Position numbers and translations under genes: made by a program. From Escherichia virus TH43: a stretch of 64,000 bases of DNA. The notes below the pieces were generated by a model that was given only the letters and a program-made list of their open reading frames with translations, was not told the DNA's origin and searched no databases. Shown here piece after piece: positions 1 to 64,000 of this stretch. Numbering within the stretch: position 1 is the first letter of the stretch; every line of letters starts with the position of its first letter. The stretch is from sequence record MT446414.1; one strand, given 5' to 3'.

Positions 1-2
1 TA

Positions 3-599
3 ATGAGTAAACCATTAGTAGTAATTCTGAATGGACCTCCGGGTTGTGGTAAAGACACAATCGCTAATGCTTGGCTAGAATTCACTAAAGAGAACATCGA
101 ATTTAAGCCACATATAAAGGCTTTTAAGGAGCCTATGTACCGAGTTGCTGCTGCTGCATTAGGTATTCCTATTGACGAGTTCATGGAGCTGTATAGCGAC
201 CGTGAGTGGAAAGAACGAAGCCGTCCTGAATGGGGCGGTAAGTCAGTTCGAGATTTAATGATTGCAACTAGTGAGAGCTACTTGAAGCCAATGTTTGGTG
301 ACACCTGTATGGGTAAATTGGCTGTTAGTAGTATCAAACAACAACTGTTAGGACAGAAAGATGTTATCGTCTTCTCTGATGGTGGATTCAAAGCAGAGGT
401 TTCAGAACTGGAAGAACAATTCCATGTTCAAGTAGTTCAGATTCTTCGTGATGGTTGCACTTTTGAAGGAGACTCTCGTTCTTACATCGAAGGCAGTCAG
501 AGAAACACATATTACCTAGTAAACGATTCTACTGTAGAAGATGCAATAGACTATTTAAATTGGATTGTTGTACGGACACGGAGAGATCTCTATGTCTGA
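3..599 (+). CDS. P-loop kinase, deoxynucleoside monophosphate kinase-like
   Basis: Walker A GPPGCGKDT at residues 11-19 and overall pattern resembling T4-type dNMP kinases; motif-level only. Confidence 0.55.
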   Translation: MSKPLVVILNGPPGCGKDTIANAWLEFTKENIEFKPHIKAFKEPMYRVAAAALGIPIDEFMELYSDREWKERSRPEWGGKSVRDLMIATSESYLKPMFGDTCMGKLAVSSIKQQLLGQKDVIVFSDGGFKAEVSELEEQFHVQVVQILRDGCTFEGDSRSYIEGSQRNTYYLVNDSTVEDAIDYLNWIVVRTRRDLYV

Positions 600-1413
600 T
601 GTAATTTATCCTGAAGTAGCAATTGTGGATGCAGATGTTCTGCGATATGAAGTCGGTGCTCTTACACAAGAGCATCCTTTTCTAGACACAGGTCGTGTTC
701 CAGTTGATTATGGATTCTTGATTGAACGACTTCAACATAAAATAGATGTAATCATTGCAAGGTCTGGTTGCGAGAAAACAATCTTTTACTTCAGCGAAGG
801 TGGTAATTTTCGGTTTGATATTGCTAAGCAGCAAGGTTATAAAGCTAATCGACCACCGGGAGAAAGACCTCACCACTGGCAAAATGTTAGTGATTACATT
901 AAAGAGAATTATGAATTCGTTGAAGTTTTTGGGAGAGAGGCAGATGACGCCTTAGCTGAAAGACAGAGACGTGATAAGAACACTATCATTTGCACCCGTG
1001 ATAAAGATTTGTTAATCACCCCCGGATGGCATTACCGTTGGGCTTGCGGGGAGAGACAGAAAGAAGTACCTCCTCACTATGTACCAGAGGAAGTAGCATG
1101 GCAGAACTTCTTCTATCAGATGTTGATTGGGGACAGTACAGATAACATCCCCGGATGTGGTGAGAAAGTTGAAATGATGTGGGGCGGTAACTTAGTTATG
1201 CGTCGTAAGGGTATTGGTAGCAAAGCTGCTATCAAGCTTATTGAGAAGGTATTCGATAAGTGGACTCTTTATCATATTATACGAATGGAATACTATAAGA
1301 GGTTCGAGGAAGAAGCAGAAGCTAAGATGTTAGAAAATGCTCGATTGCTCTTCGTTGGACAAGCTGAAGGCGACCTCTTTGATTGGTCGTGGTTAGATAA
1401 ATCTTGGGAATAA
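592..1413 (+). CDS. 5'-3' exonuclease / flap endonuclease (FEN family)
   Basis: Motifs GREADDALA and GDSTDNIPG...GIGSKAAIKL (H3TH) typical of T5 D15 / T7 gp6-type FENs; ATG 592 preceded by GGAGAG; track start 565 is TTG. Confidence 0.75.
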   Translation: MSDVIYPEVAIVDADVLRYEVGALTQEHPFLDTGRVPVDYGFLIERLQHKIDVIIARSGCEKTIFYFSEGGNFRFDIAKQQGYKANRPPGERPHHWQNVSDYIKENYEFVEVFGREADDALAERQRRDKNTIICTRDKDLLITPGWHYRWACGERQKEVPPHYVPEEVAWQNFFYQMLIGDSTDNIPGCGEKVEMMWGGNLVMRRKGIGSKAAIKLIEKVFDKWTLYHIIRMEYYKRFEEEAEAKMLENARLLFVGQAEGDLFDWSWLDKSWE

Positions 1414-1423
1414 GGATATTATA

Positions 1424-1615
1424 ATGGGTAAATTTGACTATCGTTCGTATGATGAAAATTCCTCTAATCGTGAGTCTCGTAAAGACCAGAAGATTAAACA
1501 TCAAGCATTTGATCGTCGTACTGGACGTATCCCTCGTGCTGAAAAAGAATCACATCGTATTAACAAACGTATTTGGGAAGATGCTGATATGGATGTAGGT
1601 TATGGCGAAAGCTGA
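1424..1615 (+). CDS. hypothetical basic protein
   Basis: ORF with AAGGA upstream of ATG; no recognisable motif. Confidence 0.35.
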   Translation: MGKFDYRSYDENSSNRESRKDQKIKHQAFDRRTGRIPRAEKESHRINKRIWEDADMDVGYGES

Positions 1616-2006
1616 GAAAACTAGATGCTCCGGTCAGTGGACTGAAGCACGATATAACTCCTTCATCAAATCAGGGATTCGTTCTCTGACTAGAAAATGG
1701 AAGCCTATGTTTGACTCTCTTAAAGAGGCTCAGACAGAGCGTAAGATCAACCCTAAAACTGGCAAGCTGGCAATGCACTATAAGTGTGCCTTGTGTGGTA
1801 ATGACTCTCCTCTGAAAGAGGTAGCTGTCGACCATATAGAACCTATTGTTCCAGTGGACCATGAAGCTACTTGGGATGAAATTATCGAGAGAGCTTTGGT
1901 TGAAGTAGATGGCTTTCAAGTCTTGTGTAAAGAACCTTGTCATAAGATTAAAACTAAGGAAGAGAATGATGCAAGACGAGAATTTAAAAAATCTAGAGAC
2001 TCCTGA
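1602..2006 (+). CDS. HNH endonuclease
   Basis: CxxC ... DHIEP ... H ... N ... LC..CH pattern of the HNH metal finger. Confidence 0.55.
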   Translation: MAKAEKTRCSGQWTEARYNSFIKSGIRSLTRKWKPMFDSLKEAQTERKINPKTGKLAMHYKCALCGNDSPLKEVAVDHIEPIVPVDHEATWDEIIERALVEVDGFQVLCKEPCHKIKTKEENDARREFKKSRDS

Positions 2007-2028
2007 AGAAAGAGAAGTCTTTGAATCT

Positions 2029-2268
2029 ATGAATAAGGAAAACACCTATGATCAAGTATCTACGAAACAAGTTCTTCGCTTTAGCTATCGTAATTGGAGA
2101 GGTGAAATTGCAGACCGCTCCGTTGTTCCTATACGAACCTCAGTTGCTTCTTCCCGTTATCATAATGGGGGCAAACCTTGTTGGATAATGACCGCTTGGG
2201 ACAACGATAAGAATGACATTAGAGAGTTTAAGCTCTCTGATATTATTAAGTATTATGATTTAATCTAG
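2029..2268 (+). CDS. hypothetical protein
   Basis: In-frame ATG at 2029 just after the HNH stop; track ORF 1909-2268 trimmed. Confidence 0.4.
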   Translation: MNKENTYDQVSTKQVLRFSYRNWRGEIADRSVVPIRTSVASSRYHNGGKPCWIMTAWDNDKNDIREFKLSDIIKYYDLI

Positions 2269-2276
2269 GAGAACAA

Positions 2277-2543
2277 ATGGATTTTAGTTCAGCACTTGTT
2301 AAAGTAAAAGAAGGGAAAAAGATCACCCGCTCTGGTTGGAATGGTGCAAACCAGTTCGTCTTTAAAGCAGGTGGTTATGAAGTAGAGGAAGCTCGACCGG
2401 GTTCTCTTTATGAAAAAGCTGATATTGTAGGTCAATTCTATATTGCCCCTCATTTAGTTTTAAAGAATGCTCAAGGTATTATACAGCCCGGATGGGTTCC
2501 ATCTCAAGGCGACCTGTTTGCAAACGATTGGGAGATTTTATGA
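2277..2543 (+). CDS. hypothetical protein
   Basis: ORF with GGAGAA upstream of ATG. Confidence 0.45.
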   Translation: MDFSSALVKVKEGKKITRSGWNGANQFVFKAGGYEVEEARPGSLYEKADIVGQFYIAPHLVLKNAQGIIQPGWVPSQGDLFANDWEIL

Positions 2544-2737
2544 TTGACTTCGAAGAAGAAAATTGGGATGTATGATGAATTCGATGGATTCTAGTAGCCT
2601 TGGGTTTTCTCTTTGTTCTAATAACTTCTATTAAGAGCAAGGACACACCCCTACTGTACAGTAGATATGGCAAGAGAAGTGGAAAAGGTTTGATATTTAA
2701 GTGTCGAATCTTTTCTTATTTATATCTAGAAATAAAG

Positions 2738-2776
2738 AAGCCCCCTTCCTTTTCAGGTTGGGGGCTTTTCTCGTTT
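2738..2776. terminator. bidirectional intrinsic terminator between convergent gene blocks
   Basis: Stem AAGCCCCC / GGGGGCTT with 14-nt loop, T-run downstream on + and T-rich tract on the complement; lies between + genes ending 2543 and - gene ending 2775. Confidence 0.6.
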
Positions 2777-5700
2777 ACTCTTTAGCTCGAACTCTAACCC
2801 GGAGTTTAGCTTGACGCTTACTTCTCTCCAACTTGTCAGACAGAGAACCACGTTTGACTTTCAACTCTCCCTCGTCATTATACTTCTCCAAGAACTGTAA
2901 ATACTCTTGTCGAGTAGTTGTCTTGTAAGAAGGAATCTTAACATCAGGATTCTCTTCAATCACACGTCTAATCTTCGCTACATCATCCCGCCCTAAAAGT
3001 TTCCCTTTAGCTTGTTCAGCAGTAGAACCAAAGATTTTCTCCAGTGCTCTAGATTTGTTACCACCCGCTGAAGCAGCACCAAGTTTCGCAATAGCAGAGT
3101 AATCGTCAGCACTAAACCAAGCCACTGGATTATCTCCATATTGTTTCTTGTTCTCCGCAGCAGTTTGTAAAGCACGCACAAAGCGACGGTTATTACCAGC
3201 TTTGTCAGCACCATGAACCCTATCTAGAACTTCTGCTACACTAGCCAGCTCCTGCAAGTCTTTCCCTTCGATAAAAGCTTTCTCTGCTTTGTTAGCAAAG
3301 TCATCTTCCTGCTTCTTAATACTTTCCAGTATATCAGAGGAGGCTTGAGACCTTTCATCTTCCGGCAACGCCGAACGAACTTTCTCCATTTCCAACTCTT
3401 CATCCTGAAGTTTCTTCAACTCAGAATCTACCTTCCTAGCATCTTCGATAGCTTTCGAAGTATCTGCATCCACCTCTACCTTCCCATCCATATCACCAGT
3501 TGCCTTAGCAATATCTTTCTCGATTGGTGTCATCTTCTCAAAATCCTTAGCAAACTTTGAAATATCCGATTCAATACGAGAACGAGCATTCTGGTGCTCA
3601 GTAGGAGTCATAGGTTTCTCCAGAAGAGAGTAACGGTTATCCATATAAGAACCTGCAAAGATTTCTGCATCTTCTTTAGGAATCCCTTTATCCTCCATAG
3701 AACGCATCAGGCGCTTATGAATGTCATCACGTTGGCGTTGTATTGCCATGCGATCGTTCTCTGCTTCCTGAGCTTCTTTGAGCTTCTTGTCACGTTGTAC
3801 ACGGGAATCAATGTCGTATTTACGGTTCATCTCTTCCGCCTGTTCGTACATCTTATTCCACTTAGCTTCTCGAGCATCTTCTTCCGCTTCAGTGAGACGA
3901 CGCTTACGGTCAATGTAATCACTTTCTGCGTTGTGGATACGTTCGATAATACTACGGAAACGCTCCGGTGGCACAGGAGAGTTCTTATCGTGGTGAGCTG
4001 CTAACTGTTTCAGTGTACGACCTTCCTGAGACTCACGTACCGACTCTGGTAAATCTTTCAACAGGTTCTCCATCTCCGATTTCTGAGCCGCTATAGCTTC
4101 GAGAGACTGTCTTTCTGTCTCTACTGCTGCCTTGGCATCACTACGAGCTTTAGCCCTGTTACGGAGCGTCTCAAGACGTTCTTGACGTGCTTGCAAATGT
4201 TTAGCTGCTGCTTCGTACTGAGAGTTCTTATTAGCTTTGTTGAACATGTTAACTTCACGGTTATATGTGTTAATGAAGCCATCCCATATATCCTTCATCT
4301 GTCCCACTTCCAAAGCATCTTCCCTTCCAGCCTTCTCTGAAGCTTTAAACTTCCCATCTACAAAGTCTTCCATCAACTTACGCATAGCATCTTTTTGAGC
4401 TGGACGTAATGGCTCTGCATCAAGAAGTAAATTGATTTCGCTGTGTAACTCTTTCTTCTGGTCAACCAGCTTAGGAGCATCAGCTTTATCAAGCTTCTTA
4501 TTCTCTGCAAGAGCTTCTTCATACATCCTATTAAATTCATCATCACGTTGTTTCTGATACAGACGTTCAGACCTACGCTTCAGTGAGTCTAGACTAGTCA
4601 CGTTCCCACCAATACCTTTCTCCTCAGCACGTAATGCCTTGGTAGCAATATCAGAAGGTAGACCACGTTCCTTAACCCAATCAGCAAACGAAGAACGAAC
4701 ACGTTGTGACTTAGCAGCAGCAATACCCTGTTGAGAAGCAAGTTGGTTACGAGCCATCTCAGCATGACGTTCAGCATTGTTGGCTTGGTCTTCCTGACGG
4801 ATACGACGCATCAACTCTTTCGGGTCACCTTTATAAGAAAGGAAGTTCTCAGCTGTGGCTTTAGCCTTAGCACCTGCCGTATACAGAGAACGAGCAAAGC
4901 GATCTGCACGATCTTTAGTAGCTTGACGGGCAGCACTTGACATAGCAGCCAGACGCTCTATTCCAGTAGCTGGTTTAACAGGCTCAGGCTCAACCTCAGG
5001 AGCTTTAGGAGCACGGGTAGGTAATGGCTCGGCTTGAACGATAGGCTCCTCAGGAACGCTCTCAGCAGCCTTGCTAGCCTCTTCTGCTTCTTGACGTTTA
5101 CGAGCTTCTGCAACAGCACGACGCTGAGCAACTAAATCCCTTGCGGTAGTAACTGGTTCTTGTGGAACTGGCTCTGGAGTTGGTTCTTCCTGAACCCTGT
5201 TAGCTTCGGCTTCTTGACGTCTAGCTTCAGCTTCCTTCAAAGCACGTCTCTGTGCGACCAAATCACGAGCAGTTAAAGGAGAGGTTTCTGGAGAGGAAAT
5301 TTCTTCCGTCACAGTAGTAGCAGAAGGCTCCCGAACCGGTTCGATTTCCGTGTCATTTTGAGTCTTAAATTTAATGTCATCAACTTCAGGTTCTTTCTCC
5401 ATCGCAGCACGGGCTTCATCAGCCTGAGCACGAGCACGAGTTACTTCCATATCACTACGAGCAAGAGAACGAATAGCTTCACTGTTAGCAGCCTGCTGGC
5501 TTTCACGTTGAGAGCGAGCACGGTCAGAACGGAAACGGTTAAGAACATGCTTAGCAGCACCAAGAGGATTCTTAATCAGAACTGGAGGAGCAGCTTCTTT
5601 AAAACCATCAGCAGTCAGAGAAGTCCAACCACGGTCTTGGTTACTCATTAACTTAGCTGTGTTATTCAGAGTGAAAGCATCTTGGATTGGGTTGAAACCT

Positions 5701-7193
5701 TCAGGCATTCCTTTAAGTTTCTTCAAACCACCAATAGCAGTTTTCATTTCTGGAGATACATTATCAGCCAGTTTCTGAAGCTCTGTAGCTTTCTCTATGA
5801 AGTTATTAAAGTCTTCACCATCACGAGCTTTGAATCGATTAGCTTCGTTATAGAAAGTTTTATAAGCATCAATGAAATCACGATCTGCTTGGGTACGATT
5901 CTTAATGTCCATAGCACTACCAGTAAAATCACCACTGGCACGAGCAGCTGTTAATTCACGATCAAGGTTATCCAGAACATCAGACAAAGATTTAGTGTTG
6001 TCTTTTGTATAATCAGCCATTGCATCTTTCATTGCCACAGCTTGTTTCTGGTTATGTTCGTTGTCTGCGTTAGCTTTACCTTGCTTCTTATTAGGAGCAG
6101 CAAGAGGATTTAAACCCGGAACATTAGAACGATCTTCCAGAATAGTAGCAGCCTTCTCGGCACGACTTTGATCAGTATTAAGGATACGCTGAGCAGCAGG
6201 AGAGTCCATAGCCACAGCATCAGTAACACGGAAACCGTTCTCATCGAGGAGATTAAGAGCAGAAGCTGTGTTAGCGTTATCAGCTTTAGAGTAAGCCTCT
6301 CTTAGTTCGTCTGCATTTTTAGCTGAGCGAATAGCTTCATCTTCAGCGGCAATGTCAGTCTTAACGTGTTCTGGAGTACGGTCAAAGACTTGAGGACTAG
6401 GACGACTTATCAATCCATGAACCCCACCAATAGCCCCACCGTAAGCAGCACCCATCGCACCTTCTTCTACAGCACCTTCAATGATATTAGCAAGAGTAGT
6501 GTCATCACCATATTTGTTCTGTGCTTCAGCAGCACCTACAAGAGCACCACCTTTAGCACCAGCCACTGCGTTAGATGCTACACTCTGACCAACACGACCT
6601 AGGGTAGTAGAAGCAGTGCCTGTCATCCCCGGAAGAATCTTCTGAGCTGCAAAGTTAGCACCACCAACTAAACCAGCATCAAGAACAGACTTCTCTTCAC
6701 CCTCTTCTGGAGTTTGGTCTGCATAAGCTCTACCTGTTTCACGAGCTGCAATAACAGCAGCAGCTACAGCTGGGTTAGCAACCGTAAGACCAATATCAGC
6801 GGCAACGCCAGCATACTGACCTACAGATTTACCTACACCATCTTCGATTTGAGAGAGACGTTCTTCTAGTAAGTTTTTAGAGTTGTCTTGAATACGCTTA
6901 CCGTAACTTGTCTGTGTACCAGCTAGATTTTCTCCAATCTCAACTAATCCACCAATACCTCTAGCAGCACTGGCTGCAATGTTTGCACCACCTGATTGAA
7001 TAGCGTTGGACACACCTTGGGCAAAATCACCAACCAACCCCGGTTGCTCTTCTTGTTTAGGAGCTGGAGCAGCCTCAGGAATCGTTCCACCCGCTGCTTT
7101 ATACTGTTCTCGCATCTGAGACTGTTGCTCAGGGGAGGCATTCAAATACGCAGGGCTTTTAGAAGCTTCTTCCCACGGTTTTAAGTTCGCCAT
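2775..7193 (-). CDS. large virion protein, 1472 aa (tape-measure-like or internal ejection protein)
   Basis: Very long Ala/Glu/Lys/Arg-rich coiled-coil-type protein with internal tandem repeat (ARDLVAQRRA... twice); last gene of the structural operon. Confidence 0.6.
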   Translation of the reverse strand: MANLKPWEEASKSPAYLNASPEQQSQMREQYKAAGGTIPEAAPAPKQEEQPGLVGDFAQGVSNAIQSGGANIAASAARGIGGLVEIGENLAGTQTSYGKRIQDNSKNLLEERLSQIEDGVGKSVGQYAGVAADIGLTVANPAVAAAVIAARETGRAYADQTPEEGEEKSVLDAGLVGGANFAAQKILPGMTGTASTTLGRVGQSVASNAVAGAKGGALVGAAEAQNKYGDDTTLANIIEGAVEEGAMGAAYGGAIGGVHGLISRPSPQVFDRTPEHVKTDIAAEDEAIRSAKNADELREAYSKADNANTASALNLLDENGFRVTDAVAMDSPAAQRILNTDQSRAEKAATILEDRSNVPGLNPLAAPNKKQGKANADNEHNQKQAVAMKDAMADYTKDNTKSLSDVLDNLDRELTAARASGDFTGSAMDIKNRTQADRDFIDAYKTFYNEANRFKARDGEDFNNFIEKATELQKLADNVSPEMKTAIGGLKKLKGMPEGFNPIQDAFTLNNTAKLMSNQDRGWTSLTADGFKEAAPPVLIKNPLGAAKHVLNRFRSDRARSQRESQQAANSEAIRSLARSDMEVTRARAQADEARAAMEKEPEVDDIKFKTQNDTEIEPVREPSATTVTEEISSPETSPLTARDLVAQRRALKEAEARRQEAEANRVQEEPTPEPVPQEPVTTARDLVAQRRAVAEARKRQEAEEASKAAESVPEEPIVQAEPLPTRAPKAPEVEPEPVKPATGIERLAAMSSAARQATKDRADRFARSLYTAGAKAKATAENFLSYKGDPKELMRRIRQEDQANNAERHAEMARNQLASQQGIAAAKSQRVRSSFADWVKERGLPSDIATKALRAEEKGIGGNVTSLDSLKRRSERLYQKQRDDEFNRMYEEALAENKKLDKADAPKLVDQKKELHSEINLLLDAEPLRPAQKDAMRKLMEDFVDGKFKASEKAGREDALEVGQMKDIWDGFINTYNREVNMFNKANKNSQYEAAAKHLQARQERLETLRNRAKARSDAKAAVETERQSLEAIAAQKSEMENLLKDLPESVRESQEGRTLKQLAAHHDKNSPVPPERFRSIIERIHNAESDYIDRKRRLTEAEEDAREAKWNKMYEQAEEMNRKYDIDSRVQRDKKLKEAQEAENDRMAIQRQRDDIHKRLMRSMEDKGIPKEDAEIFAGSYMDNRYSLLEKPMTPTEHQNARSRIESDISKFAKDFEKMTPIEKDIAKATGDMDGKVEVDADTSKAIEDARKVDSELKKLQDEELEMEKVRSALPEDERSQASSDILESIKKQEDDFANKAEKAFIEGKDLQELASVAEVLDRVHGADKAGNNRRFVRALQTAAENKKQYGDNPVAWFSADDYSAIAKLGAASAGGNKSRALEKIFGSTAEQAKGKLLGRDDVAKIRRVIEENPDVKIPSYKTTTRQEYLQFLEKYNDEGELKVKRGSLSDKLERSKRQAKLRVRVRAKE

Positions 7194-7258
7194 AATTTCT
7201 CCTTATAAATAAAAATGTCCTACCTCCTATATACATTATAAGAGATAGGACTTAGGTC

Positions 7259-8890
7259 TTACTGAGTCATCCAATCAGTGTTAGAAGACAAAGCACCGTT
7301 AAGTTTAGGATTGGTTGCTGAACCACCAACAGCTGCTTCAGACTCTGCTTCGAATACACCGAGAGGGTCATAGAAACCAGCAGAAGGAATAGCTCGGTTA
7401 ACAAGAGCAGTTGCACGTTTCTTGTCCATACCAGAACCAACATAAGCTTCAATAGTTGCTTTCTTAGAATCTTTAACACCTTTCTCAGCAGAAGTAGCAC
7501 CGACCGTCGCTTGTTTACGAGCATAAGACAGAGCAGCATCAGATGGACGATAACCAGCTTTAAGAGACCAAGTGTTACCTACCTTAACAAGAATGGATGG
7601 GTCTTCTGCGAAGTGTGACAAGTCATCAGCTTGCAGAGAACGGTTAGCTCCAATCTCAGCTCTTGCGGAGTTCATAATAGCCTGCATGTAAGCAGAACGA
7701 GCAGTCTGATAATCACCATCCTTAACTGCTTTGTCTGCCAAATCCAAATCTTTATGAGACTGGTTAAACAGTCCTGCCTTCTCTGCCCACTGTTTAGCAA
7801 CCGTACCTTCAGCAGTGTTCTGAGCAAGACGAACTTCTTTCGGGTTAAAGTTAAAACTTTGAGCAGCTTGTTCTGCACGGTCTGCCTTAACTTGATCACG
7901 ATAACCAATCAACTCTTTCTGTTTCTCAAACTGAGCATCAGCACGTTGTTCAGCAGCACGACGAGTTTCAGCAGCACGTTCCCGCATCGAATTCTCTTGA
8001 ATCTGTTGACGTCTGTCCCACTCTTGATTAGCACGAGCTTCGTCTTGAGCGGCTAGAGCCATCTTCTCTTGAGGACTAATCTGACGCATCTTCAGAAGAG
8101 AAGGATCACCAGCAGCTACAGCAGCAGCTACAGAATCCTGAGAGTAACCTTGTTCGATCAGGTTATCACGGTTCAGTTCTAATTGTTGTTTAGCTTCATC
8201 CTGAGATGCCATACCAGAGCCAATCTGGAATGCTTCAATCGGAGATTTACCAGACATAATAGAAAGACCCACACCCATCAATCCTGTATAGAAACTAGAG
8301 TTTTGATAGAAAGGTTGTTTCTGCATAGTCTTCCAAGCTTCTGCTGGATTCTTGGACTGTGCAACTTTAAGAATATCCTGATTCACACGTTCCTGATCAG
8401 CAGCACGAGTAGCACCACCCATACCTTCACCCTGAGGAACACCAGAAGCGATAGTATTCATGACACCTTGGGCCTGTTGTACTTGCTCAGGGGCAAACTC
8501 TTTATCTGACTCTTCAATTGGTTTAGCAGGAGCTGTAACCGGAAGAGGGTTAGAAGCAGGAGCTACGTCAGCAGGCATCATAGAGCCTTCATCACCCGGA
8601 TTAATGCCAGCATCAATACCAGCCAAACTAGTAGGAGTAGAAATACCCTGCTGTTCATAAAGACGTTGCTTGAATCCCGGATTCATCATAGCTTCTTGGT
8701 CAGCCTGTGCTTGTTCGACTGTAGCTCCTAAGACAGCAGGAAGAGCTGGACGCTGATACATAGATAAGTCAGCTGCTGGACCAGCAGGTCTGGACATGTA
8801 AGGAGAGGCCGTAACCCCTCTCTGACGATCACCATAAATCTGATTTCGCGGGTCTTGACTACGAAGATACGCGTAAGATGTTTGTTGCAT
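7259..8890 (-). CDS. virion structural protein, 543 aa
   Basis: Long ORF in the structural operon; Ala/Gln-rich; no specific motif. Confidence 0.5.
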   Translation of the reverse strand: MQQTSYAYLRSQDPRNQIYGDRQRGVTASPYMSRPAGPAADLSMYQRPALPAVLGATVEQAQADQEAMMNPGFKQRLYEQQGISTPTSLAGIDAGINPGDEGSMMPADVAPASNPLPVTAPAKPIEESDKEFAPEQVQQAQGVMNTIASGVPQGEGMGGATRAADQERVNQDILKVAQSKNPAEAWKTMQKQPFYQNSSFYTGLMGVGLSIMSGKSPIEAFQIGSGMASQDEAKQQLELNRDNLIEQGYSQDSVAAAVAAGDPSLLKMRQISPQEKMALAAQDEARANQEWDRRQQIQENSMRERAAETRRAAEQRADAQFEKQKELIGYRDQVKADRAEQAAQSFNFNPKEVRLAQNTAEGTVAKQWAEKAGLFNQSHKDLDLADKAVKDGDYQTARSAYMQAIMNSARAEIGANRSLQADDLSHFAEDPSILVKVGNTWSLKAGYRPSDAALSYARKQATVGATSAEKGVKDSKKATIEAYVGSGMDKKRATALVNRAIPSAGFYDPLGVFEAESEAAVGGSATNPKLNGALSSNTDWMTQ

Positions 8891-8904
8891 AATTAATCTC
8901 CTAA

Positions 8905-9873
8905 TTAAGAACTAGCCAACCCACCGATAACCCCACCTGCTAACGCACCCCAAGGTCCGAAGGAAGAGCCTGCTGCTGCGCCACTCATAGCACCACCTAA
9001 GAAACCACTCCCACCACCTGAAACCTTATTAGTAGTTGTAGTACCTAAAGCACCGTTGAGAACACCAGCTGCACCGAGTTGGTTGTTAATGTCTTGCCAG
9101 CCCCAATTGGCTGCATTCTGAGCATTTGTATAAGCATTATCCAGACCAGCTTGTTGCTGTTGCTGTTGCTGCAAACCTGCTGCCCACTGATTCTGCATCT
9201 GCTGCTGGGATAGTTGACCTGCTTGGGTTCCTAGATTAGATAAAGAACTACCAATTCCAGAGAGTCCACTTAGAGCAGAAGCTTGAGATTGTCTATTACC
9301 TGACAGAATGCTTTGAGCTTGATTAAGAGCTGAATCATAAGCACTGTTGGTAATATTGGTTGCTGTGTTCTGCATCTGATTAAGAGCATCACCTTGAGCA
9401 AAAGATTTAGCCATTCTAGCACCTGAACCTTGCTGTCCAGCATATTGCTGAGCCAACTGAGGTAGAGCATTACGAGCCAAATCCTGTTGTGTCTGTTCAT
9501 TGTTAGCTGTAATAGCAGCCTGAACAGCTTCATCGTCATAGAGCTGACCAGCCAAGGCACCAATCTGTTCACCAGTAATTTGACCAGAGTTAGATAGGTT
9601 GTTATATCCTGAATTGGCTTGGTCGAGATACCCCAGACCAGATTGAGCAGCATCCATATATTGAGAAGACAGAGCACCAAGTGCTCCTGATTGAGAAAGG
9701 TTATTCAGAGCCTCAGTTTGGTTCTGATTGAAACCTACATTATCTCTATAAACATAATCGCCTGAACTTGTGTTATTCACCTGATTAACCAGTTGGTCAA
9801 TATAGGATTGAATATATTCAGGTCTTGTCATTTTGGAAGTAGAAGAGCTACTCCCTCCACCGAATAAAGCCAT
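8905..9873 (-). CDS. Gln/Asn/Gly-rich virion protein, paralog 1
   Basis: Low-complexity Q/N/S/G-rich protein with Gly-rich hydrophobic C-terminus; N-terminus MALFGGGSS matches neighbour MSLFGSASK. Confidence 0.5.
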   Translation of the reverse strand: MALFGGGSSSSTSKMTRPEYIQSYIDQLVNQVNNTSSGDYVYRDNVGFNQNQTEALNNLSQSGALGALSSQYMDAAQSGLGYLDQANSGYNNLSNSGQITGEQIGALAGQLYDDEAVQAAITANNEQTQQDLARNALPQLAQQYAGQQGSGARMAKSFAQGDALNQMQNTATNITNSAYDSALNQAQSILSGNRQSQASALSGLSGIGSSLSNLGTQAGQLSQQQMQNQWAAGLQQQQQQQAGLDNAYTNAQNAANWGWQDINNQLGAAGVLNGALGTTTTNKVSGGGSGFLGGAMSGAAAGSSFGPWGALAGGVIGGLASS

Positions 9874-9882
9874 AAACCCTCC

Positions 9883-10932
9883 TTAGTTTGCCCCGAAGGC
9901 ACCTAGAACACCACCCAAAATATTACTCCCAGCTGTAGACAACCAGTTATTCTGATTACTCTGATTGGACAGGTTAGACCCACCGATCATAGGACCAGCC
10001 ATACCAGATTGACCACCCGAAGCATTATAAGAGTTCCAAGCATTCTGAGTTTGTTGACTAGGAGTGAAAGCACCCAATCTACCAGCAATACCTAGACCAG
10101 TCACTCCAGCACCGAGAATTTGCTGGGATGTGTTAGGAGAGGCTCCTTTATTAGTAATTGTATAACCAGCCATAGGGCTTACTGAGTTTAATACATTTAA
10201 TTGGTTGTTGAGTTGATTCCATCCGTACTGTTGACTACCAATAGCATTCTGCCAATTAAGGTCAGCTTGAGTCTGATCTTGCTGCTGCTGTAAGTTACCA
10301 GCAGTAAGTTGATTCTGGATAGCCTGTTGAGCTGCCTGAGTGCCTTGAGAGCCGAGGTTAAGGTTTTGTCCAGCCAACCCTGTTTGTGCGTTCAGAAGGC
10401 CTTGCTGGAAGGAACTGTTAGACCTTAAAGCGTCAACACCTAAGTTCTTACCAGAGATAGTACGAGACAGGTTGGTATTAGCAGAATTCAAAGCAGCACC
10501 CTGAGCAGCAGCCCTACGAAGAGACCCTGAATCAGAACCATTACCAAGAGATACGTTAGATGCAGCCTTTCCTGTTGCCTGAGCCAGTGCAGAACTGTTT
10601 AGACCAGAACTGAACTTGTTAACATCACTAGCACTGATTGAACTATTAGCCAAGTCTTGATATCTCTGAGCCAAAGTGTTCATCTGATCCAGACCTTGTT
10701 GTGTCCGAGGAGTATACATATTACTCAGTTGATTCAAGGTGGAAGAGTTAGCTAAGTTAGATAGAGCAGCTTGTTGGTTAGGGTTAAGGCCAGCTAGTTG
10801 CTGAGAAATAAATCCAGCATCATTGCTGTTCATATTCTGAGCATTAGCCACAATCTGTTTTAACAGAGCATCAACCTGAGAGGATGGAGCCACTGTAGTT
10901 TTAGTCTTAGAAGCAGACCCGAATAAAGACAT
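9883..10932 (-). CDS. Gln/Asn/Gly-rich virion protein, paralog 2
   Basis: Same composition and termini as 8905-9873; tandem paralog. Confidence 0.5.
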   Translation of the reverse strand: MSLFGSASKTKTTVAPSSQVDALLKQIVANAQNMNSNDAGFISQQLAGLNPNQQAALSNLANSSTLNQLSNMYTPRTQQGLDQMNTLAQRYQDLANSSISASDVNKFSSGLNSSALAQATGKAASNVSLGNGSDSGSLRRAAAQGAALNSANTNLSRTISGKNLGVDALRSNSSFQQGLLNAQTGLAGQNLNLGSQGTQAAQQAIQNQLTAGNLQQQQDQTQADLNWQNAIGSQQYGWNQLNNQLNVLNSVSPMAGYTITNKGASPNTSQQILGAGVTGLGIAGRLGAFTPSQQTQNAWNSYNASGGQSGMAGPMIGGSNLSNQSNQNNWLSTAGSNILGGVLGAFGAN

Positions 10933-10944
10933 ACGTCCTCCTTA

Positions 10945-11739
10945 TTATTTAATAACACCAACACTTGCCAAACGTCTAAGAACGGCTTGTGTCTGTGGGC
11001 TGTATTGAGAACCTGCTTGAGTTGGTGCATGTGCTCTCTGAACTGTTTGAGACTTAGGAGCCTTTCCTGCTAACATCGCAGCAGCAGCTAGTGCAGCATT
11101 ACCGAAGTTCTGTTGTGGTTTCTGATCTTCCCCAGCCTCTTCTGCATCGTCAGAATAGAACTCAGCAGGAGAACCTCCTAGAGCGCCTGTCTTAGCAGCA
11201 GCAATCTCAGCTTGAGTAGGAGCATTAGCAGCACCTTCTTTAGTAACCAACTCAGGAGAGAATTGGTTCACTGGCTGTGCTGATTGTAAAGCCCCAACAG
11301 GATTAGCCACCTGACCAGCAGCATCATTAGCTGTATAGAAAGGAAGGAAGTTCTTATTGTTCATAGAATCCAAGGCTTGAGGTGTAAACCCCTTCTTACC
11401 AGCGAACATTTGTTTTGCTCCACCAGTCCCTTCAGAGTATCCCACCATAGCTTTCTTCACATCACCATTAAAAGCTTTCAAATTATCACGAATATATCTA
11501 GCACCCATGTCAATGTTTTTGGCTGGGTCTAAACGATCTTCTAGTTTGTATCCATAGTCTTTAGCCAACCCTTTACTAATTTGCATTAAACCTACTGGCC
11601 CTGTACCTGATGCAACAGAAGGTCTACCACTAGACTCCCTCTGAATGACCGCATGGATAAGAGCAGCAGGAATGCCATACTTCTTAGAAGCTTGCTGGAC
11701 CATAGGGTCAAGCTCGGACACTCCCATGCGTATTGTCAT
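10945..11739 (-). CDS. lytic transglycosylase (SLT domain) virion protein
   Basis: SLT-like motif ESSGRPSVASGTGPVGLMQI near the N-terminus. Confidence 0.65.
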   Translation of the reverse strand: MTIRMGVSELDPMVQQASKKYGIPAALIHAVIQRESSGRPSVASGTGPVGLMQISKGLAKDYGYKLEDRLDPAKNIDMGARYIRDNLKAFNGDVKKAMVGYSEGTGGAKQMFAGKKGFTPQALDSMNNKNFLPFYTANDAAGQVANPVGALQSAQPVNQFSPELVTKEGAANAPTQAEIAAAKTGALGGSPAEFYSDDAEEAGEDQKPQQNFGNAALAAAAMLAGKAPKSQTVQRAHAPTQAGSQYSPQTQAVLRRLASVGVIK

Positions 11740-11751
11740 AAATCCTCCTTA

Positions 11752-12783
11752 TTATAGACCCGCAAAAACTTTAGCCGCATTTATTACCGGAATTGATATA
11801 TTAATGGCAGAGTTAGAACCTAGGTCATAATTGGTAGACCACTGGAACATATACCTACCATAGCCAGTACCTATAGAAGATCCTGTCATTACATGAGATC
11901 TCATTTGCTGATAGTACCAACCACTACCACTACCCCGAATAGCACCTACACCAGAGGAGAGTGGTATCATTGGGTATGCCATACCAGTATCACCTCCAGC
12001 AGAACCTACAAAATTATCAACAGTAAAAGGTGTTCTATTAGTAGAGAACACACACTGAGTTGTTCCGGGAGAATAAATATTTAATCCACCATTGTGCTCA
12101 GGAACTCCTGCTCCATTACAGAATACTGCGACCCTAGCAAATACAGAACCGCCTTCGTTAGAGTTTCCGTTATTATAAGATCTGTTCTGATATACACGGA
12201 TCACTCTATCTCCAGATGTATAAGAAAGGCCAACCCCTCCGTCAGACCAGTTAGCAAAGACTACAGCATTAGGCATATAAAACCCACCAATGTCAGGAAT
12301 CTGTAAAGCGCCGTTTATAGTCCCTTGCCAAGCCCAAATACACTGACCAACAACACCAGCATCAGAGATAGAGAAGTAATCAGCTGTATTAGAGAAGGTA
12401 ATACCATAATTTCTGTCAGCTCTTGGGTAGATTTGGTAAACGTTAAACCCACAATCAAACAGGGGGTTACTTCCGGGATTCTGGTTTAAGTTAACTCTGA
12501 AAGAGGAGTTATTCTCTACATAAATGTTATTAACACAATAAACATCAGGAACCAAGTTAGGAGGAACTTCCCACTGCCAGCACAGAGACCCAGTAGGGAC
12601 GATAATTATCTGACCGCTACCATCCCAACCATTAATAGGGAAAGATCTCCCACCCCCGTTAAAGTTGAAACTCCCACTAATAGAGTTCTTAATCTGAGGG
12701 AATGTACTCCCACTATCAATAAACAAAGGAGCCGGAGAGGCTGGCCCCGGTCCTACAGGTTGACACCATATTCCATATGCCAT
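11752..12783 (-). CDS. structural protein (tail-associated), 343 aa
   Basis: ORF in the tail module; no specific motif. Confidence 0.45.
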   Translation of the reverse strand: MAYGIWCQPVGPGPASPAPLFIDSGSTFPQIKNSISGSFNFNGGGRSFPINGWDGSGQIIIVPTGSLCWQWEVPPNLVPDVYCVNNIYVENNSSFRVNLNQNPGSNPLFDCGFNVYQIYPRADRNYGITFSNTADYFSISDAGVVGQCIWAWQGTINGALQIPDIGGFYMPNAVVFANWSDGGVGLSYTSGDRVIRVYQNRSYNNGNSNEGGSVFARVAVFCNGAGVPEHNGGLNIYSPGTTQCVFSTNRTPFTVDNFVGSAGGDTGMAYPMIPLSSGVGAIRGSGSGWYYQQMRSHVMTGSSIGTGYGRYMFQWSTNYDLGSNSAINISIPVINAAKVFAGL

Positions 12784-12784
12784 A

Positions 12785-13807
12785 TTACCAACTCCCTATT
12801 CTAATTCTCAAAGCACCACCACCGTCATAGAAATCAATCCTGTTACCATTCATCCACAGCTGTGCCCCACCTGTACCACCCATAACAAAATCCCCACCAA
12901 CTGTAAGTCTCCAGTTAGAACCACTCATAGAGCCAGCAGTAATCTTGTTAGCAGTAAGGTTAGCAATCTGTCCATCTTGAATCCACACGTTATCAATCTG
13001 AGCAAACTGGATTCGAGCATTAGCAATCTGAGCAGTTGTAATGTTGACATTCTTGATATCAGCGAATTCCATTCTAGCTCTACCACCTTCAAAAACAAAA
13101 GGAGTATTACCAGAGTTGCCATCACCAACAATAAACTTATTAGCCGTTACTTGGAATTGGCTGTTCGTGCCGTTGTTAGTTAGTTTAACACCAGCGTACT
13201 GACCATTAACAGAAGAGTTGACACCCCATGTAGCTTCGTAACTATCTAGTCTCATGTATTGAGAAAGAGAGTTCTGTACAGTAGTAACCTTACCATCCAC
13301 TTCGGCAATCTGAGTACCTTGAGCAGTAAGTTCTGTCTGAACTAAAGCAATCTCTTGTCCTTGTTCATTCACAATACCTTGTACTGTCTGAATCTTTAAA
13401 TCATTACCTTCAATAGAAGTTTTGAAACCTGCAACTGTACCATCTAGTTTAGTCGGAGGGTTAGTGCTTCTATCCCAAATATCTTCAGTAGAAAGATTAC
13501 CCATCTGTGTTTGGATATCAGCAATAGCTGTTTCAATCTCTGTAGTAATTCGGTTCTCAAGTTCATCAAACTGTAGGTTCATTGCATTAAGAGCTTTAAT
13601 ACGAACATCTATCTCTTCATGAATCTCGTCGATTGCTTGGAACATCTGGTTAGTTGCTGTACTGACTTTCTGTAATTCATCATAAACTGCAACGTTGTAT
13701 TTATCCGTATCCTCTACATTGTTTAGAAACCCAACGTTGTAGGGAAGTGTGGTGTTGTTTCTTCCAGTATTCTTACGAAAACCTCCAGCACCCATAAGTA
13801 CCTCCAA
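12785..13807 (-). CDS. tail fibre-like protein, 340 aa
   Basis: N-terminal coiled-coil segment followed by Gly/Asn-rich C-terminal region; tail-module position. Confidence 0.45.
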   Translation of the reverse strand: MEVLMGAGGFRKNTGRNNTTLPYNVGFLNNVEDTDKYNVAVYDELQKVSTATNQMFQAIDEIHEEIDVRIKALNAMNLQFDELENRITTEIETAIADIQTQMGNLSTEDIWDRSTNPPTKLDGTVAGFKTSIEGNDLKIQTVQGIVNEQGQEIALVQTELTAQGTQIAEVDGKVTTVQNSLSQYMRLDSYEATWGVNSSVNGQYAGVKLTNNGTNSQFQVTANKFIVGDGNSGNTPFVFEGGRARMEFADIKNVNITTAQIANARIQFAQIDNVWIQDGQIANLTANKITAGSMSGSNWRLTVGGDFVMGGTGGAQLWMNGNRIDFYDGGGALRIRIGSW

Positions 13808-13844
13808 TTATAAACAATAAAAGGGAGCCGAAGCTCCCTAGTTG

Positions 13845-16800
13845 TTATCTTCGACCGCCAACAGCAAACTCTATGGTTAAACCATTCATAGACGCATTAC
13901 TGTTAACATCATTATCTATAACATTATAGAATAGGTATGGATGGTTCAGTCTGACTGCTACGTGACGATCTACACCAACCCTAAACTCTTTAGTAGAATG
14001 GTTGTGTCCATACTCGTTAGAGAATTGACTACCACCTGCTTCAAAAGTATAAGTCCCTGTTCCTGTTACTTGAGGTCTAAATCGGTTAATGTGTTTCTGA
14101 TTCCATTCATTAGTGACGTTATCAAAATCAATCCCCGTTCTCTCTAGTCTCATTTCCAGAGGCTTCTCTATAACCACATCATTTGTTCTGTCATAGATAT
14201 AATCCAAAGCTCCTATATCAACTTGGTAGAATCCTTTCAAGAAAGAACCTATGATTGTAACTCTCTGACGGAAGTTAGTTGCATCTTTTCTCCACACCAG
14301 TTTGTCAATCGAAGGGTCATCCCAAGTGATCTCTTGGAAATCAGCCCAGATAGGACCACGTTCCAGAACCGGAGGATCAACCAGACCAATACAGTAAGAG
14401 TAAGGAATCGTACGGAAAGACCAAGTATCGAACTCATAATTCCATACTGCTGCTTTAGTACAGGCAAAACTTTCCTTAGGCTCACCCGGACCTACATAAA
14501 GAACCCATACTTCTTTCTTATCCTGATGAAGATGAACTCGTGTAGCAATTGGGTTCACCAGACAAATCTCATTAATGAGCATGTTCTTCACTCGGTTAGA
14601 AGCAATAGATTTCTTAGAAGCACCATTGTGCAGAATGACGTCGTTCTGAGTTACCACAAAGTGACCACCTTCAACTTCCACCACACACTCAGGAGCAAGT
14701 ATCCCTGAATCATTAAACAGCTTTTTAAACATCAAAGGCTGATATGTGTTGTTAGTAGGAGAGCCGATATAAGTTTCAAACTCAGTGTAAACGAACAGAT
14801 AATCTTTCAGAGGAAGAACATCTAACAAACTACCATTAGAGTCAGCCAAATCAATATATCCTGCATAACCATTCTCAAGAGCTTCTGTCTGTCCTACGAT
14901 GTTAGCTGCTAGGTCAGAACTCACTGCTCGGTCATATGCATAATCATCCCAAAGCTGAGGGGCTTTGTTTTCCTCTGCAAAGTTAGACCAACGCAAACGA
15001 AGAGGGTAGTGAGTAGTAACACCAGAGGCATTAGACTCTCTCATATTCAGAGCAAACAGTCTATTGTTAAAAGCTCTCACTCGTTCACATTTCCAGTTAT
15101 ACTTCTTAACAGAAGGATTACCATCTGCATCAACAACCGTCTGCTCACCCCATCCCGGAAGGTCAGTGAAGTATTCAGAATCGAATTCCTTAACCTGAGG
15201 AGTTTCGTAGTGAGTAGTTGCTACTGCACAGTTAGAGATGATCGCATGATACCAAGGATAATCTTCAAACGCATCATAGTCTTTCTGAACCATCTGGCTT
15301 ACAGTACAAGTCACTTTAACCTCACCCTTACGAATAGCAGTAAGTTTCAAAGTTGAGTTAGTTGTAGAAGTAGTAGAAACATAACCACTCTTATCAACTG
15401 TCCACTTGTAAGTATAGCTTCCAGTAGGAGATGCTGTAGCTGTGATAACAATCTCTTCACCTACATCAAGAGAGGCATCAATAACATCAAGAGTAACTCC
15501 AGTCAAAGGTGGATCATTAGCAAGCATTGCTGCTCTACCAAAACCTTCCAAGTCCATGACGTTAGAGTAGTCGTAGAAGTTGTTTCCTTCCGCCATCCCT
15601 GTTGTATCAATGCCAATTGTATCAGCGTCAAAATAAGTAACTTCTTCTGACTCAACAATTGGTTCTTCTACAGGAGCTTCTGTAGTGATAGTCATTGCTG
15701 ACATAGCCCTACTTGCCAGACGAGAAGATAAATCAACACGTACAGTACAAACTGCTGAACGACCTCCTTCCGCTGTAACTGCTGTAATCTCTGTATACCC
15801 CGCAAGCAATCCAGTTATTGTAGCTTCTGTACCTGTACCACTTACTGTAGCAATGTTGGTGTTAGAAGAAGTCCAAGTGATCGTTTGGTTGGGTGCGTTA
15901 GCTGGACTAACTGTTGCAGTTAAGATGTACTGAGTACCACGACTCATTTGAATATCTGTCTGACTTAATGTGATGCTATCAATTTGAGGTATTGCTGTTA
16001 CTGTACAAGATGCAGTCTTTGTTCCATTATCAGCAGTTATAGTTACCTGTCCTTCTCCAAGAGCTGTAAGAACAACTGTCTTTGTATTAGCATTAGGAGA
16101 AACAGAAACTAAGGATGGGTTAGAGGAAGACCAAGTTACAGACGGTTTGCCTGTAATTGCTGTAAGGGTTGATGTACCACCTTTACGCACAGTCAAAGTG
16201 TCTTGGCTCAAATAGATACCTGAATCACTATCAAGGATGTTAACTGCAATCTGAGCTGAGATAGATTCATCAGATGTGCTCACTGTCACAACTAAATTAC
16301 CTTCAACAGACTTAGAAGTTAGGGTAGCCTTCTTGGAGTCAGTAGGGTCAACTTCAATACTACCATAAGAAGAGTTGCTTACTTCCCAAACTAGATTAGC
16401 ATTTTGAGCATCTGTAGGGGTGACTTCAACTTCGAGAATCTTGGTCTGGTTAAAATTCATAGATACAGAAGTCTCTTTAGGAACAATATTTGAGACTACT
16501 GGATAAATCTTAATTGTCGCTGATGCTTTCTTTGTCGCTGTAGCAACCTTACGGCTGATATCAGTTAAACTCTCGTCGGTAAGTTTATACAGTTTCTTAT
16601 CTGTACCTACCACAAGAAAGCTATTACCTGCGCTATAATAATCGAAAGGCATTGAAAGGAATGAGAGAGGAGTCAGATCTTTATCTTCGTCTACATAAGA
16701 AAGAGGGGCATTGCCCCCCGTCTTAAAGACTCTCTGCTCAACAAACCGAGCATTAATAGCGTTAGTGAAAGCATTTGGTGCTAAGTCAGTAGGTGCTTGG

Positions 16801-16850
16801 TCAGCGATAACCCCAACTGCGCCTAGTGATTTAATTGGATAGAGAGCCAT
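13845..16850 (-). CDS. tail protein with Ig-like (Big_2-type) repeats, 1001 aa
   Basis: Repeated Thr/Ser/Val-rich ~80-aa segments resembling bacterial Ig-like domains. Confidence 0.55.
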   Translation of the reverse strand: MALYPIKSLGAVGVIADQAPTDLAPNAFTNAINARFVEQRVFKTGGNAPLSYVDEDKDLTPLSFLSMPFDYYSAGNSFLVVGTDKKLYKLTDESLTDISRKVATATKKASATIKIYPVVSNIVPKETSVSMNFNQTKILEVEVTPTDAQNANLVWEVSNSSYGSIEVDPTDSKKATLTSKSVEGNLVVTVSTSDESISAQIAVNILDSDSGIYLSQDTLTVRKGGTSTLTAITGKPSVTWSSSNPSLVSVSPNANTKTVVLTALGEGQVTITADNGTKTASCTVTAIPQIDSITLSQTDIQMSRGTQYILTATVSPANAPNQTITWTSSNTNIATVSGTGTEATITGLLAGYTEITAVTAEGGRSAVCTVRVDLSSRLASRAMSAMTITTEAPVEEPIVESEEVTYFDADTIGIDTTGMAEGNNFYDYSNVMDLEGFGRAAMLANDPPLTGVTLDVIDASLDVGEEIVITATASPTGSYTYKWTVDKSGYVSTTSTTNSTLKLTAIRKGEVKVTCTVSQMVQKDYDAFEDYPWYHAIISNCAVATTHYETPQVKEFDSEYFTDLPGWGEQTVVDADGNPSVKKYNWKCERVRAFNNRLFALNMRESNASGVTTHYPLRLRWSNFAEENKAPQLWDDYAYDRAVSSDLAANIVGQTEALENGYAGYIDLADSNGSLLDVLPLKDYLFVYTEFETYIGSPTNNTYQPLMFKKLFNDSGILAPECVVEVEGGHFVVTQNDVILHNGASKKSIASNRVKNMLINEICLVNPIATRVHLHQDKKEVWVLYVGPGEPKESFACTKAAVWNYEFDTWSFRTIPYSYCIGLVDPPVLERGPIWADFQEITWDDPSIDKLVWRKDATNFRQRVTIIGSFLKGFYQVDIGALDYIYDRTNDVVIEKPLEMRLERTGIDFDNVTNEWNQKHINRFRPQVTGTGTYTFEAGGSQFSNEYGHNHSTKEFRVGVDRHVAVRLNHPYLFYNVIDNDVNSNASMNGLTIEFAVGGRR

Positions 16851-16859
16851 GCTACCTCC

Positions 16860-17663
16860 TTAGCTAATACGTCTCCAAATATGTGCTGCTCGGAATGGCG
16901 GTAATGTGTTGATAGGCTGACGAGAAATGTCATCATAACCAAAACTAACAGAACCTGAGATTGAGTGTGAGTGAGTGTTTGTGTCAGTTACTTGAGTATA
17001 ACCACCACCCGGACTATACCAGTTAGGGCTGCTGTTATGACCACTAGCATCCCCTCGGCCCATCGTAATGTTATGTGCGTGAGAGTAGGAGCTAACTTGG
17101 AAACTAGAACCATTGATTGTAGTTAGAGGCATATTCTCAGTACGAACTGTATTAAACACACGACCACCTGTACCGCCTGCTTGGAACTCAACACGCTGGG
17201 CGTTAGGAACAGACCCATCGGGGTTGACAACACCAGTACCCATAACAACACCAGTAACTTTAGCCCAAGAGCCAAAGCCGAGAGAGCTAGAATCACCGGG
17301 GTTGATATCTTCTTCAGTGATGTAGTAAGCACCAATACGATACAGCTTGTTCTGCATCCAATTCAACATGAAAGCTTCCATCTGACCTTTGGTTACAGCG
17401 TCTTTATCACCAGTGCCCGGAGTCAGGTTTTTAATCATCAGATTACCAACATCCATAGCATCGCCAGTAAAAGTGATTTTCTCTGACAAAGCCTTAAAAG
17501 ATTCAGAAGAAAGGTTCACTGGTTCAGTAATGTTAGGGAATGTGTTAATCAAGACTTGTTTGATAAGGCGGAGTTGAGCCGCCCCTTCATAAATATAATC
17601 CCTGTCACGAGGGTACAGGGGGTTTAAATCGGTAGTGACTACCGCTGTAGTTTCAATAGCCAA
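16860..17663 (-). CDS. tail fibre / collar-domain protein
   Basis: Gly-rich C-terminal half with SLGFGSWAK and NTLPPFRAAHIW, reminiscent of tail-collar domains. Confidence 0.45.
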   Translation of the reverse strand: MAIETTAVVTTDLNPLYPRDRDYIYEGAAQLRLIKQVLINTFPNITEPVNLSSESFKALSEKITFTGDAMDVGNLMIKNLTPGTGDKDAVTKGQMEAFMLNWMQNKLYRIGAYYITEEDINPGDSSSLGFGSWAKVTGVVMGTGVVNPDGSVPNAQRVEFQAGGTGGRVFNTVRTENMPLTTINGSSFQVSSYSHAHNITMGRGDASGHNSSPNWYSPGGGYTQVTDTNTHSHSISGSVSFGYDDISRQPINTLPPFRAAHIWRRIS

Positions 17664-17675
17664 AAGGCACCTCCA

Positions 17676-18167
17676 TTAGTATTTACCTGTGGTGTATAGG
17701 TCTGCTTCTGCAACCCTTCGGTTGTGAAGTCCCGGACTCTGTTGTTTTACACCTCTGACTGTTATTTTATCCCAACGGAGGAATTCAGAATAAACATCAC
17801 CCTTCACATCTCCGTTAATAACTTTCCTAAGTTTAGAAGTTGATAAAGCCCCACCACCAACGTTGAAATTGAAAGAGGTGAGAGCATCAAACTCGTGGGT
17901 TAACAAAGGAACCCTAATATTTTTCTGAGTAGCACGAACAGAGTCTTGTGTGTCTCTATCTAGCAGAGCTAGACAATCCTCTATAGAATACGTTAATCCC
18001 TGTCTAACTGGATACCCATTCATATCGCGCGTAGCCCCAACACATATCGTCCAGATACCTGCGGAATCTCGGTAAGCACGAGTTCTCATACCTTCATGCT
18101 TCATGATGAATTCCATCCCTTCTGGGCTTAAGCTCAGTTGTATCGGTGGCAATGCGACATTATCCAT
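17676..18167 (-). CDS. lysozyme (glycoside hydrolase family 24-like endolysin)
   Basis: HEGMRTRAYRDSAGIWTICVGAT matches the catalytic E ... D ... T region of T4-type lysozymes. Confidence 0.75.
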   Translation of the reverse strand: MDNVALPPIQLSLSPEGMEFIMKHEGMRTRAYRDSAGIWTICVGATRDMNGYPVRQGLTYSIEDCLALLDRDTQDSVRATQKNIRVPLLTHEFDALTSFNFNVGGGALSTSKLRKVINGDVKGDVYSEFLRWDKITVRGVKQQSPGLHNRRVAEADLYTTGKY

Positions 18168-18197
18168 TTTTCACCTCCCTTTCCAGTCAGCCCTAAA

Positions 18198-18416
18198 TTA
18201 CTGAAGCATATTTCTCAGAGCACTAGAATCAGAGTCCGGACAAATAACCACAAGATTATTTTGAATTGTACGCTGCTTACATAATGCACTCAATTTCTCA
18301 ATTGGTGCAGGTTGTGTTACCAGAGGATGCACTGCGTTAACAGGAACAGCCACTGACACAGCAAAACCGGTAGCAACACAAGCTAGCCCATAACTGATTT
18401 GTTTCATCATTTTCAT
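18198..18416 (-). CDS. small secreted / membrane-anchored protein (possible lysis accessory)
   Basis: N-terminal hydrophobic signal-like segment; adjacent to the lysozyme gene. Confidence 0.4.
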   Translation of the reverse strand: MKMMKQISYGLACVATGFAVSVAVPVNAVHPLVTQPAPIEKLSALCKQRTIQNNLVVICPDSDSSALRNMLQ

Positions 18417-18487
18417 CTTTGTATCTCCTATGTGTATTCCTTTTGTGATATAGTAGTTTCATTACTTCTTGAACATACTCACTACTA

Positions 18488-18508
18488 AAGCCCCCCGAAG
18501 GGGCTATT
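18488..18508 (-). terminator. GC-rich hairpin (putative terminator or stability element) after the tail-spike gene
   Basis: AGCCCC ... GGGGCT stem with 4-nt loop just 3' of the stop at 18512; weak U-tract. Confidence 0.4.
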
Positions 18509-18511
18509 AGA

Positions 18512-20686
18512 TTACTTCTCTGCTAACTTAGCTTCCAACAACTCAATACGCTTAAGCAAATCTTGAACAACCTGCATGGTATCTAAAAGCATCGGAGTTG
18601 CATCCAACTCTTTCTGTTCCTGCTCTACCCCATCGTTGCCATGGAAGTTACGAGTCTTAACATAAAGAGGTTCAACTTTCTCTGCCTGTTGTGCAATGAT
18701 ACCACGACGAGTTCTTCCTTGTTCATCGTTGTTGTACACAAACGATTTGAAATCCAAACCTTTTATCGCACGAATTGCTTCATCAGGTGAGATATCTTGG
18801 ATGTTATGTTTCAACCTTTCATCAGATACAGGATTCATAGCAAGAGTATAAGTTCCAGCGGAACCGGGCTGCCATGTGTAATAGAAAATCTCATTTCTGT
18901 TTGGTCGAAGGGTTAAACGACAACCGTACTTGTTGTCTTCATTCCCCGAAATATGCCAGCAGGAGTCAGCAAAAGTTCCATTATCATTATGAATCATACC
19001 AATGTGAGTTGAGGTTTTATACCCACCACTAGATGATTGAGCTGCACTCAGTATAGAATTGAAAGAGTAGGTATTTCCTATTGCTTGATTGTCTATAGAG
19101 AAGGTGCCTTTTTTGAATCCAGTCTCATTCCAACCCATCGATGTCCCAAACCGAGCAACATATCTATCAGAGTTCAGGGTTCCAGAATCGTCAAAAGCTA
19201 ATTGCTTAGTAACTCCTTTGGTTTTATTATAAACATTGATAATCCCATAATAAGCTCCGTCGATATAAGCATCAGTTTGGAGCGTAGTAGAAGCCTCTAC
19301 TTCTGAACCAATTTTATATTCAGCAACAACAGAACCACTAGAAGCTCTGGTTCCACCAGCAGGGCGATTTGCATCACTGTTAATAACACTCCAAGAAGTG
19401 TTAGCAGCAGTAAAACCGCCATTAGCACGGATAGTCCAAACACCTATAAAGTTACGAGGTATTACGTTTGATGTAATTCCATATCTACCATAGGTAGGAT
19501 CAGATTGATTAGCATCAAAACGAATGTTAGTATAAAGACCAGCCCCTCCACTAACAGGCCATACACCTTGAGTTGATGTGGTTGAAGTGAAAGCTCCATC
19601 AGTTGCCACCTGTCCTTGAGAGCTCGCCGCTGTTAGCAGGGTATGTGCGGTATAGCCCACGATATTAGGAAGAGCTGCATCATACATCATACCGTTATTA
19701 GAAGAATTACCACCGTCGCCACGGGCAAACAATTCTTTAAGAGACCCTGCTTGTACGCCGTTTCTATCCGGAACCCTGAAAGTGGTTGTACCATCACCAG
19801 TAGAGTATTTACCCCTCTGCTGTGCATCCGCCAACCAAGCAGCGTCACTGATTGGAGTTAAGAGTTGAGCATAAGCCCATAAATCTGGGTAGTCAGCGCG
19901 ATTCAAAAGCTGTCCATCAGAGACTACCTCAAAAGCGGGGATGAAAGCACGACTGTCACGTAGGTGAAAATCACCAATACCAAAGTTAGAAATACCACTC
20001 ATGGTAGGACCACCAGAACCACCACTATTACGAAGCTGTCTCAAAGTTACTGCATCATAATCACCTACAGCATCTGCAACAGTTACTGGTTGAGTGAAGG
20101 TTACTTTCTGAGTCATCTGAGTTATATCAGAGTTAATGCCAGTACGAGTTACACCAATAGTGCGACCCTTGGAATCCTTAACATATGAACCAATAGCTGC
20201 AAAAGGGAGTTCATCAATCTCAGGACGATAGCGTTTGGAGTAGATAGGATATTTAGTTTCTACACCACCGTCATTCAAATCTACAACCTGAAGACGACCA
20301 GCAGTGTGAACTTCTACTCCCTGAACAGAAGAAGCGTAGCTACCGATTTTGATAGTGTTCTCTGGTGTAACTTTAATCATATCGACAGACTCTACACCAT
20401 TAGCCCCAGCAGCGCGGAATGGTACATCGTTAGCTACAAAAGGGTCAGATTTAAACAGAGCACCTTCCATAATAGGAGCAATAGAGTCTGCAACATAAAC
20501 CTTAGTAGCACCTTCAGTTTTTGTCATATAGGTGTTTTCAGCTGCAGTCTTCTGTAAATATTTATTAGTTAGGTCGATAGCGCCAGCAACACCATCAACA
20601 GTTGAGACACCCACCACCGCAGCATCTCGGTTAATAACAACATGAGGCATCATTATGCCAGATTTGGGCATTAATTCTCTAGACAT
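18512..20686 (-). CDS. tail spike / fibre with C-terminal peptidase S74-type chaperone domain
   Basis: C-terminal DERLKHNIQDI ... GLDFKSFVYN segment typical of the self-cleaving chaperone of endosialidase-type tail spikes; start moved to ATG 20686 preceded by AAGGAG. Confidence 0.7.
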   Translation of the reverse strand: MSRELMPKSGIMMPHVVINRDAAVVGVSTVDGVAGAIDLTNKYLQKTAAENTYMTKTEGATKVYVADSIAPIMEGALFKSDPFVANDVPFRAAGANGVESVDMIKVTPENTIKIGSYASSVQGVEVHTAGRLQVVDLNDGGVETKYPIYSKRYRPEIDELPFAAIGSYVKDSKGRTIGVTRTGINSDITQMTQKVTFTQPVTVADAVGDYDAVTLRQLRNSGGSGGPTMSGISNFGIGDFHLRDSRAFIPAFEVVSDGQLLNRADYPDLWAYAQLLTPISDAAWLADAQQRGKYSTGDGTTTFRVPDRNGVQAGSLKELFARGDGGNSSNNGMMYDAALPNIVGYTAHTLLTAASSQGQVATDGAFTSTTSTQGVWPVSGGAGLYTNIRFDANQSDPTYGRYGITSNVIPRNFIGVWTIRANGGFTAANTSWSVINSDANRPAGGTRASSGSVVAEYKIGSEVEASTTLQTDAYIDGAYYGIINVYNKTKGVTKQLAFDDSGTLNSDRYVARFGTSMGWNETGFKKGTFSIDNQAIGNTYSFNSILSAAQSSSGGYKTSTHIGMIHNDNGTFADSCWHISGNEDNKYGCRLTLRPNRNEIFYYTWQPGSAGTYTLAMNPVSDERLKHNIQDISPDEAIRAIKGLDFKSFVYNNDEQGRTRRGIIAQQAEKVEPLYVKTRNFHGNDGVEQEQKELDATPMLLDTMQVVQDLLKRIELLEAKLAEK

Positions 20687-20700
20687 TAAAATCTCCTTAA

Positions 20701-20717
20701 AGCTCCCCGAAGGGAGC
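20701..20717 (-). terminator. hairpin between the tail-fibre and tail-spike genes
   Basis: GCTCCC cgaa GGGAGC stem-loop followed on the - strand by T-run, then RBS and ATG of the spike gene. Confidence 0.45.
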
Positions 20718-20726
20718 ATATATTAT

Positions 20727-23504
20727 TTACTCGGTTGGCATCTCTACACGAAGATCTACCCAACGGCCCTCTGGAATGTCAACAGGTTCTCCATCAACAA
20801 CCCCTTCTTTTTCATTACTAGCAAAAGAAGGAACCTCACTGTGAACTCTGTGGTAAGTCTTAAGGGTTATATCACCAATCTCATCCACTTCATAATCCAC
20901 CCACAGTAAAGGGAGTCCATTAGAGTTTTGAGGAATAGAGAATCCACCCCCATTACCACCCCAAGAAGGGTCGGAGTTAAAACCTAAGACTCCAGAGATC
21001 TTATAAACACCAACATCTAATCTTTCTGTGATTACGCCTTGTGCTTGATCATTAACTTCAGAGGAGCCATCTGGTTTAAGCTTGACAATAGGGGATGCTA
21101 TTTTAACAAAACCGTTAACATCCACAGTTGTGTTTAAGTCTCTGACCAAGAAGTCTCTCCAGTTAGTAATCAAAGCTGGGTCATTAGTTCTTTGACGATA
21201 CCGAGGAGCTTGGTTGGTGATGGTAGAGAAACCAATCTGAGACCAATTCCCACCACGACCTCCTTCAGAGATGGTCATAATCTCTGCATAGGAGTAGGGT
21301 GCTCCATTACCCCCGGGGAACGGGGAAACATCTTGACTGTAGAATCCAATACCTGTTGGCAAATCTTCACTACCATAAAAAGTCGATTGACCATACTGAT
21401 AGTGCATAGCTCCTAGTTTTTCAGAACCCTCGGCTGGAGTCTTCCCTCCTGTACCACCACTTATTACCGGCAAAGCTATTCGAGAAGAATCGGAGTTATT
21501 GAAATACCCCCAATCTGCATCTGTAATAAAGAAGGTGTGTTCTCCAGAACCGTCCAGAAGTTTTGTGTCTGTTGAACTTTGAACAAGCTTATCCACCTTC
21601 AGATTGACACGAGCAGCAGCTTCAGAGGTCGCTCCTGTACCTCCTTGAGCAATATTCAAAGCTACGGTCCCTTTTGATGCACTGTAACACCCCCAAGATA
21701 CGTCATTGATATAGATGTACGATCCGTAGTCAGGAGAAATAACTTTGGTTTCCCCAACCTCTTCCCTAAATCTCCCCAAACCTAAAGAAATACGGGCATC
21801 ATAAGCAGAGGTAGCTCCTGTTCCACCGGAATCTAAAGAAACAGGCACTGTAGAGCCATCAGAAACTTTGATTACTTGAGCAATGCCAGAGTTATTCATC
21901 TTCCACGCATATTGTGTATTCGGGGAATGGAAACTATTATAACTCTCTGGTCCCGTCTGATCGTTACACTCTACACCTTGGACCAAGGTGGCCCTACGGA
22001 GTGCACCAATATCAGTAACACCTGTACCTCCCTGAGCAACAGAAAGAGGGGTAGTCAATCCACTAAGGGATGTGATATCAGAGTTAGCGCCTGAAGATGC
22101 TGCCCCAACATTAGCTGCTGTTAGAATCACATTCCCGTTAGCATCATCAGGAGCTTTACCGTTAACTGTAACAATATAAGGAACCTGAGACAAAACACGA
22201 CCTTTGTAGTTAGCATCTTTATCAGAGTCAGGGGAGCGAATAGCTTCGCCACCTGTCCAATCAGGAAGTCTTATGTTAATAAAATTAGAAGAATCAGCAT
22301 CAGTAATACCATCAGCCAATTTACCCCAAGAAAAATATTGACGAGCACCAGCTTGCCACTCTGTTTCAGAAACTACAGGCAATTGACCACTGACTAAAGA
22401 GGGTCCAAGGTCTGCTGCGGTTGCTTTCGGAACAAGACGACCGTCCGCAGGAAGAACTCCCGGATATGAAACAGTTTTAGCTGGGTCATAAGGGAACATC
22501 ACCATCTCACCTAGATATAAAGATGGGTTTCCTGTTGGAATGGTAATGTCGATGTTACCTGTTGAATCAGGAGCACGAGAGTTAACAGTTAGGATACGGC
22601 CTTCTGTTTTAACTGGAGTGAGGGTCTTATCCGCTGCAACAGTATAGAATTCATACTTCGTTGAGTCCCACACCAAAACCTTTTCCCCTACCTGTCGGTA
22701 TTGAGCATCTAAATCAGCTTCAGCTTTCGATTGGTATGTTTTAGTTGTTTTATCAAACTTATCGTTAATCTCTTGGCGACTATACTGAGCCACGTTCAAA
22801 ACATTACCAAGACCTACAGTTTCTTTGTTGATCGTAAGAGATACTTCACCGTCAAGTGTAGGGCCTCCGTTAACAGAAATAGAACGAACAGATGGTATCA
22901 AGTTGGCAATATCTTCGAGAGTTGTTTTGTGAACAGTATTATCATCTTTGTCAACATAGAAACCAATGTCCCCCAATTCTGGTGTACCGGTAGGAGCAGT
23001 AGATAGGTCAGTAACAGAACCATCTGCACCTTTCTCACCTTCAGGAATACCAAGTTTGATTTCACCAGTTTGGTTATTGAAAGAACCAGTAGCTTCAGAA
23101 CCCGGAGGAAGGGTAGTCACTGTAACTTTCATAGCCAACAGGATATCAAGTTGCTGATCGACTTCAATCAGTTTTTGGTTAATCAAAGCAATAGAGTTGT
23201 TAGCATTAGCAACAGCTGCGTTAGTCTGTGCAATCAGTTGCATCAGTCGAGCATCTTGATCTTTAAAGTCCTGTTTCAGATCTTCAATATCTTGCTGTAA
23301 TAGAATACCTTGCTTATAAAGTTTCTCCACTTCAGCAATAAGATCATCAACTGTACCAAACTTAGACTCAGCTAAAAGTGCCCAATATTTAGAATCAGCA
23401 GCATACTCAGCTGCTTGTTTATAGGCTCCGATAGAGCCTTCTGTTGCACCAAATTGGCCTACATTATTTACTGTAGTAGGTTCTTGGTTGTTATAAACGA
23501 TCAT
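20727..23504 (-). CDS. tail fibre protein, 925 aa
   Basis: N-terminal coiled coil followed by long Gly/Thr/Ser-rich region; adjacent to the spike gene. Confidence 0.6.
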   Translation of the reverse strand: MIVYNNQEPTTVNNVGQFGATEGSIGAYKQAAEYAADSKYWALLAESKFGTVDDLIAEVEKLYKQGILLQQDIEDLKQDFKDQDARLMQLIAQTNAAVANANNSIALINQKLIEVDQQLDILLAMKVTVTTLPPGSEATGSFNNQTGEIKLGIPEGEKGADGSVTDLSTAPTGTPELGDIGFYVDKDDNTVHKTTLEDIANLIPSVRSISVNGGPTLDGEVSLTINKETVGLGNVLNVAQYSRQEINDKFDKTTKTYQSKAEADLDAQYRQVGEKVLVWDSTKYEFYTVAADKTLTPVKTEGRILTVNSRAPDSTGNIDITIPTGNPSLYLGEMVMFPYDPAKTVSYPGVLPADGRLVPKATAADLGPSLVSGQLPVVSETEWQAGARQYFSWGKLADGITDADSSNFINIRLPDWTGGEAIRSPDSDKDANYKGRVLSQVPYIVTVNGKAPDDANGNVILTAANVGAASSGANSDITSLSGLTTPLSVAQGGTGVTDIGALRRATLVQGVECNDQTGPESYNSFHSPNTQYAWKMNNSGIAQVIKVSDGSTVPVSLDSGGTGATSAYDARISLGLGRFREEVGETKVISPDYGSYIYINDVSWGCYSASKGTVALNIAQGGTGATSEAAARVNLKVDKLVQSSTDTKLLDGSGEHTFFITDADWGYFNNSDSSRIALPVISGGTGGKTPAEGSEKLGAMHYQYGQSTFYGSEDLPTGIGFYSQDVSPFPGGNGAPYSYAEIMTISEGGRGGNWSQIGFSTITNQAPRYRQRTNDPALITNWRDFLVRDLNTTVDVNGFVKIASPIVKLKPDGSSEVNDQAQGVITERLDVGVYKISGVLGFNSDPSWGGNGGGFSIPQNSNGLPLLWVDYEVDEIGDITLKTYHRVHSEVPSFASNEKEGVVDGEPVDIPEGRWVDLRVEMPTE

Positions 23505-23513
23505 ATGTTCTCC

Positions 23514-24260
23514 TTATCTGTATCTACGAATGCCGTACACTTCTCGTGAGCTATTAAGACGGCTAATAGTATTAGGGATTACTAGAGGGGAACCTGAGTA
23601 TTCTGCTTTCTTACTCTGCTCCACAATCTCGTCAAGGATTGCTTTACCAAGTGCTGACCACTTTTGAACTCCATTATCATCTTGAACGAATAAAGAAGCA
23701 TGACGCAGCGTAAAATATAGAAGCAGCTCAGGAGCAATAGTTAGAATAGCACTGGTATCTTCATCAGAGTGGAACTCCGGTGGGTCTGCATAATAACTTA
23801 AAACTACAGCATTCTCAGCAGGGATTTCAGGTGCTCCATCATCAGGATAAACAGGAGTATCTGCATCAATTAGAGGGTAGAACATAAACCGACTACCTAA
23901 ACGAGCAAAAACAACTTCCCCTTGATTCCAATTGGATGGGTTGACTGAGTTATTTCTCTTCAACCAGTCAAGTTCTTCAGGAGAGGTTACTCTGAACATC
24001 ATCCCATTTGAAGCTCTCATAATCCATTGTGCTTCTAAAAAGTCAGGAGGGATAAAAGCAATACCATCCTTGATATCTAAATATACTTCTTTTTCCAGAG
24101 GAGGAATTCGTAAGTTACGATAAATTTCCTTCTCTGCAAAGTTGATGAAATTTGGAATTTGATTAACAAATTCGTCGTCATCCCTATCGGCCCAGAGTGA
24201 CACAGCCTTTTTAAGCCAGCCATAGGTGTTGATAGGATACTGAACTTCAGGCATTGCCAT
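23514..24260 (-). CDS. hypothetical structural protein (possible head-tail adaptor)
   Basis: Position between capsid module and tail fibres; no motif. Confidence 0.4.
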   Translation of the reverse strand: MAMPEVQYPINTYGWLKKAVSLWADRDDDEFVNQIPNFINFAEKEIYRNLRIPPLEKEVYLDIKDGIAFIPPDFLEAQWIMRASNGMMFRVTSPEELDWLKRNNSVNPSNWNQGEVVFARLGSRFMFYPLIDADTPVYPDDGAPEIPAENAVVLSYYADPPEFHSDEDTSAILTIAPELLLYFTLRHASLFVQDDNGVQKWSALGKAILDEIVEQSKKAEYSGSPLVIPNTISRLNSSREVYGIRRYR

Positions 24261-24360
24261 AGTGTGTCCTCCTAATTATGTATAGACAAAGAGAGTACAT
24301 TACATATCTCCTTATAAGGGTCTTAAAATGAGAAAAGGCCACCCGAAGGCAGCCTTAGTT

Positions 24361-25479
24361 TTAAGCACCAGATTTAACGGTGTAGGTTTTGAACACTGTA
24401 GAACCTGGGTCAGTTCTCAGGGTTACTTTAGTATCTTCACTAGTGATAGCACCAGAGAGCGTAATTGTTAAAGCATCACCAGAAATGGTAATACTCAATT
24501 TGTCTGCATCTGTGCCTTCTACATCATATACGATAGTTCCTAGTGGAGCACCTTGAGGAACAGAAGCTATGTTAAAAACTCCTGGTTGGCTTGGGTCTGA
24601 GATTGTCAAAGTATCACCAGCTACTGACCCATCAGACACTGCTGAAACAACTAAACCAGTAAGTTTAGGTATTACGTCTTCTATGGTAGAAGTTGCAGTT
24701 ACTGAAGTCTGGGTTTTATGAGTAGCCTTAACAGTTACATTGTCATTCGCTGTATCTGACAAGGTTAACAAGCCAGAGGTAGCATTAACAGAACCGGCAG
24801 CAGTAGGGGTTACTACAAAATTATAGTCACTAGCAGCTGAGCGTTGAACAGTAAACATATCTGTAAAAGCGACACTGTCTCCACCAGATTTTCCAGTAAT
24901 AGCAGCTTTAGCCGCGATAGTTGGAGGCTGAGGGTTGACAACAACGTTAATCACTTTAGTGACAGAAGGTTTAGTAGAAGATTTAACTGTAAGAGTAGTA
25001 CTACCTGCTGCAACAGCAGTTACACGACCAGCAGTTGTTACCGTAGCCTTAGTCGGATCTGCAATTTCCCAAGTAACACCTTGAGGTGCACCAGCAGGAG
25101 ATACAGAAGCAGTCAGATTGGTAGCATCTGGAACAGTTATGGTAAGAGTATCACCAGTTAGACCACCACCAGTTACAGCAATGGAAGCTGGGTCAGGGAT
25201 TGGAGCTTTAATTTCCGAGATAACGGCAGTACCTGATACATCTTTAAGAGTAGCAGTCACTGTAATATCAGCGGTTTGAGGCGAACCCGGAGCAGTGAAC
25301 AGTCCAGAAACAGAAATGGCCCCACCACCGGCTACTGACCAATCGAAGCCTGTAGTAGATGTGGAGCCATCGCTTAGTTCTGCTTCAGCTGTAAACTGTT
25401 GGGTAGCCCCGGTCAGCAGACTAGCCACTGACGCGGGACTAACAGTTACGCTGTCAACTGTTACGCCCCCGCCTTTCCC
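24361..25479 (-). CDS. Ig-like domain ORF, predicted C-terminal extension of the major capsid protein via -1 frameshift
   Basis: Thr/Ser/Val-rich Ig-like repeats; frame overlaps the capsid gene 3' end by 90 nt; no ATG or Shine-Dalgarno near its 5' end; slippery heptamer sits in the overlap. Confidence 0.55.
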   Translation of the reverse strand, partial: GKGGGVTVDSVTVSPASVASLLTGATQQFTAEAELSDGSTSTTGFDWSVAGGGAISVSGLFTAPGSPQTADITVTATLKDVSGTAVISEIKAPIPDPASIAVTGGGLTGDTLTITVPDATNLTASVSPAGAPQGVTWEIADPTKATVTTAGRVTAVAAGSTTLTVKSSTKPSVTKVINVVVNPQPPTIAAKAAITGKSGGDSVAFTDMFTVQRSAASDYNFVVTPTAAGSVNATSGLLTLSDTANDNVTVKATHKTQTSVTATSTIEDVIPKLTGLVVSAVSDGSVAGDTLTISDPSQPGVFNIASVPQGAPLGTIVYDVEGTDADKLSITISGDALTITLSGAITSEDTKVTLRTDPGSTVFKTYTVKSGA

Positions 25480-26519
25480 GCAGCGGTGAACAGTACACCA
25501 GAAGCATACGGGTTGCGGTGACGCAGACCAACTTCCATTTCGATCATCCACTTCTCGTAAGAACCATCTTTAGCCAGTTCAGTACGCTTCGGAGCACGAA
25601 GGACCATCTGAGTCCAGTCAGAGCTGCGGAAGAAGTAAACTGCATCAGTAGGCATCCAACGGTTAACGATGATTTTATAGCTCTGACCCAGCGGGTCGGT
25701 GATGCTGTTAACTTCGTAGATGAATTGTTTAGTGTTCTCAAAGATACGCTGACGAGAACCAACAGAGTTTTCCTGCAGCTTAGCAAAAATGCTAGCGTGA
25801 GCAGGGTTAATCATGATGATATCAGCTTCAGAACCTGCGGTATACAGCTGAAGAGTCATATCAAAGATATCTGCTTCATCAAAGCCTACGTTAGTGGTAG
25901 GGTTAGATGCGTTCTGTGCAACTTTAACAGTTACTGCACCGGTATCCGGGTCAGCAGGGCCGTTCTTAGTCTTATCAACAACGCTACCAGACAGACCACC
26001 ATGAGCACACAGGAACTGGAAAGCACCAGTCTTACGAGCTGCATGAGTATCATTCAGACCAGCCAGAGCAGGATCAGCTGCTGAGTTAGTCAGATACTGG
26101 TCAGCCAGAACGTCGGTACGAGCCTGACCGGACAGCAAGATTTTCTCGAGATCACGTTTAATCTCTTTACCTTTCTTCTCCAGCTGATACATCAGTTCAC
26201 GACCACGACCGTAGTTAGCGGTGGTGTTAGCAGTATCAGAAACACGAACTACTTTACGCAGGATCTGAGTTACGTTAGATTTGATAACAGTCGGTTGCAT
26301 TTCACCGTCATCAGCGCGAGAGCCTTCAACGTGTGCGTTGTTAGCATCAACACTTGCCAGTGCATCGGTCTGCCAGCTGAAAATAGTCTGGTTGATAGAC
26401 TCTTTACCAGTCATAGACACAAACGGAGTATCTTGCGGAGAGAGGACAGAAATCCAGTTAGCAAAAGAAAGTTTTTTACCGTTCTGGTCGTAAGATACAA
26501 ATAAAGTTGGATTTGCCAT
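25461..26519 (-). CDS. major capsid protein
   Basis: 352-aa protein directly downstream of the acidic scaffold gene; GGAG upstream of ATG; order terminase-portal-scaffold-capsid. Confidence 0.65.
   Translation of the reverse strand: MANPTLFVSYDQNGKKLSFANWISVLSPQDTPFVSMTGKESINQTIFSWQTDALASVDANNAHVEGSRADDGEMQPTVIKSNVTQILRKVVRVSDTANTTANYGRGRELMYQLEKKGKEIKRDLEKILLSGQARTDVLADQYLTNSAADPALAGLNDTHAARKTGAFQFLCAHGGLSGSVVDKTKNGPADPDTGAVTVKVAQNASNPTTNVGFDEADIFDMTLQLYTAGSEADIIMINPAHASIFAKLQENSVGSRQRIFENTKQFIYEVNSITDPLGQSYKIIVNRWMPTDAVYFFRSSDWTQMVLRAPKRTELAKDGSYEKWMIEMEVGLRHRNPYASGVLFTAAGKAGA
25473..25479 (-). other. candidate -1 programmed ribosomal frameshift site G_GGA_AAG
   Basis: X_XXY_YYZ heptamer in the capsid frame 4 codons before its stop; the -1 frame continues GKGGGVTVD into the Ig-like ORF; nested hairpin immediately downstream (25432-25472). 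Confidence 0.55.
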
Positions 26520-26559
26520 GTTATGTTAGCTCCTATACTATTTAAAAATAATTTGTCGA

Positions 26560-27639
26560 TTAATCTACGAGATACTTAAATGCATCTTCGTGACGAATGC
26601 GACCCTCTGAAAATGCCTTGGCAACCTTAGCGTTGTCTGGCGTATTGGAAGTACGAGACTTAGAAGAGTCGGACTTCACAACCTTACGTGGAGAACCCGG
26701 ACGTTTAATCTTAGCCATTACCTGTTGCTTACCTTTATCGAATTGGTATGCTTTGTGCAAAGCTAGGAAAATAGACGGACGATTCTCTTTCAAGACTTCT
26801 TCTTCTGTAGCACCGAGATCAATTGCATATTGCATCAGATTCTGATAAACACTGTCATCCCAATTAGGAATTTCACGTTTCAATACATTAACACATTCGG
26901 TACATTTAGCTTGGAAGGCTTGCTGTTCTTTTGCTGCTGCATCTTGCTTGATCTTAACTTGCGCTTGTTCAAGCTGCTGACGACGAGCAGTGTACTTCTC
27001 TAAAAAGCGTTTGTTTTCAACATAGGCTTGTGGATCTTCAACTGCTAGCTTGTCCCAATCAAAACCGTTATAATCTTCAATTACTCGGTCTGCTTCTAAG
27101 GACGCTAATTCTAATACATCCGCTAAACCACCTACACGCTCTTCAAAAGCTTCAACATGACGCTGAAGAACAGCTTCCCGTTCAGTCATATCGGAGCCAG
27201 TAACATAGCCATTTGATAACTCTTCAATAGTCATCTCACGACCATCAGGAAGGGTGATAACAGTTTCATAATCTACGTCGAAAGCATCACCTTCTTCGTA
27301 TTCACTGTCAGTAGAATCATCGTGATCTACATCACTTGGTTCTTCATCTTCAACAACTTCATCAGAGTCGTCGTCTGAATCACCTTCATCGTCTTCTCCT
27401 TCCTCTTCTGAATCATCCCATCCTTCTTCATCTTCGAACGTGAGTTCATCACCCTTACCGAGAAGGTCGGAATCAAAGTCAAAGTTATCTCCAGTATCTT
27501 CTGGAAACTCACTGTCAATGTCCACTTCTGGTTCTTGTTCAGATTCTAATCGACTTAGGTCTTCTTTAAAAGATCCTTTCAAGTCATCAAGTTGGAGGAA
27601 TGATTTAAAATCGTTTGGGTCTAAAAATTCATTTGCCAT
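26560..27639 (-). CDS. scaffolding protein
   Basis: Extremely Asp/Glu-rich protein with coiled-coil C-terminus, between portal and capsid genes. Confidence 0.5.
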   Translation of the reverse strand: MANEFLDPNDFKSFLQLDDLKGSFKEDLSRLESEQEPEVDIDSEFPEDTGDNFDFDSDLLGKGDELTFEDEEGWDDSEEEGEDDEGDSDDDSDEVVEDEEPSDVDHDDSTDSEYEEGDAFDVDYETVITLPDGREMTIEELSNGYVTGSDMTEREAVLQRHVEAFEERVGGLADVLELASLEADRVIEDYNGFDWDKLAVEDPQAYVENKRFLEKYTARRQQLEQAQVKIKQDAAAKEQQAFQAKCTECVNVLKREIPNWDDSVYQNLMQYAIDLGATEEEVLKENRPSIFLALHKAYQFDKGKQQVMAKIKRPGSPRKVVKSDSSKSRTSNTPDNAKVAKAFSEGRIRHEDAFKYLVD

Positions 27640-27875
27640 TAGGAATTATCTCCTGCACTATTGATAGCAGCTTTTATGACCTCTTTTAAGCTACCAACCA
27701 TTTTATACTTTTGATAACACTCTTCGCGTTTCTTTGACTCATGCACATCAGTTAAAACTATGTCTTTCATGAGGGTTTCTTTTAATGCCTCTAATGCTGC
27801 GTCAAGAATGCCGTTATGATTGAGAGCCGCCAAAGCGGCGGCATGCTCTTTATTGAATTGTTGTCTAGTATTCAT
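27639..27875 (-). CDS. hypothetical protein, 78 aa
   Basis: Small ORF between portal and scaffold, stop/start overlap. Confidence 0.4.
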   Translation of the reverse strand: MNTRQQFNKEHAAALAALNHNGILDAALEALKETLMKDIVLTDVHESKKREECYQKYKMVGSLKEVIKAAINSAGDNS

Positions 27876-27884
27876 TTAGTGTCC

Positions 27885-30128
27885 TTATTTTCTACTACCA
27901 AGCTTTCTATTAGGAATCCTAGAATCTTTGAGAGAACTCTGTTGTTCTTTCTTAGTTTCATTTGCTTCTTTCTTTTGGAGTTCCAAAGTCTTATCTTGAA
28001 TTTTAGCTTGCTGGTCTACCTTCTCAAGATCAACCTGATGATTCATGGTCATCTGAAGTTCTTTCAGTATAGATTCATATTGACGAACCTGTTGCTGAAG
28101 GAGAGAAAGCTTATGCTTAGCTTGTTCAAGAGTAGCTGAGTTATCTTCCTTACGATTTTCAAGAGTCATCTGATCAGCAGCATTCTCTTGCTTGAATTGC
28201 AATTCTTCTTGACGTAAGCTGAACTCGTCCGCAGCTTTCTGCTGTTCAAACGTAGTACGTTCACGCTGGTCGAATGCATCAGCAATCATCTTCTGAGAAG
28301 AAGCCTGTACGTTCTCAACCTGAGCTTTAGTCATCTCGAGCTGGAGGATTTCCATCGGAGAAGGCTGAGGAGGTTGATACTGTTCAAGAGGCATAAGATA
28401 TTTATGAGTGTCTTTAATACCCATCAACTCAAAGATCTGTGCAGTCATATAACGATCTTGCTCCAGAGTAAAGAGAGGTGCAAGCTGAGCATCAGCAGCA
28501 ATCAATTGCTTCAGGCTAATCAGTTTCTGTGCACGTTCTGATTTCTCAGTAGGAGAGATAGCTACAACAACTTGTAAATTATGACGAGCTGGTAATTGTT
28601 TAGGATTTACTTCAACCATACCACGAGGGGTTTGAACCTGTAAAGGAACTTCACCATTTTCTCTGATAAGGTTGTAAATACCACGCATTAATTCAACCAT
28701 ACCATTATGAGCAATGTTACGACAGACCATACGGAGACGGTTCTGTGCAGCATTCATCATTAGACCTACGGTTGCATATGCGTTATCATTCTTAAATACA
28801 TCAGGGTTAATACCCATACCAAGTTTAGTAACACCTGTACGAGTTTCTTTCAACTCTTCAGACATTCCTAACAGACCATCAATACCTTGAGGTAGATTGT
28901 GGTAAGGGAAGAGATCAATCGCATCCTGACGCTCCATTTCAACTACACCACCCGGACGGTTGTCTAGTAAAGAACGACGGTCATAGGCTCCTACAATGGC
29001 TTTATATCGACCATAGTTTGCGTTGTTAACGTTATCAATGTAACCACGGACAAGTGCTGTACGTAGGTCTTGAATATCTTTAGTAATGTCATACACGGAT
29101 TGACCATAGAAGGAACCCGGAATAGGATAAGGACAGAAAGTAACAAACGGAATGCTAGTTACTTCTTCACAAGAGAGAATATGCTCACCTGCTTGGATTA
29201 CTTGATAGAGTTTAGATTCTTTGTTATTATCCAATACACCTGTACGGATGTAATGCTCATAAACCCAAACCATGCAAGCCACATCTTCAGTGTCCACACC
29301 AATGTCTGCATCAATGTCCTGTCTCCAGTCAGTACGTGACCAAGCAACTGTAGACTGAGTGGTGTCCATTGTATCAGTCCAGTCGTTAAACGCTTCGATC
29401 TCGTCTTTAGGGAAGCCCATTGCTAATAAATCATCTTTAGATTTACGTGTGCGATGACAGAAATACTGAGCATCTGCAAAAGAGGTAGCATGTTCATCAA
29501 CAAAGATTTGCTCTGAAGGAACATATTCTACTTTAACACGTTTTACTGTTTGTTTGTAAGTTACTTTAACATCCACTGTTCCATCATCGTTTTCAGTGGT
29601 AAAAATTTCTAAATCTTGAAGTCCGCCTGCTTCCATACCTTGTACGTATGCAGCCAAAGCTTCTGGAGGTACGCCCTCAGCCTCTTCTGTTTGAGTGGAG
29701 GTTTGTTCATCCCAATAGTATTTGATAAAAGAGTTACGTGTAACCAAACATTCCTGAGCCGCTGAGGAAATGATGTTATATCCCGGATTATCACGAAGCA
29801 AAATTTGGTTTACCAGCTTAGTTGCTACATCAGCTGCATCAGAATCTGCTTGGTTGTCCGCAACAAACGTCACCGCTTCATCGCCTGAACAGAATACGTT
29901 AATGATATCTTGGAGAGTTCCGTTAACAGACTCCCATACTGTACGGTCTACCCAACTAGAGCTTCCAGCAGTTACTGGAGCTGGTAAGTTTCCGTAGAAA
30001 TATTCCCATGCTTCACGAGAATAGCCTTTTACAGCGAGGTCTACATAACCTTGTGCATAATTGAATCGACGTTGAAGGTCAACGCGTAATTCATCCAAAA
30101 TATCTTCACTAAATTTCTTCTTAGCCAT
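27885..30128 (-). CDS. portal protein
   Basis: 747-aa protein directly downstream of the terminase large subunit; C-terminal coiled coil; assigned by size and synteny. Confidence 0.6.
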   Translation of the reverse strand: MAKKKFSEDILDELRVDLQRRFNYAQGYVDLAVKGYSREAWEYFYGNLPAPVTAGSSSWVDRTVWESVNGTLQDIINVFCSGDEAVTFVADNQADSDAADVATKLVNQILLRDNPGYNIISSAAQECLVTRNSFIKYYWDEQTSTQTEEAEGVPPEALAAYVQGMEAGGLQDLEIFTTENDDGTVDVKVTYKQTVKRVKVEYVPSEQIFVDEHATSFADAQYFCHRTRKSKDDLLAMGFPKDEIEAFNDWTDTMDTTQSTVAWSRTDWRQDIDADIGVDTEDVACMVWVYEHYIRTGVLDNNKESKLYQVIQAGEHILSCEEVTSIPFVTFCPYPIPGSFYGQSVYDITKDIQDLRTALVRGYIDNVNNANYGRYKAIVGAYDRRSLLDNRPGGVVEMERQDAIDLFPYHNLPQGIDGLLGMSEELKETRTGVTKLGMGINPDVFKNDNAYATVGLMMNAAQNRLRMVCRNIAHNGMVELMRGIYNLIRENGEVPLQVQTPRGMVEVNPKQLPARHNLQVVVAISPTEKSERAQKLISLKQLIAADAQLAPLFTLEQDRYMTAQIFELMGIKDTHKYLMPLEQYQPPQPSPMEILQLEMTKAQVENVQASSQKMIADAFDQRERTTFEQQKAADEFSLRQEELQFKQENAADQMTLENRKEDNSATLEQAKHKLSLLQQQVRQYESILKELQMTMNHQVDLEKVDQQAKIQDKTLELQKKEANETKKEQQSSLKDSRIPNRKLGSRK

Positions 30129-30195
30129 CTAATCTCTCCCTCGGTTGATAGCTTGGAGTAAACTACTAAAGGGAGGACTAGCCTCCCCACTATAT

Positions 30196-31737
30196 TTAGT
30201 AGCTTTGATTCCATCTGTTAATATTTTCTTGATAAAGCGACGAGCTACCATAGCTAGCGTCATGCTTAGACCGACCTCTGTGTGTAACAGAACAAGCTGA
30301 ATATCGCATTGCGTCCATAAGGTCATCATGTTCTTTAATAATCTTACCAACTTTTCGATGGTAACGTGCTTTCTCTTCAAAGAGCTTAGCACATGCGGTA
30401 GTATTAAAGACTTTGAATCGACCTGACATCATACGCTCACGAATATCAGTAATTCCTGGCTCCACAAAGAAGTTCTTCTTACCATCCATTCCGATCTTGT
30501 TATGGAAGGTATCATTTTGTACGTTTACTCCTGCATTTTTATAGAATTGTGCTACAGAAGCACCACTTCCCTTCTCAATGTTATCAGCATCGTGAGGAAG
30601 AATGACTGGAATCCACTGACCACGACCATTAATAGCTGGTGCATGATACACTGGAGTAAAGCCACTTTCTTTATAGCAGTCATAAATGTAGATTGTATCG
30701 GTGTTAGCATCATAAGCTGACCATACAGCTGCCGTCGGGTGATCAATACCAATATCAATGGCACAAACACGTTTCCACGTATCAGGAATTTCAAACGGGT
30801 CACACTTAATTGAATCATCAGATACATCATAAATCAAACCTGAACCCAACAGAGGCATACCTTTAGAGCGCATCTCTAGCTGCCATGCCGGAATACCTTC
30901 TGTCATATCCTTTATGTCTTGGTCAGAGATGTGACCACCTAGGTCCACATGAGCATCCCACCAAGAAGCATTTTGGAAATATAGAGAACCTGTGTTCTCG
31001 TCCCCTTCACCTTTCATAAACTTGTCCACCAGCTCTGTTAATCCGTTCTCTGGTGTAGCTGTAATCGTAACTAAACCTTTAGTAGTAAGTGTACGTGTTA
31101 CGCACTGAGAGAAGATTGCCATACTTTCATAAGGATCTTCTTCGTCCAGCCAAATGTAATCCACTGTAGCACCCATTAATGTGTGTTCACCCTGTTGGGT
31201 AGAACGAAACTCTAACGTACTCAGCCCATCAAATTCGCCTCTAGCATTTTGGTGCTTGATTTGTACGATCTGTAATTTGTTTCCATCTCGTTCTATCGTG
31301 TCAATGACGATAGCGTCACGAGGAATAACACCCGTCCCTAATAAGTTTGTATCCTTTCCGATAGGTGTTCCAAATAATTCCTTTTGCAATACCTTTCTTG
31401 TAGAGTCCCCTGTAATCCCTACTGCCCAAGCCAATATGGGTCGATTAAATCTATATCCTGTCCACCAAGTTGGGTAGCGACCTGTGACATGACAAGCAAA
31501 CTCGTATGCCTCGCTGTAAGATTTACCAACACGGTTAGCTGCACACAGGAATCTAAAGCGATGCTTCAGTCCCGCTGCATAAAAGTCTTTCTGAAACTGG
31601 TATGCTTTAAAAGAAAGAATCCTATTATACTTTCTCCATTGATCTCTATCCTTCAGCATTTCAAGCAGAGCCTTCTTCTCCTCTACCGATAGCTTGTCTC
31701 CAGTTAGTGCTTCATATATTTCTTTATCTAATGACAT
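30196..31737 (-). CDS. terminase large subunit
   Basis: N-terminal ATPase region (CAANRVGKS Walker A-like, WLDEED Walker B-like) and C-terminal nuclease-like region with conserved acidic residues. Confidence 0.75.
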   Translation of the reverse strand: MSLDKEIYEALTGDKLSVEEKKALLEMLKDRDQWRKYNRILSFKAYQFQKDFYAAGLKHRFRFLCAANRVGKSYSEAYEFACHVTGRYPTWWTGYRFNRPILAWAVGITGDSTRKVLQKELFGTPIGKDTNLLGTGVIPRDAIVIDTIERDGNKLQIVQIKHQNARGEFDGLSTLEFRSTQQGEHTLMGATVDYIWLDEEDPYESMAIFSQCVTRTLTTKGLVTITATPENGLTELVDKFMKGEGDENTGSLYFQNASWWDAHVDLGGHISDQDIKDMTEGIPAWQLEMRSKGMPLLGSGLIYDVSDDSIKCDPFEIPDTWKRVCAIDIGIDHPTAAVWSAYDANTDTIYIYDCYKESGFTPVYHAPAINGRGQWIPVILPHDADNIEKGSGASVAQFYKNAGVNVQNDTFHNKIGMDGKKNFFVEPGITDIRERMMSGRFKVFNTTACAKLFEEKARYHRKVGKIIKEHDDLMDAMRYSACSVTHRGRSKHDASYGSSSLYQENINRWNQSY

Positions 31738-31803
31738 GTTTCCTCCAATTAAAACAGAAAAGGGAGAGATCCCTCGCGAAAAGAACCCTCCCCTTTATTC
31801 CTA

Positions 31804-32271
31804 TTAACTCTCGTCCGCTTCCTCCTCCTTTTCAGCGTCCTCAGAGTCCTCTGGAGGTAGCACATCTGCACCTAATGCTCCAGCCAAGAAGTCCTTGATT
31901 TGTGCGTTCAATGAATCTTCATTAATTACATTCTCTTCCTCAATCTTAATCTCAACAGAAGCTGCCTTCGGATATACCAGATCTGCAACTTTACTTGCAG
32001 CCTTGAATCTAAGATCAGGTGGAATATTTGGATCTTCATAAATTTGAATCAACACTTCATCAGGGGACAGATGACTTGAAGCAACTCGGTCCAACATGAG
32101 CTGTGTCAACTTACCTCTACTACCTTTGGGTCGTCCGAACTTATTTCCCTTTTGGAACTTCCCTGTGCTTGGCTCCATACCACGGTTTTCCAATTCATCA
32201 GTTACACCGGGCAATCTTCCTGTAACCTCAGCTACCTGTGCAGGCGTGAGTTCTCCTTTTTCTCCAAACAT
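31804..32271 (-). CDS. putative terminase small subunit
   Basis: Small protein immediately upstream of the large subunit with basic central segment and acidic tail; positional inference. Confidence 0.4.
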   Translation of the reverse strand: MFGEKGELTPAQVAEVTGRLPGVTDELENRGMEPSTGKFQKGNKFGRPKGSRGKLTQLMLDRVASSHLSPDEVLIQIYEDPNIPPDLRFKAASKVADLVYPKAASVEIKIEEENVINEDSLNAQIKDFLAGALGADVLPPEDSEDAEKEEEADES

Positions 32272-32336
32272 CTTATACTCCTTCTACATTATCGTTATAA
32301 CAAAAAGCCTCCCACTAGAGGAGGCAACACTTTTTA

Positions 32337-33023
32337 TTAATCTACATTACCTACGTGCAGGTTGAACAAAGTCTGGAGAGCTACGGTTTCACCTTCCCAA
32401 GTCACTGGAACAGATTTGTCATTCTCTACATCAAAAGAAGAGGACGCCAAAAATTTTTTGTATTCTTCAAGCTCGGGGTCCAGAGCTTGTTCACTAGCAT
32501 GTACCCACGTAACTACTTCATTACCTTCTTCATCAATTACTACATTACGTGACCATTGATCTTTTGAATTTAAATAATTATTCAGAGCCTCATACTCGGC
32601 TTCTTCAATCATCTCAATCATCTCACGGGCATAATCCGGTAGGTGTGCATGTTTGTCAGCTACATACGGAACAACTTCTAAATTGGATGGACACTTACGT
32701 TTAACTTCTTTTGCTACAGTGAAATAGTCTTTCACATCTTTAGCTTCTGTACGAGGAATCAAACCTTCCCATAGTTCACGGGTTGAAGGAGCGTGACCAT
32801 ACACAGAACCATGAGCCAATTGTTTTACCATCTCAACTCGGGATTTACCTCCAGTGGTTTCATGAACACGATTCAGATAGAGAGTGTCCTCTGATAAAGG
32901 ACGGAGATTACCATTGTAAACAACCTCACCTTTACATCCCATGTTCTCGTAGATTGCGTTCAGTGTACTAGTTCCTGTCATATTGTTATTCATCATTCTC
33001 TCCTTCAGTGTCAGTGTTATCAC
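32337..33023 (-). CDS. hypothetical protein
   Basis: ORF at the head of the late operon; start uncertain (several in-frame Met). Confidence 0.4.
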   Translation of the reverse strand: MITLTLKERMMNNNMTGTSTLNAIYENMGCKGEVVYNGNLRPLSEDTLYLNRVHETTGGKSRVEMVKQLAHGSVYGHAPSTRELWEGLIPRTEAKDVKDYFTVAKEVKRKCPSNLEVVPYVADKHAHLPDYAREMIEMIEEAEYEALNNYLNSKDQWSRNVVIDEEGNEVVTWVHASEQALDPELEEYKKFLASSSFDVENDKSVPVTWEGETVALQTLFNLHVGNVD

Positions 33024-33252
33024 TATAACGATAGTCTTTATAAGTCTCAGCTTTGTAGGTTACAAAGCATCTCATGTACAACCAGCCCAATGAACTCAGG
33101 TCTATTGTAACATCAAAATCTTCATCATCGTCTAGGTCTACTAATCTACCCAAACAAGTTATTACTTCAGTGTCCCCAACTTCTTCAACTTTAAATGCAC
33201 ATTTTTCAGTGCGGAAGTAAGGAATCAACTCTGATAAAAAGTCTAGAATCAT
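32986..33252 (-). CDS. hypothetical protein, 88 aa
   Basis: Small ORF, weak evidence. Confidence 0.3.
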   Translation of the reverse strand: MILDFLSELIPYFRTEKCAFKVEEVGDTEVITCLGRLVDLDDDEDFDVTIDLSSLGWLYMRCFVTYKAETYKDYRYSDNTDTEGENDE

Positions 33253-33282
33253 TTTTATATCTCCTCTGATAAACGAGAGTGG

Positions 33283-34410
33283 CTAACCCATAAAGGCGTA
33301 TTCATCTAAAGGCCCACCCATGTATGAACCCATGTACGCTGATGTAAAGGGGACTCTATAAAGGCATACCCATAAAGGCCATGTCACATTAAGGCCACCT
33401 CATACCCATGAGCATGTCTCCACTCTACTTCATAATCCTCTTCGGTGAAGCTACCGTAGTCTTCTTCAGTCATGTTAAGGCCTATCCACCCATTTACTAT
33501 TCCTCACCTTACCACAGTCTGCACATCTCCATGTACTCTTGTAATAAGCGTGTAATCGTTCATCACCTCTTGATATCCGGATTGGATAGTACTCGTGATT
33601 ACATTTGAATTGCTTAACTAGTAACTTAATCTTCCACATAAAGTTGTTCCTCACTCTTAAATCCACAACTAACGTTGGGGCATATAGTTATATATAAGGG
33701 TTTTAAATTCTGATTTGACCGAGTGGACCTAGCCCCTCCGAGCGCGTTTCCTAAAAAGGGGGAGTCCTCATTTAAAAAAGGGTTATTACCAATGCAATTG
33801 CCTTTAGGAAATCAATCAGCCTTTAAGCTCTAAGCCTTGCCCTACCTGCTATCAGTGGCATGCCTACCCATAAATACCCTACCCATTAATATAAGCCATC
33901 TATTTAATACCCATGTATATCTAACCAGTGATTTCCTACCCGTATTTCTCTTACTCATATTGAGAAGGGATGAAAGGCTAGACTCTGATGCACTGTTAAG
34001 GGGTTATAATAAGAGGGCTAATAGTAAGGGCTATTATAGTAAGGTTAGTGATGGTAACACCATGCAATTATATCAATCCTCACACTACCCCACGTTTAAT
34101 AGTAATAACCTATGTTAATGTTTCATGAGTGGATTATTGATGTATGTATCATTAGACTGGAAGTAATAACTTTCTTTTATTATTCTCTTTTAATCTTTTC
34201 TTTTTCAGCGTGCTGTTGGTCTTTTTCTTTTGTTGTTTGAGTAAATTATTTGACTGGTAATTAACTCCCGCATGGTCTGGTCTGTCATCTGTAACTAACT
34301 TACATTATACCCTACCCGTTTCCCCTTCCTCGTTAGGCTTCTTACCCATTGGCTAACCTATGCGGCACGTTCTACCCATCTGTCGTTGCCGTTGGTCTGC
34401 TACCCGTTCT
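33283..34410. repeat. array of about 13 short ACCC[AG]T-core motifs in the divergent control region
   Basis: Repeated CTACCCAT / CTACCCGT / ACCCATAAAGG copies around 33285, 33316, 33329, 33368, 33404, 33867, 33880, 33910, 33938, 34312, 34343, 34374, 34401. Confidence 0.6.
33475..33666 (-). CDS. small Cys-rich (zinc-ribbon-like) protein
   Basis: CNHEY ... CADCGK spacing suggests a zinc ribbon. Confidence 0.3.
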   Translation of the reverse strand: MDLRVRNNFMWKIKLLVKQFKCNHEYYPIRISRGDERLHAYYKSTWRCADCGKVRNSKWVDRP

Positions 34411-34524
34411 ATAAGTGTTATAAAGTAACATTCTGTTAGTAAGCTGTACCTCTGAGTAAGAAAGTTTAGTAAATTAAATTCCTTTTAGATTCAATGAGTT
34501 ATGAAATAGTTTGAAAATAAGTGG

Positions 34525-34552
34525 TTGACATGTTTTTCCTTTAATATATAGT
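34525..34552 (+). promoter_or_regulatory. sigma70-like promoter upstream of the first early gene
   Basis: TTGACA, 16-nt spacer, TATAGT, about 40 nt upstream of ATG 34591. Confidence 0.5.
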
Positions 34553-34590
34553 TGCGACTGTAGTTCACATCAACCGAAAGGATTAATGAA

Positions 34591-35454
34591 ATGTCAAAGT
34601 TAGCAATTAAATACTTGAATCAGGCAAATGATGTACTTTCTCTGTTAGGTCTTTCCGTTGGTGTGCCTTCTCAATGGATGGATAACCAGCAAGCTCGTAC
34701 CAGCTTTAAAAACTCTGTCATTCTGGCTTGTCTTATCATAGATTCCGCTGCGAACGCCTTACAGTGTGAAGATGAGCAGTCAATGAAAGAGAATGGTTTT
34801 ACAGATATGCAAGATGCTATCAACTGTTACATTCAGGCTAATTTAGATAGTTGGACTCAGAATGATTGGCCTGAATCTTGCCGCGATGTTAACGCAGTAT
34901 TATCCCGCTTGTCTGCTATGGTTGAAGCTGTTCAGAACAAGAAGAAGAAAGATAGCAAGCCTTCTATTGCAAGTAAGATTATGAAGTCTGTCAACCTTGC
35001 AAGTTATGCACTGGTTGCAGCTATCGGTGTCAGTGCTATCGCTCCCAATGTGCAGGCAAAAGACTCTCTTTCTACTGGTCTGCAATCCTTTGTTAGCACG
35101 TTTAAGAATGCTCCTGATATGGCTTGCCGTGACGTTGGCAGTGATGGTAATGATTCATTCTGGAAGGTGCATTTTAACTCTGTAACCGTAAAAGATGTGC
35201 GTGTCACTCTTACCCCGTTAGGTGAGAAATCAGGCATTCAGTCGGTTATTAATTTAAAGCGTGCTGACAGTGATCATGATATGGTTACTTATTCTCTATA
35301 TCAGAAGATTGAGAAAGAGAAATTACAGTTTGTAACTAATCTCGTTAGTTATGGTGATGTGAGTGAAACTGTACTCGCTACCACTGCTTACAATGACGGT
35401 GTAGCAGTTTATACAACCTTTATTAACTTTGCTAATTGCGAGGCTATCCAGTGA
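34591..35454 (+). CDS. hypothetical early protein, 287 aa
   Basis: ORF with AGGA upstream; one hydrophobic segment. Confidence 0.5.
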   Translation: MSKLAIKYLNQANDVLSLLGLSVGVPSQWMDNQQARTSFKNSVILACLIIDSAANALQCEDEQSMKENGFTDMQDAINCYIQANLDSWTQNDWPESCRDVNAVLSRLSAMVEAVQNKKKKDSKPSIASKIMKSVNLASYALVAAIGVSAIAPNVQAKDSLSTGLQSFVSTFKNAPDMACRDVGSDGNDSFWKVHFNSVTVKDVRVTLTPLGEKSGIQSVINLKRADSDHDMVTYSLYQKIEKEKLQFVTNLVSYGDVSETVLATTAYNDGVAVYTTFINFANCEAIQ

Positions 35455-35699
35455 ACGAATCATTTGCAACCGTAATAAACTCTCATATGTGCATTCAGCA
35501 TGGTGATTTGGTTATCAGCGGTAAATATGGGCTTGTACTGATCCCTATCCGTGCGCTAGTGTCTTTATCTTCATTGCGTGCACGCATGACCATCGCTCAG
35601 TTGTCCGGCCTTGATCCGATGGATGCTAACGAATATCGTGATTTGCTGGTTAAATCTGGTCTATCGCTGGAAGAATTACTAACCATTGAGGATAATTAA
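35451..35699 (+). CDS. hypothetical protein
   Basis: GTG start overlapping the upstream stop (GTGA); track start 35436 is TTG. Confidence 0.4.
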   Translation: MNESFATVINSHMCIQHGDLVISGKYGLVLIPIRALVSLSSLRARMTIAQLSGLDPMDANEYRDLLVKSGLSLEELLTIEDN

Positions 35700-35701
35700 C
35701 G

Positions 35702-35974
35702 ATGGAAACTATTGCCATTATTGAAACACATAATTACGGCGTAGGCATTACACTGAATTATGATGCTATGGCTGACGTTGGTAATTTGTTATTGATCACC
35801 CCTAGCGATATGAAAATTATTGCCTTCACTGGTATTATGCTTATTGGTGCGGATTATCTTGAGCTAGCCCAATTCTTTGCCCGTAATGGCCTACTATTGG
35901 ACGTTGACGAGGTGCAAGCCATTTGTGAAACCTTTGATAACTATCTAGATAAGGTAGTAAGTGGTGAGCAATGA
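35702..35974 (+). CDS. hypothetical protein, 90 aa
   Basis: ATG two nt after the preceding stop. Confidence 0.45.
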   Translation: METIAIIETHNYGVGITLNYDAMADVGNLLLITPSDMKIIAFTGIMLIGADYLELAQFFARNGLLLDVDEVQAICETFDNYLDKVVSGEQ

Positions 35975-36073
35975 TTCATAAATATTTCTTGCATTGCCTG
36001 ATTGCTTTCTGTATCATGTTATTTACCTATGACATGATTTCTTATGTTGCACGTTCCTTGTAAGGGTTGGATT

Positions 36074-36400
36074 ATGAAAATTAAATTAGCTGTATGTGCT
36101 GCCTTGTTCGCTGTTTCTTCCGTGTCACATGCTGCCGTATTCAATGAGGCTAGCCTTGATGGTCTGCAATGCACCTATCTAATGGAAAATTACGACACTG
36201 GCAAAAAGTCTAGCAAGGTAGTATTGATTGACCTGAATGATTATGATCATCGTGTCGTTGATGGCAAGCATGCAATGCTAGTCAATGAAACTACAGGCAA
36301 GCAAATTACTATTGATCACATGATGCGGTCTAGCATGACGTTGTTCGATGAGTCGATGAACGAAATAGCATCAGGTAACGGCACTTGCACCAATCCGTAA
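36074..36400 (+). CDS. secreted protein (N-terminal signal peptide)
   Basis: MKIKLAVCAALFAVSSVSHA is a signal-peptide-like N-terminus; start moved to ATG 36074. Confidence 0.5.
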   Translation: MKIKLAVCAALFAVSSVSHAAVFNEASLDGLQCTYLMENYDTGKKSSKVVLIDLNDYDHRVVDGKHAMLVNETTGKQITIDHMMRSSMTLFDESMNEIASGNGTCTNP

Positions 36401-36419
36401 CCAACCCGTAAGACTCTCT

Positions 36420-36446
36420 AAGCGCCCTTTTGAGGCGCTTTTTTCA
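36420..36446 (+). terminator. intrinsic terminator
   Basis: AGCGCC cttttga GGCGCT stem-loop followed by TTTTTC. Confidence 0.6.
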
Positions 36447-36694
36447 TTTCTAAGGTGATTGCACATCTTGCCCCTGTTTATCTCGTTAGAACGCCTCCTA
36501 CATGCCTAGCTTTTGATTATAATGCTTGTTTTCTTCCTCCCTTGATGTTATTCGTGCGCGTGCTCATCTATACCTAAAAGAAAGTGAAATTATTTTAGAA
36601 AAAGGTATTGCTTTCTTTGCTTGATAGATTTATATTTGAATCTCAGGTTTAGTTATGCAGTCGGTAGCAAGCCTGATAGGCTAGACTTTTAGCC

Positions 36695-36708
36695 TTGCTC
36701 TTTAAAAA
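36695..36708 (+). promoter_or_regulatory. boxA-like element (copy 0)
   Basis: TTGCTCTTTAAAAA compared with rrn boxA GCTCTTTAACAA; preceded by hairpin GCCTgatAGGC. Confidence 0.45.
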
Positions 36709-36723
36709 CTCGATTAGTGTATC

Positions 36724-36750
36724 TTGATAAACTCCCAACCATGCCATAAT
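36724..36750 (+). promoter_or_regulatory. sigma70-like promoter (extended -10 type)
   Basis: TTGATA ... TGcCATAAT with short 15-nt spacer, upstream of ATG 36763. Confidence 0.35.
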
Positions 36751-36762
36751 GAGGATTTATCA

Positions 36763-36963
36763 ATGAACATCTATACCTTCTCAAGCAAAGACACACAAAT
36801 CACTTGCACTAGCATTAACGTTACTAACATGATTATGAGAATAGTCGGTAGTACATTACAGCAAGCGAAAGAAATGGTAGCCGATGCCGATAAAGGTAAA
36901 GCTATCGCGGTCTTATCGCTGGTAAGTACAGATAAAGATTTAACCTTTAAACGTATGAACTAG
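36763..36963 (+). CDS. hypothetical protein, 66 aa
   Basis: ATG with GAGGA upstream; track ORF 36724 trimmed. Confidence 0.35.
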   Translation: MNIYTFSSKDTQITCTSINVTNMIMRIVGSTLQQAKEMVADADKGKAIAVLSLVSTDKDLTFKRMN

Positions 36964-37030
36964 GGTAAGGTAAGGTTAGCGGCCTTAATGGTCGCTAGTT
37001 TATCAAGATGCATTAATCGAAAAATAGTTG

Positions 37031-37058
37031 TTGACACGTCGAATCGTTATGATAAGAT
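37031..37058 (+). promoter_or_regulatory. strong sigma70-like early promoter P1
   Basis: TTGACA (37031-37036), 16-nt spacer, TAAGAT (37053-37058); A-rich tract upstream. Confidence 0.6.
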
Positions 37059-37104
37059 GTGCACATGGTCAGCGATGACATAAAACATCCGGCACTAAGT
37101 GCCC

Positions 37105-37117
37105 CGCTCTTTAATAA
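37105..37117 (+). promoter_or_regulatory. boxA-like antitermination element (copy 1)
   Basis: CGCTCTTTAATAA, one mismatch to rrn boxA core; preceded by hairpin GGCACtaaGTGCC (37091-37103), i.e. rrn-like boxB-then-boxA order. Confidence 0.55.
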
Positions 37118-37192
37118 TTTATCGTCTTGCCCTTTCGCAAAGATTCACGCGAGATAAGGGAAGAGAACAAAAAGAAGACGATAAAAAAAGAG

Positions 37193-37220
37193 TTGACAAG
37201 GTGAAACGTTCTGATAGAAT
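37193..37220 (+). promoter_or_regulatory. strong sigma70-like early promoter P2
   Basis: TTGACA (37193-37198), 16-nt spacer, TAGAAT (37215-37220); A-rich tract upstream. Confidence 0.6.
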
Positions 37221-37243
37221 GTTCACTAAGCAGTAAGAAACAC

Positions 37244-37256
37244 CGCTCTTTAAAAA
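37244..37256 (+). promoter_or_regulatory. boxA-like antitermination element (copy 2)
   Basis: CGCTCTTTAAAAA about 25 nt downstream of the P2 -10. Confidence 0.5.
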
Positions 37257-37360
37257 TATGAATCAGAAAGTTAAGCGCAACCGCTTACAATCTTGTTAAT
37301 CCAATACGTGATTAACTGGTCATTCGAAAGAATAGACGAGAAAAAGATTTAAAAAAGTGG

Positions 37361-37389
37361 TTGACACGCTAAACAGGATGATTCATAAT
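37361..37389 (+). promoter_or_regulatory. strong sigma70-like early promoter P3
   Basis: TTGACA (37361-37366), 17-nt spacer, CATAAT (37384-37389); A-rich tract upstream. Confidence 0.6.
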
Positions 37390-37478
37390 GAGCACTCACT
37401 AAGCAAATCACCGCGAAGTGAACAGCGTAACAACGGCTAACAGTTGCATAGTGTGAGAAAGCACACTGATAGATTTAC

Positions 37479-37491
37479 CGCTCTTTAACAA
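37479..37491 (+). promoter_or_regulatory. boxA-like antitermination element (copy 3)
   Basis: CGCTCTTTAACAA followed by TTTA matches the rrn boxA consensus as recalled; preceded by hairpin GTGTGagaaagCACAC (37451-37466). Confidence 0.6.
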
Positions 37492-38305
37492 TTTAAACAT
37501 TCTCCTATATCGGTTGAATATGCTAGATGATAATAACCATCGGATAGCATACCAGATAAAACGGTGTAAGATTCTCTAAGTTATCAGAGTAAACAATCTC
37601 ACAATCCCTTACTGGAAACGTCACCACTGATAAGCAGATTCATCGAGTGCACGCAAAGACTTAAGCTAATCGCCCACGGTTAAGGGTAGCGGCGGTCATC
37701 GCTAACAAGGCGCTACGGTGAAAGAAGTTAATCAGGGTAGACAAGCCCGACTAATTAACGCTCAATTGAGAGCGGCGGGGAGTGGTTAAAAAGTGGCAAA
37801 TTGCTATTTAACAATAAGGTTTAGTGTGAACGTTTACGAAGTGAATGATTTGAGGCCACTATTGATGGCGTACATAATCAGTTTATGTAGTAAACCTGCT
37901 GAAAGATATAAAACGTCAATGTATCAGGCGGCTAATGACTCTTTCGCAATAACCTCCCGTAGTGGGCGATGGTTAGCGATTGAGAGTTGGTATAAAAGGA
38001 TAGGCGGGAGCGAAAGCAAAGTAAACGATATTACCGACGGTTACAATAAAGTAACTAATTAGAGTCGGGCACACTGCCTTATTGTGATGATTGATCATCG
38101 CTATCAGGTCGGCTTCGTTTATAGCGACTAATTAAAGATACCAGATGAAACATCACGGATAATGGGGCGGCTAGGTTAACTCCTGATAAGACCGCCCCAC
38201 TTACCTATAACTACTTAATAACGAGCGGTTATAGTTAAGTCATTGTGACTTGAATAGCTCATAGAGAGCGGCGCATAGAGCGTTTCAATTAAAAGGTAAA
38301 TTATC

Positions 38306-39208
38306 ATGGCTAAATCTTTCAATCTGGTTAACGAATCTGGCTTTAACGCACTGGCTAACAACATTCGTAGCAACAACGCAGCGATTAAGCAAGATGTTTC
38401 TAACTTCCTGTTAGGTCACTTACAGCACTTCCGTGCTAACGGTAAGAAGTTAGATGTATTGCAGGCGGCAGTAGACTTCCTGTTAACCGAGCGTTACCGT
38501 GATTTAGATGTGATTGCGGTTGCAATCTCTTTCCTCACTCCTATCAAGTACAACAGCGACGGGGCGAACGGTAAAAAGAAATGGATTAATCTGGAAGGTG
38601 AAGCGAAAGCGAAAGAAGACGCTAAGCCGGAACAAGTTAAGGCCAAAATGGAACAAAACCGTGCCCGCTGGTCTAACTCCTTTGAACGCTTTGCGAAAGG
38701 TGAAGACGTGCAGGTTGATAATCCAGCTTTCTATAAAGGTTGCAATGACAACGTGCCAGTTGCCAACCAAATCAACCAGAAAGTTGGCGAAAACTTCAGC
38801 CAGGATATTTACGCCTTAACTGATCGTTTGGCTGCAATCCGTATTGAAGCGGCCTTACTGGCTGATGAGCGCAACGGTGCATCTTCTGATAACACTATCG
38901 CATTGAGTGAAGAGGTAGGCAAAGTTAAGAAAACTTTTGATTCACTCCTTAAGAAAGTAACCGCATCAACTGTATCTATCAGCGATGACTATCTGATCAA
39001 TGCCTCAGCCAAAGAGCTTGAATCTCTGGATTCATACGCTGATGAAATGGAGAAAGCGATCAACGAAATGACTGAAAAATTGTCTAACCTTCGCGGTCGT
39101 ATCTCAAATGCTTCAACTGTCAAAGCGAACGAGAAGGCGGCGGCAGATGAGGAAGAAGTATTGCGCAAAGCTGCCGCAATCATGGCAGCACGCCAACAAG
39201 CTGCATAA
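38306..39208 (+). CDS. hypothetical early protein, 300 aa
   Basis: First substantial ORF downstream of the promoter/boxA block; ATG with AAAGG upstream; Ala/Lys/Glu-rich. Confidence 0.55.
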   Translation: MAKSFNLVNESGFNALANNIRSNNAAIKQDVSNFLLGHLQHFRANGKKLDVLQAAVDFLLTERYRDLDVIAVAISFLTPIKYNSDGANGKKKWINLEGEAKAKEDAKPEQVKAKMEQNRARWSNSFERFAKGEDVQVDNPAFYKGCNDNVPVANQINQKVGENFSQDIYALTDRLAAIRIEAALLADERNGASSDNTIALSEEVGKVKKTFDSLLKKVTASTVSISDDYLINASAKELESLDSYADEMEKAINEMTEKLSNLRGRISNASTVKANEKAAADEEEVLRKAAAIMAARQQAA

Positions 39209-39228
39209 CTTACAATAAAGAACATATA

Positions 39229-39262
39229 AGGCGCTATTCGAAAGGGTAGCGCCTTTTCTTTT
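39229..39262 (+). terminator. intrinsic terminator
   Basis: AGGCGCTA ... TAGCGCC stem with 10-nt loop followed by TTTTCTTTT. Confidence 0.6.
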
Positions 39263-39316
39263 ACTAGTGCATTGATTCAGTGTACTAATCAAAGAAGCTA
39301 AAAAGAGATAAACACC

Positions 39317-39541
39317 ATGCCAAAATTGAAAACAGAAGTTAAGATGTATCGTAATATCTTAAACAACATGACCTATCGTAAAACCGATAAGTATGGAATC
39401 GAGTGTAAATGCATCCTTACCGGTGAATGGTATCCGTCACCGATTCAAGAACAAGCATTGATTGAAAACTCTGTTACTTACACCATCACGCAGGAAACTA
39501 AGCTAGGCCGATTCCTTCGTAAGTTAGGGCTACGCAAATGA
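39317..39541 (+). CDS. hypothetical protein, 74 aa
   Basis: ATG with AAGAGA upstream. Confidence 0.4.
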   Translation: MPKLKTEVKMYRNILNNMTYRKTDKYGIECKCILTGEWYPSPIQEQALIENSVTYTITQETKLGRFLRKLGLRK

Positions 39542-39759
39542 TCTTAACTCAATCCCACCTTTGCCCTATCTGTAAGAAAGCGCGTGCTAATAACAACCAT
39601 CGCAAGTGTAGTAGAATCTTACAACGACGTCGTAATGATGCCGAGATGGATAAGCTGCACAAAAATCAGCATGAGCACGAAAGAAAACAAGCGGCGATTA
39701 GTGCATCTTCTGTAATGTATCGTCGTGTAAGATCACTCCAATATAGGGAGGTTATTTAA
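39538..39759 (+). CDS. hypothetical basic protein, 73 aa
   Basis: ATGA overlap with upstream gene; CPICKK ... HRKC Cys/His cluster. Confidence 0.4.
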   Translation: MILTQSHLCPICKKARANNNHRKCSRILQRRRNDAEMDKLHKNQHEHERKQAAISASSVMYRRVRSLQYREVI

Positions 39760-39968
39760 TGACCAGCTTAAGCACGTTAGAGAAGAAAGCTACTCGTTTG
39801 TTAGGGCGTCGTGTCCGCTATCACTACCTGAATAAAGGCAAGGCATTAACCGGACGTATTACCACGGTATCCAGTTGTCGCGGTAAACTGATCTCTGTAA
39901 GTGTTCTCTTTGATGGCGAACGGGTAGCAATTACGCGTAGCTGGAAGTCGTTTAGTTTGATTGATTAA
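39759..39968 (+). CDS. small protein with SH3/KOW-like barrel signature
   Basis: LGRRVRYHY ... GRITTV ... V.FDGERV pattern; shares the GRRV core with 40039 and 41664 ORFs. Confidence 0.4.
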   Translation: MTSLSTLEKKATRLLGRRVRYHYLNKGKALTGRITTVSSCRGKLISVSVLFDGERVAITRSWKSFSLID

Positions 39969-40038
39969 GTTATTTGGTTAAGCCTTGCTATGTGGTAAGG
40001 CTTGCACGATATAATTTATCAGCGAAAGGAATAAAGCA

Positions 40039-40482
40039 ATGGCTAAATCTAAAATCAGCATGAAAGGCGGGCGTGTGTTCTCGATGAGTGAACTGGAAAA
40101 AGATAAGCCAGTCGCCACTAACCACGTTAGCAAACGTAGCCTTAAACGTAGAGCTATCAAACAAGCCGCTCAAGAACATAAACCGTCTACCGTAGCAAAG
40201 GTGTTAGGGCGTCGTGTTCACCGTGCTGATGCGCTTCTTCTTGCTGATCATAAGCGTTCCTTGTTAACCAACGGTGCAGCGAAAACAGAAGAAGAGAAAC
40301 GTTTAGAAATCTTCTGTAATGGTCGCACTAAGGGTAAGCAAAAGAATAAAGGTAGCACTAAGCCACCGAAAGCTTTCCCTACTACCAGCCAATGTGCACC
40401 TGATGTTTTCTACGCTGACAGTCAGCATAAATGGGGAGTCGAAAAATACATCGACCCCATCAAGGAAGCGAGAGTGAAGTAA
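40039..40482 (+). CDS. basic, probably nucleic-acid-binding protein, 147 aa
   Basis: Lys/Arg-rich; AAAGGA upstream of ATG. Confidence 0.45.
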   Translation: MAKSKISMKGGRVFSMSELEKDKPVATNHVSKRSLKRRAIKQAAQEHKPSTVAKVLGRRVHRADALLLADHKRSLLTNGAAKTEEEKRLEIFCNGRTKGKQKNKGSTKPPKAFPTTSQCAPDVFYADSQHKWGVEKYIDPIKEARVK

Positions 40483-40514
40483 GCCTCTTCTCTGTACCAG
40501 TAGTCAACTACTAT

Positions 40515-40540
40515 GACGCTCTTCTTGAGCGTCTTTGTGT
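40515..40540 (+). terminator. intrinsic terminator 1 of a cluster
   Basis: GACGCTC ttctt GAGCGTC followed by TTTGTGT. Confidence 0.5.
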
Positions 40541-40542
40541 CT

Positions 40543-40564
40543 GCCGCCTTTGTGCGGCTTTTTG
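40543..40564 (+). terminator. intrinsic terminator 2 of a cluster
   Basis: GCCGC ctttgt GCGGC followed by TTTTTG. Confidence 0.5.
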
Positions 40565-40713
40565 CGTAGCTAGTGATGCCTAAAGGGAAAGCCCTTTGTG
40601 AATCATTGGCATGGTTCAATCCCTATTGGATGGTCATTTGACCGGGCCTTTAACGAGGCCGCTTTTTTAAGAGTCTTTACGAGGATTCTTAAATGAGTGA
40701 GGTCATGTTCACT

Positions 40714-40741
40714 CTTTCAGGTCGCCCCGTCTTCGGATGGG
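40714..40741 (+). terminator. intrinsic terminator 3 (strongest)
   Basis: GCCCC gtcttcggat GGGGC followed by TTTTTTAT. Confidence 0.65.
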
Positions 40742-40801
40742 GCTTTTTTATGCCCGTAAAACAGGAGGTAGTAAGTTCTGATAACGACAGCCCAGCTACT
40801 T

Positions 40802-41188
40802 TTGACATTGACTATTTATTATGAGGCAGGGAATCAGCCAACCGCTTGCAAAGCATTAGTAGCGGATACCGTAATAAACAGAATGTCACAACGAAAACTG
40901 ACTGCCGAGCAGGTTATAAACCAACGAAACCAGTTCGAGTGGATACCCGTCTTATTAAAGAAGGAGAAACCTTTCAAACGTTATGTAAAGCTAATTCGTG
41001 ATGATAACCCTCTGACGAAGAAGTCAATCAGGGAGAGCGAGCAGCTTGCAAGACGTGCACTGAAGAAAAGTTATGTGCCTTTGTATAGCGGTACATACTT
41101 TCAGAGTAAGAGCGAAGGGGTGCCAAAGTGGTATACCAATCCAATGTATTGTGGTGATTTAGTGTTCAATAATAGTGCCCGTGACTGA
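40802..41188 (+). CDS. putative SleB-like cell-wall hydrolase domain protein
   Basis: LTIYYEAGNQ ... LVADTVINR ... NQFEW resembles the Hydrolase_2 signature as recalled; strong AGGAGGT at 40762-40768 implies a non-AUG start upstream of the track TTG start. Confidence 0.4.
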   Translation: MTLTIYYEAGNQPTACKALVADTVINRMSQRKLTAEQVINQRNQFEWIPVLLKKEKPFKRYVKLIRDDNPLTKKSIRESEQLARRALKKSYVPLYSGTYFQSKSEGVPKWYTNPMYCGDLVFNNSARD

Positions 41189-41389
41189 TTCATAGGTGCC
41201 AAGATTGACAAACTAAATTCCCTTATAAATCACCTACTTATGATTTTCTCTGCAAAAAGTGGTAGTGATTCGGAACCAGAGGTAATGACTGTATATAGAC
41301 CTCTGAAAATTATTGATAGAAATTAAGTTTAGAAATAATAAATTCTAAATAATATTTCTTATAATATCTTACTTTAAGAGGATAAAGAT

Positions 41390-41695
41390 ATGACTTTAGA
41401 GGTTTATAAGCTCCTTCTCGTACTCACTGTAACGATTTCTACTCTAGGATTTATTGCTTTAAGTAATAAGTCAGCAAGCTGGAAGCGTCGTTATGAGTTC
41501 CTTCTTAAGCAAGAGGAAGTCTTTAATGCTGATATTCGTTCCAAGTTGGTCAAGATGCAGGAGCAAATTGAAGCACGTAATGATCGTTTGGCTTCTTTGG
41601 GTTGGGAGATTAAGCGTATTCAAGATCTCAATAAGCAACTCACTGAAGAAATTAAACGCCAGAATGAGGAAACAGAGGATGCGCTCAAGGGTTAA
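41390..41695 (+). CDS. membrane-anchored coiled-coil protein, 101 aa
   Basis: N-terminal transmembrane segment LLLVLTVTISTLGFIAL then charged coiled coil; AGAGGA upstream. Confidence 0.45.
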   Translation: MTLEVYKLLLVLTVTISTLGFIALSNKSASWKRRYEFLLKQEEVFNADIRSKLVKMQEQIEARNDRLASLGWEIKRIQDLNKQLTEEIKRQNEETEDALKG

Positions 41696-41855
41696 GTTCA
41701 CCACTGGTCACACTGTTCGCCTTGTTGGCGGTACTCAAACAGGTGTTATTCGTCGGAGAACAACGATTGATGGTGTTCTCTGTTATCTTGTTCAGTGGAA
41801 TGGTGAATCCTCTCCTTCCTTCGAACGTCGTACTGATTTGGTGTTAATCAAATGA
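41664..41855 (+). CDS. small SH3/KOW-like protein
   Basis: HTVRLVGGTQTGVIRRRT ... YLVQWNG pattern; start uncertain (ATG 41664 or 41679). Confidence 0.35.
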   Translation: MRKQRMRSRVKFTTGHTVRLVGGTQTGVIRRRTTIDGVLCYLVQWNGESSPSFERRTDLVLIK

Positions 41856-42082
41856 AAATTAATCTCCCATCTTTAGTTGTTACTAAAAAGCTCAGCGATC
41901 TACGTCCGGGTGATGTATTCCGTCTACCAACTAACTCTGAACACCTCTATCTAAAGACAGACACCTGCCTGAATGATATGCATCGTGTGGTTGGTCTTCG
42001 TCAGGGAACACTATTCCAGTTACAGGAACATCATGAAGTTATCCCTGTATTTGATGTTCAAGTGACTAATATTGGTGGTTAA
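41852..42082 (+). CDS. small protein, PGDVF-motif family member 1
   Basis: LSDLRPGDVFRL motif; ATGA overlap with upstream gene. Confidence 0.5.
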   Translation: MKINLPSLVVTKKLSDLRPGDVFRLPTNSEHLYLKTDTCLNDMHRVVGLRQGTLFQLQEHHEVIPVFDVQVTNIGG

Positions 42083-42307
42083 ATGAAGATTGACATTGAT
42101 AGTACGCCAGAGGTTGTAACTCTCGGAGACCTAAATCCGGGTGAAGTCTTCCAGTTTAACTACAATGAAACTCAATACTACATGCGTACTGCGTGTTATG
42201 GTGAAAACAAAAGTTATTTTGTTAACCTTTATACAGGTAAGCGTGATTCTGAGTGTAAATCGACTGTAGTCAGACCTGTACCTAACGCACAACTAACCAA
42301 CAAGTAA
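42083..42307 (+). CDS. small protein, PGDVF-motif family member 2
   Basis: LGDLNPGEVFQF motif; tandem to member 1. Confidence 0.5.
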   Translation: MKIDIDSTPEVVTLGDLNPGEVFQFNYNETQYYMRTACYGENKSYFVNLYTGKRDSECKSTVVRPVPNAQLTNK

Positions 42308-42431
42308 CATCGACTTATAGCCCTTGTGCTTATCAGAGGGCTATGTGAGGATGTTCCTCAATTAACTATAATCTCAATGCCATATGGCTCACCGCTAGGG
42401 CGAGACTTGTCTCAAACATCCGGTGATAGAC
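42308..42431 (+). repeat. conserved structured intergenic element, copy A
   Basis: Hairpin ATAGCCCT-12nt-AGGGCTAT (42317-42344), then GCTAGGG and second hairpin GAGAC..GTCTC, then AACATCCGgtGATAG; near-identical copy at 48221. Confidence 0.6.
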
Positions 42432-42609
42432 TAAAACCTGTTAATTTTCGAATGGCATTCCGATATGTAGGGGTATGTATCGGTTTGGGATAGAGAACAA
42501 TCTAGGGGTAGAAAGTTCTCGACAGTTTGTACAAGCGGAAGCCTTAACGTGTAGGGCTTCCCTTTATATTAACTGGCAATCCTGCCTCCATTAACAAAGA
42601 GAGAACGTT

Positions 42610-42750
42610 ATGAAAAAGACAACCAAACGTATGAACCGTCCTGAACGTATGGATGCAGTAGCAAATGGTGCTCTGAAGATTGAGTCTGCCATGCTCCGTC
42701 TGACAACTAACATCCGTAAACGTCAGGGTGATTGGTTCTATGGCGGCTGA
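42610..42750 (+). CDS. small basic ORF, 46 aa
   Basis: ATG with AGAGAG upstream; below the track length cutoff. Confidence 0.3.
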   Translation: MKKTTKRMNRPERMDAVANGALKIESAMLRLTTNIRKRQGDWFYGG

Positions 42751-42943
42751 GCATGACATTGGTATTCGTGAGATTATTCGTCTTGCGATAATTGACCATC
42801 CTAATAGTCGTGATGGTTTGTTGTTACAGATCTCTAAATGTCTCAATTGCGATCGGGATGTAGCAAAAGAGTTGTTCTATGCATTCCTGTATAATGCAGA
42901 AGATCGCTTCTTGAATAACAAACTGCGTAGTGCTTGCACTTAA
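42740..42943 (+). CDS. hypothetical protein, 67 aa
   Basis: ATG at 42740; track start 42728 is GTG. Confidence 0.35.
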   Translation: MAAEHDIGIREIIRLAIIDHPNSRDGLLLQISKCLNCDRDVAKELFYAFLYNAEDRFLNNKLRSACT

Positions 42944-42949
42944 ATAAGA

Positions 42950-42980
42950 GGCTGCCCTTCGGGGTGGCCTTTGTTGTTTT
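42950..42980 (+). terminator. intrinsic terminator
   Basis: GGCTGCCC ttcg GGGTGGCC followed by TTTGTTGTTTT. Confidence 0.55.
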
Positions 42981-43023
42981 AATTAAGGGGCAACTCTTAC
43001 TTAAACTAACAAGAGAGGTTGGT

Positions 43024-43233
43024 ATGAACATTCGTTTAGTTCGTAAACAAGATGGCAGACAGGTTGTGCTAGGTGAGATTGTTTGTGCTGCACACAACCT
43101 ACTCCCTGAAAAAGATGAAACTATCTGGTTTGATGGAGAACAGCGCCGAGTATTATCGGTTGTTAAATCCTTTGAGCCAAAACGCAACAATGAAAAAGCT
43201 CTTACCTGTTGGTTTGAGGTTGACATTACATAA
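43024..43233 (+). CDS. hypothetical protein, 69 aa
   Basis: ATG with GAGG upstream; track ORF 42934 trimmed. Confidence 0.45.
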   Translation: MNIRLVRKQDGRQVVLGEIVCAAHNLLPEKDETIWFDGEQRRVLSVVKSFEPKRNNEKALTCWFEVDIT

Positions 43234-43242
43234 GGGGTTGAT

Positions 43243-43494
43243 GTGTTCAATCGTTTATTTGACCGTAAAGGTCGCACTGACATACTGATACCTTCTATCG
43301 GTGTGCCAGCTAAGTTCGGTGAGATACGTGCTGGTGACTTCTTCATGGAATCAGGTCGTCTTCATCTGAAGATCAACCTCGATCACGCTGTTGAAATCCT
43401 CAGTGATGATAAGCCAATCATCGGCACTTCGGTGTACAGTGCAAACCATACTGTATTTGTTGTCAATGTTCAGATTGAGATTAAATCACCATGA
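43243..43494 (+). CDS. small protein, PGDVF-motif family member 3 (divergent)
   Basis: GEIRAGDFFME motif; GTG start with AAGGGG upstream. Confidence 0.45.
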   Translation: MFNRLFDRKGRTDILIPSIGVPAKFGEIRAGDFFMESGRLHLKINLDHAVEILSDDKPIIGTSVYSANHTVFVVNVQIEIKSP

Positions 43495-43748
43495 AGACAA
43501 ACTTCCGAGCAGCAGTTATTACGAAAGTAATAGCAGTTGGCGATGTAATGATGCAGGTTCCTCTGAACACTCGTTACATTGCCATTGACCGAATGGGTTA
43601 TGTGTGGGCTTGGAAGTGGAAGCCTACTTATAACGAACTGTTCGACGAATACCAGTGCGCTGGACCTTACATGCCAACCTTAATCGGTGTGTATGAAGAT
43701 GGTCCTTGTCGTACTCCTCAGTTAATCGAACTACCGGCGTGTGCTTAA
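43491..43748 (+). CDS. hypothetical protein, 85 aa
   Basis: ATGA overlap with upstream gene. Confidence 0.45.
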   Translation: MKTNFRAAVITKVIAVGDVMMQVPLNTRYIAIDRMGYVWAWKWKPTYNELFDEYQCAGPYMPTLIGVYEDGPCRTPQLIELPACA

Positions 43749-43749
43749 T

Positions 43750-43911
43750 ATGATTAAGTGGCTAAAGCGTGTCTTCCATTGTCATGATTGGAAGATTATT
43801 AACACCCGTCCTCTGGTCTATACAGATTCAGATGGGAACAATGACAAGGGCACACGTTACGTTATTCAGTGTAAGGTGTGTGGTGATGTTAGTCATCGTG
43901 ATGTAATCTAA
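43750..43911 (+). CDS. small zinc-ribbon-like protein, paralog 1 (53 aa)
   Basis: MIKWLKRVFHCHDW ... CKVCGD; below track cutoff. Confidence 0.45.
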   Translation: MIKWLKRVFHCHDWKIINTRPLVYTDSDGNNDKGTRYVIQCKVCGDVSHRDVI

Positions 43912-43920
43912 GGAATCATT

Positions 43921-44085
43921 ATGATTAAATGGTTCAAACGTCTATTTCATTTCCATGAGTGGGAAGATCTTTCTACTTATGAACTGACGATCACAAATAA
44001 ACTTACTGACAGAGAGCGACAAGGGTTGCGTATCTACTCTCGCTGTAAAGTGTGTGGTCTGCACAAGAAAACAGACCTGATTTAA
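43921..44085 (+). CDS. small zinc-ribbon-like protein, paralog 2 (54 aa)
   Basis: MIKWFKRLFHFHEW ... CKVCGL; AAGGA upstream. Confidence 0.45.
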   Translation: MIKWFKRLFHFHEWEDLSTYELTITNKLTDRERQGLRIYSRCKVCGLHKKTDLI

Positions 44086-44093
44086 GGGGTGTT

Positions 44094-44303
44094 ATGTTCT
44101 TTCGTAAGAAAAAGCCCGAAGATTCTGGATGTAAACACGAGTGGGTGATCACTGAAAACCTTCAAATCACTCACGCTAAAGACACTCCAGTCGAGAGAAA
44201 AGAGTCTCGTGTATCTCGTATCTGTAAACGCTGTTTGAAAATAGAACAGCATAAAGTTCCCGGTCATATCGGTCACGATGTGGCCTTGCGTATCTTCAGT
44301 TAA
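44094..44303 (+). CDS. small zinc-ribbon-like protein, paralog 3 (69 aa)
   Basis: CKHEW ... CKRC; AAGGGG upstream; track start 44052 trimmed. Confidence 0.45.
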   Translation: MFFRKKKPEDSGCKHEWVITENLQITHAKDTPVERKESRVSRICKRCLKIEQHKVPGHIGHDVALRIFS

Positions 44304-44337
44304 ACAAACTCAGCATCCTTAGCTCAATGGAGGGGTT

Positions 44338-44760
44338 TTGAAGATAGAGTTAGAATACCCCTTCGTTAATGACTGGCGATTGGGCTACTTAAGAACAAGC
44401 AGAGACGGTAGGAAGCGTGTTGATTTGTATAATACCGACACGGAGAGGACAACCATTTCTTACGCAAGATATTTAATGTCTTGTCACATAGGCAGGTACC
44501 TAACTGAAGACGAGGAGGTTGATCATATTGACAGAAATAAAACTAATGATGACATATCTAATCTTCAGATACTTTCCATAGAAAATCACAGAAAGAAGTC
44601 AACATTAGAAGCAACTACTGGAAGAACAATGATTTCAGTTGTTTGCTCTTATTGTGGAAGATCTTTTGAAAAAGAAAAGCGAAATGTTAAATATGCAAAT
44701 TCTTTTTGTAACAGATCATGTGCAGGTAAGTATAACGGTTTCAAATCTATCGGGGCGTAG
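44338..44760 (+). CDS. HNH homing endonuclease
   Basis: EVDHIDRNKTNDDISNLQILSIENHRKK is a classic HNH core, plus C-terminal CxxC ... C...C; TTG start with GGAGGGG upstream. Confidence 0.65.
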   Translation: MKIELEYPFVNDWRLGYLRTSRDGRKRVDLYNTDTERTTISYARYLMSCHIGRYLTEDEEVDHIDRNKTNDDISNLQILSIENHRKKSTLEATTGRTMISVVCSYCGRSFEKEKRNVKYANSFCNRSCAGKYNGFKSIGA

Positions 44761-44826
44761 TCTAGTGGAACAGGCAGCGAGCTTCTAACTCGCCTTACGA
44801 GGGTTCGAATCCTTCCGTCCCGACCA
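44751..44826 (+). tRNA. tRNA-Arg (anticodon UCU)
   Basis: Manual cloverleaf: acceptor CGGGGCG/CGTCCCG, D-arm GTCT-AGTGGAAC-AGGC, anticodon arm GCGAG-CTTCTAA-CTCGC, T-arm GAGGG-TTCGAAT-CCTTC, discriminator A, encoded CCA; 76 nt. Confidence 0.8.
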
Positions 44827-44837
44827 ATTTTAAACAA

Positions 44838-44952
44838 GGGCTAGTATGGGTACGGCACCAGAGTTAGTGTATCCCTGTTGAGGCAAGTGCTTTTATAACA
44901 GTGGGAATTGCTTTCTTAGTGAGCTTCTGGTTCGATTCCAGATAGTCCACCA
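44838..44952 (+). ncRNA. tRNA-like element of aberrant length (about 115 nt)
   Basis: Canonical T-arm TCTGG-TTCGATT-CCAGA and CCA end; acceptor pairing GGGCTA/TAGTCC only if the 5' end is at 44838; internal hairpin 44872-44906; no standard cloverleaf found by hand. Confidence 0.35.
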
Positions 44953-44971
44953 AATCAAATAGGAGGTGCTT

Positions 44972-45298
44972 ATGAGTTGGGGTGGTGTAATTACCTTAAC
45001 CTGTATCTTTATCGCCTGTGTAGCTCTTACAGGCTGCGTACAGCATCGTCCTGATGGATGGTGTGCATTATCGGTAGAAGGTGTCTGTGTTTCCCGTTGG
45101 CATAGCGGGGAGAAGATTCCTAGTGGTGAAATTGATATGCGTTATGCTGGTGCTTCTTGTTCCAATGGCGGTGCTGTTGACGAGAAGGCTTATGCAAAGC
45201 GTGATATGGCTACCCAAGGTGATTGGTCACGTTATGACTTCATCTCCCGTGGTGAGCTGTGTGGTGGCTCTGTGACAACAACAGGTAAGGAGTGGTGA
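44972..45298 (+). CDS. putative lipoprotein (Cys-rich)
   Basis: Signal peptide ending in lipobox-like LTGC; AGGAGGT upstream of ATG 44972. Confidence 0.5.
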   Translation: MSWGGVITLTCIFIACVALTGCVQHRPDGWCALSVEGVCVSRWHSGEKIPSGEIDMRYAGASCSNGGAVDEKAYAKRDMATQGDWSRYDFISRGELCGGSVTTTGKEW

Positions 45299-45299
45299 T

Positions 45300-45554
45300 A
45301 TGTCCGGTCATTATTCTGATACGAAAGCTCTACTTGAAACAGCGGCTCAAACTTCATGCCAACAGCAAGTAAAAATGCTGTTGGTTGATATCCGTAATCT
45401 TCGTTGGCTTATTAAAGAAGGTCATCTCGGTAACGCTGCCTATTACAACGTTAAAGATATCCTTCGCCGCCAGCACTTTCTTATCCACGGAAACGTGGTA
45501 ACTCGCAACTATCAATGGAACGGTGAATGGTTACAGCAGCGTATGTCCTCCTGA
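45300..45554 (+). CDS. hypothetical protein, 84 aa
   Basis: ATG two nt after the upstream stop. Confidence 0.4.
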   Translation: MSGHYSDTKALLETAAQTSCQQQVKMLLVDIRNLRWLIKEGHLGNAAYYNVKDILRRQHFLIHGNVVTRNYQWNGEWLQQRMSS

Positions 45555-45781
45555 TTTATGTTATTGGTTGGTGGTTGGCAGCCATTGTAGTTAAATGGTG
45601 CTTCAAAACCAATACACTCTACAACTTCTTCCATTCCTCATGGAGTGGTAAGCCTGATGAATACTCTATTTGGACGGTGATATTCTTCTGGCCTTTTATG
45701 CTGATCTTTATCCTCTTCTTACCTTTACTTATGTTGATAGGCTGGGTAATGGATAAGGTGACAGTCTTTATTACTAAGTAA
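45527..45781 (+). CDS. small integral membrane protein
   Basis: Two or three hydrophobic helices (WWLAAIVV..., IFFWPFMLIFILFLPLLMLIGWV). Confidence 0.4.
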   Translation: MVTAAYVLLIYVIGWWLAAIVVKWCFKTNTLYNFFHSSWSGKPDEYSIWTVIFFWPFMLIFILFLPLLMLIGWVMDKVTVFITK

Positions 45782-45800
45782 TATCATCCTTGGAGTTTTT

Positions 45801-46049
45801 ATGTCTTCTAAAAAGAAAGAACTGTTCAACAAACGCCTTTCTGATGCCCTTCAGTGGCGTCGTGATGTTGCTAATGGCTGCGTAAAAGCAAGCTATGAAA
45901 CATTCAGTGGGTTTGATGAAACCTATGCAGGGTTCAAAGGAAGCATCTCCTGTGATGATCTCGATAAGATTTGTGAAAAGTCTTATGAGATGGAAGATAA
46001 TCTTTGTATTGGCTGGAGCATGGGGGAGCTTCGTCCCAACACTAAGTAA
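45801..46049 (+). CDS. hypothetical protein, 82 aa
   Basis: ATG with GGAG upstream. Confidence 0.45.
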   Translation: MSSKKKELFNKRLSDALQWRRDVANGCVKASYETFSGFDETYAGFKGSISCDDLDKICEKSYEMEDNLCIGWSMGELRPNTK

Positions 46050-46325
46050 TATCGTGAAGGATTCTTACGAGAGTCCTTTGAGATAGGACTTCAGATCTCC
46101 TATCAACTAACCGCTCAATGTTGAGCATTTTAATCACATAAGCCCCTCATGGGCTGGGTTTAATGCCGGTAAGCGTTTTATGCTATCCACTACAGCATCG
46201 GATTGTTAGGTCTTACATGCAACATTAATTAATAGGATATGGGAGGATTCGTCCCCTCCCCCTATTTATGAAAGCATTCTTCCGAGAGTTCTCTCATAAA
46301 TTGGTCCATAACTAAAGGTGGTAAA

Positions 46326-46580
46326 ATGAAAGTTAACATGCCAGCAGGTAAAAATTCAATACCCCTCAGTGCTTTGCGACTTGGGGATTGCTTCATGTAC
46401 CCTAACAGTGAAGATGGTGATTTGTACATCTTACTGTCTACCGAGTTCTCAACTCGCTTGTGCATTAAGGGTGCGGACGAGCACAGACTTGTAGCCTGTC
46501 TTAACACAGGCCGAGCGACAGCGCCTCGTAAAGATGTTGCTGTTATTCCTATTAAAGCTGAAGCAATTATTAAGGAATAA
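46326..46580 (+). CDS. small protein, PGDVF-motif family member 4
   Basis: LSALRLGDCFMY motif; AAGGTGG upstream. Confidence 0.45.
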   Translation: MKVNMPAGKNSIPLSALRLGDCFMYPNSEDGDLYILLSTEFSTRLCIKGADEHRLVACLNTGRATAPRKDVAVIPIKAEAIIKE

Positions 46581-46583
46581 GCA

Positions 46584-46850
46584 ATGACAGTTCTTACTAT
46601 CAATAAGACTCGTGTTGCAGATATCCCTCTGACTGTTCAGGGGATTCTTCCCGGCTCTTTCTTTACCCTTAAAGAAGATAAAGAACAAACCCTTTACATG
46701 AAGGTAAACAAAAGCTCTAACGGTTCTGAATACTCTCGAGCCGTGTCTATGCAGAGTGGGTACGTTCGTAATATGGCACCTAATATGCCAGTTGGTGTTG
46801 TATTTGAATCAGCAACTCTGGATTTAGTGGAGAAGGTTAGTGAAACGTAA
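46584..46850 (+). CDS. small protein, PGDVF-motif family member 5 (divergent)
   Basis: GILPGSFFTL motif; tandem to member 4. Confidence 0.4.
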   Translation: MTVLTINKTRVADIPLTVQGILPGSFFTLKEDKEQTLYMKVNKSSNGSEYSRAVSMQSGYVRNMAPNMPVGVVFESATLDLVEKVSET

Positions 46851-47112
46851 AGATCATCCAAAATATGTGTCACTATTGGATGCAGCCCTTCTCTGCACAT
46901 ATTGGCTCCTCATTGTTGTTGGTGTCGTGCTAATAATATGTGGTGTCGTACAGTTCTTTATGTATCTGCAAAGCGTGTTAGATATCACATTAGCTAACAC
47001 TATAATCCTTGCAATTCTCGGTATTATTGCTTTCTGTGTGATTGTCTTCTTCGTTTGGTTATCTATGAACGACGACTCTACACACCTTCTATTGACAGGA
47101 GAAAATCAGTGA
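46840..47112 (+). CDS. small membrane protein (two transmembrane helices)
   Basis: Two hydrophobic helices; GTG start overlapping upstream gene. Confidence 0.4.
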   Translation: MKRKDHPKYVSLLDAALLCTYWLLIVVGVVLIICGVVQFFMYLQSVLDITLANTIILAILGIIAFCVIVFFVWLSMNDDSTHLLLTGENQ

Positions 47113-47293
47113 GAAAACGTGCCTACTCTGAAGAAGAAATGGTTAACCTGAAAGGCTTTGGTCAGCGACAGCCTGATGGCTCAGTTATCTGGTACATTAA
47201 CGGACAGAAAAAGGCAAGTAAATAAGCCCTCTTCTCTCCTCCCTTTAGCTACTATGACGCCTCTCTTTTCGGCGCTGTTTTGGAGCTTCAAAA

Positions 47294-47707
47294 ATGGCTG
47301 GGAAACTCCCCAACGTAAGCAAGAAATTGGCCTACCTCACGTATAAAGAAAACATTGATCTTCTGGTCAAGCTTTATCCGGCTTCATTCAACAAGCAATT
47401 CCCTCTTCCTTTGGAGCTTAACATCCATAAGGAAATAGCCCGTAAGACCGGTTGGTCAGCGGAGAAAACAAGCATGGTGCTCAACATCTGGACTACTCGT
47501 ATGGAGTATGTGATGATGGCCTGTAGCACTGGTAAACGCTTCAAGCTGCACTCTGTAGCTATGAAGATTCGTAGTCCTATTGACCCTGAGCCAATGGCTG
47601 GGTTCAGCAGCCGTCTGAAATCTTTCCGTGATCGTGGTCGTGTAGTGAAGTTTAAGCACGACTTCTCTTATAAGTTTGGATACGAAGCGTTCCAATTCGT
47701 TGTTTAA
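47294..47707 (+). CDS. FinO/ProQ-like RNA-binding protein
   Basis: LYPASFNKQFPLPLELNIHKEIA ... LNIWTT ... GKRFKLHS parallels the ProQ N-terminal FinO-domain pattern; GGAG upstream of ATG. Confidence 0.5.
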   Translation: MAGKLPNVSKKLAYLTYKENIDLLVKLYPASFNKQFPLPLELNIHKEIARKTGWSAEKTSMVLNIWTTRMEYVMMACSTGKRFKLHSVAMKIRSPIDPEPMAGFSSRLKSFRDRGRVVKFKHDFSYKFGYEAFQFVV

Positions 47708-47735
47708 TCTCTCTTTAATATAAGGTAATAGAAAC

Positions 47736-47969
47736 ATGTCTAAAGTTAGCGCAATTGATGCCATCCGCCAGCCGTTCCAGTTCCAGTCCAAATCAACCCA
47801 AACCTTCAGCGAACCTCGCCAGATTCGTCTGGGCGGCACAGAGAAATCTGTGTTTGATATTGCGAAAAATAAAAGCGTGACCATCGTCGAAGGTGGTGAG
47901 CTGGTTAATGTTTCCCATCGTATCCGCACTGGTAAAACTGCCAAAGATCGTGCTAAGAAAGGTCTGTAA
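47736..47969 (+). CDS. hypothetical protein, 77 aa
   Basis: ATG with AAGGTAA upstream. Confidence 0.45.
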   Translation: MSKVSAIDAIRQPFQFQSKSTQTFSEPRQIRLGGTEKSVFDIAKNKSVTIVEGGELVNVSHRIRTGKTAKDRAKKGL

Positions 47970-48220
47970 TGCAAATTGCTAATAAAACCCCTCCTGAATC
48001 AATTATCCAAGTAAAGGATATGTCACCGGGAGATGTATTTCGTGCAACGGAATATCCGGGGGATTTCTTTATTCGAATCCCCTCAGCATCTGTTGGTGGT
48101 ATCGCTAAACCGGTAACAGCAGTTCAGCTAAGTACGGGTCATCTCTTCCGTTTAGAGATTGATATGATTGTGATTCCTGTTCCAACAGCAATCCTCCGCT
48201 TCGACGGAGCCACAGAGTAA
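47969..48220 (+). CDS. small protein, PGDVF-motif family member 6
   Basis: VKDMSPGDVFRA motif; followed by repeat copy B, as member 2 is followed by copy A. Confidence 0.5.
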   Translation: MQIANKTPPESIIQVKDMSPGDVFRATEYPGDFFIRIPSASVGGIAKPVTAVQLSTGHLFRLEIDMIVIPVPTAILRFDGATE

Positions 48221-48354
48221 CATCTATAGCCCTTGTGAGTATCAGAGGGCTATGTGAGCTATTCTGGCTCAACTAACCTAAACTTAATTTAATCTTACCC
48301 GTATGGGGCCGATGCTAGGGAGAGGAACAGTCCTCGAACATCCGTCGGATAGAA
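48221..48354 (+). repeat. conserved structured intergenic element, copy B
   Basis: Hairpin ATAGCCCT-12nt-AGGGCTAT (48226-48253) nearly identical to copy A; second hairpin GAGGA..TCCTC covaries with GAGAC..GTCTC of copy A. Confidence 0.6.
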
Positions 48355-48461
48355 TATTTTAAGAGCAGGTTATCCACAGATATTGGGTGATATCTATTTA
48401 ATTGGCCTTAAAGCTTGGCTCTCTTAGGAGAGTCCTTTTTTAAGTTCAAAGAAGAGGTTGT

Positions 48462-48629
48462 ATGGATAATAAGTTGAAAGTTAAGTTCTTATTGGCAGCA
48501 ATCTTTATTTGCTTAGCCACCGTGGGGTTTGCCCGTGTGACTTCCTTTGTATCTTGTGAATTAAGCAAGAACAACAGAGGGTCTTATAACTGGCTTACCA
48601 ATCAATGTGATAAACAGGAGAAGTTATGA
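48462..48629 (+). CDS. small secreted protein, 55 aa
   Basis: Signal-peptide-like N-terminus; GAAGAGG upstream; ATGA-type overlap with next gene. Confidence 0.35.
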   Translation: MDNKLKVKFLLAAIFICLATVGFARVTSFVSCELSKNNRGSYNWLTNQCDKQEKL

Positions 48630-48988
48630 ACCTACGCCCCATCAAAGGCCATGTGAACCTGTCTACGCTGCATAAAGTAGCAAATGATTTGGGTGGCATG
48701 GACGAGAATGATTTGGAGCAGCAATTGCTCTGGATTGCTCATGGCATCAAGGCGGCAAAGGCCAAAATGGCTCGTGCACAAAGCAAGTTAAAGGCGAATA
48801 AATATCTTATTCGTCGTCGTAATACCTTACCTCAGGATGTGGTGAGTTTGGCTGTGGCAGGATACAATGCAGCAGAGGTAGAACTTCAGGAAGCAGAATT
48901 CGAAAAAATGCGCTTCCAAGAAAACTACCGAAACTTCCGTAGCATTGCCTACATTCGCAAATCTCTGGGCCTTCTGGTAGCAGAGTAA
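48626..48988 (+). CDS. hypothetical protein, 120 aa
   Basis: ORF with GGAG upstream. Confidence 0.5.
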   Translation: MNLRPIKGHVNLSTLHKVANDLGGMDENDLEQQLLWIAHGIKAAKAKMARAQSKLKANKYLIRRRNTLPQDVVSLAVAGYNAAEVELQEAEFEKMRFQENYRNFRSIAYIRKSLGLLVAE

Positions 48989-48999
48989 AGAGGTAAAAG

Positions 49000-50220
49000 A
49001 TGTTCCCTGTAACACTTCAAAGCTGGAAAGAATCAGAAGATGTTGTAACCGTCTGGCCTCCTTGTTATGGTTTCCTTAAAGCAGGTTACTATCAGGGTGG
49101 TGATTATGATGAAGATGATGAAGACGGTGATCCTGACTACTACAACACGTATGACAGCAACTACGGCTGGAATATCCGCATCAAGGTGTGGAGTACAAAT
49201 ATGATGGTTCGTCAAGGCACTGCTGAAGAGAATGTTCTTGAGAATATGTTGCCTATGTCTGAAATCAAGTATATCTGGAACTCCGGAACACATCTTCCAG
49301 CTCACGGTGTAAGACGTTATGGTGATACTGAATATATCGCTACTCAGTATTTCCGTGAAGGGTTAGAAAATGAAGACCCTCGTCCTCCTTCTCATGTAGA
49401 AACATGGGCAGAAGAAAACAACCGTCCTGACATCACTGATCGTGTTGTTATGGAAACCTTTGCAGCATTTATGGACAAAGACTCTGACTCATGTCTGGTG
49501 TGGCATGAAGTGGGGTTCATGGGTGTTTGCACTGATGGCTGTCCCGCTGATCGTGCTCTGTTCTATCTGATGTTGAATCGCACATTCTATACAGATGATG
49601 AAAAATCTGCTGTGTATGAAATGTTGAACAAGATGTATAAGAAGGGCTGGTCTCCTTTAGCCTCTCTTGCATTCAGCCGACTGATCAACTCTTCAGTGGA
49701 TGTGTTCGGTAACGAACGTGTTGCTTTAACAGGGAATGATTACGATTCCTGTATCTTCCAAGCATCTCTGTATACAGTGGGTGTTGGTAGTACAATGGTT
49801 GAGCCTCGCCAGACCAAATGGCGACAGTGTGAATACACTGAAGGTGAAGGTCATCTTCGTGATGAAGACTTCTCCAGTCTGATCTATCGCAGTGAAGGTG
49901 TTCGTGATTGTCGAGTGAACAACTCGATGTTCTTGCCAATCCTTTTGCCTCAATATTGCCATCTGTCGGAAGATACCCGCCCAATCATCACAGAAAAGTC
50001 ACTCTTGGTTGAATTTATCCGAGAGGTGGCTGAATCTGAAACATCTTTTGCTAAAATTGTGTTCGGTTATAACTGGAACAATGAAACAGCTTCAGCTCGA
50101 AGCTACAACATGTATAACATTATCAGTAGTATGTCCAATGGACTGACAGGTAGTAATTATACAGTACGTCCCTCAGAAGAGTGGGAAAACATTTTGGAAA
50201 AATTATTCTTCAATAAATAG
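49000..50220 (+). CDS. hypothetical protein, 406 aa (first gene of enzyme cluster)
   Basis: Acidic N-terminal stretch; AAAGAGG upstream; no motif recognised. Confidence 0.55.
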   Translation: MFPVTLQSWKESEDVVTVWPPCYGFLKAGYYQGGDYDEDDEDGDPDYYNTYDSNYGWNIRIKVWSTNMMVRQGTAEENVLENMLPMSEIKYIWNSGTHLPAHGVRRYGDTEYIATQYFREGLENEDPRPPSHVETWAEENNRPDITDRVVMETFAAFMDKDSDSCLVWHEVGFMGVCTDGCPADRALFYLMLNRTFYTDDEKSAVYEMLNKMYKKGWSPLASLAFSRLINSSVDVFGNERVALTGNDYDSCIFQASLYTVGVGSTMVEPRQTKWRQCEYTEGEGHLRDEDFSSLIYRSEGVRDCRVNNSMFLPILLPQYCHLSEDTRPIITEKSLLVEFIREVAESETSFAKIVFGYNWNNETASARSYNMYNIISSMSNGLTGSNYTVRPSEEWENILEKLFFNK

Positions 50221-50228
50221 AGGCGAAT

Positions 50229-51179
50229 ATGTCAATCTCCGCATCGACTGCTCCGGTAACACCATCAGAGGACTTTGGTGAGTCAGTGTTCAGAGGGCGA
50301 GCTTGTTTTGGTACTTTCAACTGTCAGCATATGTATGCTGTTACAGACATTAATGGCGACAGTATCAATCTCTCAAGCCTTCGTGATAGAACTTCAGAAG
50401 TTGGAGTTATCAACTTCTGGCCTCACAATTTTTATGGCGTACCAGCTAAAGATATCGAAAGAGCTTTAGTTGAAGCAACAGACATTTTTAACTCAATGTC
50501 TTGCTATAAAAACATGTTCTCTGTCACTTCGGTGAACTCAGTTGCCGTGAACCTTCGAGACCACCCAGCAGACAAGGTGTTTACTGGATTAATGACCCTC
50601 CGTAGTTATCTGGATGGGGATTTTATGGGAATGGAGTTCCTTCAGGAAGGCGTTCAAGACAAGGAAGAGTTACTCAAGCGACAACGAATCGGCTTAGCTT
50701 TACGCTTAGCTGGTTTAAGTCGTAACTTCTTTGGTCGTTGGGATTATTCACATGATGTGGATACTGATGATGAATCAGCAGCGACCTATTTTACTGGCGA
50801 AATGAGTGCAATTGCATTCTTGCCACTGGTCTGTACCACTGACGAATTTTCTGAAAACGTATGGGTTCAGAACGTGTTCGGTGTTGGTGATAACAGAGAT
50901 GGTTATGTACGAAACCATAATGACGGAGTTCTTCGTAGTATGGCTCGTCGTCGTGACCAAGACCCTGACTATTACGAGAGTATGAGTGAGTGGTTGCGTC
51001 TCTGGTCAATGTGTGCAGGCCATAAACGTGAAGTATTAGATCAGCGTATGGACAGAATTACTGTTCGCAGTTTTATTGAACGCTTGATGCAAGCAGTACC
51101 TTCCTCAATGACACCAGAAGAAGCTGGTGCCCGTGTTGTTTCCCTTTTTGATGAACTTGTGGAGTATTACAATGACTAA
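50229..51179 (+). CDS. hypothetical protein, 316 aa
   Basis: Co-linear, tightly spaced with neighbours; no motif. Confidence 0.55.
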   Translation: MSISASTAPVTPSEDFGESVFRGRACFGTFNCQHMYAVTDINGDSINLSSLRDRTSEVGVINFWPHNFYGVPAKDIERALVEATDIFNSMSCYKNMFSVTSVNSVAVNLRDHPADKVFTGLMTLRSYLDGDFMGMEFLQEGVQDKEELLKRQRIGLALRLAGLSRNFFGRWDYSHDVDTDDESAATYFTGEMSAIAFLPLVCTTDEFSENVWVQNVFGVGDNRDGYVRNHNDGVLRSMARRRDQDPDYYESMSEWLRLWSMCAGHKREVLDQRMDRITVRSFIERLMQAVPSSMTPEEAGARVVSLFDELVEYYND

Positions 51180-51978
51180 GCGTGCTTTCCTTATTGGTTC
51201 TGACCCTGAAATGTTTGTTCGTACTGCTTCTGGTGTTATCACCTCTGTGGCTGGTAAGCTGGGCTGTTCTAAAGATAACAAAATTGATCTGGCCCCTGAT
51301 GTTCGTCTTCAAGAAGACAACGTTCTGGCTGAATTCGATATTAACCCACAGAAAGGGTTCGAAGCGTTTGATGATAACATCCAGCGTGGTATTGATCTGA
51401 CCAACAAAGTTCTTAATGAACGTGGTATGGAAGCTGCACTTGGGATTAGTTCTCATGTGTACACTTCTGAAGAGCTGCAATCATTCCATCCATCAGCCTT
51501 TGTGTTTGGCTGTACTCCTGATTTCAACGCCTTCACTGGTCAGAAAAACCCATCTCCGGTAGCGACAGACAAAGGTCTTCGTACTGCTGGCGGTCACGTA
51601 CACCTCGGTGTTGCAGGGTCTTTGGAAGTAACTCGACAGACTCAGATGATGCTGGGTGTTCTGTGTGATTACTTCTTGTCACTTCCAGCGGTAATTATGG
51701 ATAAGGACACTCGTCGTAAAGAGCTTTACGGCAAGGCATCTGCTATTCGTTATAAAGATTATGGTATTGAATACCGTTCTCTGTCGAACTTCTGGATTGG
51801 TGAACAGTCCACTCGTAAGTTTGTTTACGATCAAGTTGATAAGGTTATTCAGGGCTGTGATATGGAAATTCTCATGTCTCTGCACTCCCGTCTGCCTATC
51901 GAAAAGCTTCACAACATCATCAATAGCAACGATGTTAAAGAAGCGGATAAGTTCTCCTCTAAACTCCAGATTATCTAA
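51172..51978 (+). CDS. amidoligase-like protein (GCS2 / glutamine-synthetase-like fold), paralog A
   Basis: N-terminal LIGSDPEMFV and central GGHVHLGV resemble carboxylate-amine ligase metal/ATP motifs; ATG 51172 with GGAG upstream. Confidence 0.45.
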   Translation: MTKRAFLIGSDPEMFVRTASGVITSVAGKLGCSKDNKIDLAPDVRLQEDNVLAEFDINPQKGFEAFDDNIQRGIDLTNKVLNERGMEAALGISSHVYTSEELQSFHPSAFVFGCTPDFNAFTGQKNPSPVATDKGLRTAGGHVHLGVAGSLEVTRQTQMMLGVLCDYFLSLPAVIMDKDTRRKELYGKASAIRYKDYGIEYRSLSNFWIGEQSTRKFVYDQVDKVIQGCDMEILMSLHSRLPIEKLHNIINSNDVKEADKFSSKLQII

Positions 51979-51987
51979 GGTGTTATC

Positions 51988-52614
51988 GTGAGCCTGTTAA
52001 GAGATTTTCAGCATTATTATTGCGGAACATGGATTGCCCAACGTGCAGAACGAGGGATTAATTTACCTCTTTATGTACTCAACGTGAACCAAGCAAACCG
52101 CTTTGGAGAAGATGACTTCTCTCACGAAGCAGAAATGGCCTTAACTTTTGAAGTTGAACGCTGGTCTAAGAACGCCGAAGGGCAGTTTGAACGACAGGTT
52201 GTTCAGGGCATTCCTGTGTTTGATCAAAGCCTTATTCTGGAATCTCCAGATGTGGGATACTTACAACACGGCAACAACATGGTAAGCTGGACTCATATCA
52301 ACCCTGTTCGTCAGCGAGCTAAAGGTCTGATGGGGAACAAATTACGTGGTGCACCTCCTTCAATGGGTCGTTCGATTCCGGGAGAGCTGGTGTATAATCT
52401 GTTTAATCCTGACTTCGAAGGTCTGGTTACTCGCTTCATCTACATCAACCCTGTCGATGGTAAAGTTTATTACAAAGGGGCACTTGTAGGTCAAGTTGAT
52501 CTTTCTGCTGGTTACGGCGACAATGGTCGTCAATCTTTAAATCTTCTGGAGAAGTTCAAGCATATTTCTTCAGATCTGTCATCATATAATGTAGAGTTGG
52601 TGGAAACGTTATGA
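51988..52614 (+). CDS. hypothetical protein, 208 aa
   Basis: GTG start with AAGGTG upstream; stop overlaps next start. Confidence 0.5.
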   Translation: MSLLRDFQHYYCGTWIAQRAERGINLPLYVLNVNQANRFGEDDFSHEAEMALTFEVERWSKNAEGQFERQVVQGIPVFDQSLILESPDVGYLQHGNNMVSWTHINPVRQRAKGLMGNKLRGAPPSMGRSIPGELVYNLFNPDFEGLVTRFIYINPVDGKVYYKGALVGQVDLSAGYGDNGRQSLNLLEKFKHISSDLSSYNVELVETL

Positions 52615-53711
52615 CAACCGTAGCACAAGTTTTTGGATACCGTAATGCTCGTCTGGCTGAGCCGCACCCAAGCATCGCTTTTCAGTGTGGTATTGGCATC
52701 GAGCTGGAAGTTGAAGGAACCTCTGAAATTGATGCAGACCTTTGGGTTTGTACTGAAGATGGTTCACTTCGTGATGGCTGTGAGATGGTTTGTGCACGGC
52801 CTTATAACGGTGTAGAATTGCTTAGTGCTATTAACAATCTGAGTGAAGCAGTACAAGACTCTGAAGCTGAAGGGACTTGGCGCTGCTCTACTCACGTTCA
52901 TATGGATATGCGTGACGCTGATAGTAACATCCTGAAGAAAGTAATTCTTGGATGGACGTTCTATGAAAAGATGATGTTCAAATGTTCTGGATACCATCGC
53001 TATCGTAGCAACTTCTGTCCTGCCTTTGCTGTTGTTCAAGCACAGGTAATGAATGCTTCCGCAGCGTTCAACCGAGATGGTGAAGCCTTCTTCAATACTC
53101 TTGTTAATAGCTGGGACAAGTACACCTCCCTTAACCTATTACCTCTGGCTCAGTTTGGTTCTGTTGAATTTCGTATCTCAGAGCCAAAGTGGAAGAAAAG
53201 CCAACTCCTTAATCTGGTCAACCGCTTCTTGGTTCTCAAGAAACTAGCTGTTGAGTATGCAGATTTGGACAATGAAGCATATGTTGAGAAACTGAATGAG
53301 CTACGCTTCGCTCCTATGATTCAGTATCTGCCTCTGGACTACACACCTAATGATGATGACCTGACTGGCGGTTATCGTTTGGCTCGTGATATTCTGTTCT
53401 GTCGTGAACATTCTGTTACTCTGGTTGGTCGTGTTCGTGTACAGCAGACTGGACCTGATGGTGAAATCCTTATCAACTTGCGTGACATGGGTGACTTCTA
53501 CGGTTTCTTGGGATATGTACGAGGTAATGCTAACTCTGTTTATGAAGAGATCATGACCTATTACACCCCTCAGATTGAAAACACTCGAATCGCAACGGTT
53601 CGTGAAATTCGTCACATGTTTGCTCTGATGCGTGAATCAGGTAGCAGTGATAATAACATCACCGATTACATTCCAGACCATCTGGAAATGCAATTAGAAC
53701 GACTGCTGTAA
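52611..53711 (+). CDS. amidoligase (GCS2-like carboxylate-amine ligase), paralog B
   Basis: GIGIELEVEG near N-terminus and CSTHVHMDM downstream, the E-x-E ... H-V-H arrangement of GCS2-type ligases. Confidence 0.5.
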   Translation: MTTVAQVFGYRNARLAEPHPSIAFQCGIGIELEVEGTSEIDADLWVCTEDGSLRDGCEMVCARPYNGVELLSAINNLSEAVQDSEAEGTWRCSTHVHMDMRDADSNILKKVILGWTFYEKMMFKCSGYHRYRSNFCPAFAVVQAQVMNASAAFNRDGEAFFNTLVNSWDKYTSLNLLPLAQFGSVEFRISEPKWKKSQLLNLVNRFLVLKKLAVEYADLDNEAYVEKLNELRFAPMIQYLPLDYTPNDDDLTGGYRLARDILFCREHSVTLVGRVRVQQTGPDGEILINLRDMGDFYGFLGYVRGNANSVYEEIMTYYTPQIENTRIATVREIRHMFALMRESGSSDNNITDYIPDHLEMQLERLL

Positions 53712-53818
53712 CACAATGGGCGCTCTGATAAAGGGCGCATTTAAAGGTTAATTAGATGAAAGGGTTTACCCTTCAGGTGGATTAGAAAATTTGTGGTATC
53801 GTATTAGCTGGGGGCAAC

Positions 53819-55822
53819 ATGACCTCCACAGACTTAGACGTATTCAACCAGCTTCTGTATGCTGGGGTCTTCCGTGGTCAGCACTCAACTGGTGTGTTCG
53901 GTCAGCGTAAAGGTGATGAAAAAGTATTTTCTTATAAAGAAGCACTTCCTTCCTATGCCTTCATGCTCCAGACAGGGTACACGAATCTTACTAAGGGGCT
54001 TACGAACTATGTAGTTCCTCCATCGTGGATTGTTGGTCATAGCCGACATGCCACACGTGGTGCTGTCAATGCTCGAAATGCTCACCCATTCTCTCATGGT
54101 GACATTACTCTGGTTCATAATGGTACACTGTTAGATCAGGAACTGTTACCAGATCATAAGAATTTCGAAGTTGATAGCGAAAACATCTGTCATTCAATCA
54201 ACACCATCGGCGCAGCAGAGACTATCCAGAAGTTGGATGGTGCGTTCACTTTAATCTGGCATGACGCCAAAGACAATACTCTGCATATCATTCGTAACGA
54301 TGAACGTCCTTTCCATCTGGCCCGTTGTGGTCTGGATTGGTTTGGTGCTTCTGAAGAAGATATGTTGATGTGGATTCTTAATCGTTCCAAGTCACACAAG
54401 AACCGTATCAATGATCACTTTGAGTGTAAAGTGGGAACTGAATACATCTTTGATTTGTCTGGCAACCGTATGACTCTGACTCAAGAGGTGGAGCACAAGC
54501 TTCCGGTTTTTACGGTAACGAGTCGCTGGGGCGGCTATTACTCGAACTCCTCTCTATATCAGAACCAACAGACAAACAAGTCAAGCAGCAGCACAAGCGA
54601 CATTTACGGAAACAAAGACGACAAGCCCGGCGTGACAAGCGGGGACATTCGTCGTCGTAAAGCGATTGAAGATCAGAATAAACTGGCTGCCGATCGTGGT
54701 CTTCCGTATCGTCGTGACGGTCGTGTGGATATCATCCCTCACGAGTTCCACGCTTACAACAACACTGACCGTGGTAAGATGGTTGGTTATATTTATGATG
54801 ATGCTGCTCAAGAGTATGTTGAGGGTGATGTTCATAATGTAGCCAAGAGTGAATACTTGAAGGCTCTCGAAAACCCAAAGGTGGTGTATCGCGGGACGGT
54901 TGCTTGTATCTCCGAAGTGGACAGTATGATTCGCCTCGTACTCACTTCAGGGCTGTTTGTTGATGCTACCGATAAGGAGCCTCAAAGCACCACCGCTGAT
55001 TTTGATGATGATATCCCTTTTGATTTAGAAGACTCCTTCATCACTAAGAATGGTGTGGAAGTCACCCGTAAGTTCTGGGAATCACATTCTCATGGTGATT
55101 GTGGCGGTTGTGACAAGCACATTGAATGGAAAGATGCTAAGAAAGCTGTGTTCGCTTACCAAGCATATTGGCATCCGGCCTGTTTCGAAGCATTGTCCAA
55201 ACCGTCTGAAGAAGATGAAGACATTCCTTTGGGTGTCTGTGCTGTATGTGGCAATGTTAAAACTGATTTCGAGTTTGATAACGAAATGAGTAAACTTCGT
55301 GGTGAAGATATTTGTTATGTCTGTGCCAAAGAGATCAAAGACAAAGTGACTAACACTACATTGTCTGAAGGTTACATTTGGACTAAAGCAGTTGACACAA
55401 CCAACCCACGTCGCCCTGAAGTAGCAGTTCGTGTTGATCAGCGTATGCTTAGCCGAATGACTGTAATGGCTAGTTCAGCTAAACGTTCTGGTGATATTGA
55501 GCTGTCTGATGTTCCAAACTCTTATTTGGAAAAACGTGGTGGCGATACCTATGCCATCTCTGTTTATGGTCCAAAGAATGCCCCAAAGGAGGTGCCCGCT
55601 GAGAAAGCGGAAACATTTCCAGAAAAGCAAACAACTCTCCGAAAAACAGTTGTCAGTTACGACGGACAACGAACAGCTGAGTTCACAAAAGCCCTCTGGA
55701 CTTCAATTGGGTTTTGTGCAGTCTGTTATAAACAAATTCCGTGGCGTGATGCAGAAGTTTGCTCACTAAACAAAGAAAACAGGGTGATCTGTAATTCAGA
55801 TTACTGTAAAGGTAAACATTAA
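53819..55822 (+). CDS. class-II glutamine amidotransferase-like (Ntn fold) domain fused to a Cys-rich C-terminal module
   Basis: FRGQHSTG, GHSRHATRGAVNARNAHPF, VHNGTL, DSENICH align to conserved blocks of GlmS/AsnB-type GATase domains, but no N-terminal Cys; C-terminal half has several CxxC clusters. Confidence 0.55.
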   Translation: MTSTDLDVFNQLLYAGVFRGQHSTGVFGQRKGDEKVFSYKEALPSYAFMLQTGYTNLTKGLTNYVVPPSWIVGHSRHATRGAVNARNAHPFSHGDITLVHNGTLLDQELLPDHKNFEVDSENICHSINTIGAAETIQKLDGAFTLIWHDAKDNTLHIIRNDERPFHLARCGLDWFGASEEDMLMWILNRSKSHKNRINDHFECKVGTEYIFDLSGNRMTLTQEVEHKLPVFTVTSRWGGYYSNSSLYQNQQTNKSSSSTSDIYGNKDDKPGVTSGDIRRRKAIEDQNKLAADRGLPYRRDGRVDIIPHEFHAYNNTDRGKMVGYIYDDAAQEYVEGDVHNVAKSEYLKALENPKVVYRGTVACISEVDSMIRLVLTSGLFVDATDKEPQSTTADFDDDIPFDLEDSFITKNGVEVTRKFWESHSHGDCGGCDKHIEWKDAKKAVFAYQAYWHPACFEALSKPSEEDEDIPLGVCAVCGNVKTDFEFDNEMSKLRGEDICYVCAKEIKDKVTNTTLSEGYIWTKAVDTTNPRRPEVAVRVDQRMLSRMTVMASSAKRSGDIELSDVPNSYLEKRGGDTYAISVYGPKNAPKEVPAEKAETFPEKQTTLRKTVVSYDGQRTAEFTKALWTSIGFCAVCYKQIPWRDAEVCSLNKENRVICNSDYCKGKH

Positions 55823-55833
55823 GAGGTGAAGTT

Positions 55834-56067
55834 ATGGAAGTTCGTAAATTGATGTTGGATAACGTTGTAACCACTCGACGTATCCCAATGACAAGCACAG
55901 GATGTGACAACCTTCGAGCTATTCAGAAATGGATGCAAGAGGGTATTGGGGGACTGGTTAACTCTCCAGTTGAAATCCCTTTCCCAACCGTTATCAACAA
56001 CGTGTTGGCTGACTATGTGAAATTGAAGGGGATTAAAGTTGAGCCTCATGTCAAGCAAGGGAGCTAA
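55834..56067 (+). CDS. hypothetical protein, 77 aa
   Basis: ATG with GAGGTG upstream. Confidence 0.45.
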   Translation: MEVRKLMLDNVVTTRRIPMTSTGCDNLRAIQKWMQEGIGGLVNSPVEIPFPTVINNVLADYVKLKGIKVEPHVKQGS

Positions 56068-56269
56068 GCCTCACCTGACAATGCTGGAGTATCAACAACT
56101 CCGACTTCAACAACTGGTAACGGAGCAGCGAAAGCTGTATCCGTTTGCTTTTAACCTAATTGATTCACCAAGCGATGACCAAGAAGACGAGATGTTCGCC
56201 AAGTATTGGGAAATCGAAGTTAAAATTCAATCCTGTCGTAACGAAATTCTTAAACTAAAAGGTATCTAA
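56048..56269 (+). CDS. hypothetical acidic protein, about 73 aa
   Basis: Overlaps the previous ORF by 20 nt in another frame; start uncertain. Confidence 0.35.
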   Translation: MSSKGAKPHLTMLEYQQLRLQQLVTEQRKLYPFAFNLIDSPSDDQEDEMFAKYWEIEVKIQSCRNEILKLKGI

Positions 56270-56271
56270 AA

Positions 56272-57519
56272 ATGACTACTCGTATCCGTGTTCTTCCGTA
56301 TGGCCCTTCTGATTCTGTTAACGCTCTGGTAACTGCCATTAACGATACTATCCGTGATGAACGTATCAACGCTAACGTAATGGGTCTTCTTTCAGAGAAC
56401 AGTCGCTGGCGTTCTCGTGAGGGTGATGTGGTTGTGAACTACGGGAACCGTCGCTATCCTGAATCCTTCTTTGGTTCTGCAACTGTTCTTAACCGTACCG
56501 CAGCCTTACATATGGCAGCGAACAAACGTCGCGCTTTCAGTGTGATGGACCAAGCAGGTGTTAAAACTGTTGAGTATACAGATGTTCAATCAACTGCTCA
56601 GGAGTGGTCAAACTCTGGCAACATTGTGTATGAACGTCATGAACTGACTGGTCACTCTGGTTCAGGTATCATTGTTGTAGAGCCTCGTGATTCAGTTGGT
56701 CAAGCTGAACTGTACACCAAAGGTATTCTAGGCCCACGTCGTGAATGGCGTGTCCATGTGTTCAAAGGTGCTATCACCTATGTTCAGAAAAAGATTCGTC
56801 GTAACGGTTATCGTGAAGACCCTAACTATCGTGAAGATGTTCGTAACCATCACACTGGTTGGGTTTACTCAAGTTCCTTCACAGACGTTCCGAACGATGC
56901 CTCTCTGATCAACGCAGTGAAAGCTGTTGAATCAATGGGTCTAGATTTCGGTGCAGTTGATATCATCACCAAAGGTCAAGAAGCATGGGTACTGGAAGTT
57001 AATACAGCACCGGGCCTAACTGGCACAACTCTGGATATCTACCGTCACAATATCCTTGAGTTTGTTAAAGCTCAAAACCCTCTCTATACTCCTCAGTATA
57101 AAGTGGTTTATGCAACACCTGTTGAAGCTTCAATCGAAGATGGAGACGGTGAGTTGGTGGATGATATTGAAAGTGCTGGCGATGAAAACTTTGCACTGGA
57201 AGGTCAGACAGCACAACCGGTTGATTCAGTTGATGTGGTTCCTGAAGAAATGCAATTAGAAGGTCAGATGAATACTCAAACTATTCGTAATGCACCTACT
57301 GGTTATACTTTGTCTCGTGGTTACTGGATTGCAAATATTCGTCATGTTCACAACAACCTGCAACCTAATGCAATGTCTGCCAATGTCATTCTGTTCTGCG
57401 ACGGTCGTAACTTCTACCGCAGTGGTTGGAACGTTCCAGTCCATCCAGCACAGATTAATAACCCTCGTAAGTTAGAGTCTGTAACTGTTGAAGGTAGTGA
57501 AGTAGCAGTAACTCTGTAA
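56272..57519 (+). CDS. ATP-grasp ligase (RimK / glutathione-synthetase-like)
   Basis: GNIVYERHELTGHSGSGIIVV, EWRVHVFKG, LDFGAVDII ... WVLEVNTAPGL are the characteristic ATP-grasp blocks. Confidence 0.65.
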   Translation: MTTRIRVLPYGPSDSVNALVTAINDTIRDERINANVMGLLSENSRWRSREGDVVVNYGNRRYPESFFGSATVLNRTAALHMAANKRRAFSVMDQAGVKTVEYTDVQSTAQEWSNSGNIVYERHELTGHSGSGIIVVEPRDSVGQAELYTKGILGPRREWRVHVFKGAITYVQKKIRRNGYREDPNYREDVRNHHTGWVYSSSFTDVPNDASLINAVKAVESMGLDFGAVDIITKGQEAWVLEVNTAPGLTGTTLDIYRHNILEFVKAQNPLYTPQYKVVYATPVEASIEDGDGELVDDIESAGDENFALEGQTAQPVDSVDVVPEEMQLEGQMNTQTIRNAPTGYTLSRGYWIANIRHVHNNLQPNAMSANVILFCDGRNFYRSGWNVPVHPAQINNPRKLESVTVEGSEVAVTL

Positions 57520-57541
57520 TTAAAAACAAAAGGAATTTGTA

Positions 57542-57784
57542 ATGTTGTCTATCGAAGATTTGATCAGTCGTGGAATGACCGAACAAAAAGAACCTCTGAT
57601 TGTCGGTTCTCGTAAAGCTATTAACCAACTCTGTGAAGAGTTTGGAATCACAAACAAGAGAATGATTGGTAATCAGTTCTCTGCAATTATCACCTTCCTT
57701 AAACGAGGTGATAAATATTCAATGGAATGTGTTGAGCGTATCATCGCAATTGCACAAGAAGATAAGGGAGTAACAACTCTGTGA
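57542..57784 (+). CDS. hypothetical protein, 80 aa
   Basis: ATG with AAGGAA upstream. Confidence 0.45.
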   Translation: MLSIEDLISRGMTEQKEPLIVGSRKAINQLCEEFGITNKRMIGNQFSAIITFLKRGDKYSMECVERIIAIAQEDKGVTTL

Positions 57785-57966
57785 ATAAATACACAATCAT
57801 GTTTCGTACAGTAAACTCAGAAGGGAATATTCAATCTCTGGACATTCAAGCAGAACGCTTTGAATCACTTGGAACAAGTGTTAACTTCTTCCGAGGAGTA
57901 GAGTTGGTAGGTACATTCCAATCTGATGTGTTGACTGGTGTGATCAAACACTTCGAAGTAGAATAA
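57781..57966 (+). CDS. hypothetical protein, 61 aa
   Basis: GTG start overlapping upstream stop. Confidence 0.35.
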   Translation: MNKYTIMFRTVNSEGNIQSLDIQAERFESLGTSVNFFRGVELVGTFQSDVLTGVIKHFEVE

Positions 57967-58031
57967 TTTGCTTTAGCCTCTTCGAAAGAGGAGGCTAGTT
58001 CGAATTTAACTGAAACACAAAAGGTAATATA

Positions 58032-58463
58032 ATGTCTGATAAAGTATTAGTTGCAACGTATGGTTCTCTTCGTAAAGGTCAACACAACCACGCTATCAAT
58101 GCTCGTGCCGGTGGTGTGTCTATTGGTGAAGGTTGGACAGTGAACAACTGTAACCTGTATCAGTATTGCACAGCATACTTCCCAAGTGTATCTCTGGAGC
58201 ACGACAGCAATGGTAAGCCTGTTCGTGTGGAAGTGTTTGAAACAACCCAAGCGGGTTTGGAAGGTCCGTATGACGGTCTGGAAGGTTATCGTGGTAAAGA
58301 CAATCCATACACTTTCTACAATCGTACACTGATTCCAGTGGTGCTGGATAGTGGTGAGACTGTGGAAGCATGGATTTATCATATCGACGAAGAACAAGAT
58401 GTTCTGGTTGAATCTGGCGACTGGACAGCGTATCTGGCAGGTGATCAGGATGACAGTAACTGA
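58032..58463 (+). CDS. gamma-glutamyl cyclotransferase-like (AIG2/GGCT fold) protein
   Basis: N-terminal VATYGSLRKGQ (YGSL motif) and central Glu (VEVFE) in GGCT-like arrangement; AAGG upstream. Confidence 0.55.
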   Translation: MSDKVLVATYGSLRKGQHNHAINARAGGVSIGEGWTVNNCNLYQYCTAYFPSVSLEHDSNGKPVRVEVFETTQAGLEGPYDGLEGYRGKDNPYTFYNRTLIPVVLDSGETVEAWIYHIDEEQDVLVESGDWTAYLAGDQDDSN

Positions 58464-58656
58464 GCGACAGAAGCTGAGAAAGCTCGAGTCTGACTACTTA
58501 AAGTTACGGTGGAAGATCAACCGCTATGACAAGTTTGTCAGTATGCTTGACCGCAATAAACATTCTGAAGATTTTATCATGAGAACCCAATCAGCTTTAC
58601 AGGGTTTTAAAAGTCTTCAAGATGATGTGTGGGAAGAAATACGTTCGTTTTATTGA
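58450..58656 (+). CDS. hypothetical protein, 68 aa
   Basis: In-frame ATG inside track ORF 58351; overlaps the end of the GGCT-like gene. Confidence 0.35.
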   Translation: MTVTERQKLRKLESDYLKLRWKINRYDKFVSMLDRNKHSEDFIMRTQSALQGFKSLQDDVWEEIRSFY

Positions 58657-58692
58657 AGAAGTCTGCTCAAGGAATTCCAAGGAGGATAGAGC

Positions 58693-60483
58693 ATGTCAAA
58701 GATCATTTTAGGGGATACAGGTTGTAAAGAATGTATCTCTCATGGTCGTGATAAGACCCACAATCACATGATTCTCTTCCGAAACGAAGAGTCCGGTGAA
58801 GAGTGGGGCAGTTGTAATCGTTGTGGCAGTTATGAAGTTTTCGAAAAGGGAACAACTCCTACACCGAATGAAAAGAAAGAACTATCCCCTGAAGAACTCC
58901 GAGAGATCTTAGACGATTGCTTAGAGCTGCCTCAGGGTGAGCTTACTCGTCGTTTGATTCCTAAAGCTGTCTCTGAACGGTATGAATGCCGTATTGGTTT
59001 GAGTCAGACAGATGGGCAAACTCCTGATAGTTACTTCTTCCCTCGTGAACGTGATGGAAACATTGTTGGTTATGAAGTTAAGCTTCTGGACAGCAAGAAA
59101 TTCTATTACATCGGCAGTGTTAAAGAAGCTGACCTATTCGGTATGGCTCAAGCACAACGTGGTGACGTGTACAACAAGAAGCTCTTCATCTTTGAAGACC
59201 CACTCTCTTGTATGTCTGGCTTCCATGTGCTCACTGCGTTTACGAACGCTACAAACATCAAACCTGCGTGTGTATCTCTACCGTTTGGTGCAGGTTCAAT
59301 CTCTTCCGTTCTCTCACGTAACCGTGACTTCTTGAATGGTTTTGAGGAGATTGTGCTCTGCATGGACAATGATGATGCAGGTGAGATTGCATTAACTAAA
59401 GGTCGTGCATTATATCCCCATGTTAAATTTGCTCGTATTCCGAAAGGAACCTTCACTTACAATGGTCAAGAGAAGGAAATCAAAGATGCAAATGACATGT
59501 TACTCGCTGGTCGAGGTCAAGAGTTATTCAACAATCTGAAATATTCAGCGAAGCGGGAATCACCTGCTGGTGCTGTTACTGTCTTTGATTGTTTAGAAGA
59601 TGCTCTGAAGAAAGCGGAGTGGGGTATTCCTTATCCGTGGAAAACTCTGAATGAAATGACCTTCGGTATTCGTTGGGGAGAGATGGTTGCAATCGGTGGT
59701 GGTGTTGGTTCAGGTAAAACCCTGATCGCACACGAACTGGTAGCATGGCTTTGCCTTGAACATGGGTTTAATGGTGGTGGCTTCTTCTTGGAAGAGAAGG
59801 TAGGCATGTCTGTTAAAAACATTGCAGGTAAGTCAGCATCTGTACCTTTCCACCGACCTGATGTTGAATATGAGGAATCTCAGCTACGTGATGAAGCACT
59901 TCGTTATGCTGATAAATTCTTCTTGTATGATAACTTCGGTCAGAATGAGTGGGATGATATTAAGCAGTGTATTCGCTTTTGGGTAGTTGAGAATCAGTGT
60001 AAGTTTATCATTCTTGATAACATCACTGCATTGGTATCTCACCTAACTCCTTCTGAAGTGAATACAGAAATCAGTAAGATTGCCTCAGAGCTTGCTGGTA
60101 TGTGTAAGGAATTAGACTTCACTGCTTTTGTATTATCTCACTTGAATGCTCCGGCAGGTGGTGCTCCTCACGAAGAAGGTGGACAGGTGAAAGAGGTTCA
60201 GTTCACTGGTTCACGTTCACTGATGCGTTGGTGTCAATGTATCATTGGTTTTGAACGAGATAAGCAAGCAGATGGGTTAGGCAAGAATTTGTCAATCATA
60301 CGACTCCTTAAGGAGCGTAACTATGGTCAGACAGGTGTTTGCTACACCAAATACATCAACGAAACAGGTCGTCTTGTAGAACGAGAAGATCATGAAGTTG
60401 ATGAAGCTAATCCGTTTGTCTTAACCAATGGTGAAGATGCAGCTTCCCTTCTAACACAAGACGGGGAGGCACGACCTTGGTAA
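58693..60483 (+). CDS. DNA primase-helicase (zinc finger, TOPRIM, DnaB-like helicase)
   Basis: N-terminal CxxC ... CxxC; TOPRIM-like [10 protein letters not shown]; Walker [10 protein letters not shown] and Walker B FIILDN; AAGGAGGA upstream. Confidence 0.8.
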
Positions 60484-61025
60484 AGAAAATATTCGCCTTC
60501 GATATTGAGGGTGATAATCTTTATGAGGGTATCCAAAATGTCTGGTGTATCTGGATATTTGATATTCTCTCAGGAGAGCGGTGGGGGTATCGCCCTCACC
60601 AAATTGAAGAAGCTCTTCACAAACTGAAGGAAGCTGATGTAGTTGTAGGACACAATATCATAGATTTTGACCTACCAGCTCTCTTTAAATTCTACTCTCA
60701 TGTAATACCCTTCCGTTTCAATGTTTTCGATACACTTTGCCTGAGTCGTTATCTCAAGCCTGACCGTATTGGAGACAATCCAGAATATCCCAAAGGTGAC
60801 CCAAGACATGGCCCTCGCGGTCATGGCCTCAAGCAATGGGGCGAATTTCTGGGGGAGCTGAAGGGTGACTATGGTGAGCAGGAAGAAGCATGGGATGCGT
60901 TCACTGAAGACATGTTCACATATTGTGAGCAAGACGTTAACTTGACGGTTAAGGTTTACATGTGTCTTTGCCAAATGGCTGGATTTGATTATAAGAATCC
61001 CCCATCTCTCAACTGGAAAATGTAG
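60477..61025 (+). CDS. 3'-5' exonuclease (DnaQ-like, DEDD family)
   Basis: Exo I FDIEGDN, Exo [14 protein letters not shown], Exo III YCEQDV. Confidence 0.65.
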
Positions 61026-61027
61026 AA

Positions 61028-62476
61028 ATGATTAAGATTCCATTGTCTGAATTAAACCTTCAAGAAGGAGAAGCCCTCAGTGTAGGGCTTGACCTGATTC
61101 GTAACCTGATCAGAGATAACGTAGTTCCTGATGGTATCTACCCTGTTATTGCAGGTGGTGCTATTCGTGACACGTTCTTCCAGAACCGAACTCCGAATGA
61201 TGTTGATATCTTCCTAGTTCAAGGAGGGTTTCGTTGGAACACTCGTCAGGAAAACAGCCCTGCTAACGTGGGTAATGCTGCACTGTTCCTTGACAACTTC
61301 TTGTCTTGGACAGAGAGTAAGGGACTTCAAGTAACATCTCGCCTAGTTCAGCCTGTTAGTGGGACAACTTACGCTGAAGCACTTTTCACTTTCCAAGAGA
61401 TTTTGGAAGTGGAGATTGACGAAGTGAAGATTCAGATGATGATTAACCTCCCTCTGGATATGGATACTCTGAGCGGTCGCTTCCCTATGATTTGTCAAGG
61501 GTTTATGACTCTCGATGATATGTATGTGTCGAACGAAGGTATGTTTGCAATGGCATATACTAATGATATCCCTGTGGTGACAAGTCGTGACATGAAGTAT
61601 GTCCACAAAAAGTGGCCTGAAGCAACAGTTGCAGTTTACAGCAGTTCTACTGAGTATATGCACCTTGCAATGGGAGCTTTTGGTGAACCAGAAGTTCATC
61701 TGATCAGTGATTTAGTTGGACCTATGGCTGGTGTAAACTTGTATCAGAATCAACGTCGCCACTACACCTTGAAGATGATGGAAACTGTATTAAATATTCC
61801 TAAGGAAGCGGGTCGTATCTATCTGGATGAAGAAGTTAACCTACAGACAGATTGGTCTAGTGAATTAACCACTATTGGTGTTGAAGCAATTACGCAGCCT
61901 TGGACTCCGGGAACTGACAGACGTGACTCTTGGCAACAGACAAGATTCGCAGCACCTGCTACAGAGGCACCTCGTGATACTTTCACTGGTAGTTTTGGTA
62001 GTGCCCGTTCTTCTGGAATGGGTACTCGTACATGGCACGTCACTCATGATACAGGTGGAGTAACTGTTCGACCTGCTTCTTCTCCATCTATGGGTGATTT
62101 GCAGCGCTCCCGTCGTTCATGGGAAACAGTTAGCTCTGTTGTTCAGGGTCTACGTTCTAGTGATATAGAACGTGTAGAAGTTGGTGATTTGCCAACCCCT
62201 ACGGAAGATCGGGTAGCAGCTATAGCCGCTCGTGAAGCTGCTCGTATTGGTTTTGCATCTTTAGCTAATGATGCTAACAATACTCCTCGACCTGTCGGTC
62301 GTCGTAATGGTCTGGCTCATTCTAACACTGCACTTGGTGCAGAACTCCGAGCAACAGCTCGTGAATTAGTTGGTGAACTTGATAGTAACTTAGCAGGTGT
62401 TACGCTGACTCGTGAAACAGCTCGTAACATGATTAACAATTTGGCATCATCTGTACAAGGAAACAGAAACTCATGA
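61028..62476 (+). CDS. nucleotidyltransferase (Pol-beta superfamily, CCA-adding-enzyme-like head) with long low-complexity C-terminus
   Basis: AGGAIRD ... NDVDIFL matches hG[GS] ... DxD and the GGAVRD head motif of tRNA nucleotidyltransferases. Confidence 0.5.
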   Translation: MIKIPLSELNLQEGEALSVGLDLIRNLIRDNVVPDGIYPVIAGGAIRDTFFQNRTPNDVDIFLVQGGFRWNTRQENSPANVGNAALFLDNFLSWTESKGLQVTSRLVQPVSGTTYAEALFTFQEILEVEIDEVKIQMMINLPLDMDTLSGRFPMICQGFMTLDDMYVSNEGMFAMAYTNDIPVVTSRDMKYVHKKWPEATVAVYSSSTEYMHLAMGAFGEPEVHLISDLVGPMAGVNLYQNQRRHYTLKMMETVLNIPKEAGRIYLDEEVNLQTDWSSELTTIGVEAITQPWTPGTDRRDSWQQTRFAAPATEAPRDTFTGSFGSARSSGMGTRTWHVTHDTGGVTVRPASSPSMGDLQRSRRSWETVSSVVQGLRSSDIERVEVGDLPTPTEDRVAAIAAREAARIGFASLANDANNTPRPVGRRNGLAHSNTALGAELRATARELVGELDSNLAGVTLTRETARNMINNLASSVQGNRNS

Positions 62477-63006
62477 GTCTTTTAGGTTCTCAAGAATTAC
62501 ACAGCGTTATTGATAATGGCTTTTTAGATGCGGAGCATAAATATGTTAACGCTGCTAGTGTGGATATCCGTATTGGTGATACTATCCTTGTTGAAGAACA
62601 GGCTGACGGCATTGTTGACATTGATGCTAAAGAAAACCTCAAGTGGAAAGAGGTGAAAATCCCTGAAGATGGTATTGTCATCACTCCGGGACAATTCTTC
62701 TTAGCGCACTCAATGGAAGAGTTTAACCTTCCAGATAACATCTCAAGTCTGTTTGTACTTCGCTCCTCAATGGCTCGTTGTGGTTTGAACCACTTACATG
62801 CTGGTTGGGCTGATGCAGGGTTTAACAGCAGTAAGCTGACCTTTGAATTCCATAACGTTACCCACAACCACAGCTTACGAGTTCGTGCTGGGATGCGTGT
62901 TGGTCAGATGGTTATGTTTGAACACTCTCACGCTGGTGATGATTCCTATGCAGTGAAGGGTCGTTACAATGGCAGCAATGGGGTAGTTGCATCTAAAGGT
63001 GTATAA
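62473..63006 (+). CDS. dcd: dCTP deaminase
   Basis: Full-length resemblance to bacterial dCTP deaminases (dUTPase fold), conserved SSMARCG and GWAD..F blocks. Confidence 0.7.
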   Translation: MSLLGSQELHSVIDNGFLDAEHKYVNAASVDIRIGDTILVEEQADGIVDIDAKENLKWKEVKIPEDGIVITPGQFFLAHSMEEFNLPDNISSLFVLRSSMARCGLNHLHAGWADAGFNSSKLTFEFHNVTHNHSLRVRAGMRVGQMVMFEHSHAGDDSYAVKGRYNGSNGVVASKGV

Positions 63007-63011
63007 CCAAG

Positions 63012-63203
63012 ATGAAAGAAGAAAAAGCTACTTACTTAGCTATTGGTTTTGTAGTTGGGGCATTTGCTATGGGAGTATTTATATCTAACGTTGGTCCAGA
63101 TTCTAGCGTTAAGATTGAGACGAGAAGAGCCGCTTGTGAAATAAATCTCCCTCGTAATCAGGTCTGTGTAATGCAGTTTGTCCCTAAATCGGTTGACAGA
63201 TAA
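63012..63203 (+). CDS. small membrane protein, 63 aa
   Basis: N-terminal transmembrane helix YLAIGFVVGAFAMGVFI. Confidence 0.4.
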   Translation: MKEEKATYLAIGFVVGAFAMGVFISNVGPDSSVKIETRRAACEINLPRNQVCVMQFVPKSVDR

Positions 63204-63415
63204 TGGAGTTTGGAACAATGAAAAGACGTTGGGTAGTTCGTATTCACTGGAGCAGTGGTACAGAGTCAATGGGTATTAGGAATACCCGTCAAGAAGCTCG
63301 CGCTCATAAGAAGTTCTTGTTAAGTTGTGAAAGCACAATTAATAAGATCACTATCCACAAAGCTCAAGACTTTAAATCAGGTCGTTTCTATATCAGCGGA
63401 AAGGTACATTACTAA
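63203..63415 (+). CDS. small protein, NTRQEAR-motif paralog 1
   Basis: IRNTRQEARAHKK; tandem paralog of next gene. Confidence 0.45.
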   Translation: MEFGTMKRRWVVRIHWSSGTESMGIRNTRQEARAHKKFLLSCESTINKITIHKAQDFKSGRFYISGKVHY

Positions 63416-63630
63416 TGGATAAATTATGGGCAGTTCGTACTAAATGGGCTAACAAAGCTCTTGGTGGTGATTGTATTCAATTATTCAACACAAGACAAGA
63501 GGCTCGTCTTGCTAAGAAAACTATAAAAGCTACAAAAGCTTTAGGAATCGCTGAAAAGGTGGAGATTCATCGTTGGATTGAAAATATCCAGAACAGTGCT
63601 GGATTCATATCCAGCAAGGTTTATTACTAG
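63415..63630 (+). CDS. small protein, NTRQEAR-motif paralog 2
   Basis: FNTRQEARLAKK; both paralogs end in K-V-(H/Y)-Y. Confidence 0.45.
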   Translation: MDKLWAVRTKWANKALGGDCIQLFNTRQEARLAKKTIKATKALGIAEKVEIHRWIENIQNSAGFISSKVYY

Positions 63631-63700
63631 TTGGTAGTAGATATGATAACTCTCAAATGTATATACAGTATAAGAATATTGTATGAAACAGGAGAGAGTT

Positions 63701-64000
63701 ATGTTAGATTTGAGTAAAGTGGCCCCGCCATCTGAAGAGATTAGCAAAGCTAAAGTTATGCAGCAGTTCTATCATCGTGATATGCTTGGTCGTTATATCA
63801 AGAATCGTGATGTTGTTGCATGGTCTATTGGAAATCAAGGTTATCTTCTCAAAGTGTTGCAAGTTACTGGCTCAACAGCCAAGCGTGTTAAGGTGTATGA
63901 CCCTGAAATGGGGCGTTCTAAGTCTGTAGACCCACAGAACTGCCTTGTTATTACCCAGCAGGTCATGGACAACATTGCTCGTAACGTAGCCAATTCAACC
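63701..64000 (+). CDS. hypothetical protein, 3'-truncated by window end
   Basis: ATG with GGAGAGAG upstream; open frame with no stop to the window end. Confidence 0.45.
   Translation, partial: MLDLSKVAPPSEEISKAKVMQQFYHRDMLGRYIKNRDVVAWSIGNQGYLLKVLQVTGSTAKRVKVYDPEMGRSKSVDPQNCLVITQQVMDNIARNVANST

Follow-up and report, generated by a model that had tools for sequence, protein, structure and literature searches.

The locus analyzed here raises the question of why a virulent phage of E. coli should place a motif resembling the boxA of ribosomal RNA operons behind each of its strongest promoters, and what the transcripts started there carry. The window, i.e. the whole 64-kb stretch of DNA under study, belongs to a phiEco32-like podophage of the Gordonclarkvirinae. 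As the preliminary description had claimed, three near-consensus sigma70 promoters with A-rich upstream tracts are predicted in tandem on its + strand, their start sites being predicted likewise: P1 (37031-37058; TTGACA-16-TAAGAT, 10/12 matches, TG-extended), P2 (37193-37220; TTGACA-16-TAGAAT, 11/12, TG-extended) and P3 (37361-37389; TTGACA-17-CATAAT, 11/12), the last preceded by the UP-like tract AAAAAGATTTAAAAAAGTGG. P1 is kept in Suseptimavirus-type relatives and P3 is conserved in 19/19 of the related phages compared below. The three promoters are already in print for phiEco32 and SU10 (PMC4281155); the GenBank annotation of SU7 marks neither them nor the boxA copies. Between 34 and 64 kb, promoters with a perfect TTGACA -35 box occur on the + strand only at 34525, 37031, 37193 and 37361, with a few weaker 10/12 matches 3' of them. 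The promoter at 34525 lacks a boxA, an ORF coming directly after it, and thus provides an internal control. A relaxed scan adds a weak candidate, P0 (36608-36636, + strand; TTGCTT-17-TATATT, 8/12, A/T-rich tract upstream), which may, with some uncertainty, be the origin of a transcript bearing the first boxA copy.

Exact matches to GYTCTTTAANA, the published gamma-proteobacterial BoxA consensus (PMC5725501), are found at four places on the transcribed strand (36697, 37106, 37245 and 37480). Copy 0 (TGCTCTTTAAAAA, 36696-36708) lies 55 nt 5' of the ATG of a 66-aa ORF (36763-36963, + strand) that has no family match; in the SU7 and PAS59 annotations it is a hypothetical protein. Copy 1 (CGCTCTTTAATAA, 37105-37117) has a flank, AATTTATCG, that extends its match to the rrnB leader; copy 2 (CGCTCTTTAAAAA, 37244-37256) occupies a position that is filled at the homologous place in 19/19 phages; and copy 3 (CGCTCTTTAACAA, 37479-37491) adjoins the RNA structure described below. 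The distance from the -10 hexamer to boxA is 47 nt for P1, 24 nt for P2 and 90 nt for P3. The boxA-like motifs that had been noted after each promoter, with a fourth at 36695, are where they were described, and the likeness to E. coli rrn boxA holds: the rrnB leader has CTGCTCTTTAACAATTTATCAG, with no difference from copy 3 across GCTCTTTAACAATTTA, and all four copies give gap-free alignments with both the rrnB leader and the boxA of T7. A motif count over the window, of the kind that had been proposed as a check, shows a clear enrichment close to the promoters. GCTCTTTAA occurs four times in 64 kb, always on the + strand and inside one 800-nt stretch, against 0.84 expected, a count reached in 0/100 shuffles; GYTCTTTAANA occurs five times in the window against 0.56 expected (five reached in 0/100 shuffles), its fifth occurrence (30330) being antisense and within a minus-strand ORF. 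A GT-rich boxC was not found 3' of copies 1-3, and copy 0 alone is followed by TAGTGT, as in SP6; boxC is dispensable for antitermination. By all available sequence tests the four motifs are BoxA elements, given the exact consensus match, the restriction to the sense strand, the promoter upstream and the near-perfect conservation in 19 phages. No report linking boxA with phiEco32 or Kuravirus was found in the literature searched, a search outside which Savalia 2008 and Pavlova 2012 fall, and the boxA copies of these phages, unlike their promoters, appear to be unpublished.

Short hairpins accompany the motif. Those previously seen before copies 1 and 3, in the order of the rrn leader, are present, and a third precedes copy 0; copy 2 has none upstream. 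Hairpin AGGCTAgactTTTAGCCT (36678-36695) lies directly 5' of copy 0 and is kept in close relatives, and GGCACtaaGTGCC (37091-37103) occupies a boxB-like position 1 nt before copy 1. Copy 3 is preceded by the boxB-like hairpin H2 (37450-37467; AGTGTG-AGAAAG-CACACT, with a GAAA-type loop; GTGTGagaaagCACAC at 37451-37466), which has compensatory changes in 3/6 pairs, and further upstream by H1 (37431-37446), whose CAAC/GTTG stem becomes CCAC/GTGG in three phages. A hairpin 3' of copy 2 (TAAGCGcaacCGCTTA, 37272-37287) has a conserved AAGC/GCTT stem and a variable loop. All are on the + strand, and hairpins with GAAA-type loops stand upstream of many boxA copies across the 19 phages.

On the sense strand of the same region, these 19 phages, whose downstream RNA is 77-95% identical, carry 81 exact copies of boxA, together with one one-mismatch and 27 two-mismatch copies, against no exact, no one-mismatch and 34 two-mismatch copies on the antisense strand. 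The sole position that varies among the 81 exact copies is position 10 of the consensus, its free N (A in 46, C in 22, T in 13), which points to very strong purifying selection on the motif, with variation confined to the tolerated position. Each leader has 3-5 copies, irregularly spaced at 110-400 nt, and the relatives repeat the promoter-then-boxA layout; in the window, every copy is 3' of a predicted promoter and on the sense strand. The copies sit in at least nine unrelated upstream or flanking contexts, the modules being shuffled at boxA. Apart from the free position of the consensus, neither copy 3 nor its flanks (GATTTACC...AATTTAAAC) vary among the 19 phages.

The observation of promoter-boxA pairs in the preliminary description was thus sound, but it missed their most direct cargo: the 815 nt from boxA3 to the first gene are a conserved, multi-domain structured RNA that is not translated. 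The consensus structure has 229 pairs, with 99.2% of cells paired. Double changes are seen at 69 pairs, compared with 31.3 in shuffles (0/500 reach 69) and 5-11 in slid controls, and the single-sequence fold of the leader has z = -5.8. The 495 G-U cells, against 15 A-C cells, assign the structure to the RNA of the + strand. In the 19 phages, boxA3 and the ATG stay at a fixed distance of 833-842 nt and, in most relatives, the RNA is better conserved (84-94% identity) than the adjacent gene (75-77%). Domain 1 (37492-37790, helices 3-16) is closed by a long-range helix, 37492-37504 with 37778-37790, the 5' strand of which boxA3 adjoins. It is followed by hairpin H17 (37791-37809), by domain 2 (37811-38085, helices 18-30), closed by ACAATAAGGT and GCCTTATTGT, and by a 3' series of eight hairpins (38086-38284, helices 31-39), all on the + strand. 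In the closing helix of domain 2, the single phage with a change has a compensating change opposite. H17 contains an invariant near-boxA, TGCTATTT, in base-paired form; a fifth boxA proposed at 37803 (GCTATTTAACA) was rejected, as it is base-paired in H17 and the closing helix of domain 2 and is thus structural, the sole phage that varies there bearing a compensating change. boxA3 itself is unpaired in the covariation-supported structure. RNAalifold allows it to pair with TAATGAGC, an invariant stretch in the -10 region of P3, with no covariation either way, and this partner is present only in the P1 and P2 transcripts.

We considered and rejected a coding function for the leader. Of 97 indels relative to the window, 82 are of 1 nt, which marks the region as noncoding; the 89-aa ORF at 37793 is disrupted in most relatives, and the only stop-free stretch in common, of 40 codons, runs across boxA3 and covariation-supported helices. 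At gathering thresholds, Rfam 15 gives no match to the leader and only one tRNA elsewhere in the window, and the hits of a permissive scan of 36400-38400 are all at chance level (E of about 0.7 or more, far below gathering scores). The leader RNA was not matched in any of 5,426 E. coli genomes, even with the cutoff at E = 10, and a host origin or a mimicry of rRNA at the level of sequence was rejected. Protein and DNA searches converge on the same 97 Gordonclarkvirinae records, the only ones to contain the first ORF after the leader (300 aa, 38306-39208, + strand; phrog_13018, function unassigned, no Pfam match). IMG/VR adds 5 loci, and a metagenome scan gave 28 matches, 7 of which are true relatives (83-88% identical) and the remainder chance. 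The RNA was thus seen only in Gordonclarkvirinae and close metagenomic relatives, and no prior description of it was found. The right-end 5.9 kb of Salmonella phage 7-11, distantly related and with a long leader of a similar kind, lacks boxA; the phage shows nothing similar to the RNA and encodes a non-homologous first early protein; a long early leader is thus possible without boxA.

Taken together, we think it likely, by analogy with known systems, that this locus is an rrn-like transcription unit, in which tandem promoters and a hairpin with boxA drive a long untranslated, folded RNA with Nus-dependent processivity. Parts of this model are inferred from the established biology of rrn operons, T7 and CRISPR leaders, and the role of the Nus factors is a prediction. 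Host sigma70 RNA polymerase would start at P1-P3, and about 20-90 nt from each predicted start at most, a perfect BoxA, a hairpin or both would appear in the transcript. Host NusB-NusE(S10) would bind BoxA and, with the addition of NusA, NusG and SuhB, the polymerase would become an rrn-type elongation complex, able to resist Rho along the untranslated 0.9-1.25 kb between P1-P3 and the first start codon. With one BoxA per promoter, and more in relatives, every transcript would be modified whichever promoter had fired. The leader is not an obvious Rho substrate, being G-rich rather than C-rich and heavily structured: no strong Rho-loading signature was found in it (G exceeds C overall), and a mild excess of C over G is limited to a patch at 37536-37610. 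Elongation would be fast, and BoxA, since it stays tethered to the polymerase, may also aid the formation of long-range helices, the first of which begins right beside boxA3; rrn elongation complexes are known to chaperone long-range RNA pairing (PMC8632103). The modified polymerase would probably run on into the early operon, with less termination at 39228 and the hairpins beyond. It is also possible, if on balance doubtful, that the real product is the structured RNA acting itself, made abundantly in the first minutes of infection by host polymerase with the hijacked Nus/SuhB complex, for example in host takeover, against host defences or as the scaffold of an RNP. In that case, the promoter-boxA cassettes would be the front end of an rRNA-like unit and the 0.8-kb RNA would be more than a 5' UTR.

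The strongest competing explanation is that boxA serves mainly, as the preliminary description suggested, in the read-through of intrinsic terminators, with the leader RNA incidental. We regard this as an appreciable possibility, though not the favored one; a need for processive transcription in the early region and a read-through of downstream intrinsic terminators by way of boxA are both plausible. The first terminator-like hairpin met by transcripts from P1-P3 is at 39228-39255 (+ strand; a 12-pair stem, then TTCTTTT), and others follow at 40515-40724, 42537, 42947 and 48417. The many downstream terminators previously invoked are thus borne out at 39228, 40515-40724 and 42947; the one placed at 36420 is no barrier, as it lies 5' of the three promoters and ends the preceding operon. 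The + strand 3' of 37361, with several such hairpins, has no perfect-TTGACA promoter and only a few weaker 10/12 matches, which would suit this explanation. The SuhB-containing rrn complex, mainly a device against Rho, does lower intrinsic termination, an effect seen only in vitro (PMC6614801); boxA-antiterminated host transcription in T7 extends far enough to disturb later development (PMC3709561); and the authors of the phage 7-11 study considered some undefined antitermination strategy to be required (PMC8948821). However, 7-11, with its postulated antitermination, has no boxA, and read-through leaves unexplained why boxA3 should adjoin an 815-nt RNA at a fixed distance in 19 phages. Moreover, since transcription of the rrn operons also stops at intrinsic terminators, the complex does not suppress such terminators generally in vivo. 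Read-through is in any case compatible with the rrn-like unit that we favor.

Two other proposals fare less well. The 3-5 BoxA copies per transcript, made from very strong promoters on a replicating genome, could act as a decoy that titrates NusB, NusE and SuhB, starving rrn antitermination and aiding host shut-off. The copies exceed what one polymerase-loading event needs, and the promoters are near-consensus with UP-like tracts, but the proposal is purely speculative and we think it improbable: each extra copy has its own promoter before it, which loading of the polymerase already covers, one or two copies suffice for T7, T3 and SP6, and phiEco32 already has a dedicated sigma70 inhibitor, gp79 (PMC8948821). 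Still less probable is a repressive BoxA, chiefly copy 0, that would block translation and promote Rho termination, and so lower early expression, as documented for E. coli suhB, where the element can be effective at distances above 50 nt (PMC5725501). An ATG does lie near copy 0 (55 nt), but for copies 1-3 the next start codon is 0.8-1.2 kb away, and a repressor behind the strongest promoters of its genome would be implausible for a virulent phage. Finally, that the 11-mer is a DNA-level element, a protein-binding repeat (iteron, Fis/IHF-like) or recombination microhomology that resembles BoxA by coincidence, is hardly credible: modules do recombine exactly at the motif, and iterons too are direct repeats in one orientation, but 81 copies match at 11/11 and vary only at the free position, which makes coincidence very unlikely, their spacing is irregular (110-400 nt), all window copies are on the sense strand 3' of predicted promoters, and the motif also follows the early promoters of the unrelated T7, T3 and SP6.

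An rrn-like unit would provide phiEco32-like phages, poorly studied although common in nature and in use for phage therapy, with a concrete route by which host polymerase could cross a long early region from a few promoters. The 815-nt RNA, with strong covariation and no known family, would rank among the largest conserved structured RNAs of virulent coliphages. As the BASEL isolates Bas86-94 infect engineered E. coli K-12, the genetics of nusB, nusE and suhB are directly applicable, and the compact promoter-boxA cassettes could become parts for the expression of long untranslated RNAs in E. coli.

Among known systems, GOLLD and ROOL resemble the phage RNA in size class (about 0.6-0.8 kb), in their multi-domain architecture and in their association with phages, but differ in host range and phage type, and the Rfam 15 models do not match the leader. 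The same BoxA consensus acts outside rRNA in the suhB 5' UTR and in CRISPR-array leaders, where it protects a long untranslated transcript from Rho (Stringer et al., 2020; PMC7665894). The CRISPR leader follows the logic proposed here, but each of these host loci has a single copy, and that of suhB represses (PMC5725501). The nutL/nutR sites of lambda likewise use BoxA and an RNA hairpin to recruit NusB/E and create a termination-resistant polymerase, but there boxA precedes boxB, the boxA is deviant (CGCTCTTA) and N bound to boxB is required, whereas the phage leader has a perfect rrn-type boxA with the hairpin in front of it; by lambda-type nut criteria the order is reversed, and among the neighboring ORFs, which have no Pfam match, no N-like gene was identified. 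The suggestion that the phage departs from the lambda N/nut solution thus holds for the order and for the type of boxA; it does not hold as a new alternative, since T7, T3 and SP6 share this boxA.

In E. coli rrn operons, the boxB-boxA-boxC signal downstream of the tandem promoters P1 and P2 assembles a complex of NusA, NusB, NusE and NusG with SuhB and S4. Like the phage leader, the rrn leader has tandem strong promoters with A/T-rich upstream tracts and a hairpin followed by BoxA, identical over the stretch given above, and in both cases the cargo is a long untranslated multi-domain RNA with long-range closing helices. The phage unit differs in having 3-5 BoxA copies, one per promoter, and no recognizable boxC, and its cargo, unlike rRNA, is 0.8 kb of unrelated sequence that continues into a protein gene without an intervening terminator.

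The closest parallel in lifestyle is with T7, T3 and SP6 (Autographiviridae), which are also virulent podophages that rely on host polymerase for their early genes, and which have tandem strong host promoters (A1-A3) and, between these and the first early gene, an exact rrn-type boxA (nt 813 in T7, 781 in T3, 656 and 926 in SP6), with no need for an N-like phage protein. The T7 boxA downstream of A1-A3 is a described antitermination element (PMC3709561, citing Savalia 2010), and the principle of a boxA after early promoters is not new. The arrangement differs, T7 and T3 having one copy and SP6 two after all promoters, compared with one per promoter here, and their leaders of about 0.2-0.4 kb end in an RNase III site, compared with the 815-nt structured RNA of the window phage. 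The analogy is functional only, with no homology beyond the motif. The phiEco32-like phages thus probably borrow the host machinery for rRNA transcription, as T7 is known to do, which would add a second lineage of virulent podophages, unrelated to the first, to those that borrow rrn antitermination.

Our analysis showed that the phage, a podophage of the phiEco32 type (subfamily Gordonclarkvirinae), carries perfect, strongly selected sense-strand BoxA motifs together with near-consensus promoters, covarying hairpins and a long untranslated structured RNA downstream. In the 64 kb, the motif GCTCTTTAA is found four times against 0.84 expected (copies 0 to 3, at 36696, 37105, 37244 and 37479), a number that none of 100 shuffles reached; all four copies lie on the + strand and inside 800 nt. 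This clustering at the promoter region is in line with the preliminary description, which had proposed rrn-type boxA elements after tandem promoters. All four copies match the gamma-proteobacterial BoxA consensus GYTCTTTAANA (PMC5725501) exactly and can be aligned gap-free with the boxA of rrnB and of T7, and the likeness to E. coli rrn boxA named in the preliminary description was correct, copy 3 (hereafter boxA3) being identical to the rrnB leader (GGCACTGCTCTTTAACAATTTATCAG) over GCTCTTTAACAATTTA. The consensus has five matches in the window against 0.56 expected; the fifth, GTTCTTTAATA (30330-30340), lies antisense inside a minus-strand late ORF of 513 aa and is probably a chance match. 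Inspection of the sequence revealed no boxC at copies 1 to 3.

All the features listed in the preliminary description were found in place. The three sigma70 promoters P1, P2 and P3 (37031, 37193 and 37361), whose start sites are predictions, score 10-11 of 12, are TG-extended in two of three cases and each have an A-rich tract upstream; the promoters themselves are not new, having been reported for phiEco32 and SU10 (PMC4281155). Early genes lie on the + strand, rightward in the window orientation. A near-consensus promoter at 34525, directly followed by an ORF and lacking a boxA, opens an early + strand operon that runs to a terminator at 36420, and after this terminator come a 66-aa ORF (36763-36963, + strand), a gap of 1.34 kb without annotated genes, and a gene of 300 aa (38306-39208, + strand) with a terminator at 39228. 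Beyond 37361, the + strand has no more promoters with a perfect TTGACA -35 element, just a few weaker 10/12 matches. Over 34001-64000 on this strand, sigma70-like promoter matches are rarer than in shuffled sequence (16 vs 28; 23 vs 37), and terminator-like hairpins reach about twice their expected number (18 vs 8.6; 26 vs 14). The early region also contains a tRNA-Arg (anticodon TCT, 44751-44826) and an ORF of 118 aa (36044-36400) matching phrog_13168, labeled 'terminase' and annotated likewise in several relatives; this label is doubtful because of the ORF's size and its place in an early operon.

Phage Bas88 shares 95.6% identity with the segment 36400-38400 and SU7 shares 92%; the segment matches 97 phage records, every one from E. 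coli or Shigella. With the corresponding region of 18 relatives from across the subfamily, the comparison covered 19 phages including ours, each of which has 3-5 exact sense-strand boxA copies 825-2000 nt upstream of the 300-aa gene, with two positions universal (near -1062 and -830 relative to this gene). The sense strands hold 81 exact, one single-mismatch and 27 double-mismatch copies, and the antisense strands 0, 0 and 34, respectively, so that the double-mismatch count represents background. The sole variable position is the N at consensus position 10 (A 46, C 22, T 13), and all but one of the 81 copies have A as the twelfth base. Exact consensus, strand and conservation together support the BoxA identity of the motifs well. 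A GAAA-loop hairpin precedes many copies (e.g. GGCAAgaaaTTGCC-CC-boxA), and that before boxA3 (37450-37467) shows compensatory changes in three of its six pairs, GTGTG/CACAC becoming ACGTG/CACGT, GCGTG/CACGC, AGGTG/CACCT or AAGTG/CACTT among relatives. The copies stand in at least nine unrelated upstream contexts. Between -2000 and -1100, promoter/boxA modules are mosaic, one upstream flank being joined at boxA to differing downstream flanks, as if the repeated 13-mer were a recombination junction.

The 815 nt between boxA3 and the 300-aa gene form a structured leader RNA. In all 19 phages, boxA3 and the ATG lie 833-842 nt apart, a spacing constant within 10 nt. A coding leader was ruled out by the indels, 82 of 97 being single bases, and the 19 phages share no conserved ORF there except a trivial open stretch of 40 codons. 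RNAalifold, run on an unfitted MAFFT alignment, predicted 241 pairs. Two invariant outer helices, which take in start-codon or pre-start sequence, were dropped, leaving 39 helices with 229 pairs. In this consensus, 99.2% of cells are paired (93.9% in shuffles). Both partners have changed in 69 pairs, a number not reached in any of 500 shuffles (31.3 +/- 3.0); sliding the partners by 1-3 columns leaves 5-11 such pairs and lowers the covariation score from 0.239 to 0.04-0.07. G-U cells greatly outnumber A-C cells (495 vs 15), which assigns the structure to the RNA of the + strand, whose single-sequence fold has an energy of -238 kcal/mol (z = -5.8). Domain 1 (37492-37790), whose closing helix begins directly after boxA3, is followed by hairpin H17 (37791-37809), domain 2 (37811-38085, closed by ACAATAAGGT / GCCTTATTGT) and eight 3' hairpins (38086-38284), all on the + strand. 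A near-boxA at 37803 was rejected as a further copy: it is invariant, yet part of H17 and the domain 2 closing helix, and the only variant, C-to-T in a single phage, is compensated by G-to-A opposite. Conservation is higher in the leader RNA (84-94%) than in the 300-aa gene next to it (75-77%) for most relatives; the reverse is seen in PAS59 and TH34 (77% vs 89-93% identity to the window), showing that the two are exchangeable independently. Outside this phage group, the leader RNA turned up only in seven closely related metagenomic contigs, and neither Rfam families nor E. coli genomes gave a match.

BoxA would be expected to recruit NusB-NusE, and with them NusA, NusG and SuhB, into an rrn-type complex resisting Rho, as for rRNA and CRISPR leaders (PMC7665894; PMC6614801). 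The need for Rho protection is an argument from principle here, since the leader is strongly folded and rich in G, C exceeding G only mildly and in one patch. Such complexes also help long-range RNA helices form (PMC8632103), and a BoxA tethered to the polymerase could act likewise on the leader; the position of boxA3, next to the 5' side of a helix with the pairing strand transcribed some 290 nt later, fits this role. The modified polymerase may also continue through terminator-like hairpins at 39228, 40515-40724, 42537, 42947 and 48417, as the preliminary description proposed; this is consistent with the T7 precedent and with in vitro suppression of an intrinsic terminator by a SuhB-containing complex (PMC6614801), but as the main role of boxA we rank it below protection and folding of the leader. 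Titration of Nus factors by the boxA copies and suhB-like repression at copy 0 also rank lower. A DNA-level repeat or recombination junction, to which the precise recombination of upstream and downstream modules at the motif might point, ranks lower as well and is at odds with 81 exact sense copies against none antisense and with variation confined to position 10.

Our literature search, whose reach did not extend to two primary phiEco32 papers, found nothing linking boxA with phiEco32 or Kuravirus, and a paper on 7-11 and phiEco32 transcription leaves boxA unmentioned and states that the antitermination strategy of 7-11 "remains to be defined" (PMC8948821). Salmonella phage 7-11, a distant relative, resembles ours in having a non-coding leader of about 1 kb ahead of its first early gene (right end, before gp151), apparently structured (z = -3.6 for 691 nt), but without boxA or similarity to our leader RNA. 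The novelty of strategy claimed in the preliminary description is not upheld, as T7, T3 and SP6 already use it: T7 carries GACGCTCTTTAACAATC (nt 811-827, with an exact consensus boxA at nt 813) downstream of the host promoters A1, A2 and A3, and exact consensus copies likewise follow the early host promoters of T3 (nt 781) and SP6 (two, at nt 656 and 926). The T7 element is termed a "boxA anti-termination element" in a passage of PMC3709561 which, citing Savalia 2010, reports that its mutation renders Gp2 dispensable. The SP6 copies share with our copy 0 the flank ccTT-GCTCTTTAAnA-N7/8-TAGTGT, in which TAGTGT may be a boxC-like GT element. Compared to these systems, what appears to be new is the multi-copy arrangement, with one boxA per promoter, in an unrelated phage lineage, and the structured RNA of 815 nt into which it leads.

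Follow-up and report, generated by a model that had tools for sequence, protein, structure and literature searches.

Evidence for a large, conserved structured RNA behind rrn-like boxA cassettes at the head of the early operon of phiEco32-like phages

The window analyzed here, 64,000 nucleotides of Escherichia virus TH43 (MT446414.1), belongs to a phiEco32-like podophage of the Gordonclarkvirinae. Between a block of promoters and the first large early gene lie about 800 nucleotides with little apparent coding content, which raises the question of what this stretch is for. A first-pass annotation had suggested that the region may not encode protein but a regulatory leader or a non-coding RNA, and had pointed to two stable hairpins. 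The features discussed below are listed in Table 1.

The element (37500-38305) was found at full length (∼826 nt) and with 77 to 95% identity in all 97 of 97 related phage records, the outcome of the check for conservation in related phages that had been suggested at the outset. Its length is constant in every Gordonclarkvirinae member examined, and it is almost never annotated among the 97 records. Column by column, it is conserved at least as well as the adjacent gene and on a par with codon positions 1 and 2. The element is demonstrably under purifying selection although it is non-coding. Approximately 1.3 to 1.9 kb of these genomes is either unannotated or mis-annotated with spurious small ORFs (e.g., 101114UKE3).

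A tblastn search with gp124, the product of the first large early gene, returned the same 97 phages and no others, and an exact-pattern scan of IMG/VR gave only the five contigs already known via gp124. A single metagenome scan yielded eight further copies, all 88 to 90% identical, and five chance matches. A blastn search for a host origin or prophage copies gave no match in 5,426 complete E. coli genomes. A covariance model of the arm 37617-37745 (R1) had no match in the leader of Salmonella phage 7-11, whose gp151 has no detectable kinship to gp124; that leader is represented by four phages only, too few for covariation analysis. Scans with Rfam 15 gave nothing for 34000-42000 at E≤1 except one weak unrelated match, and seven matches, all far below gathering scores, for 36950-38330 at E≤10. 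Membership of known families (GOLLD, ROOL, OLE, 6S, tmRNA, RNase P, group I/II introns, and riboswitches) was rejected for lack of any credible covariance-model score. Weak Ysr197 matches over the boxA regions (E values of 0.46 and 8.1) were also seen in these scans. The RNA is not mentioned in the literature searched, which did not extend to the primary phiEco32 papers (Savalia 2008; Pavlova 2012), and it is apparently undescribed so far.

The stretch is indeed poor in open reading frames. From P3 to the ATG at 38306, the sole + strand ORF of at least 40 aa is one of 89 aa. Of 22 genomes, only the window and its closest relative, Bas88, keep this ORF whole; two relatives retain a truncated version of 44 aa, and the remaining 18 lack it; in NCB, PAS59, and TH42 the leader has no ORF of at least 40 aa on either strand. 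Variability by codon phase was 0.134/0.149/0.133 in the leader versus 0.105/0.072/0.332 in the adjacent gene, which served as a positive control, and it showed no periodicity within the 89-aa ORF itself (0.153/0.158/0.176). One-nucleotide indels, which shift the frame, are frequent in the leader alignment, and the ORF has no Pfam match. The assertion that it lacks a ribosome-binding site is only roughly true, given that GGAG lies ∼10 nt upstream (37779-37782); this GGAG belongs to a conserved helix. A few ORFs of 12 to 23 codons have a common start and stop in most relatives (e.g., 38084-38129 in 21 of 22), which is explained by the high overall sequence conservation. None of the marks of a protein-coding region, namely, a conserved ORF, an excess of changes at third positions, and indels in threes, is met by the leader.

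The signature of a structured RNA, in contrast, is met, with both compensatory substitutions and strand-specific G-U pairs. The RNAalifold consensus comprises 230 pairs in 38 helices, with 99.3% of the cells paired. Compensatory changes were observed in 74 of the 230 pairs, versus 5 to 12 in slid controls, and the covariation score was reached by none of 500 shuffles. Consensus pairs contain 518 G-U cells versus 18 A-C cells, which identifies the RNA of the + strand as the functional molecule. Alifold gives energies of −245 kcal/mol for the + strand and −160 for the − strand, and the z-score of the minimum free energy (MFE) against dinucleotide shuffles is −6.07. Unpaired columns are conserved like paired ones (0.916 versus 0.911). 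For domain I, the single-sequence MFE recovers the same architecture as the consensus. The aligned relatives are closely related (75 to 98% identity), so that some of the predicted helices rest on invariant pairs only. That the element is a conserved structured RNA of the + strand is, in our judgment, almost certain. The proposal of a non-coding RNA or regulatory leader is thus supported by the unconserved ORF, the lack of codon periodicity, and the covariation on the + strand.

Table 1. Coordinates of the promoters, boxA cassettes, RNA elements, and genes at the locus (window positions)
Feature	Position	Strand	Remarks
Cassette 0, hairpin then boxA	36678-36695, 36697-36707	+	boxA GCTCTTTAAAA
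P1	37031-37058	+	TTGACA-16-TAAGAT, extended −10 TG; 10/12 matches; A/T-rich upstream tract
Hairpin, then boxA copy 1	37091-37103, 37106-37116	+	hairpin GGCACTAAGTGCC, stem detected on opposite strand; boxA GCTCTTTAATA
P2	37193-37220	+	TTGACA-16-TAGAAT, extended −10; 11/12 matches
boxA copy 2	37245-37255	+	GCTCTTTAAAA; conserved as ACCGCTCTTTAAMAATATGAATCA in all relatives
P3	37361-37389	+	TTGACA-17-CATAAT, upstream A-tract; 11/12 matches
boxB-like hairpin	37450-37467	+	AGUGUG-AGAAAG-CACACU; 5′ of boxA3; helix 4
boxA copy 3	37480-37490	+	GCTCTTTAACA; at RNA start in every relative
RNA domain I	37492-37790	+	helices 5-16, most with compensatory pairs
Domain I, closing long-range helix	37492-37504/37778-37790	+
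Domain I, hairpins	37519-37551, 37566-37602, 37759-37774	+
Domain I, 26-bp arm with apical elements	37620-37650/37710-37742	+
Inter-domain pairing, 9 bp	37669-37677/37962-37970	+	AUCGCCCAC with GUGGGCGAU
89-aa ORF	37793-38062	+	GTG start; judged not a gene
boxA-like sequence	37803-37814	+	GCTATTTAACAA; invariant; at domain junction; differs from consensus at position 4
RNA domain II	37811-38085	+	covariation; helices 18-29
Domain II, closing helices	37811-37820/38076-38085, 37824-37828/38070-38074, 37831-37842/38016-38027	+
Domain II, sub-arms	37846-37880, 37895-38008, 38034-38068	+
3′ hairpin array	38086-38284	+	covariation
3′ array, first part	38086-38099, 38107-38129, 38144-38154, 38164-38198	+
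3′ array, second part	38205-38234, 38236-38252, 38257-38269, 38270-38284	+
Alternative helix in 3′ array	38082-38089/38151-38158	+	covarying
First large early gene (phi32_124 homologue, gp124)	38306-39208	+	300 aa; strong codon periodicity
Intrinsic-terminator-like hairpin after gp124	39228-39255	+	12-bp stem and T-tract

The leader RNA, conserved across a phage subfamily, has two domains and about 38 helices and goes well beyond the two hairpins noticed at first. Of these two, the GC-rich one (GGGGCGG...CCGCCCC) is real, with compensatory changes in 5 of 7 pairs, but had been placed one base off; its arms are at 38164-38170/38192-38198. The arms of the other (TCGCTAT...ATAGCGA) are complementary but lie at 38098-38104/38121-38127. 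None of the pairs in this hairpin shows compensation, the terminal pair is lost in 5 of 22 sequences, and a competing covarying helix (38107-38114/38123-38129) uses the bases of the 3′ arm; the hairpin is probably not the native pairing. None of the competing covarying pairings near 38082-38158 involves the ribosome-binding site. The reported absence of U-tract terminators was confirmed, and no terminator-like site, whether intrinsic terminator or attenuator, was found on the + strand of 37400-38305.

Domain II is closed by a quasi-continuous stem of ∼24 bp, and its first sub-arm (37846-37880) is hypervariable in sequence with conserved pairing. The inter-domain pairing is 100% paired in 22 sequences and has two compensatory positions (CG to UA in three sequences and GC to AU in one), which makes it a candidate for a tertiary or kissing interaction, either intra- or intermolecular. 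An origin of the two domains by internal duplication was discarded, the short repeats that they contain not being collinear.

The sequences in front of this RNA resemble those that drive rRNA synthesis in the host. P1 to P3 were called by sequence match to sigma-70 promoters, and that they are active is assumed from published work on relatives; no other strong promoter-like site lies upstream of the early operon. Both hexamers of P3 are conserved in all 23 aligned genomes, and transcription from it is inferred to start near 37396; some relatives have a divergent P1 cassette or another sequence in its place. The gammaproteobacterial boxA consensus GYTCTTTAANA (PMC5725501) is matched five times in the 64 kb, versus 0.56 expected, and four of these matches (36697, 37106, 37245, and 37480) are clustered on the + strand just upstream of the RNA, a cluster conserved in all relatives. 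The copy recognized earlier as boxA copy 3 is an exact consensus match; the 16-nt GCTCTTTAACAATTTA at this site is identical to the boxA region of the E. coli rrnH leader, and the alignment is invariant over the run 37471-37488. A hairpin stands directly 5′ of three of the four copies, and the one preceding boxA3 has six pairs, three of them compensatory (UA/CG/AU/GC at one position). Copies 1 to 3 each lie 25 to 91 nt downstream of a promoter-like −10 hexamer (10 to 11 of 12 matches), and cassette 0 precedes a small ORF (36763-36963). As expected of a boxA, copies 1 to 3 sit within the predicted transcript, between a promoter and the RNA that they would shield, and all relatives keep this arrangement. 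The first-pass annotation drew no link between the boxA copies and the transcription of 0.9 kb of untranslated RNA.

In rrn leaders, the boxB hairpin lies 5′ of boxA and boxC lies 3′, with boxB and boxC reported to be largely dispensable (PMC8632103). By inspection of the phage sequence, no GU-rich boxC-like sequence was seen. A further boxA-like sequence, GCTATTTAACAA, fails the consensus at position 4 and was not counted as a boxA, because the C4T/T6C double mutant, which covers this position, abolishes the function of the suhB boxA (PMC5725501). It is also partly paired, in helices 37791-37809 and 37811-37820/38076-38085. Functional boxA antitermination at the cassettes is likely, with the binding of Nus factors and the resistance to Rho being inferred.

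On its 3′ side, the structured region ends ∼10 nt before the Shine-Dalgarno sequence of the gp124 gene (AAGG, 38293-38296), which, like the AUG, is unpaired in the consensus fold. No terminator or recognizable processing site lies between the RNA and the gene. The gp124 protein belongs to phrog_13018, of unknown function, and Pfam and PHROGs return only "unknown function" for this protein and its neighbors, with no Pfam match for any ORF on either side of the RNA. Beyond the gene, transcription must read through the terminator-like hairpin to reach the later early genes. In TH42 and PAS59, gp124 is 96 to 98% identical to that of the window and the RNA only 75 to 77%, and EP335 shows the reverse pattern. 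The alleles of the RNA and of gp124 assort independently.

Among known systems, the E. coli rrn leader is the closest in arrangement. Both begin with strong sigma-70 promoters in tandem, preceded by A/T-rich tracts, and continue with a hairpin and an exact-consensus boxA, with 16 nt in common with rrnH; both give a long untranslated and highly structured RNA; and in both, a domain (in rrn, that of 16S) is closed by pairing between the strand just after boxA and a sequence far downstream. The phage differs in having no boxC that we could find, in an RNA without similarity to rRNA, in three to six boxA cassettes in series where each rrn leader has one, and in a transcript that runs on into protein-coding early genes. 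Like nutL and nutR of lambda with N and put of HK022, the phage element is an early-transcript RNA signal just downstream of early promoters that would give a termination-resistant host polymerase, and it has boxA in common with nut. The order is, however, hairpin then boxA, as in rrn, whereas lambda has boxA then boxB, so that the definition of a lambda-type nut site (boxA followed by a boxB bound by N) is not met. No N-like protein is annotated or recognizable by Pfam in the neighboring ORFs, although distant N analogues are not excluded. The put RNA consists of two stem-loops of ∼70 nt that act without boxA, and neither nut nor put includes a conserved fold of 0.8 kb.

The early region of T7 consists of promoters A1 to A3, a leader, the RNase III site R0.3, and gene 0.3. 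It is similar in its three strong tandem host-type promoters near a genome end, followed by an untranslated leader and early genes. To our knowledge, however, the T7 leader spans a few hundred nucleotides and is not known as a conserved multi-domain fold, and RNase III sites have not been demonstrated in the present phage. GOLLD, ROOL, and the ∼800-nt ncRNA of Vibrio phage ICP1 share with this RNA the size (∼0.6 to 0.9 kb), the phage location, the rich structure, and a function that is unknown. The ICP1 RNA fills an ORF-free gap of ∼1 kb and is the most abundant transcript of that phage (PMC7567579). There is, nevertheless, no covariance-model match to GOLLD or ROOL, nor does the RNA lie beside tRNA genes, the only tRNA being 6.5 kb away. 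It differs from all three in its place at the 5′ end of an early operon behind boxA cassettes, and in its host range of E. coli/Shigella podophages. A boxA outside rRNA, serving a long untranslated RNA or gene regulation, is also found at CRISPR arrays and in the suhB leader, and at CRISPR arrays, whose transcripts are long and untranslated, boxA shields the RNA from Rho (PMC7665894). Each of these host loci has just one boxA, whereas here the boxA sites are phage encoded, multiple, and tied to a large structured RNA.

The alternative that deserves most weight is a purely cis-acting 5′ leader that serves the early operon only, for instance by shielding the mRNA 5′ end against RNase E, by fixing how fast the first gene is translated, or by supplying RNase III sites as in T7, with no role as a separate molecule. 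The continuity of the structure with the gp124 gene, the lack of a terminator between them, and the position of P1 to P3 as the sole strong promoter-like sites upstream of the operon all favor it, and we infer that the 26-bp arm and the ∼24-bp stem of domain II could be RNase III substrates. Yet an RNA with ∼38 helices and with covarying pairs between its two closed domains goes far beyond the bacterial cis-regulatory leaders known to us, which are much smaller and simpler. Neither the Shine-Dalgarno sequence nor the start codon is sequestered, single-stranded stretches are conserved like helices, and the alleles of RNA and gene recombine freely. We therefore consider a leader acting solely in cis rather unlikely, though it is to be taken seriously.

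The remaining alternatives fare much worse. A replication primer or origin RNA, which would form a persistent hybrid with its template and prime or activate replication as do ColE1 RNA II and the T7/T4 origin transcripts, would fit the strong promoters and the length, structure, and G-rich tracts (GGGTAGCGGCGG and GCGGCGGGGAG) of the untranslated RNA behind them, but the cumulative GC-skew minimum is at ∼34.0 to 34.5 kb, at the switch of gene orientation and not at the RNA. With only short scattered repeats, no AT-rich unwinding element or iteron-like repeats, and no other support, this is very unlikely. Conservation for reasons unrelated to RNA, at the level of DNA (a packaging site, a host-factor array, or an injection stop signal), draws on the high conservation and on the distance of ∼3.5 to 4 kb from the probable genome end (orientation switch near 33 to 34.5 kb). 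It does not account for compensatory changes that keep Watson-Crick and G-U pairs on the + strand, with 518 G-U versus 18 A-C cells, nor for an opposite strand that folds 85 kcal/mol worse, which selection on a double-stranded site would not produce; such a reading is strongly disfavored and highly improbable. Least credible of all, with hardly any chance of being correct, is that the 89-aa ORF or internal small ORFs give functional products. The ORF is present in the window with GGAG ∼10 nt upstream, and a few tiny ORFs share their ends in most relatives, against which stand its integrity in 2 of 22 genomes only, the missing codon periodicity, the frameshifting indels, and the lack of a Pfam match.

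The explanation that we prefer is that the phage makes a new, large, structured RNA with the help of an rrn-like antitermination cassette that depends on Nus factors, a chain that, taken as a whole, we judge moderately probable. A structured ncRNA of ∼0.85 to 0.9 kb would form the untranslated 5′ part of the main immediate-early transcript on the + strand; in the absence of expression data, its transcription, ends, processing, and stability are all inferred. Binding of NusB/NusE to the boxA sites would, together with NusA, NusG, and SuhB, equip the host RNA polymerase with an antitermination complex of the rrn type, so that it could continue through 0.9 kb of untranslated sequence and then the early operon without being stopped by Rho. 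For rrn, the complex has been proposed to tether the 5′ end of 16S rRNA in a tethering/delivery model (PMC8632103). By analogy, the phage RNA 5′ end may be tethered at the exit channel, and the strand 37492-37504 handed to its partner ∼290 nt downstream (37778-37790). Protection from Rho may matter less than this folding step. The RNA is mostly G>C and highly structured, which by itself disfavors Rho loading.

More speculatively, the folded product might work independently, as a stable RNA, a ribonucleoprotein, or a multimer engaged in host take-over or counter-defense, and would be made first and in bulk after infection rather than serve merely as a switch for the downstream gene. On such an autonomous role in trans we are evenly divided. 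The absence of a terminator or processing site before 38306 may mean that the RNA acts only in cis, a search for antisense targets revealed no significant complementarity to the rest of the window, and no clue to a trans function came from window complementarity or host similarity searches. The fullest version of this proposal, in which rrn-mimicking promoter/boxA cassettes recruit Nus factors and SuhB to make and cotranscriptionally fold an ornate RNA of ∼0.85 kb that then acts autonomously as a ribonucleoprotein or kissing-loop multimer, is offered tentatively, as a possibility that we do not expect to hold in all its parts. Its targets, for example, might be Nus factors, ribosomal proteins, or an immune sensor, which it would sequester.

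Very large, intricately folded RNAs are rare in bacteria and phages, and nearly all of them (GOLLD, ROOL, OLE, and the ICP1 RNA) are without a known function, intractable hosts being one reason why such functions stay unresolved. The BASEL-collection isolates among the carriers of the present RNA plate on E. coli K-12 with restored O-antigen. As the carriers are common lytic coliphages, the RNA is open to deletion, compensatory mutagenesis, pull-downs, and cryo-EM. If the reading as an autonomous product of an rrn-like operon is true, it would be the first for a genetically tractable E. coli phage. The locus suggests that a lytic phage has copied the transcription and antitermination signals of host rRNA without a phage N-like protein. 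If so, boxA and Nus factors would have a use beyond those known, and the model in which the antitermination complex acts as an RNA chaperone would gain a natural test outside rRNA.

The sequence matched the phiEco32-like podophages of E. coli and Shigella (subfamily Gordonclarkvirinae), with SU7 and Bas88 as nearest relatives (~94-95% identity). Late genes on the minus strand end at ~33 kb and early/middle genes on the plus strand start at ~34.6 kb, which places the structured interval 37500-38305 close to where the early region begins. At the equivalent place, genes 125 and 124 of phiEco32 are separated by a 1.9-kb gap, which also lacks annotation in most records, SU7, SU10, and Paul among them. 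In 101114UKE3 (record L003, 1130-2800), nine tiny "hypothetical protein" coding sequences on both strands span the promoter block and the RNA; these are almost certainly spurious gene calls. Gene orientation switches within 33000-34600, with the cumulative GC-skew minimum at ~34.0-34.5 kb, and this is probably the site of the physical genome ends (terminal repeats) in a permuted assembly. Upstream of the promoter block, a 118-aa early ORF (36044-36400, +) matches phrog_13168, labelled "terminase," a name that several records also give it. A terminase of ~120 aa encoded in the early region is improbable, and the label looks like a propagated misannotation.

The first-pass annotation had read the interval as ORF-poor, possibly encoding a regulatory leader or noncoding RNA rather than protein, which the present analysis supports and considerably extends. 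The sole plus-strand ORF of at least 40 aa between P3 and the ATG (38306) of the 300-aa gene is indeed the 89-aa GTG ORF that it listed (37793-38062), and the absence of U-tracts after the hairpins agrees with zero terminator-like sites on the plus strand within the interval. In an alignment of the window with 22 relatives (pairwise identity 73-100%), variability by codon position was 0.105/0.072/0.332 in the adjacent gene, the expected coding pattern; the interval (0.134/0.149/0.133) and the 89-aa ORF (0.153/0.158/0.176) displayed no codon pattern, and many 1-nt indels occur throughout the interval. Only the window and Bas88 have the ORF intact; it is cut to 44 aa in two genomes and missing in 18, and three genomes have no ORF of at least 40 aa on either strand. 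The few ORFs of 12-23 codons common to most genomes, expected at such sequence identity, showed no sign of translation. Yet the interval matches first and second codon positions in conservation, with scores of 0.77-0.92 for its 50-nt bins, at least as high as the adjacent gene, and it is present at full length, nearly constant at 826-831 nt, in 97/97 related phage records. The interval is therefore noncoding and under purifying selection.

What is conserved is an RNA structure. RNAalifold applied to 22 sequences (alignment A1, window 37390-38320) predicted 230 pairs, 74 of which have at least one sequence with both partners changed and the pair kept. Standard pairs filled 99.3% of 5,052 cells, 338 of them compensatory, and these values were reached by 0/500 column shuffles. 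In a phylogeny-preserving control, where the 3' partners were slid by 1-3 columns, pairing fell to 35-47% and only 5-12 compensatory pairs were left. G-U/U-G cells numbered 518 (10.2%) versus 18 A-C/C-A cells (0.36%), and the consensus energy was -245 kcal/mol on the plus strand versus -160 on the minus strand. Duplex DNA is therefore not what selection acts on; the target is the plus-strand transcript, which runs the same way as the early promoters. Folded by itself, the window sequence gave z = -6.07 against dinucleotide shuffles and the same architecture as the consensus.

Promoters and anatomy of the predicted RNA
Feature	Position	Strand	Remark
Promoter P1	37031-37058	+	Consensus-like sigma-70; P1-P3 range 10-11 of 12 matches
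Promoter P2	37193-37220	+	Consensus-like sigma-70; range as for P1
Promoter P3	37361-37389	+	Consensus-like sigma-70; range as for P1
Inferred transcription start from P3	~37396	+	Then short leader
Covarying hairpin 5' of boxA3	37450-37467	+	Consensus fold
boxA3	37480-37490	+	Consensus match
Domain I	37492-37790	+	Closed by 11-bp helix 37492-37504/37778-37790, 3 compensatory pairs
Domain I 26-bp arm	37620-37650/37710-37742	+	Consensus fold
Domain II	37811-38085	+	Closed by ~24 bp, three stacked helices
Domain II arm	37846-37880	+	Hypervariable sequence, pairing kept, 8/12 pairs compensatory
Eight 3' hairpins	38086-38284	+	Run up to Shine-Dalgarno
Shine-Dalgarno of 300-aa gene	38293-38296	+	Unpaired in fold

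Beyond the nested fold, a separate search for covarying stacks revealed a perfect 9-bp pairing between the domain I apex (37669-37677) and a domain II hairpin (37962-37970), 100% paired with two compensatory positions, and an 8-bp helix (38082-38089/38151-38158), also with two, which competes with local hairpins. The GC-rich hairpin noted earlier is real, at the slightly shifted position 38164-38170/38192-38198. The TCGCTAT/ATAGCGA arms are likewise complementary (corrected to 38098-38104/38121-38127), but as a helix they lack support, with zero compensatory changes and breaks in 5 sequences; the 3' arm is also used by an alternative helix that covaries. Conservation is no lower in unpaired columns than in paired ones (0.916 versus 0.911), a sign of tertiary contacts or bound partners rather than of "any stable structure."

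The gammaproteobacterial boxA consensus, GYTCTTTAANA (PMC5725501), has five matches in the 64-kb window versus 0.56 expected. Four lie on the plus strand at 36697, 37106, 37245, and 37480, one downstream of each promoter and one further upstream; the fifth, GTTCTTTAATA (30330-30340, +), lies within the minus-strand late-gene block and is probably due to chance. All relatives carry 3-6 copies, with position and orientation unchanged and one copy always at the start of the RNA. The boxA region of the E. coli rrnH leader, TGCTCTTTAACAATTTATCAG, has the 16-nt GCTCTTTAACAATTTA in common with phage boxA copy 3. A hairpin directly precedes 3/4 boxA copies, which is the rrn order (boxB then boxA) and the opposite of lambda nut (PMC8632103). 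P3 and its cassette are kept in every genome. Those of P1 and P2 are variable, although the boxA motif at their end is always the same. Insertions of 130-170 nt separate promoter from boxA in some relatives (genome records L010 ~1130-1270; L008, L004, and L015 in the P2 cassette; L022 and L010 in the P1 cassette), one of them, with ...CGCGGGAAAGGTGGCACATAGTGCAGCG...GCCCCGTTA..., in TH42, KBNP1711, ECBP2, and MN05. Their appearance suggests small modules, structured or mobile, that are exchanged between cassettes. Sub-threshold Rfam matches to the Yersinia sRNA Ysr197 (37058-37127 and 37422-37498, +; E 0.46 and 8.1) both fall on hairpin-boxA modules; this family could itself have come from an rrn leader.

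A long untranslated RNA is a natural target of Rho. CRISPR arrays are protected from Rho by boxA-nucleated Nus complexes (PMC7665894), and Nus complexes modify RNA polymerase on rRNA operons, where the main gain may be cotranscriptional folding (PMC5725501, PMC8632103). The rrn complex holds the nut-like element of the 5' end in place at the RNA exit channel, from where the adjoining strand can be "delivered" to its distant complement (PMC8632103). In the phage, the 5' half of the helix closing domain I starts two nucleotides downstream of boxA3, and its partner lies ~290 nt later. From these precedents and this arrangement we infer, with no binding or read-through data, that with host NusB/E/A/G/SuhB the phage gets polymerase across the 0.9-kb untranslated RNA and into the early operon beyond, and that these factors also assist folding of the phage RNA. 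A terminator-like hairpin lies within the operon at 39228-39255.

The function of the RNA itself is unknown. The reading as a leader that acts only in cis is still a serious rival, since between RNA and gene there is no terminator or recognizable processing site. An autonomous role is nonetheless favored by the size and complexity of the RNA, the conservation of its single-stranded segments, the unsequestered ribosome-binding site, and the free recombination between alleles of the RNA and of the downstream gene, gp124. In TH42 and PAS59, gp124 is 96-98% identical to that of the window and the RNA only 75-77%, and EP335 displays the opposite pattern. The RNA-gene junction with the first gp124 codons (38290-38320; A1 columns ~925-962) occurs as two allele types, one common to the window, Bas88, and TH42. 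These are discordant with the RNA phylogeny, which points to a putative recombination breakpoint just upstream of the ribosome-binding site.

No Rfam 15 family matches the RNA, and no similarity to it was found in 5,426 E. coli genomes; the only finds of the RNA or gp124 were in the same 97 phages, in 5 contigs from IMG/VR, and in 8 from metagenomes. Salmonella phage 7-11, a distant relative of C3 morphotype whose validated early promoters lie at the genome end, has ~1.05 kb without ORFs from that end to its first early gene, gp151 (L043:4865-5917, minus strand). A covariance model of one RNA arm had no match in this leader, gp151 has no detectable relation to gp124, and only 4 related phages exist, too small a set for covariation analysis. 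In Cronobacter phage GAP52, no gene is annotated over the first 1.7 kb of the record (L044:1-1711).

The molecular biology of the Gordonclarkvirinae group is poorly studied (BASEL paper), and the literature searched on the subfamily, the genus, and phiEco32 yielded nothing relevant on noncoding RNA, RNA-seq, or antitermination, the two primary phiEco32 papers being outside this scope. By type, the closest parallels are GOLLD and ROOL, both large phage RNAs, and, from Vibrio phage ICP1, an abundant noncoding RNA of ~800 nt (PMC7567579); by mode of expression, the closest is the rrn leader. GOLLD and ROOL are tRNA associated, whereas the present RNA is not, given that the sole tRNA gene, tRNA-Arg(TCT) (44751-44826, +), lies 6.5 kb downstream. 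Large phage noncoding RNAs and boxA-dependent antitermination each have precedents, so the RNA is not categorically new; the combination and the fold appear undescribed. No prior description was found of what the analysis identifies: a large structured RNA, conserved throughout a coliphage subfamily, behind rrn-type boxA cassettes.

Follow-up and report, generated by a model that had tools for sequence, protein, structure and literature searches.

A structured spacer with stacked predicted intrinsic terminators in the early operon of Escherichia virus TH43

Described terminator clusters and the early operon of TH43

A cluster of transcription terminators inside a phage early operon has a counterpart in phage lambda, where Luk and Szybalski are said to have described, in 1983, the tL2 terminator cluster between bet and ral. 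The intergenic spacer of Escherichia virus TH43 that is analysed here resembles tL2 in that several putative terminators, each a hairpin with a U-run, are packed into a few hundred bases inside an early operon read by the host RNA polymerase, preceded by a leader with boxA elements and followed by essential genes. Read-through in lambda, however, requires N protein together with a boxB hairpin, whereas in TH43 no N-like protein was found and boxA is of the rrn type. Moreover, unlike lambda, TH43 is virulent and, later in infection, changes over to a sigma factor of its own, gp36. The early operon of phage T7 provides a second comparison, with its tandem promoters A1-A3, its intergenic RNase III sites and its early terminator TE. 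TH43 likewise has three tandem host-type promoters, a polycistronic early RNA and a terminator boundary in the early region, but T7 has a single TE that ends the early genes, while the TH43 stack is placed amid them. Long intergenic hairpins in TH43 (H3, see below) and in Kuravirus (~18 bp) resemble the T7 RNase III sites and are to be read as candidate sites only. Finally, TH43 shares with the rrn operons of E. coli the tandem sigma70 promoters, a hairpin and a consensus boxA with each, a long untranslated RNA and stacked terminators. The rrn terminators end their operon, however, while the TH43 array precedes ~50 early genes, and the interval from boxA to the terminators holds protein-coding genes in TH43 and rRNA in rrn.

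In bacteria, hairpin-cluster units were described by Gupta and Pal (2021) as two or more hairpins that are spaced <15 nt apart, start ≤80 nt from a stop codon and jointly bring about termination (PMC8355165). The hairpins of the TH43 array are separated by gaps of 0-10 nt and the first of them lie ≤80 nt from the stop codon, H0 starting 17 nt and T1 33 nt past it, which agrees with the spacing of those units (PMC8355165). Most of the bacterial clusters consist of two hairpins and their frequency drops exponentially with hairpin number, which places ten hairpins over 250 nt in the extreme tail (PMC8355165).

The analysed window, a stretch of 64,000 nucleotides of TH43 (sequence record MT446414.1), derives from a phiEco32-like podophage of the Suseptimavirus clade. 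A sequence search with the 2-kb block around the spacer matched 98 phage records, the best matches being the Escherichia phages Bas88, TH42, TH34 and SU7 (Gordonclarkvirinae, mostly Suseptimavirus). Structural genes occupy the - strand at 2775-33023 and the early and middle genes the + strand from ~34.6 kb, and this is the gene layout of phiEco32. In phiEco32, the host sigma70 polymerase reads the early genes, and polymerase with the phage sigma factor gp36 reads the middle and late genes from TAATGTATA-type promoters (PMC12276001, PMC4331800). Three near-consensus sigma70 early promoters on the + strand of TH43 (37031-58, 37193-220 and 37361-89; 10-11 of 12 matches, TTGACA perfect) presumably give rise to the transcripts that arrive at the terminator array 3.1-3.5 kb further on. 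For the homologous spacer, the SU10 paper describes three early promoters of the sigma70 type, and it lists, as the next promoter on the same strand, a middle promoter 26 kb away. Our promoter scans likewise predicted none for ~26 kb downstream of the terminator junction, up to the first middle promoter, and the genes classed as early that lie downstream of the array number ~50. An intrinsic terminator at 39228-39255 (+ strand; 12-bp stem, tail TTCTTTTAC), which is conserved and follows a 300-aa gene of the same operon, shows that the early operon is punctuated repeatedly; a further conserved terminator of this operon is located at 42947.

The spacer is flanked by two early genes on the + strand. 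Upstream, at 40039-40482, lies the gene for a very basic protein of 147 aa, which is a homologue of phi32_120 (PHROG 11641, match 1.7e-82) and gave no match in Pfam and PDB searches; its TAA stop codon, at 40480-40482, is positioned ahead of the hairpin array. Downstream, at 40802-41188, lies the gene for a SleB-like cell wall hydrolase, the homologue of phi32_117 (PF07486, 2.1e-07; PHROG 12974). This gene starts with TTG at 40802, while Kuravirus phages use an ATG one codon earlier. It is preceded by a conserved Shine-Dalgarno sequence, AGGAGG at 40764-40769 (+ strand; AGGGGG in most relatives), which is able to base-pair with a run of pyrimidines (40486-40491) among the first nucleotides of the spacer; one pair of this outer helix varies as U-A, U.G and C-G. 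A split ribosome-binding site, with a hairpin bridging the Shine-Dalgarno sequence and the hydrolase start, was rejected, since this hairpin folds only weakly (-6 to -9 kcal/mol) and is not shared between genera. A candidate promoter at 41205 (TTGACA plus TATAAA) was discarded for its 13-nt spacing.

The hairpin array and its four T-run hairpins

The non-coding, structured spacer spans 319 nt (40483-40801, + strand) between the genes for the 147-aa protein and the hydrolase. Its RNA is predicted to fold into ~10 consecutive hairpins, in the order H0, T1, T2, H3, H4, H5, T3, H6, H7 and T4, where a preliminary description of this DNA had named four; RNAalifold retains all ten. The fold of the whole spacer has a z-score of -5.9. 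When the + strand region was scanned with a sliding window, the 200 nt at 40501-40700 were the most structured of 308 windows (z ~ -10), the next best reaching z = -6.7 against a regional mean of -1.2. The fold energy of the spacer is -117.5 kcal/mol for the + strand versus -101 kcal/mol for the - strand.

The four + strand hairpins with T-runs that had been noted after the gene at 40039-40482 were found by a consensus scan and reproduced by an independent scanner. Of the intervals assigned to them, the first three proved accurate, whereas the fourth, 40714-40741, began ~10 nt early and clipped the stem. Each of the four lies on the + strand, which is the transcribed one, 33-262 nt past the TAA at 40480-82, and no T-run is found on the other strand. 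The first, T1, has its stem-loop at 40515-40533 and extends as an element to 40541 (+ strand). A loop of 5 nt joins the two arms of its 7-bp stem, GACGCTC/GAGCGTC, and its hairpin energy of -12.9 kcal/mol is well separated from shuffled sequences (z = -4.7). The tail, TTTGTGTC, is interrupted, and relatives carry TTTTTGTC; as a predicted intrinsic terminator T1 is borderline. A boxA within T1 was considered and rejected, as GCTCTTCTT mismatches the consensus at three positions. T2 directly follows, with a stem-loop at 40543-40558 and an element that extends to 40564 (+ strand). Its 5-bp stem, GCCGC/GCGGC, consists of G-C pairs only and is followed, after a 6-nt loop, by the tail TTTTTGCG. With -9.1 kcal/mol and a z-score of -2.3, which is marginal against shuffles, T2 would by its score be a borderline to moderate terminator.

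The third site, T3, which had been described as the weaker one, was indeed the poorest scorer. It has a stem-loop at 40645-40660 and extends to 40668 (+ strand), with a 6-bp stem, GGCCTT/GAGGCC, a 4-nt loop and then GC and TTTTTT; in several relatives the GC ahead of the T-run is replaced by TC. Its energy of -9.5 kcal/mol is likewise marginal against shuffles (z = -1.8), and T3 is predicted to be a weak terminator because of the 2-nt spacer ahead of its U-tract. Taken singly, the hairpin energies of T2 and T3 are without significance against shuffled sequences. T4, in turn, has a stem-loop at 40724-40743 and an element that extends to 40749 (+ strand). Its 8-bp stem is closed by a UUCG loop (GCCCCGTC-TTCG-GATGGGGC), its hairpin energy is -16.2 kcal/mol (z = -4.2 against shuffles) and TTTTTT directly abuts the stem. 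T4 has all the marks of a canonical strong intrinsic terminator, and the records of phages Paul and WFI101126 list it as a terminator. An intrinsic terminator typically has a U-rich tract of ~7-9 nt directly behind its stem; T2 and T4 have a tail of this kind, that of T1 is interrupted and that of T3 is set off from the stem by two nucleotides. On the terminator d-score (d'Aubenton-Carafa 1990), which serves for ranking only, T4 has the top value of the region, far above every other site, with T1 and T2 borderline and T3 poor.

The clustering of these sites exceeds what would be expected by chance. A scan of 11 kb returned 19 terminator-like sites versus 7.8 ± 2.6 in shuffles, and the 31-kb + strand region gave 30 hits against a shuffle mean of 10.8. 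None of 120 dinucleotide-shuffled versions of the latter contained a cluster of at least four sites within 230 nt. Even when the real, permissive hits were scattered uniformly, the cluster retained a p-value of ~0.03.

The six other hairpins are all on the + strand. H0, at 40499-40512, is small and weak (4-5 bp, AGTAGTCAACTACT) and is disrupted in phage E20-1. H3, at 40569-40610, is a long imperfect hairpin of 42 nt without a T-run, with 17 bp, two 1x1 internal loops and a 4-nt loop. In the clade alignment, all 20 of its pairs are invariant in the clade, where changes are limited to the loop and the bulge. The sequence of H3 is specific to the clade, and Kuravirus phages carry a different hairpin of ~18 bp at the same position after T2. 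By analogy, H3 is possibly a processing site, for instance for RNase III, or a stabiliser. The small hairpins H4 (40614-40631; 7 bp including two G.U) and H5 (40632-40643; 4 bp) are also clade-specific and without T-runs. H6 (40666-40693; 12 bp, A/U-rich), which is clade-specific, and H7 (40695-40714; 6-7 bp), which is partly shared with Kuravirus, precede T4, and together they fold with -19 kcal/mol (z = -3.6). We rejected a tRNA or pseudo-tRNA in this part of the spacer: GGTTCAATCCC in H4 resembles a T-loop, but its flanks form no T-arm, an Rfam tRNA match is absent and the only tRNA detected by ARAGORN is a tRNA-Arg at 44751.

Selection on the stems and descent of the junction

GenBank records differ in their treatment of the spacer, in which they show small ORFs on either strand, one terminator or nothing at all. 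Since single-base indels among relatives break every annotated small ORF, the spacer is non-coding. This applies to the + strand ORFs at 40598-40696 and 40693-40824 that are annotated in some records and are broken by indels of 1-2 nt, and also to the - strand ORF of MLP3 and IME267, which has 114 nt, covers T1, T2 and part of H3 and is likewise broken by indels. The spacer therefore merits annotation as a non-coding terminator array in place of the spurious 29-39-aa ORFs of public records. An origin as a host-derived or mobile element was rejected as well, with no matches in 5,426 E. coli genomes and no second copy of the spacer in the window.

Across 15 aligned genomes of the clade, the mean pairwise identity is 95.9% for the spacer, 89.6% for the upstream gene and 96.5% for the hydrolase gene, and T4 with its T-run is invariant. 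Variable columns avoid the stems, with 12 of 158 paired versus 19 of 86 unpaired columns being variable (p = 0.0014). The stems hold 11 G.U pairs, and the observed stem changes pair only in the RNA of the + strand. Pairing is preserved at 40528, where A>G in T1 retains a G.U pair, at 40650, where U>C in T3 converts a U.G pair to C-G, and at three positions in H6 and H7 (40685 A>G, 40688 C>U and 40701 G>A). T2 is broken in phage E20-1 only, by a C>G at 40555. Judged from these alignments, the stems of the spacer are under purifying selection, and the structure is specific to the + strand. The clade alignment is too shallow for covariation to be informative: 103 of 500 shuffles scored as high and double-sided changes were absent. 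One scan of viral contigs and one of metagenomes for added diversity returned near-identical clade members only.

The full spacer is present in ~21 records, while 75 others match only its last 85 nt, which comprise T4 and the hydrolase leader. The Kuravirus phages phiEco32, SU10 and Paul, as well as EP335 (Nieuwekanaalvirus), carry at this junction a T1-like hairpin without T-tail, T2, a hairpin of ~18 bp and T4. In Kuravirus the T1-like hairpin is followed by GTGCCCTC, and in all four of these phages the T4 stem shows a compensatory change from U-A to G-C. In the Suseptimavirus clade, T1 has a U-tail, and ~38 nt are replaced by ~130 nt that carry H3, H4, H5, T3 and H6. As T2 and T4 are common to these four genomes from other genera, the double terminator is ancestral to the subfamily and the stack of four a local elaboration. 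The T1 hairpin is also ancestral, its U-tail and T3 being clade-specific additions. The possibility that the spacer is a remnant of the 57-aa gene of Kuravirus was rejected, since BLAST against Paul recovered the T2 and T4 pieces only. Together, the observations on structure and variation point to a real and selected terminator stack that is embedded in a hairpin array and would operate at the RNA level.

Roles considered for the array

We hold, with moderate confidence, that the spacer serves the early operon as a serial attenuator or as a boundary. Host sigma70 polymerase coming from the three early promoters would transcribe the spacer, and the nascent RNA would fold into the ~10 successive hairpins, of which the four with U-runs would work in series as Rho-independent terminators. 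T4, with its GC-rich 8-bp stem, UUCG loop and six U residues, would be the main contributor, T2 an older auxiliary, and T1, having gained its U-tail, and T3 would be clade-specific extras. As each site would remove a fraction of the polymerases, a steep step-down of transcription after the promoter-proximal genes would be expected. However, the ~50 early genes downstream are without a predicted promoter, and residual read-through must therefore feed them, so that the stop would not be absolute. The hairpins H3-H7, which are without U-runs, most probably act in cis, as protection of 3' ends or as processing sites; the roles that we give to them are guesses. Termination at the four sites, and its efficiency, we infer from sequence features, and a literature search for transcript 3'-end data on phiEco32-like phages found none.

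The idea that the stacked terminators mark a strong transcriptional boundary was borne out to the extent that sequence allows. It agrees with the invariance of T4, with the presence of T2 and T4 across four genera and with the unidirectional arrangement of the sites, while T1 and T2 score as borderline and T3 as weak. Seen as a serial attenuator or boundary, the spacer is a well-built yet essentially ordinary stop or attenuation site that elaborates a conserved two-terminator junction. It is also the main predicted step-down of early transcription in a phage group that serves as a model for sigma-factor takeover (gp36, gp79). In addition, the stack, or T4 alone, offers a compact and evolution-tested terminator for synthetic biology. 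The array poses the question of how ~50 early genes are transcribed past a strong and invariant terminator without a promoter of their own. A strong T4 in this position sits uneasily with a simple stop and would allow for active antitermination. The rrn-like boxA leader upstream of the array is the more interesting lead.

Four perfect BoxA sequences are located on the + strand at 36697-707, 37106-116, 37245-255 and 37480-490, where they were detected as repeat family D4 and by pattern searches. The motif, GYTCTTTAANA, is the functional gamma-proteobacterial BoxA consensus (PMC5725501). It has five hits in the window versus 0.56 expected. The elements at 37106, 37245 and 37480 lie 24-90 nt past the -10 elements of the three early promoters, and three of the four elements are preceded by small hairpins (36678-95, 37091-103 and ~37452-67), which is the boxB-boxA order of rrn. 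All are conserved in phiEco32, SU10, EP335, SU7 and Bas88, and they precede a stretch of 1.2 kb with 86-89% identity across genera and many indels. Because this stretch is conserved yet riddled with indels, it is identified as an untranslated leader. A literature search, which did not extend to key experimental studies of phiEco32, returned no paper that ties boxA to this phage group.

These elements bear on the proposal, made in the preliminary description, that the locus is an antitermination checkpoint. The boxA elements themselves were substantiated by four perfect matches that persist across genera, whereas their tie to the terminators is inferential. In such a checkpoint, the terminators would halt unmodified polymerase, and a polymerase loaded at boxA with Nus factors would read through to the distal early genes, so that the array would gate or time the expression of everything downstream. 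The complex could be of the rrn type (NusA, NusB, NusE, NusG and SuhB), possibly joined by a promoter-proximal phage protein. We regard this as the main rival to the attenuator reading, possible but somewhat unlikely. The position of the boxA elements right after the early promoters and their rrn-like order behind hairpins speak for it, as do the ~26 kb that follow without a predicted promoter but with genes classed as early, and the further conserved terminators at 39228 and 42947 in the same operon. Suppression of an intrinsic terminator, lambda tR', has been obtained in vitro with the full rrn-type complex (PMC6614801), and phage proteins that bind RNA polymerase and cause antitermination exist, for example gp39 of P23-45 (PMC3351154). 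A checkpoint is therefore mechanistically permissible, given that boxA is real, that downstream promoters are not predicted and that there is this in vitro precedent.

On the other hand, boxA has a sufficient and separate reason to be present. Its established role in vivo is to prevent termination by Rho (PMC7665894, PMC5725501), and shielding of the 1.2-kb leader from Rho would therefore account for the elements without any reference to the terminators. The rrn operons, which rely on boxA, have tandem intrinsic terminators at their own ends, such as T1 and T2 of rrnB. Hence, if the polymerase is modified, the cluster may be needed to stop it rather than being relieved by the modification. Furthermore, boxA and the cluster are 3.0-3.8 kb apart without a physical link, and no recognisable antiterminator, N-like or other, was detected among the promoter-proximal proteins in Pfam, PHROGs and PDB. 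Specifically, none of seven cluster-flanking proteins matched antiterminator families in Pfam and PHROGs, and the two that were checked against PDB had no relative there. The 147-aa protein is very basic, but basicity alone is no evidence for an antiterminator.

A more far-reaching version holds that the early operon mimics an rrn operon with its promoters, boxB-like hairpin, boxA and 1.2-kb leader, and so recruits Nus factors and SuhB. The stack would then be a calibrated gate that only modified polymerases pass, the 26 kb beyond it would be read quickly and free of Rho, and the conserved hairpins between the terminators might also be released as stable RNAs. We judge this version to be unlikely. 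If it were true, a lytic coliphage would be using processive antitermination that depends on host factors alone and needs no N protein, of which we found no report in the searchable literature. If boxA is the answer to the question posed by the array, host-only Nus/BoxA antitermination, which is known from rRNA, suhB and CRISPR arrays, would extend to a virulent phage.

Returning to the spacer itself, it may alternatively encode a stable trans-acting small RNA, or several, with host mRNAs, Hfq or a defence system as conceivable targets. The candidates are H3-H4-T3 (~100 nt) and H6-H7-T4 (~85 nt), which would arise by termination at T3 or T4 and 5' processing of read-through transcripts, like small RNAs derived from 3'UTRs. 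The spacer contains the segment with the strongest structure in the 31-kb region, its stems are under purifying selection and its conservation exceeds that of the upstream gene. H6-H7-T4 resembles enterobacterial small RNAs in that hairpins are followed by a terminator, and the U6 tail of T4 is of the kind that Hfq binds. In addition, weak Rfam matches to small RNAs all cover 40661-40751, the best with E = 0.03, far below gathering scores. No Rfam family was found at threshold, however, the best sub-threshold match having 20.3 bits versus a cut-off of 49.5. Nor did scans predict a sigma70-like or TAATGTATA-like promoter within 40483-40760, where inspection by eye found at most 4 of 6 hexamer matches. 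The H3-H6 block, moreover, occurs in one clade only (~21 records and two near-identical contigs), the Kuravirus sequence being unrelated there, and no complementarity target was identified. Short stable RNAs from between the terminators had been anticipated in the preliminary description. With neither an internal promoter, an Rfam family, a tRNA nor E. coli homology, an independent small RNA gene is unsupported. The intervening hairpins are conserved with stem-preserving selection, and processed 3'-derived RNAs could therefore still be produced; overall, we consider trans-acting small RNAs quite improbable.

It is highly improbable that the spacer owes its structure to the DNA level, as protein-binding palindromes or an origin-like or recombination-prone element, or to neutral scars of gene gain and loss, since the 11 G.U stem pairs would be mismatched in a DNA cruciform and in the opposite strand, the tolerated stem substitutions pair in + strand RNA only, T-runs are found behind the hairpins on a single strand and conservation is above that of the flanking gene, even though the gene content of the junction varies and the linear GenBank records of HC-25922 and PE006 both stop within the spacer. 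With this variable gene content, the junction also serves as a cargo site: Paul and EP335 carry a 57-aa gene ahead of T1, SU10 carries nothing at the junction and phiEco32 has the moron-like gene phi32_119 (265 aa) directly after T4.

The early leader and its conserved untranslated RNA

The early genes, which are read by the host sigma70 polymerase, are preceded on the + strand by a leader (36697-38305) in which promoters, boxA elements and small hairpins are laid out in a manner that, judged from sequence, resembles an rrn operon. Three near-consensus sigma70 promoters were found at 37031, 37193 and 37361, each followed on its 3′ side by a perfect match to the BoxA consensus GYTCTTTAANA, while a fourth boxA is located at 36697. 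Most of these boxA elements have a small hairpin on their 5′ side. A fifth, near-boxA element (GCTATTTAACAA, at about 37803) is also conserved. A literature search retrieved no paper linking boxA to phiEco32-like phages.

The stretch of ∼1.2 kb located 3′ of the early promoters and boxA elements (37119-38319) is 86-89% identical to its counterparts in phiEco32, SU10 and EP335. Despite this level of identity, the comparisons with these three genomes involved 18-25 gap openings and revealed no conserved ORF, which argues that the segment is a conserved untranslated early RNA.

Further predicted terminators in the early region

Additional hairpins resembling intrinsic terminators were detected in the same early transcription unit, at 36420-36440, 39228-39255 and 42947-42972. 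Since conservation of the latter two extends to phiEco32, SU10 and EP335, the early operon is punctuated repeatedly by predicted terminators. None of the three hairpins is listed in the SU10 paper. When the + strand was scanned in 200-nt windows, strong fold z-scores (−4.7 to −6.7) were also obtained at 39201-39400, which includes the 39228 terminator, and at 45801-46100, 60301-60700 and 63501-63700.

In phiEco32, T4, the strongest predicted terminator of the hairpin array, is directly followed by a moron-like insertion, phi32_119 (NC_010324, 69718-70515; 7040-7837 in reverse-complement locus coordinates), which the record annotates as a tail protein. The annotated start of this gene overlaps T4; translation probably begins further downstream, at ATGAAAGCAATTG..., which gives a signal-peptide-like N-terminus and has on its 5′ side TACTGTATA, a sequence with one mismatch to the promoter motif of the phage sigma factor gp36. 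The gene is then followed by a hairpin of its own.

The hydrolase start and the spacer preceding it

The hydrolase gene has a strong and conserved Shine-Dalgarno sequence (AGGAGG or AGGGGG; 40764-40804 region), located about 32 nt 5′ of the start codon. The TTG at 40802 is the only plausible start; the Kuravirus genes have an ATG one codon 5′ of this position, and the start codon assigned in GenBank records varies between CTG, TTG and an ATG located further 3′. A hairpin bridging the Shine-Dalgarno sequence and the start was rejected, as its fold is weak and not kept between genera. RNAalifold paired the Shine-Dalgarno sequence (40764-40769) with a pyrimidine run immediately 3′ of the upstream stop codon (40486-40491), thereby enclosing the entire hairpin array. 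One pair of this helix occurs among relatives as U-A, U.G or C-G, and the incompatible combination was never seen. This predicted pairing could represent long-range sequestration of the Shine-Dalgarno sequence or a coincidence.

Public records annotate mutually inconsistent hypothetical proteins of 29-39 aa in the spacer, on either strand (40598-40824, and the corresponding stretches of Bas86/87/88, UKE3, MLP3 and IME267). These ORFs are broken by indels among relatives and are therefore not genes. Two linear GenBank records, HC-25922 (OQ555404) and PE006 (OQ938541/PQ812250), end within the spacer at the equivalents of about 40513 and about 40708, respectively; these two ends, which are not statistically compelling, may mark points where the hairpin array interrupted the assembly or the coverage.

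Repeats

A 34-nt palindromic repeat (TATAGCCCTTGTG..TATCAGAGGGCTATGTGAG) is present twice in the early region (42316-42349 and 48225-48258), its copies being 94% identical and 5.9 kb apart. A ∼41-nt direct repeat (GGCTAACCCATAAAGGC...; 33281-33403), whose copies are 82 nt apart, lies within the divergent region separating the structural and early gene blocks, near the position of the physical genome ends in related genomes.
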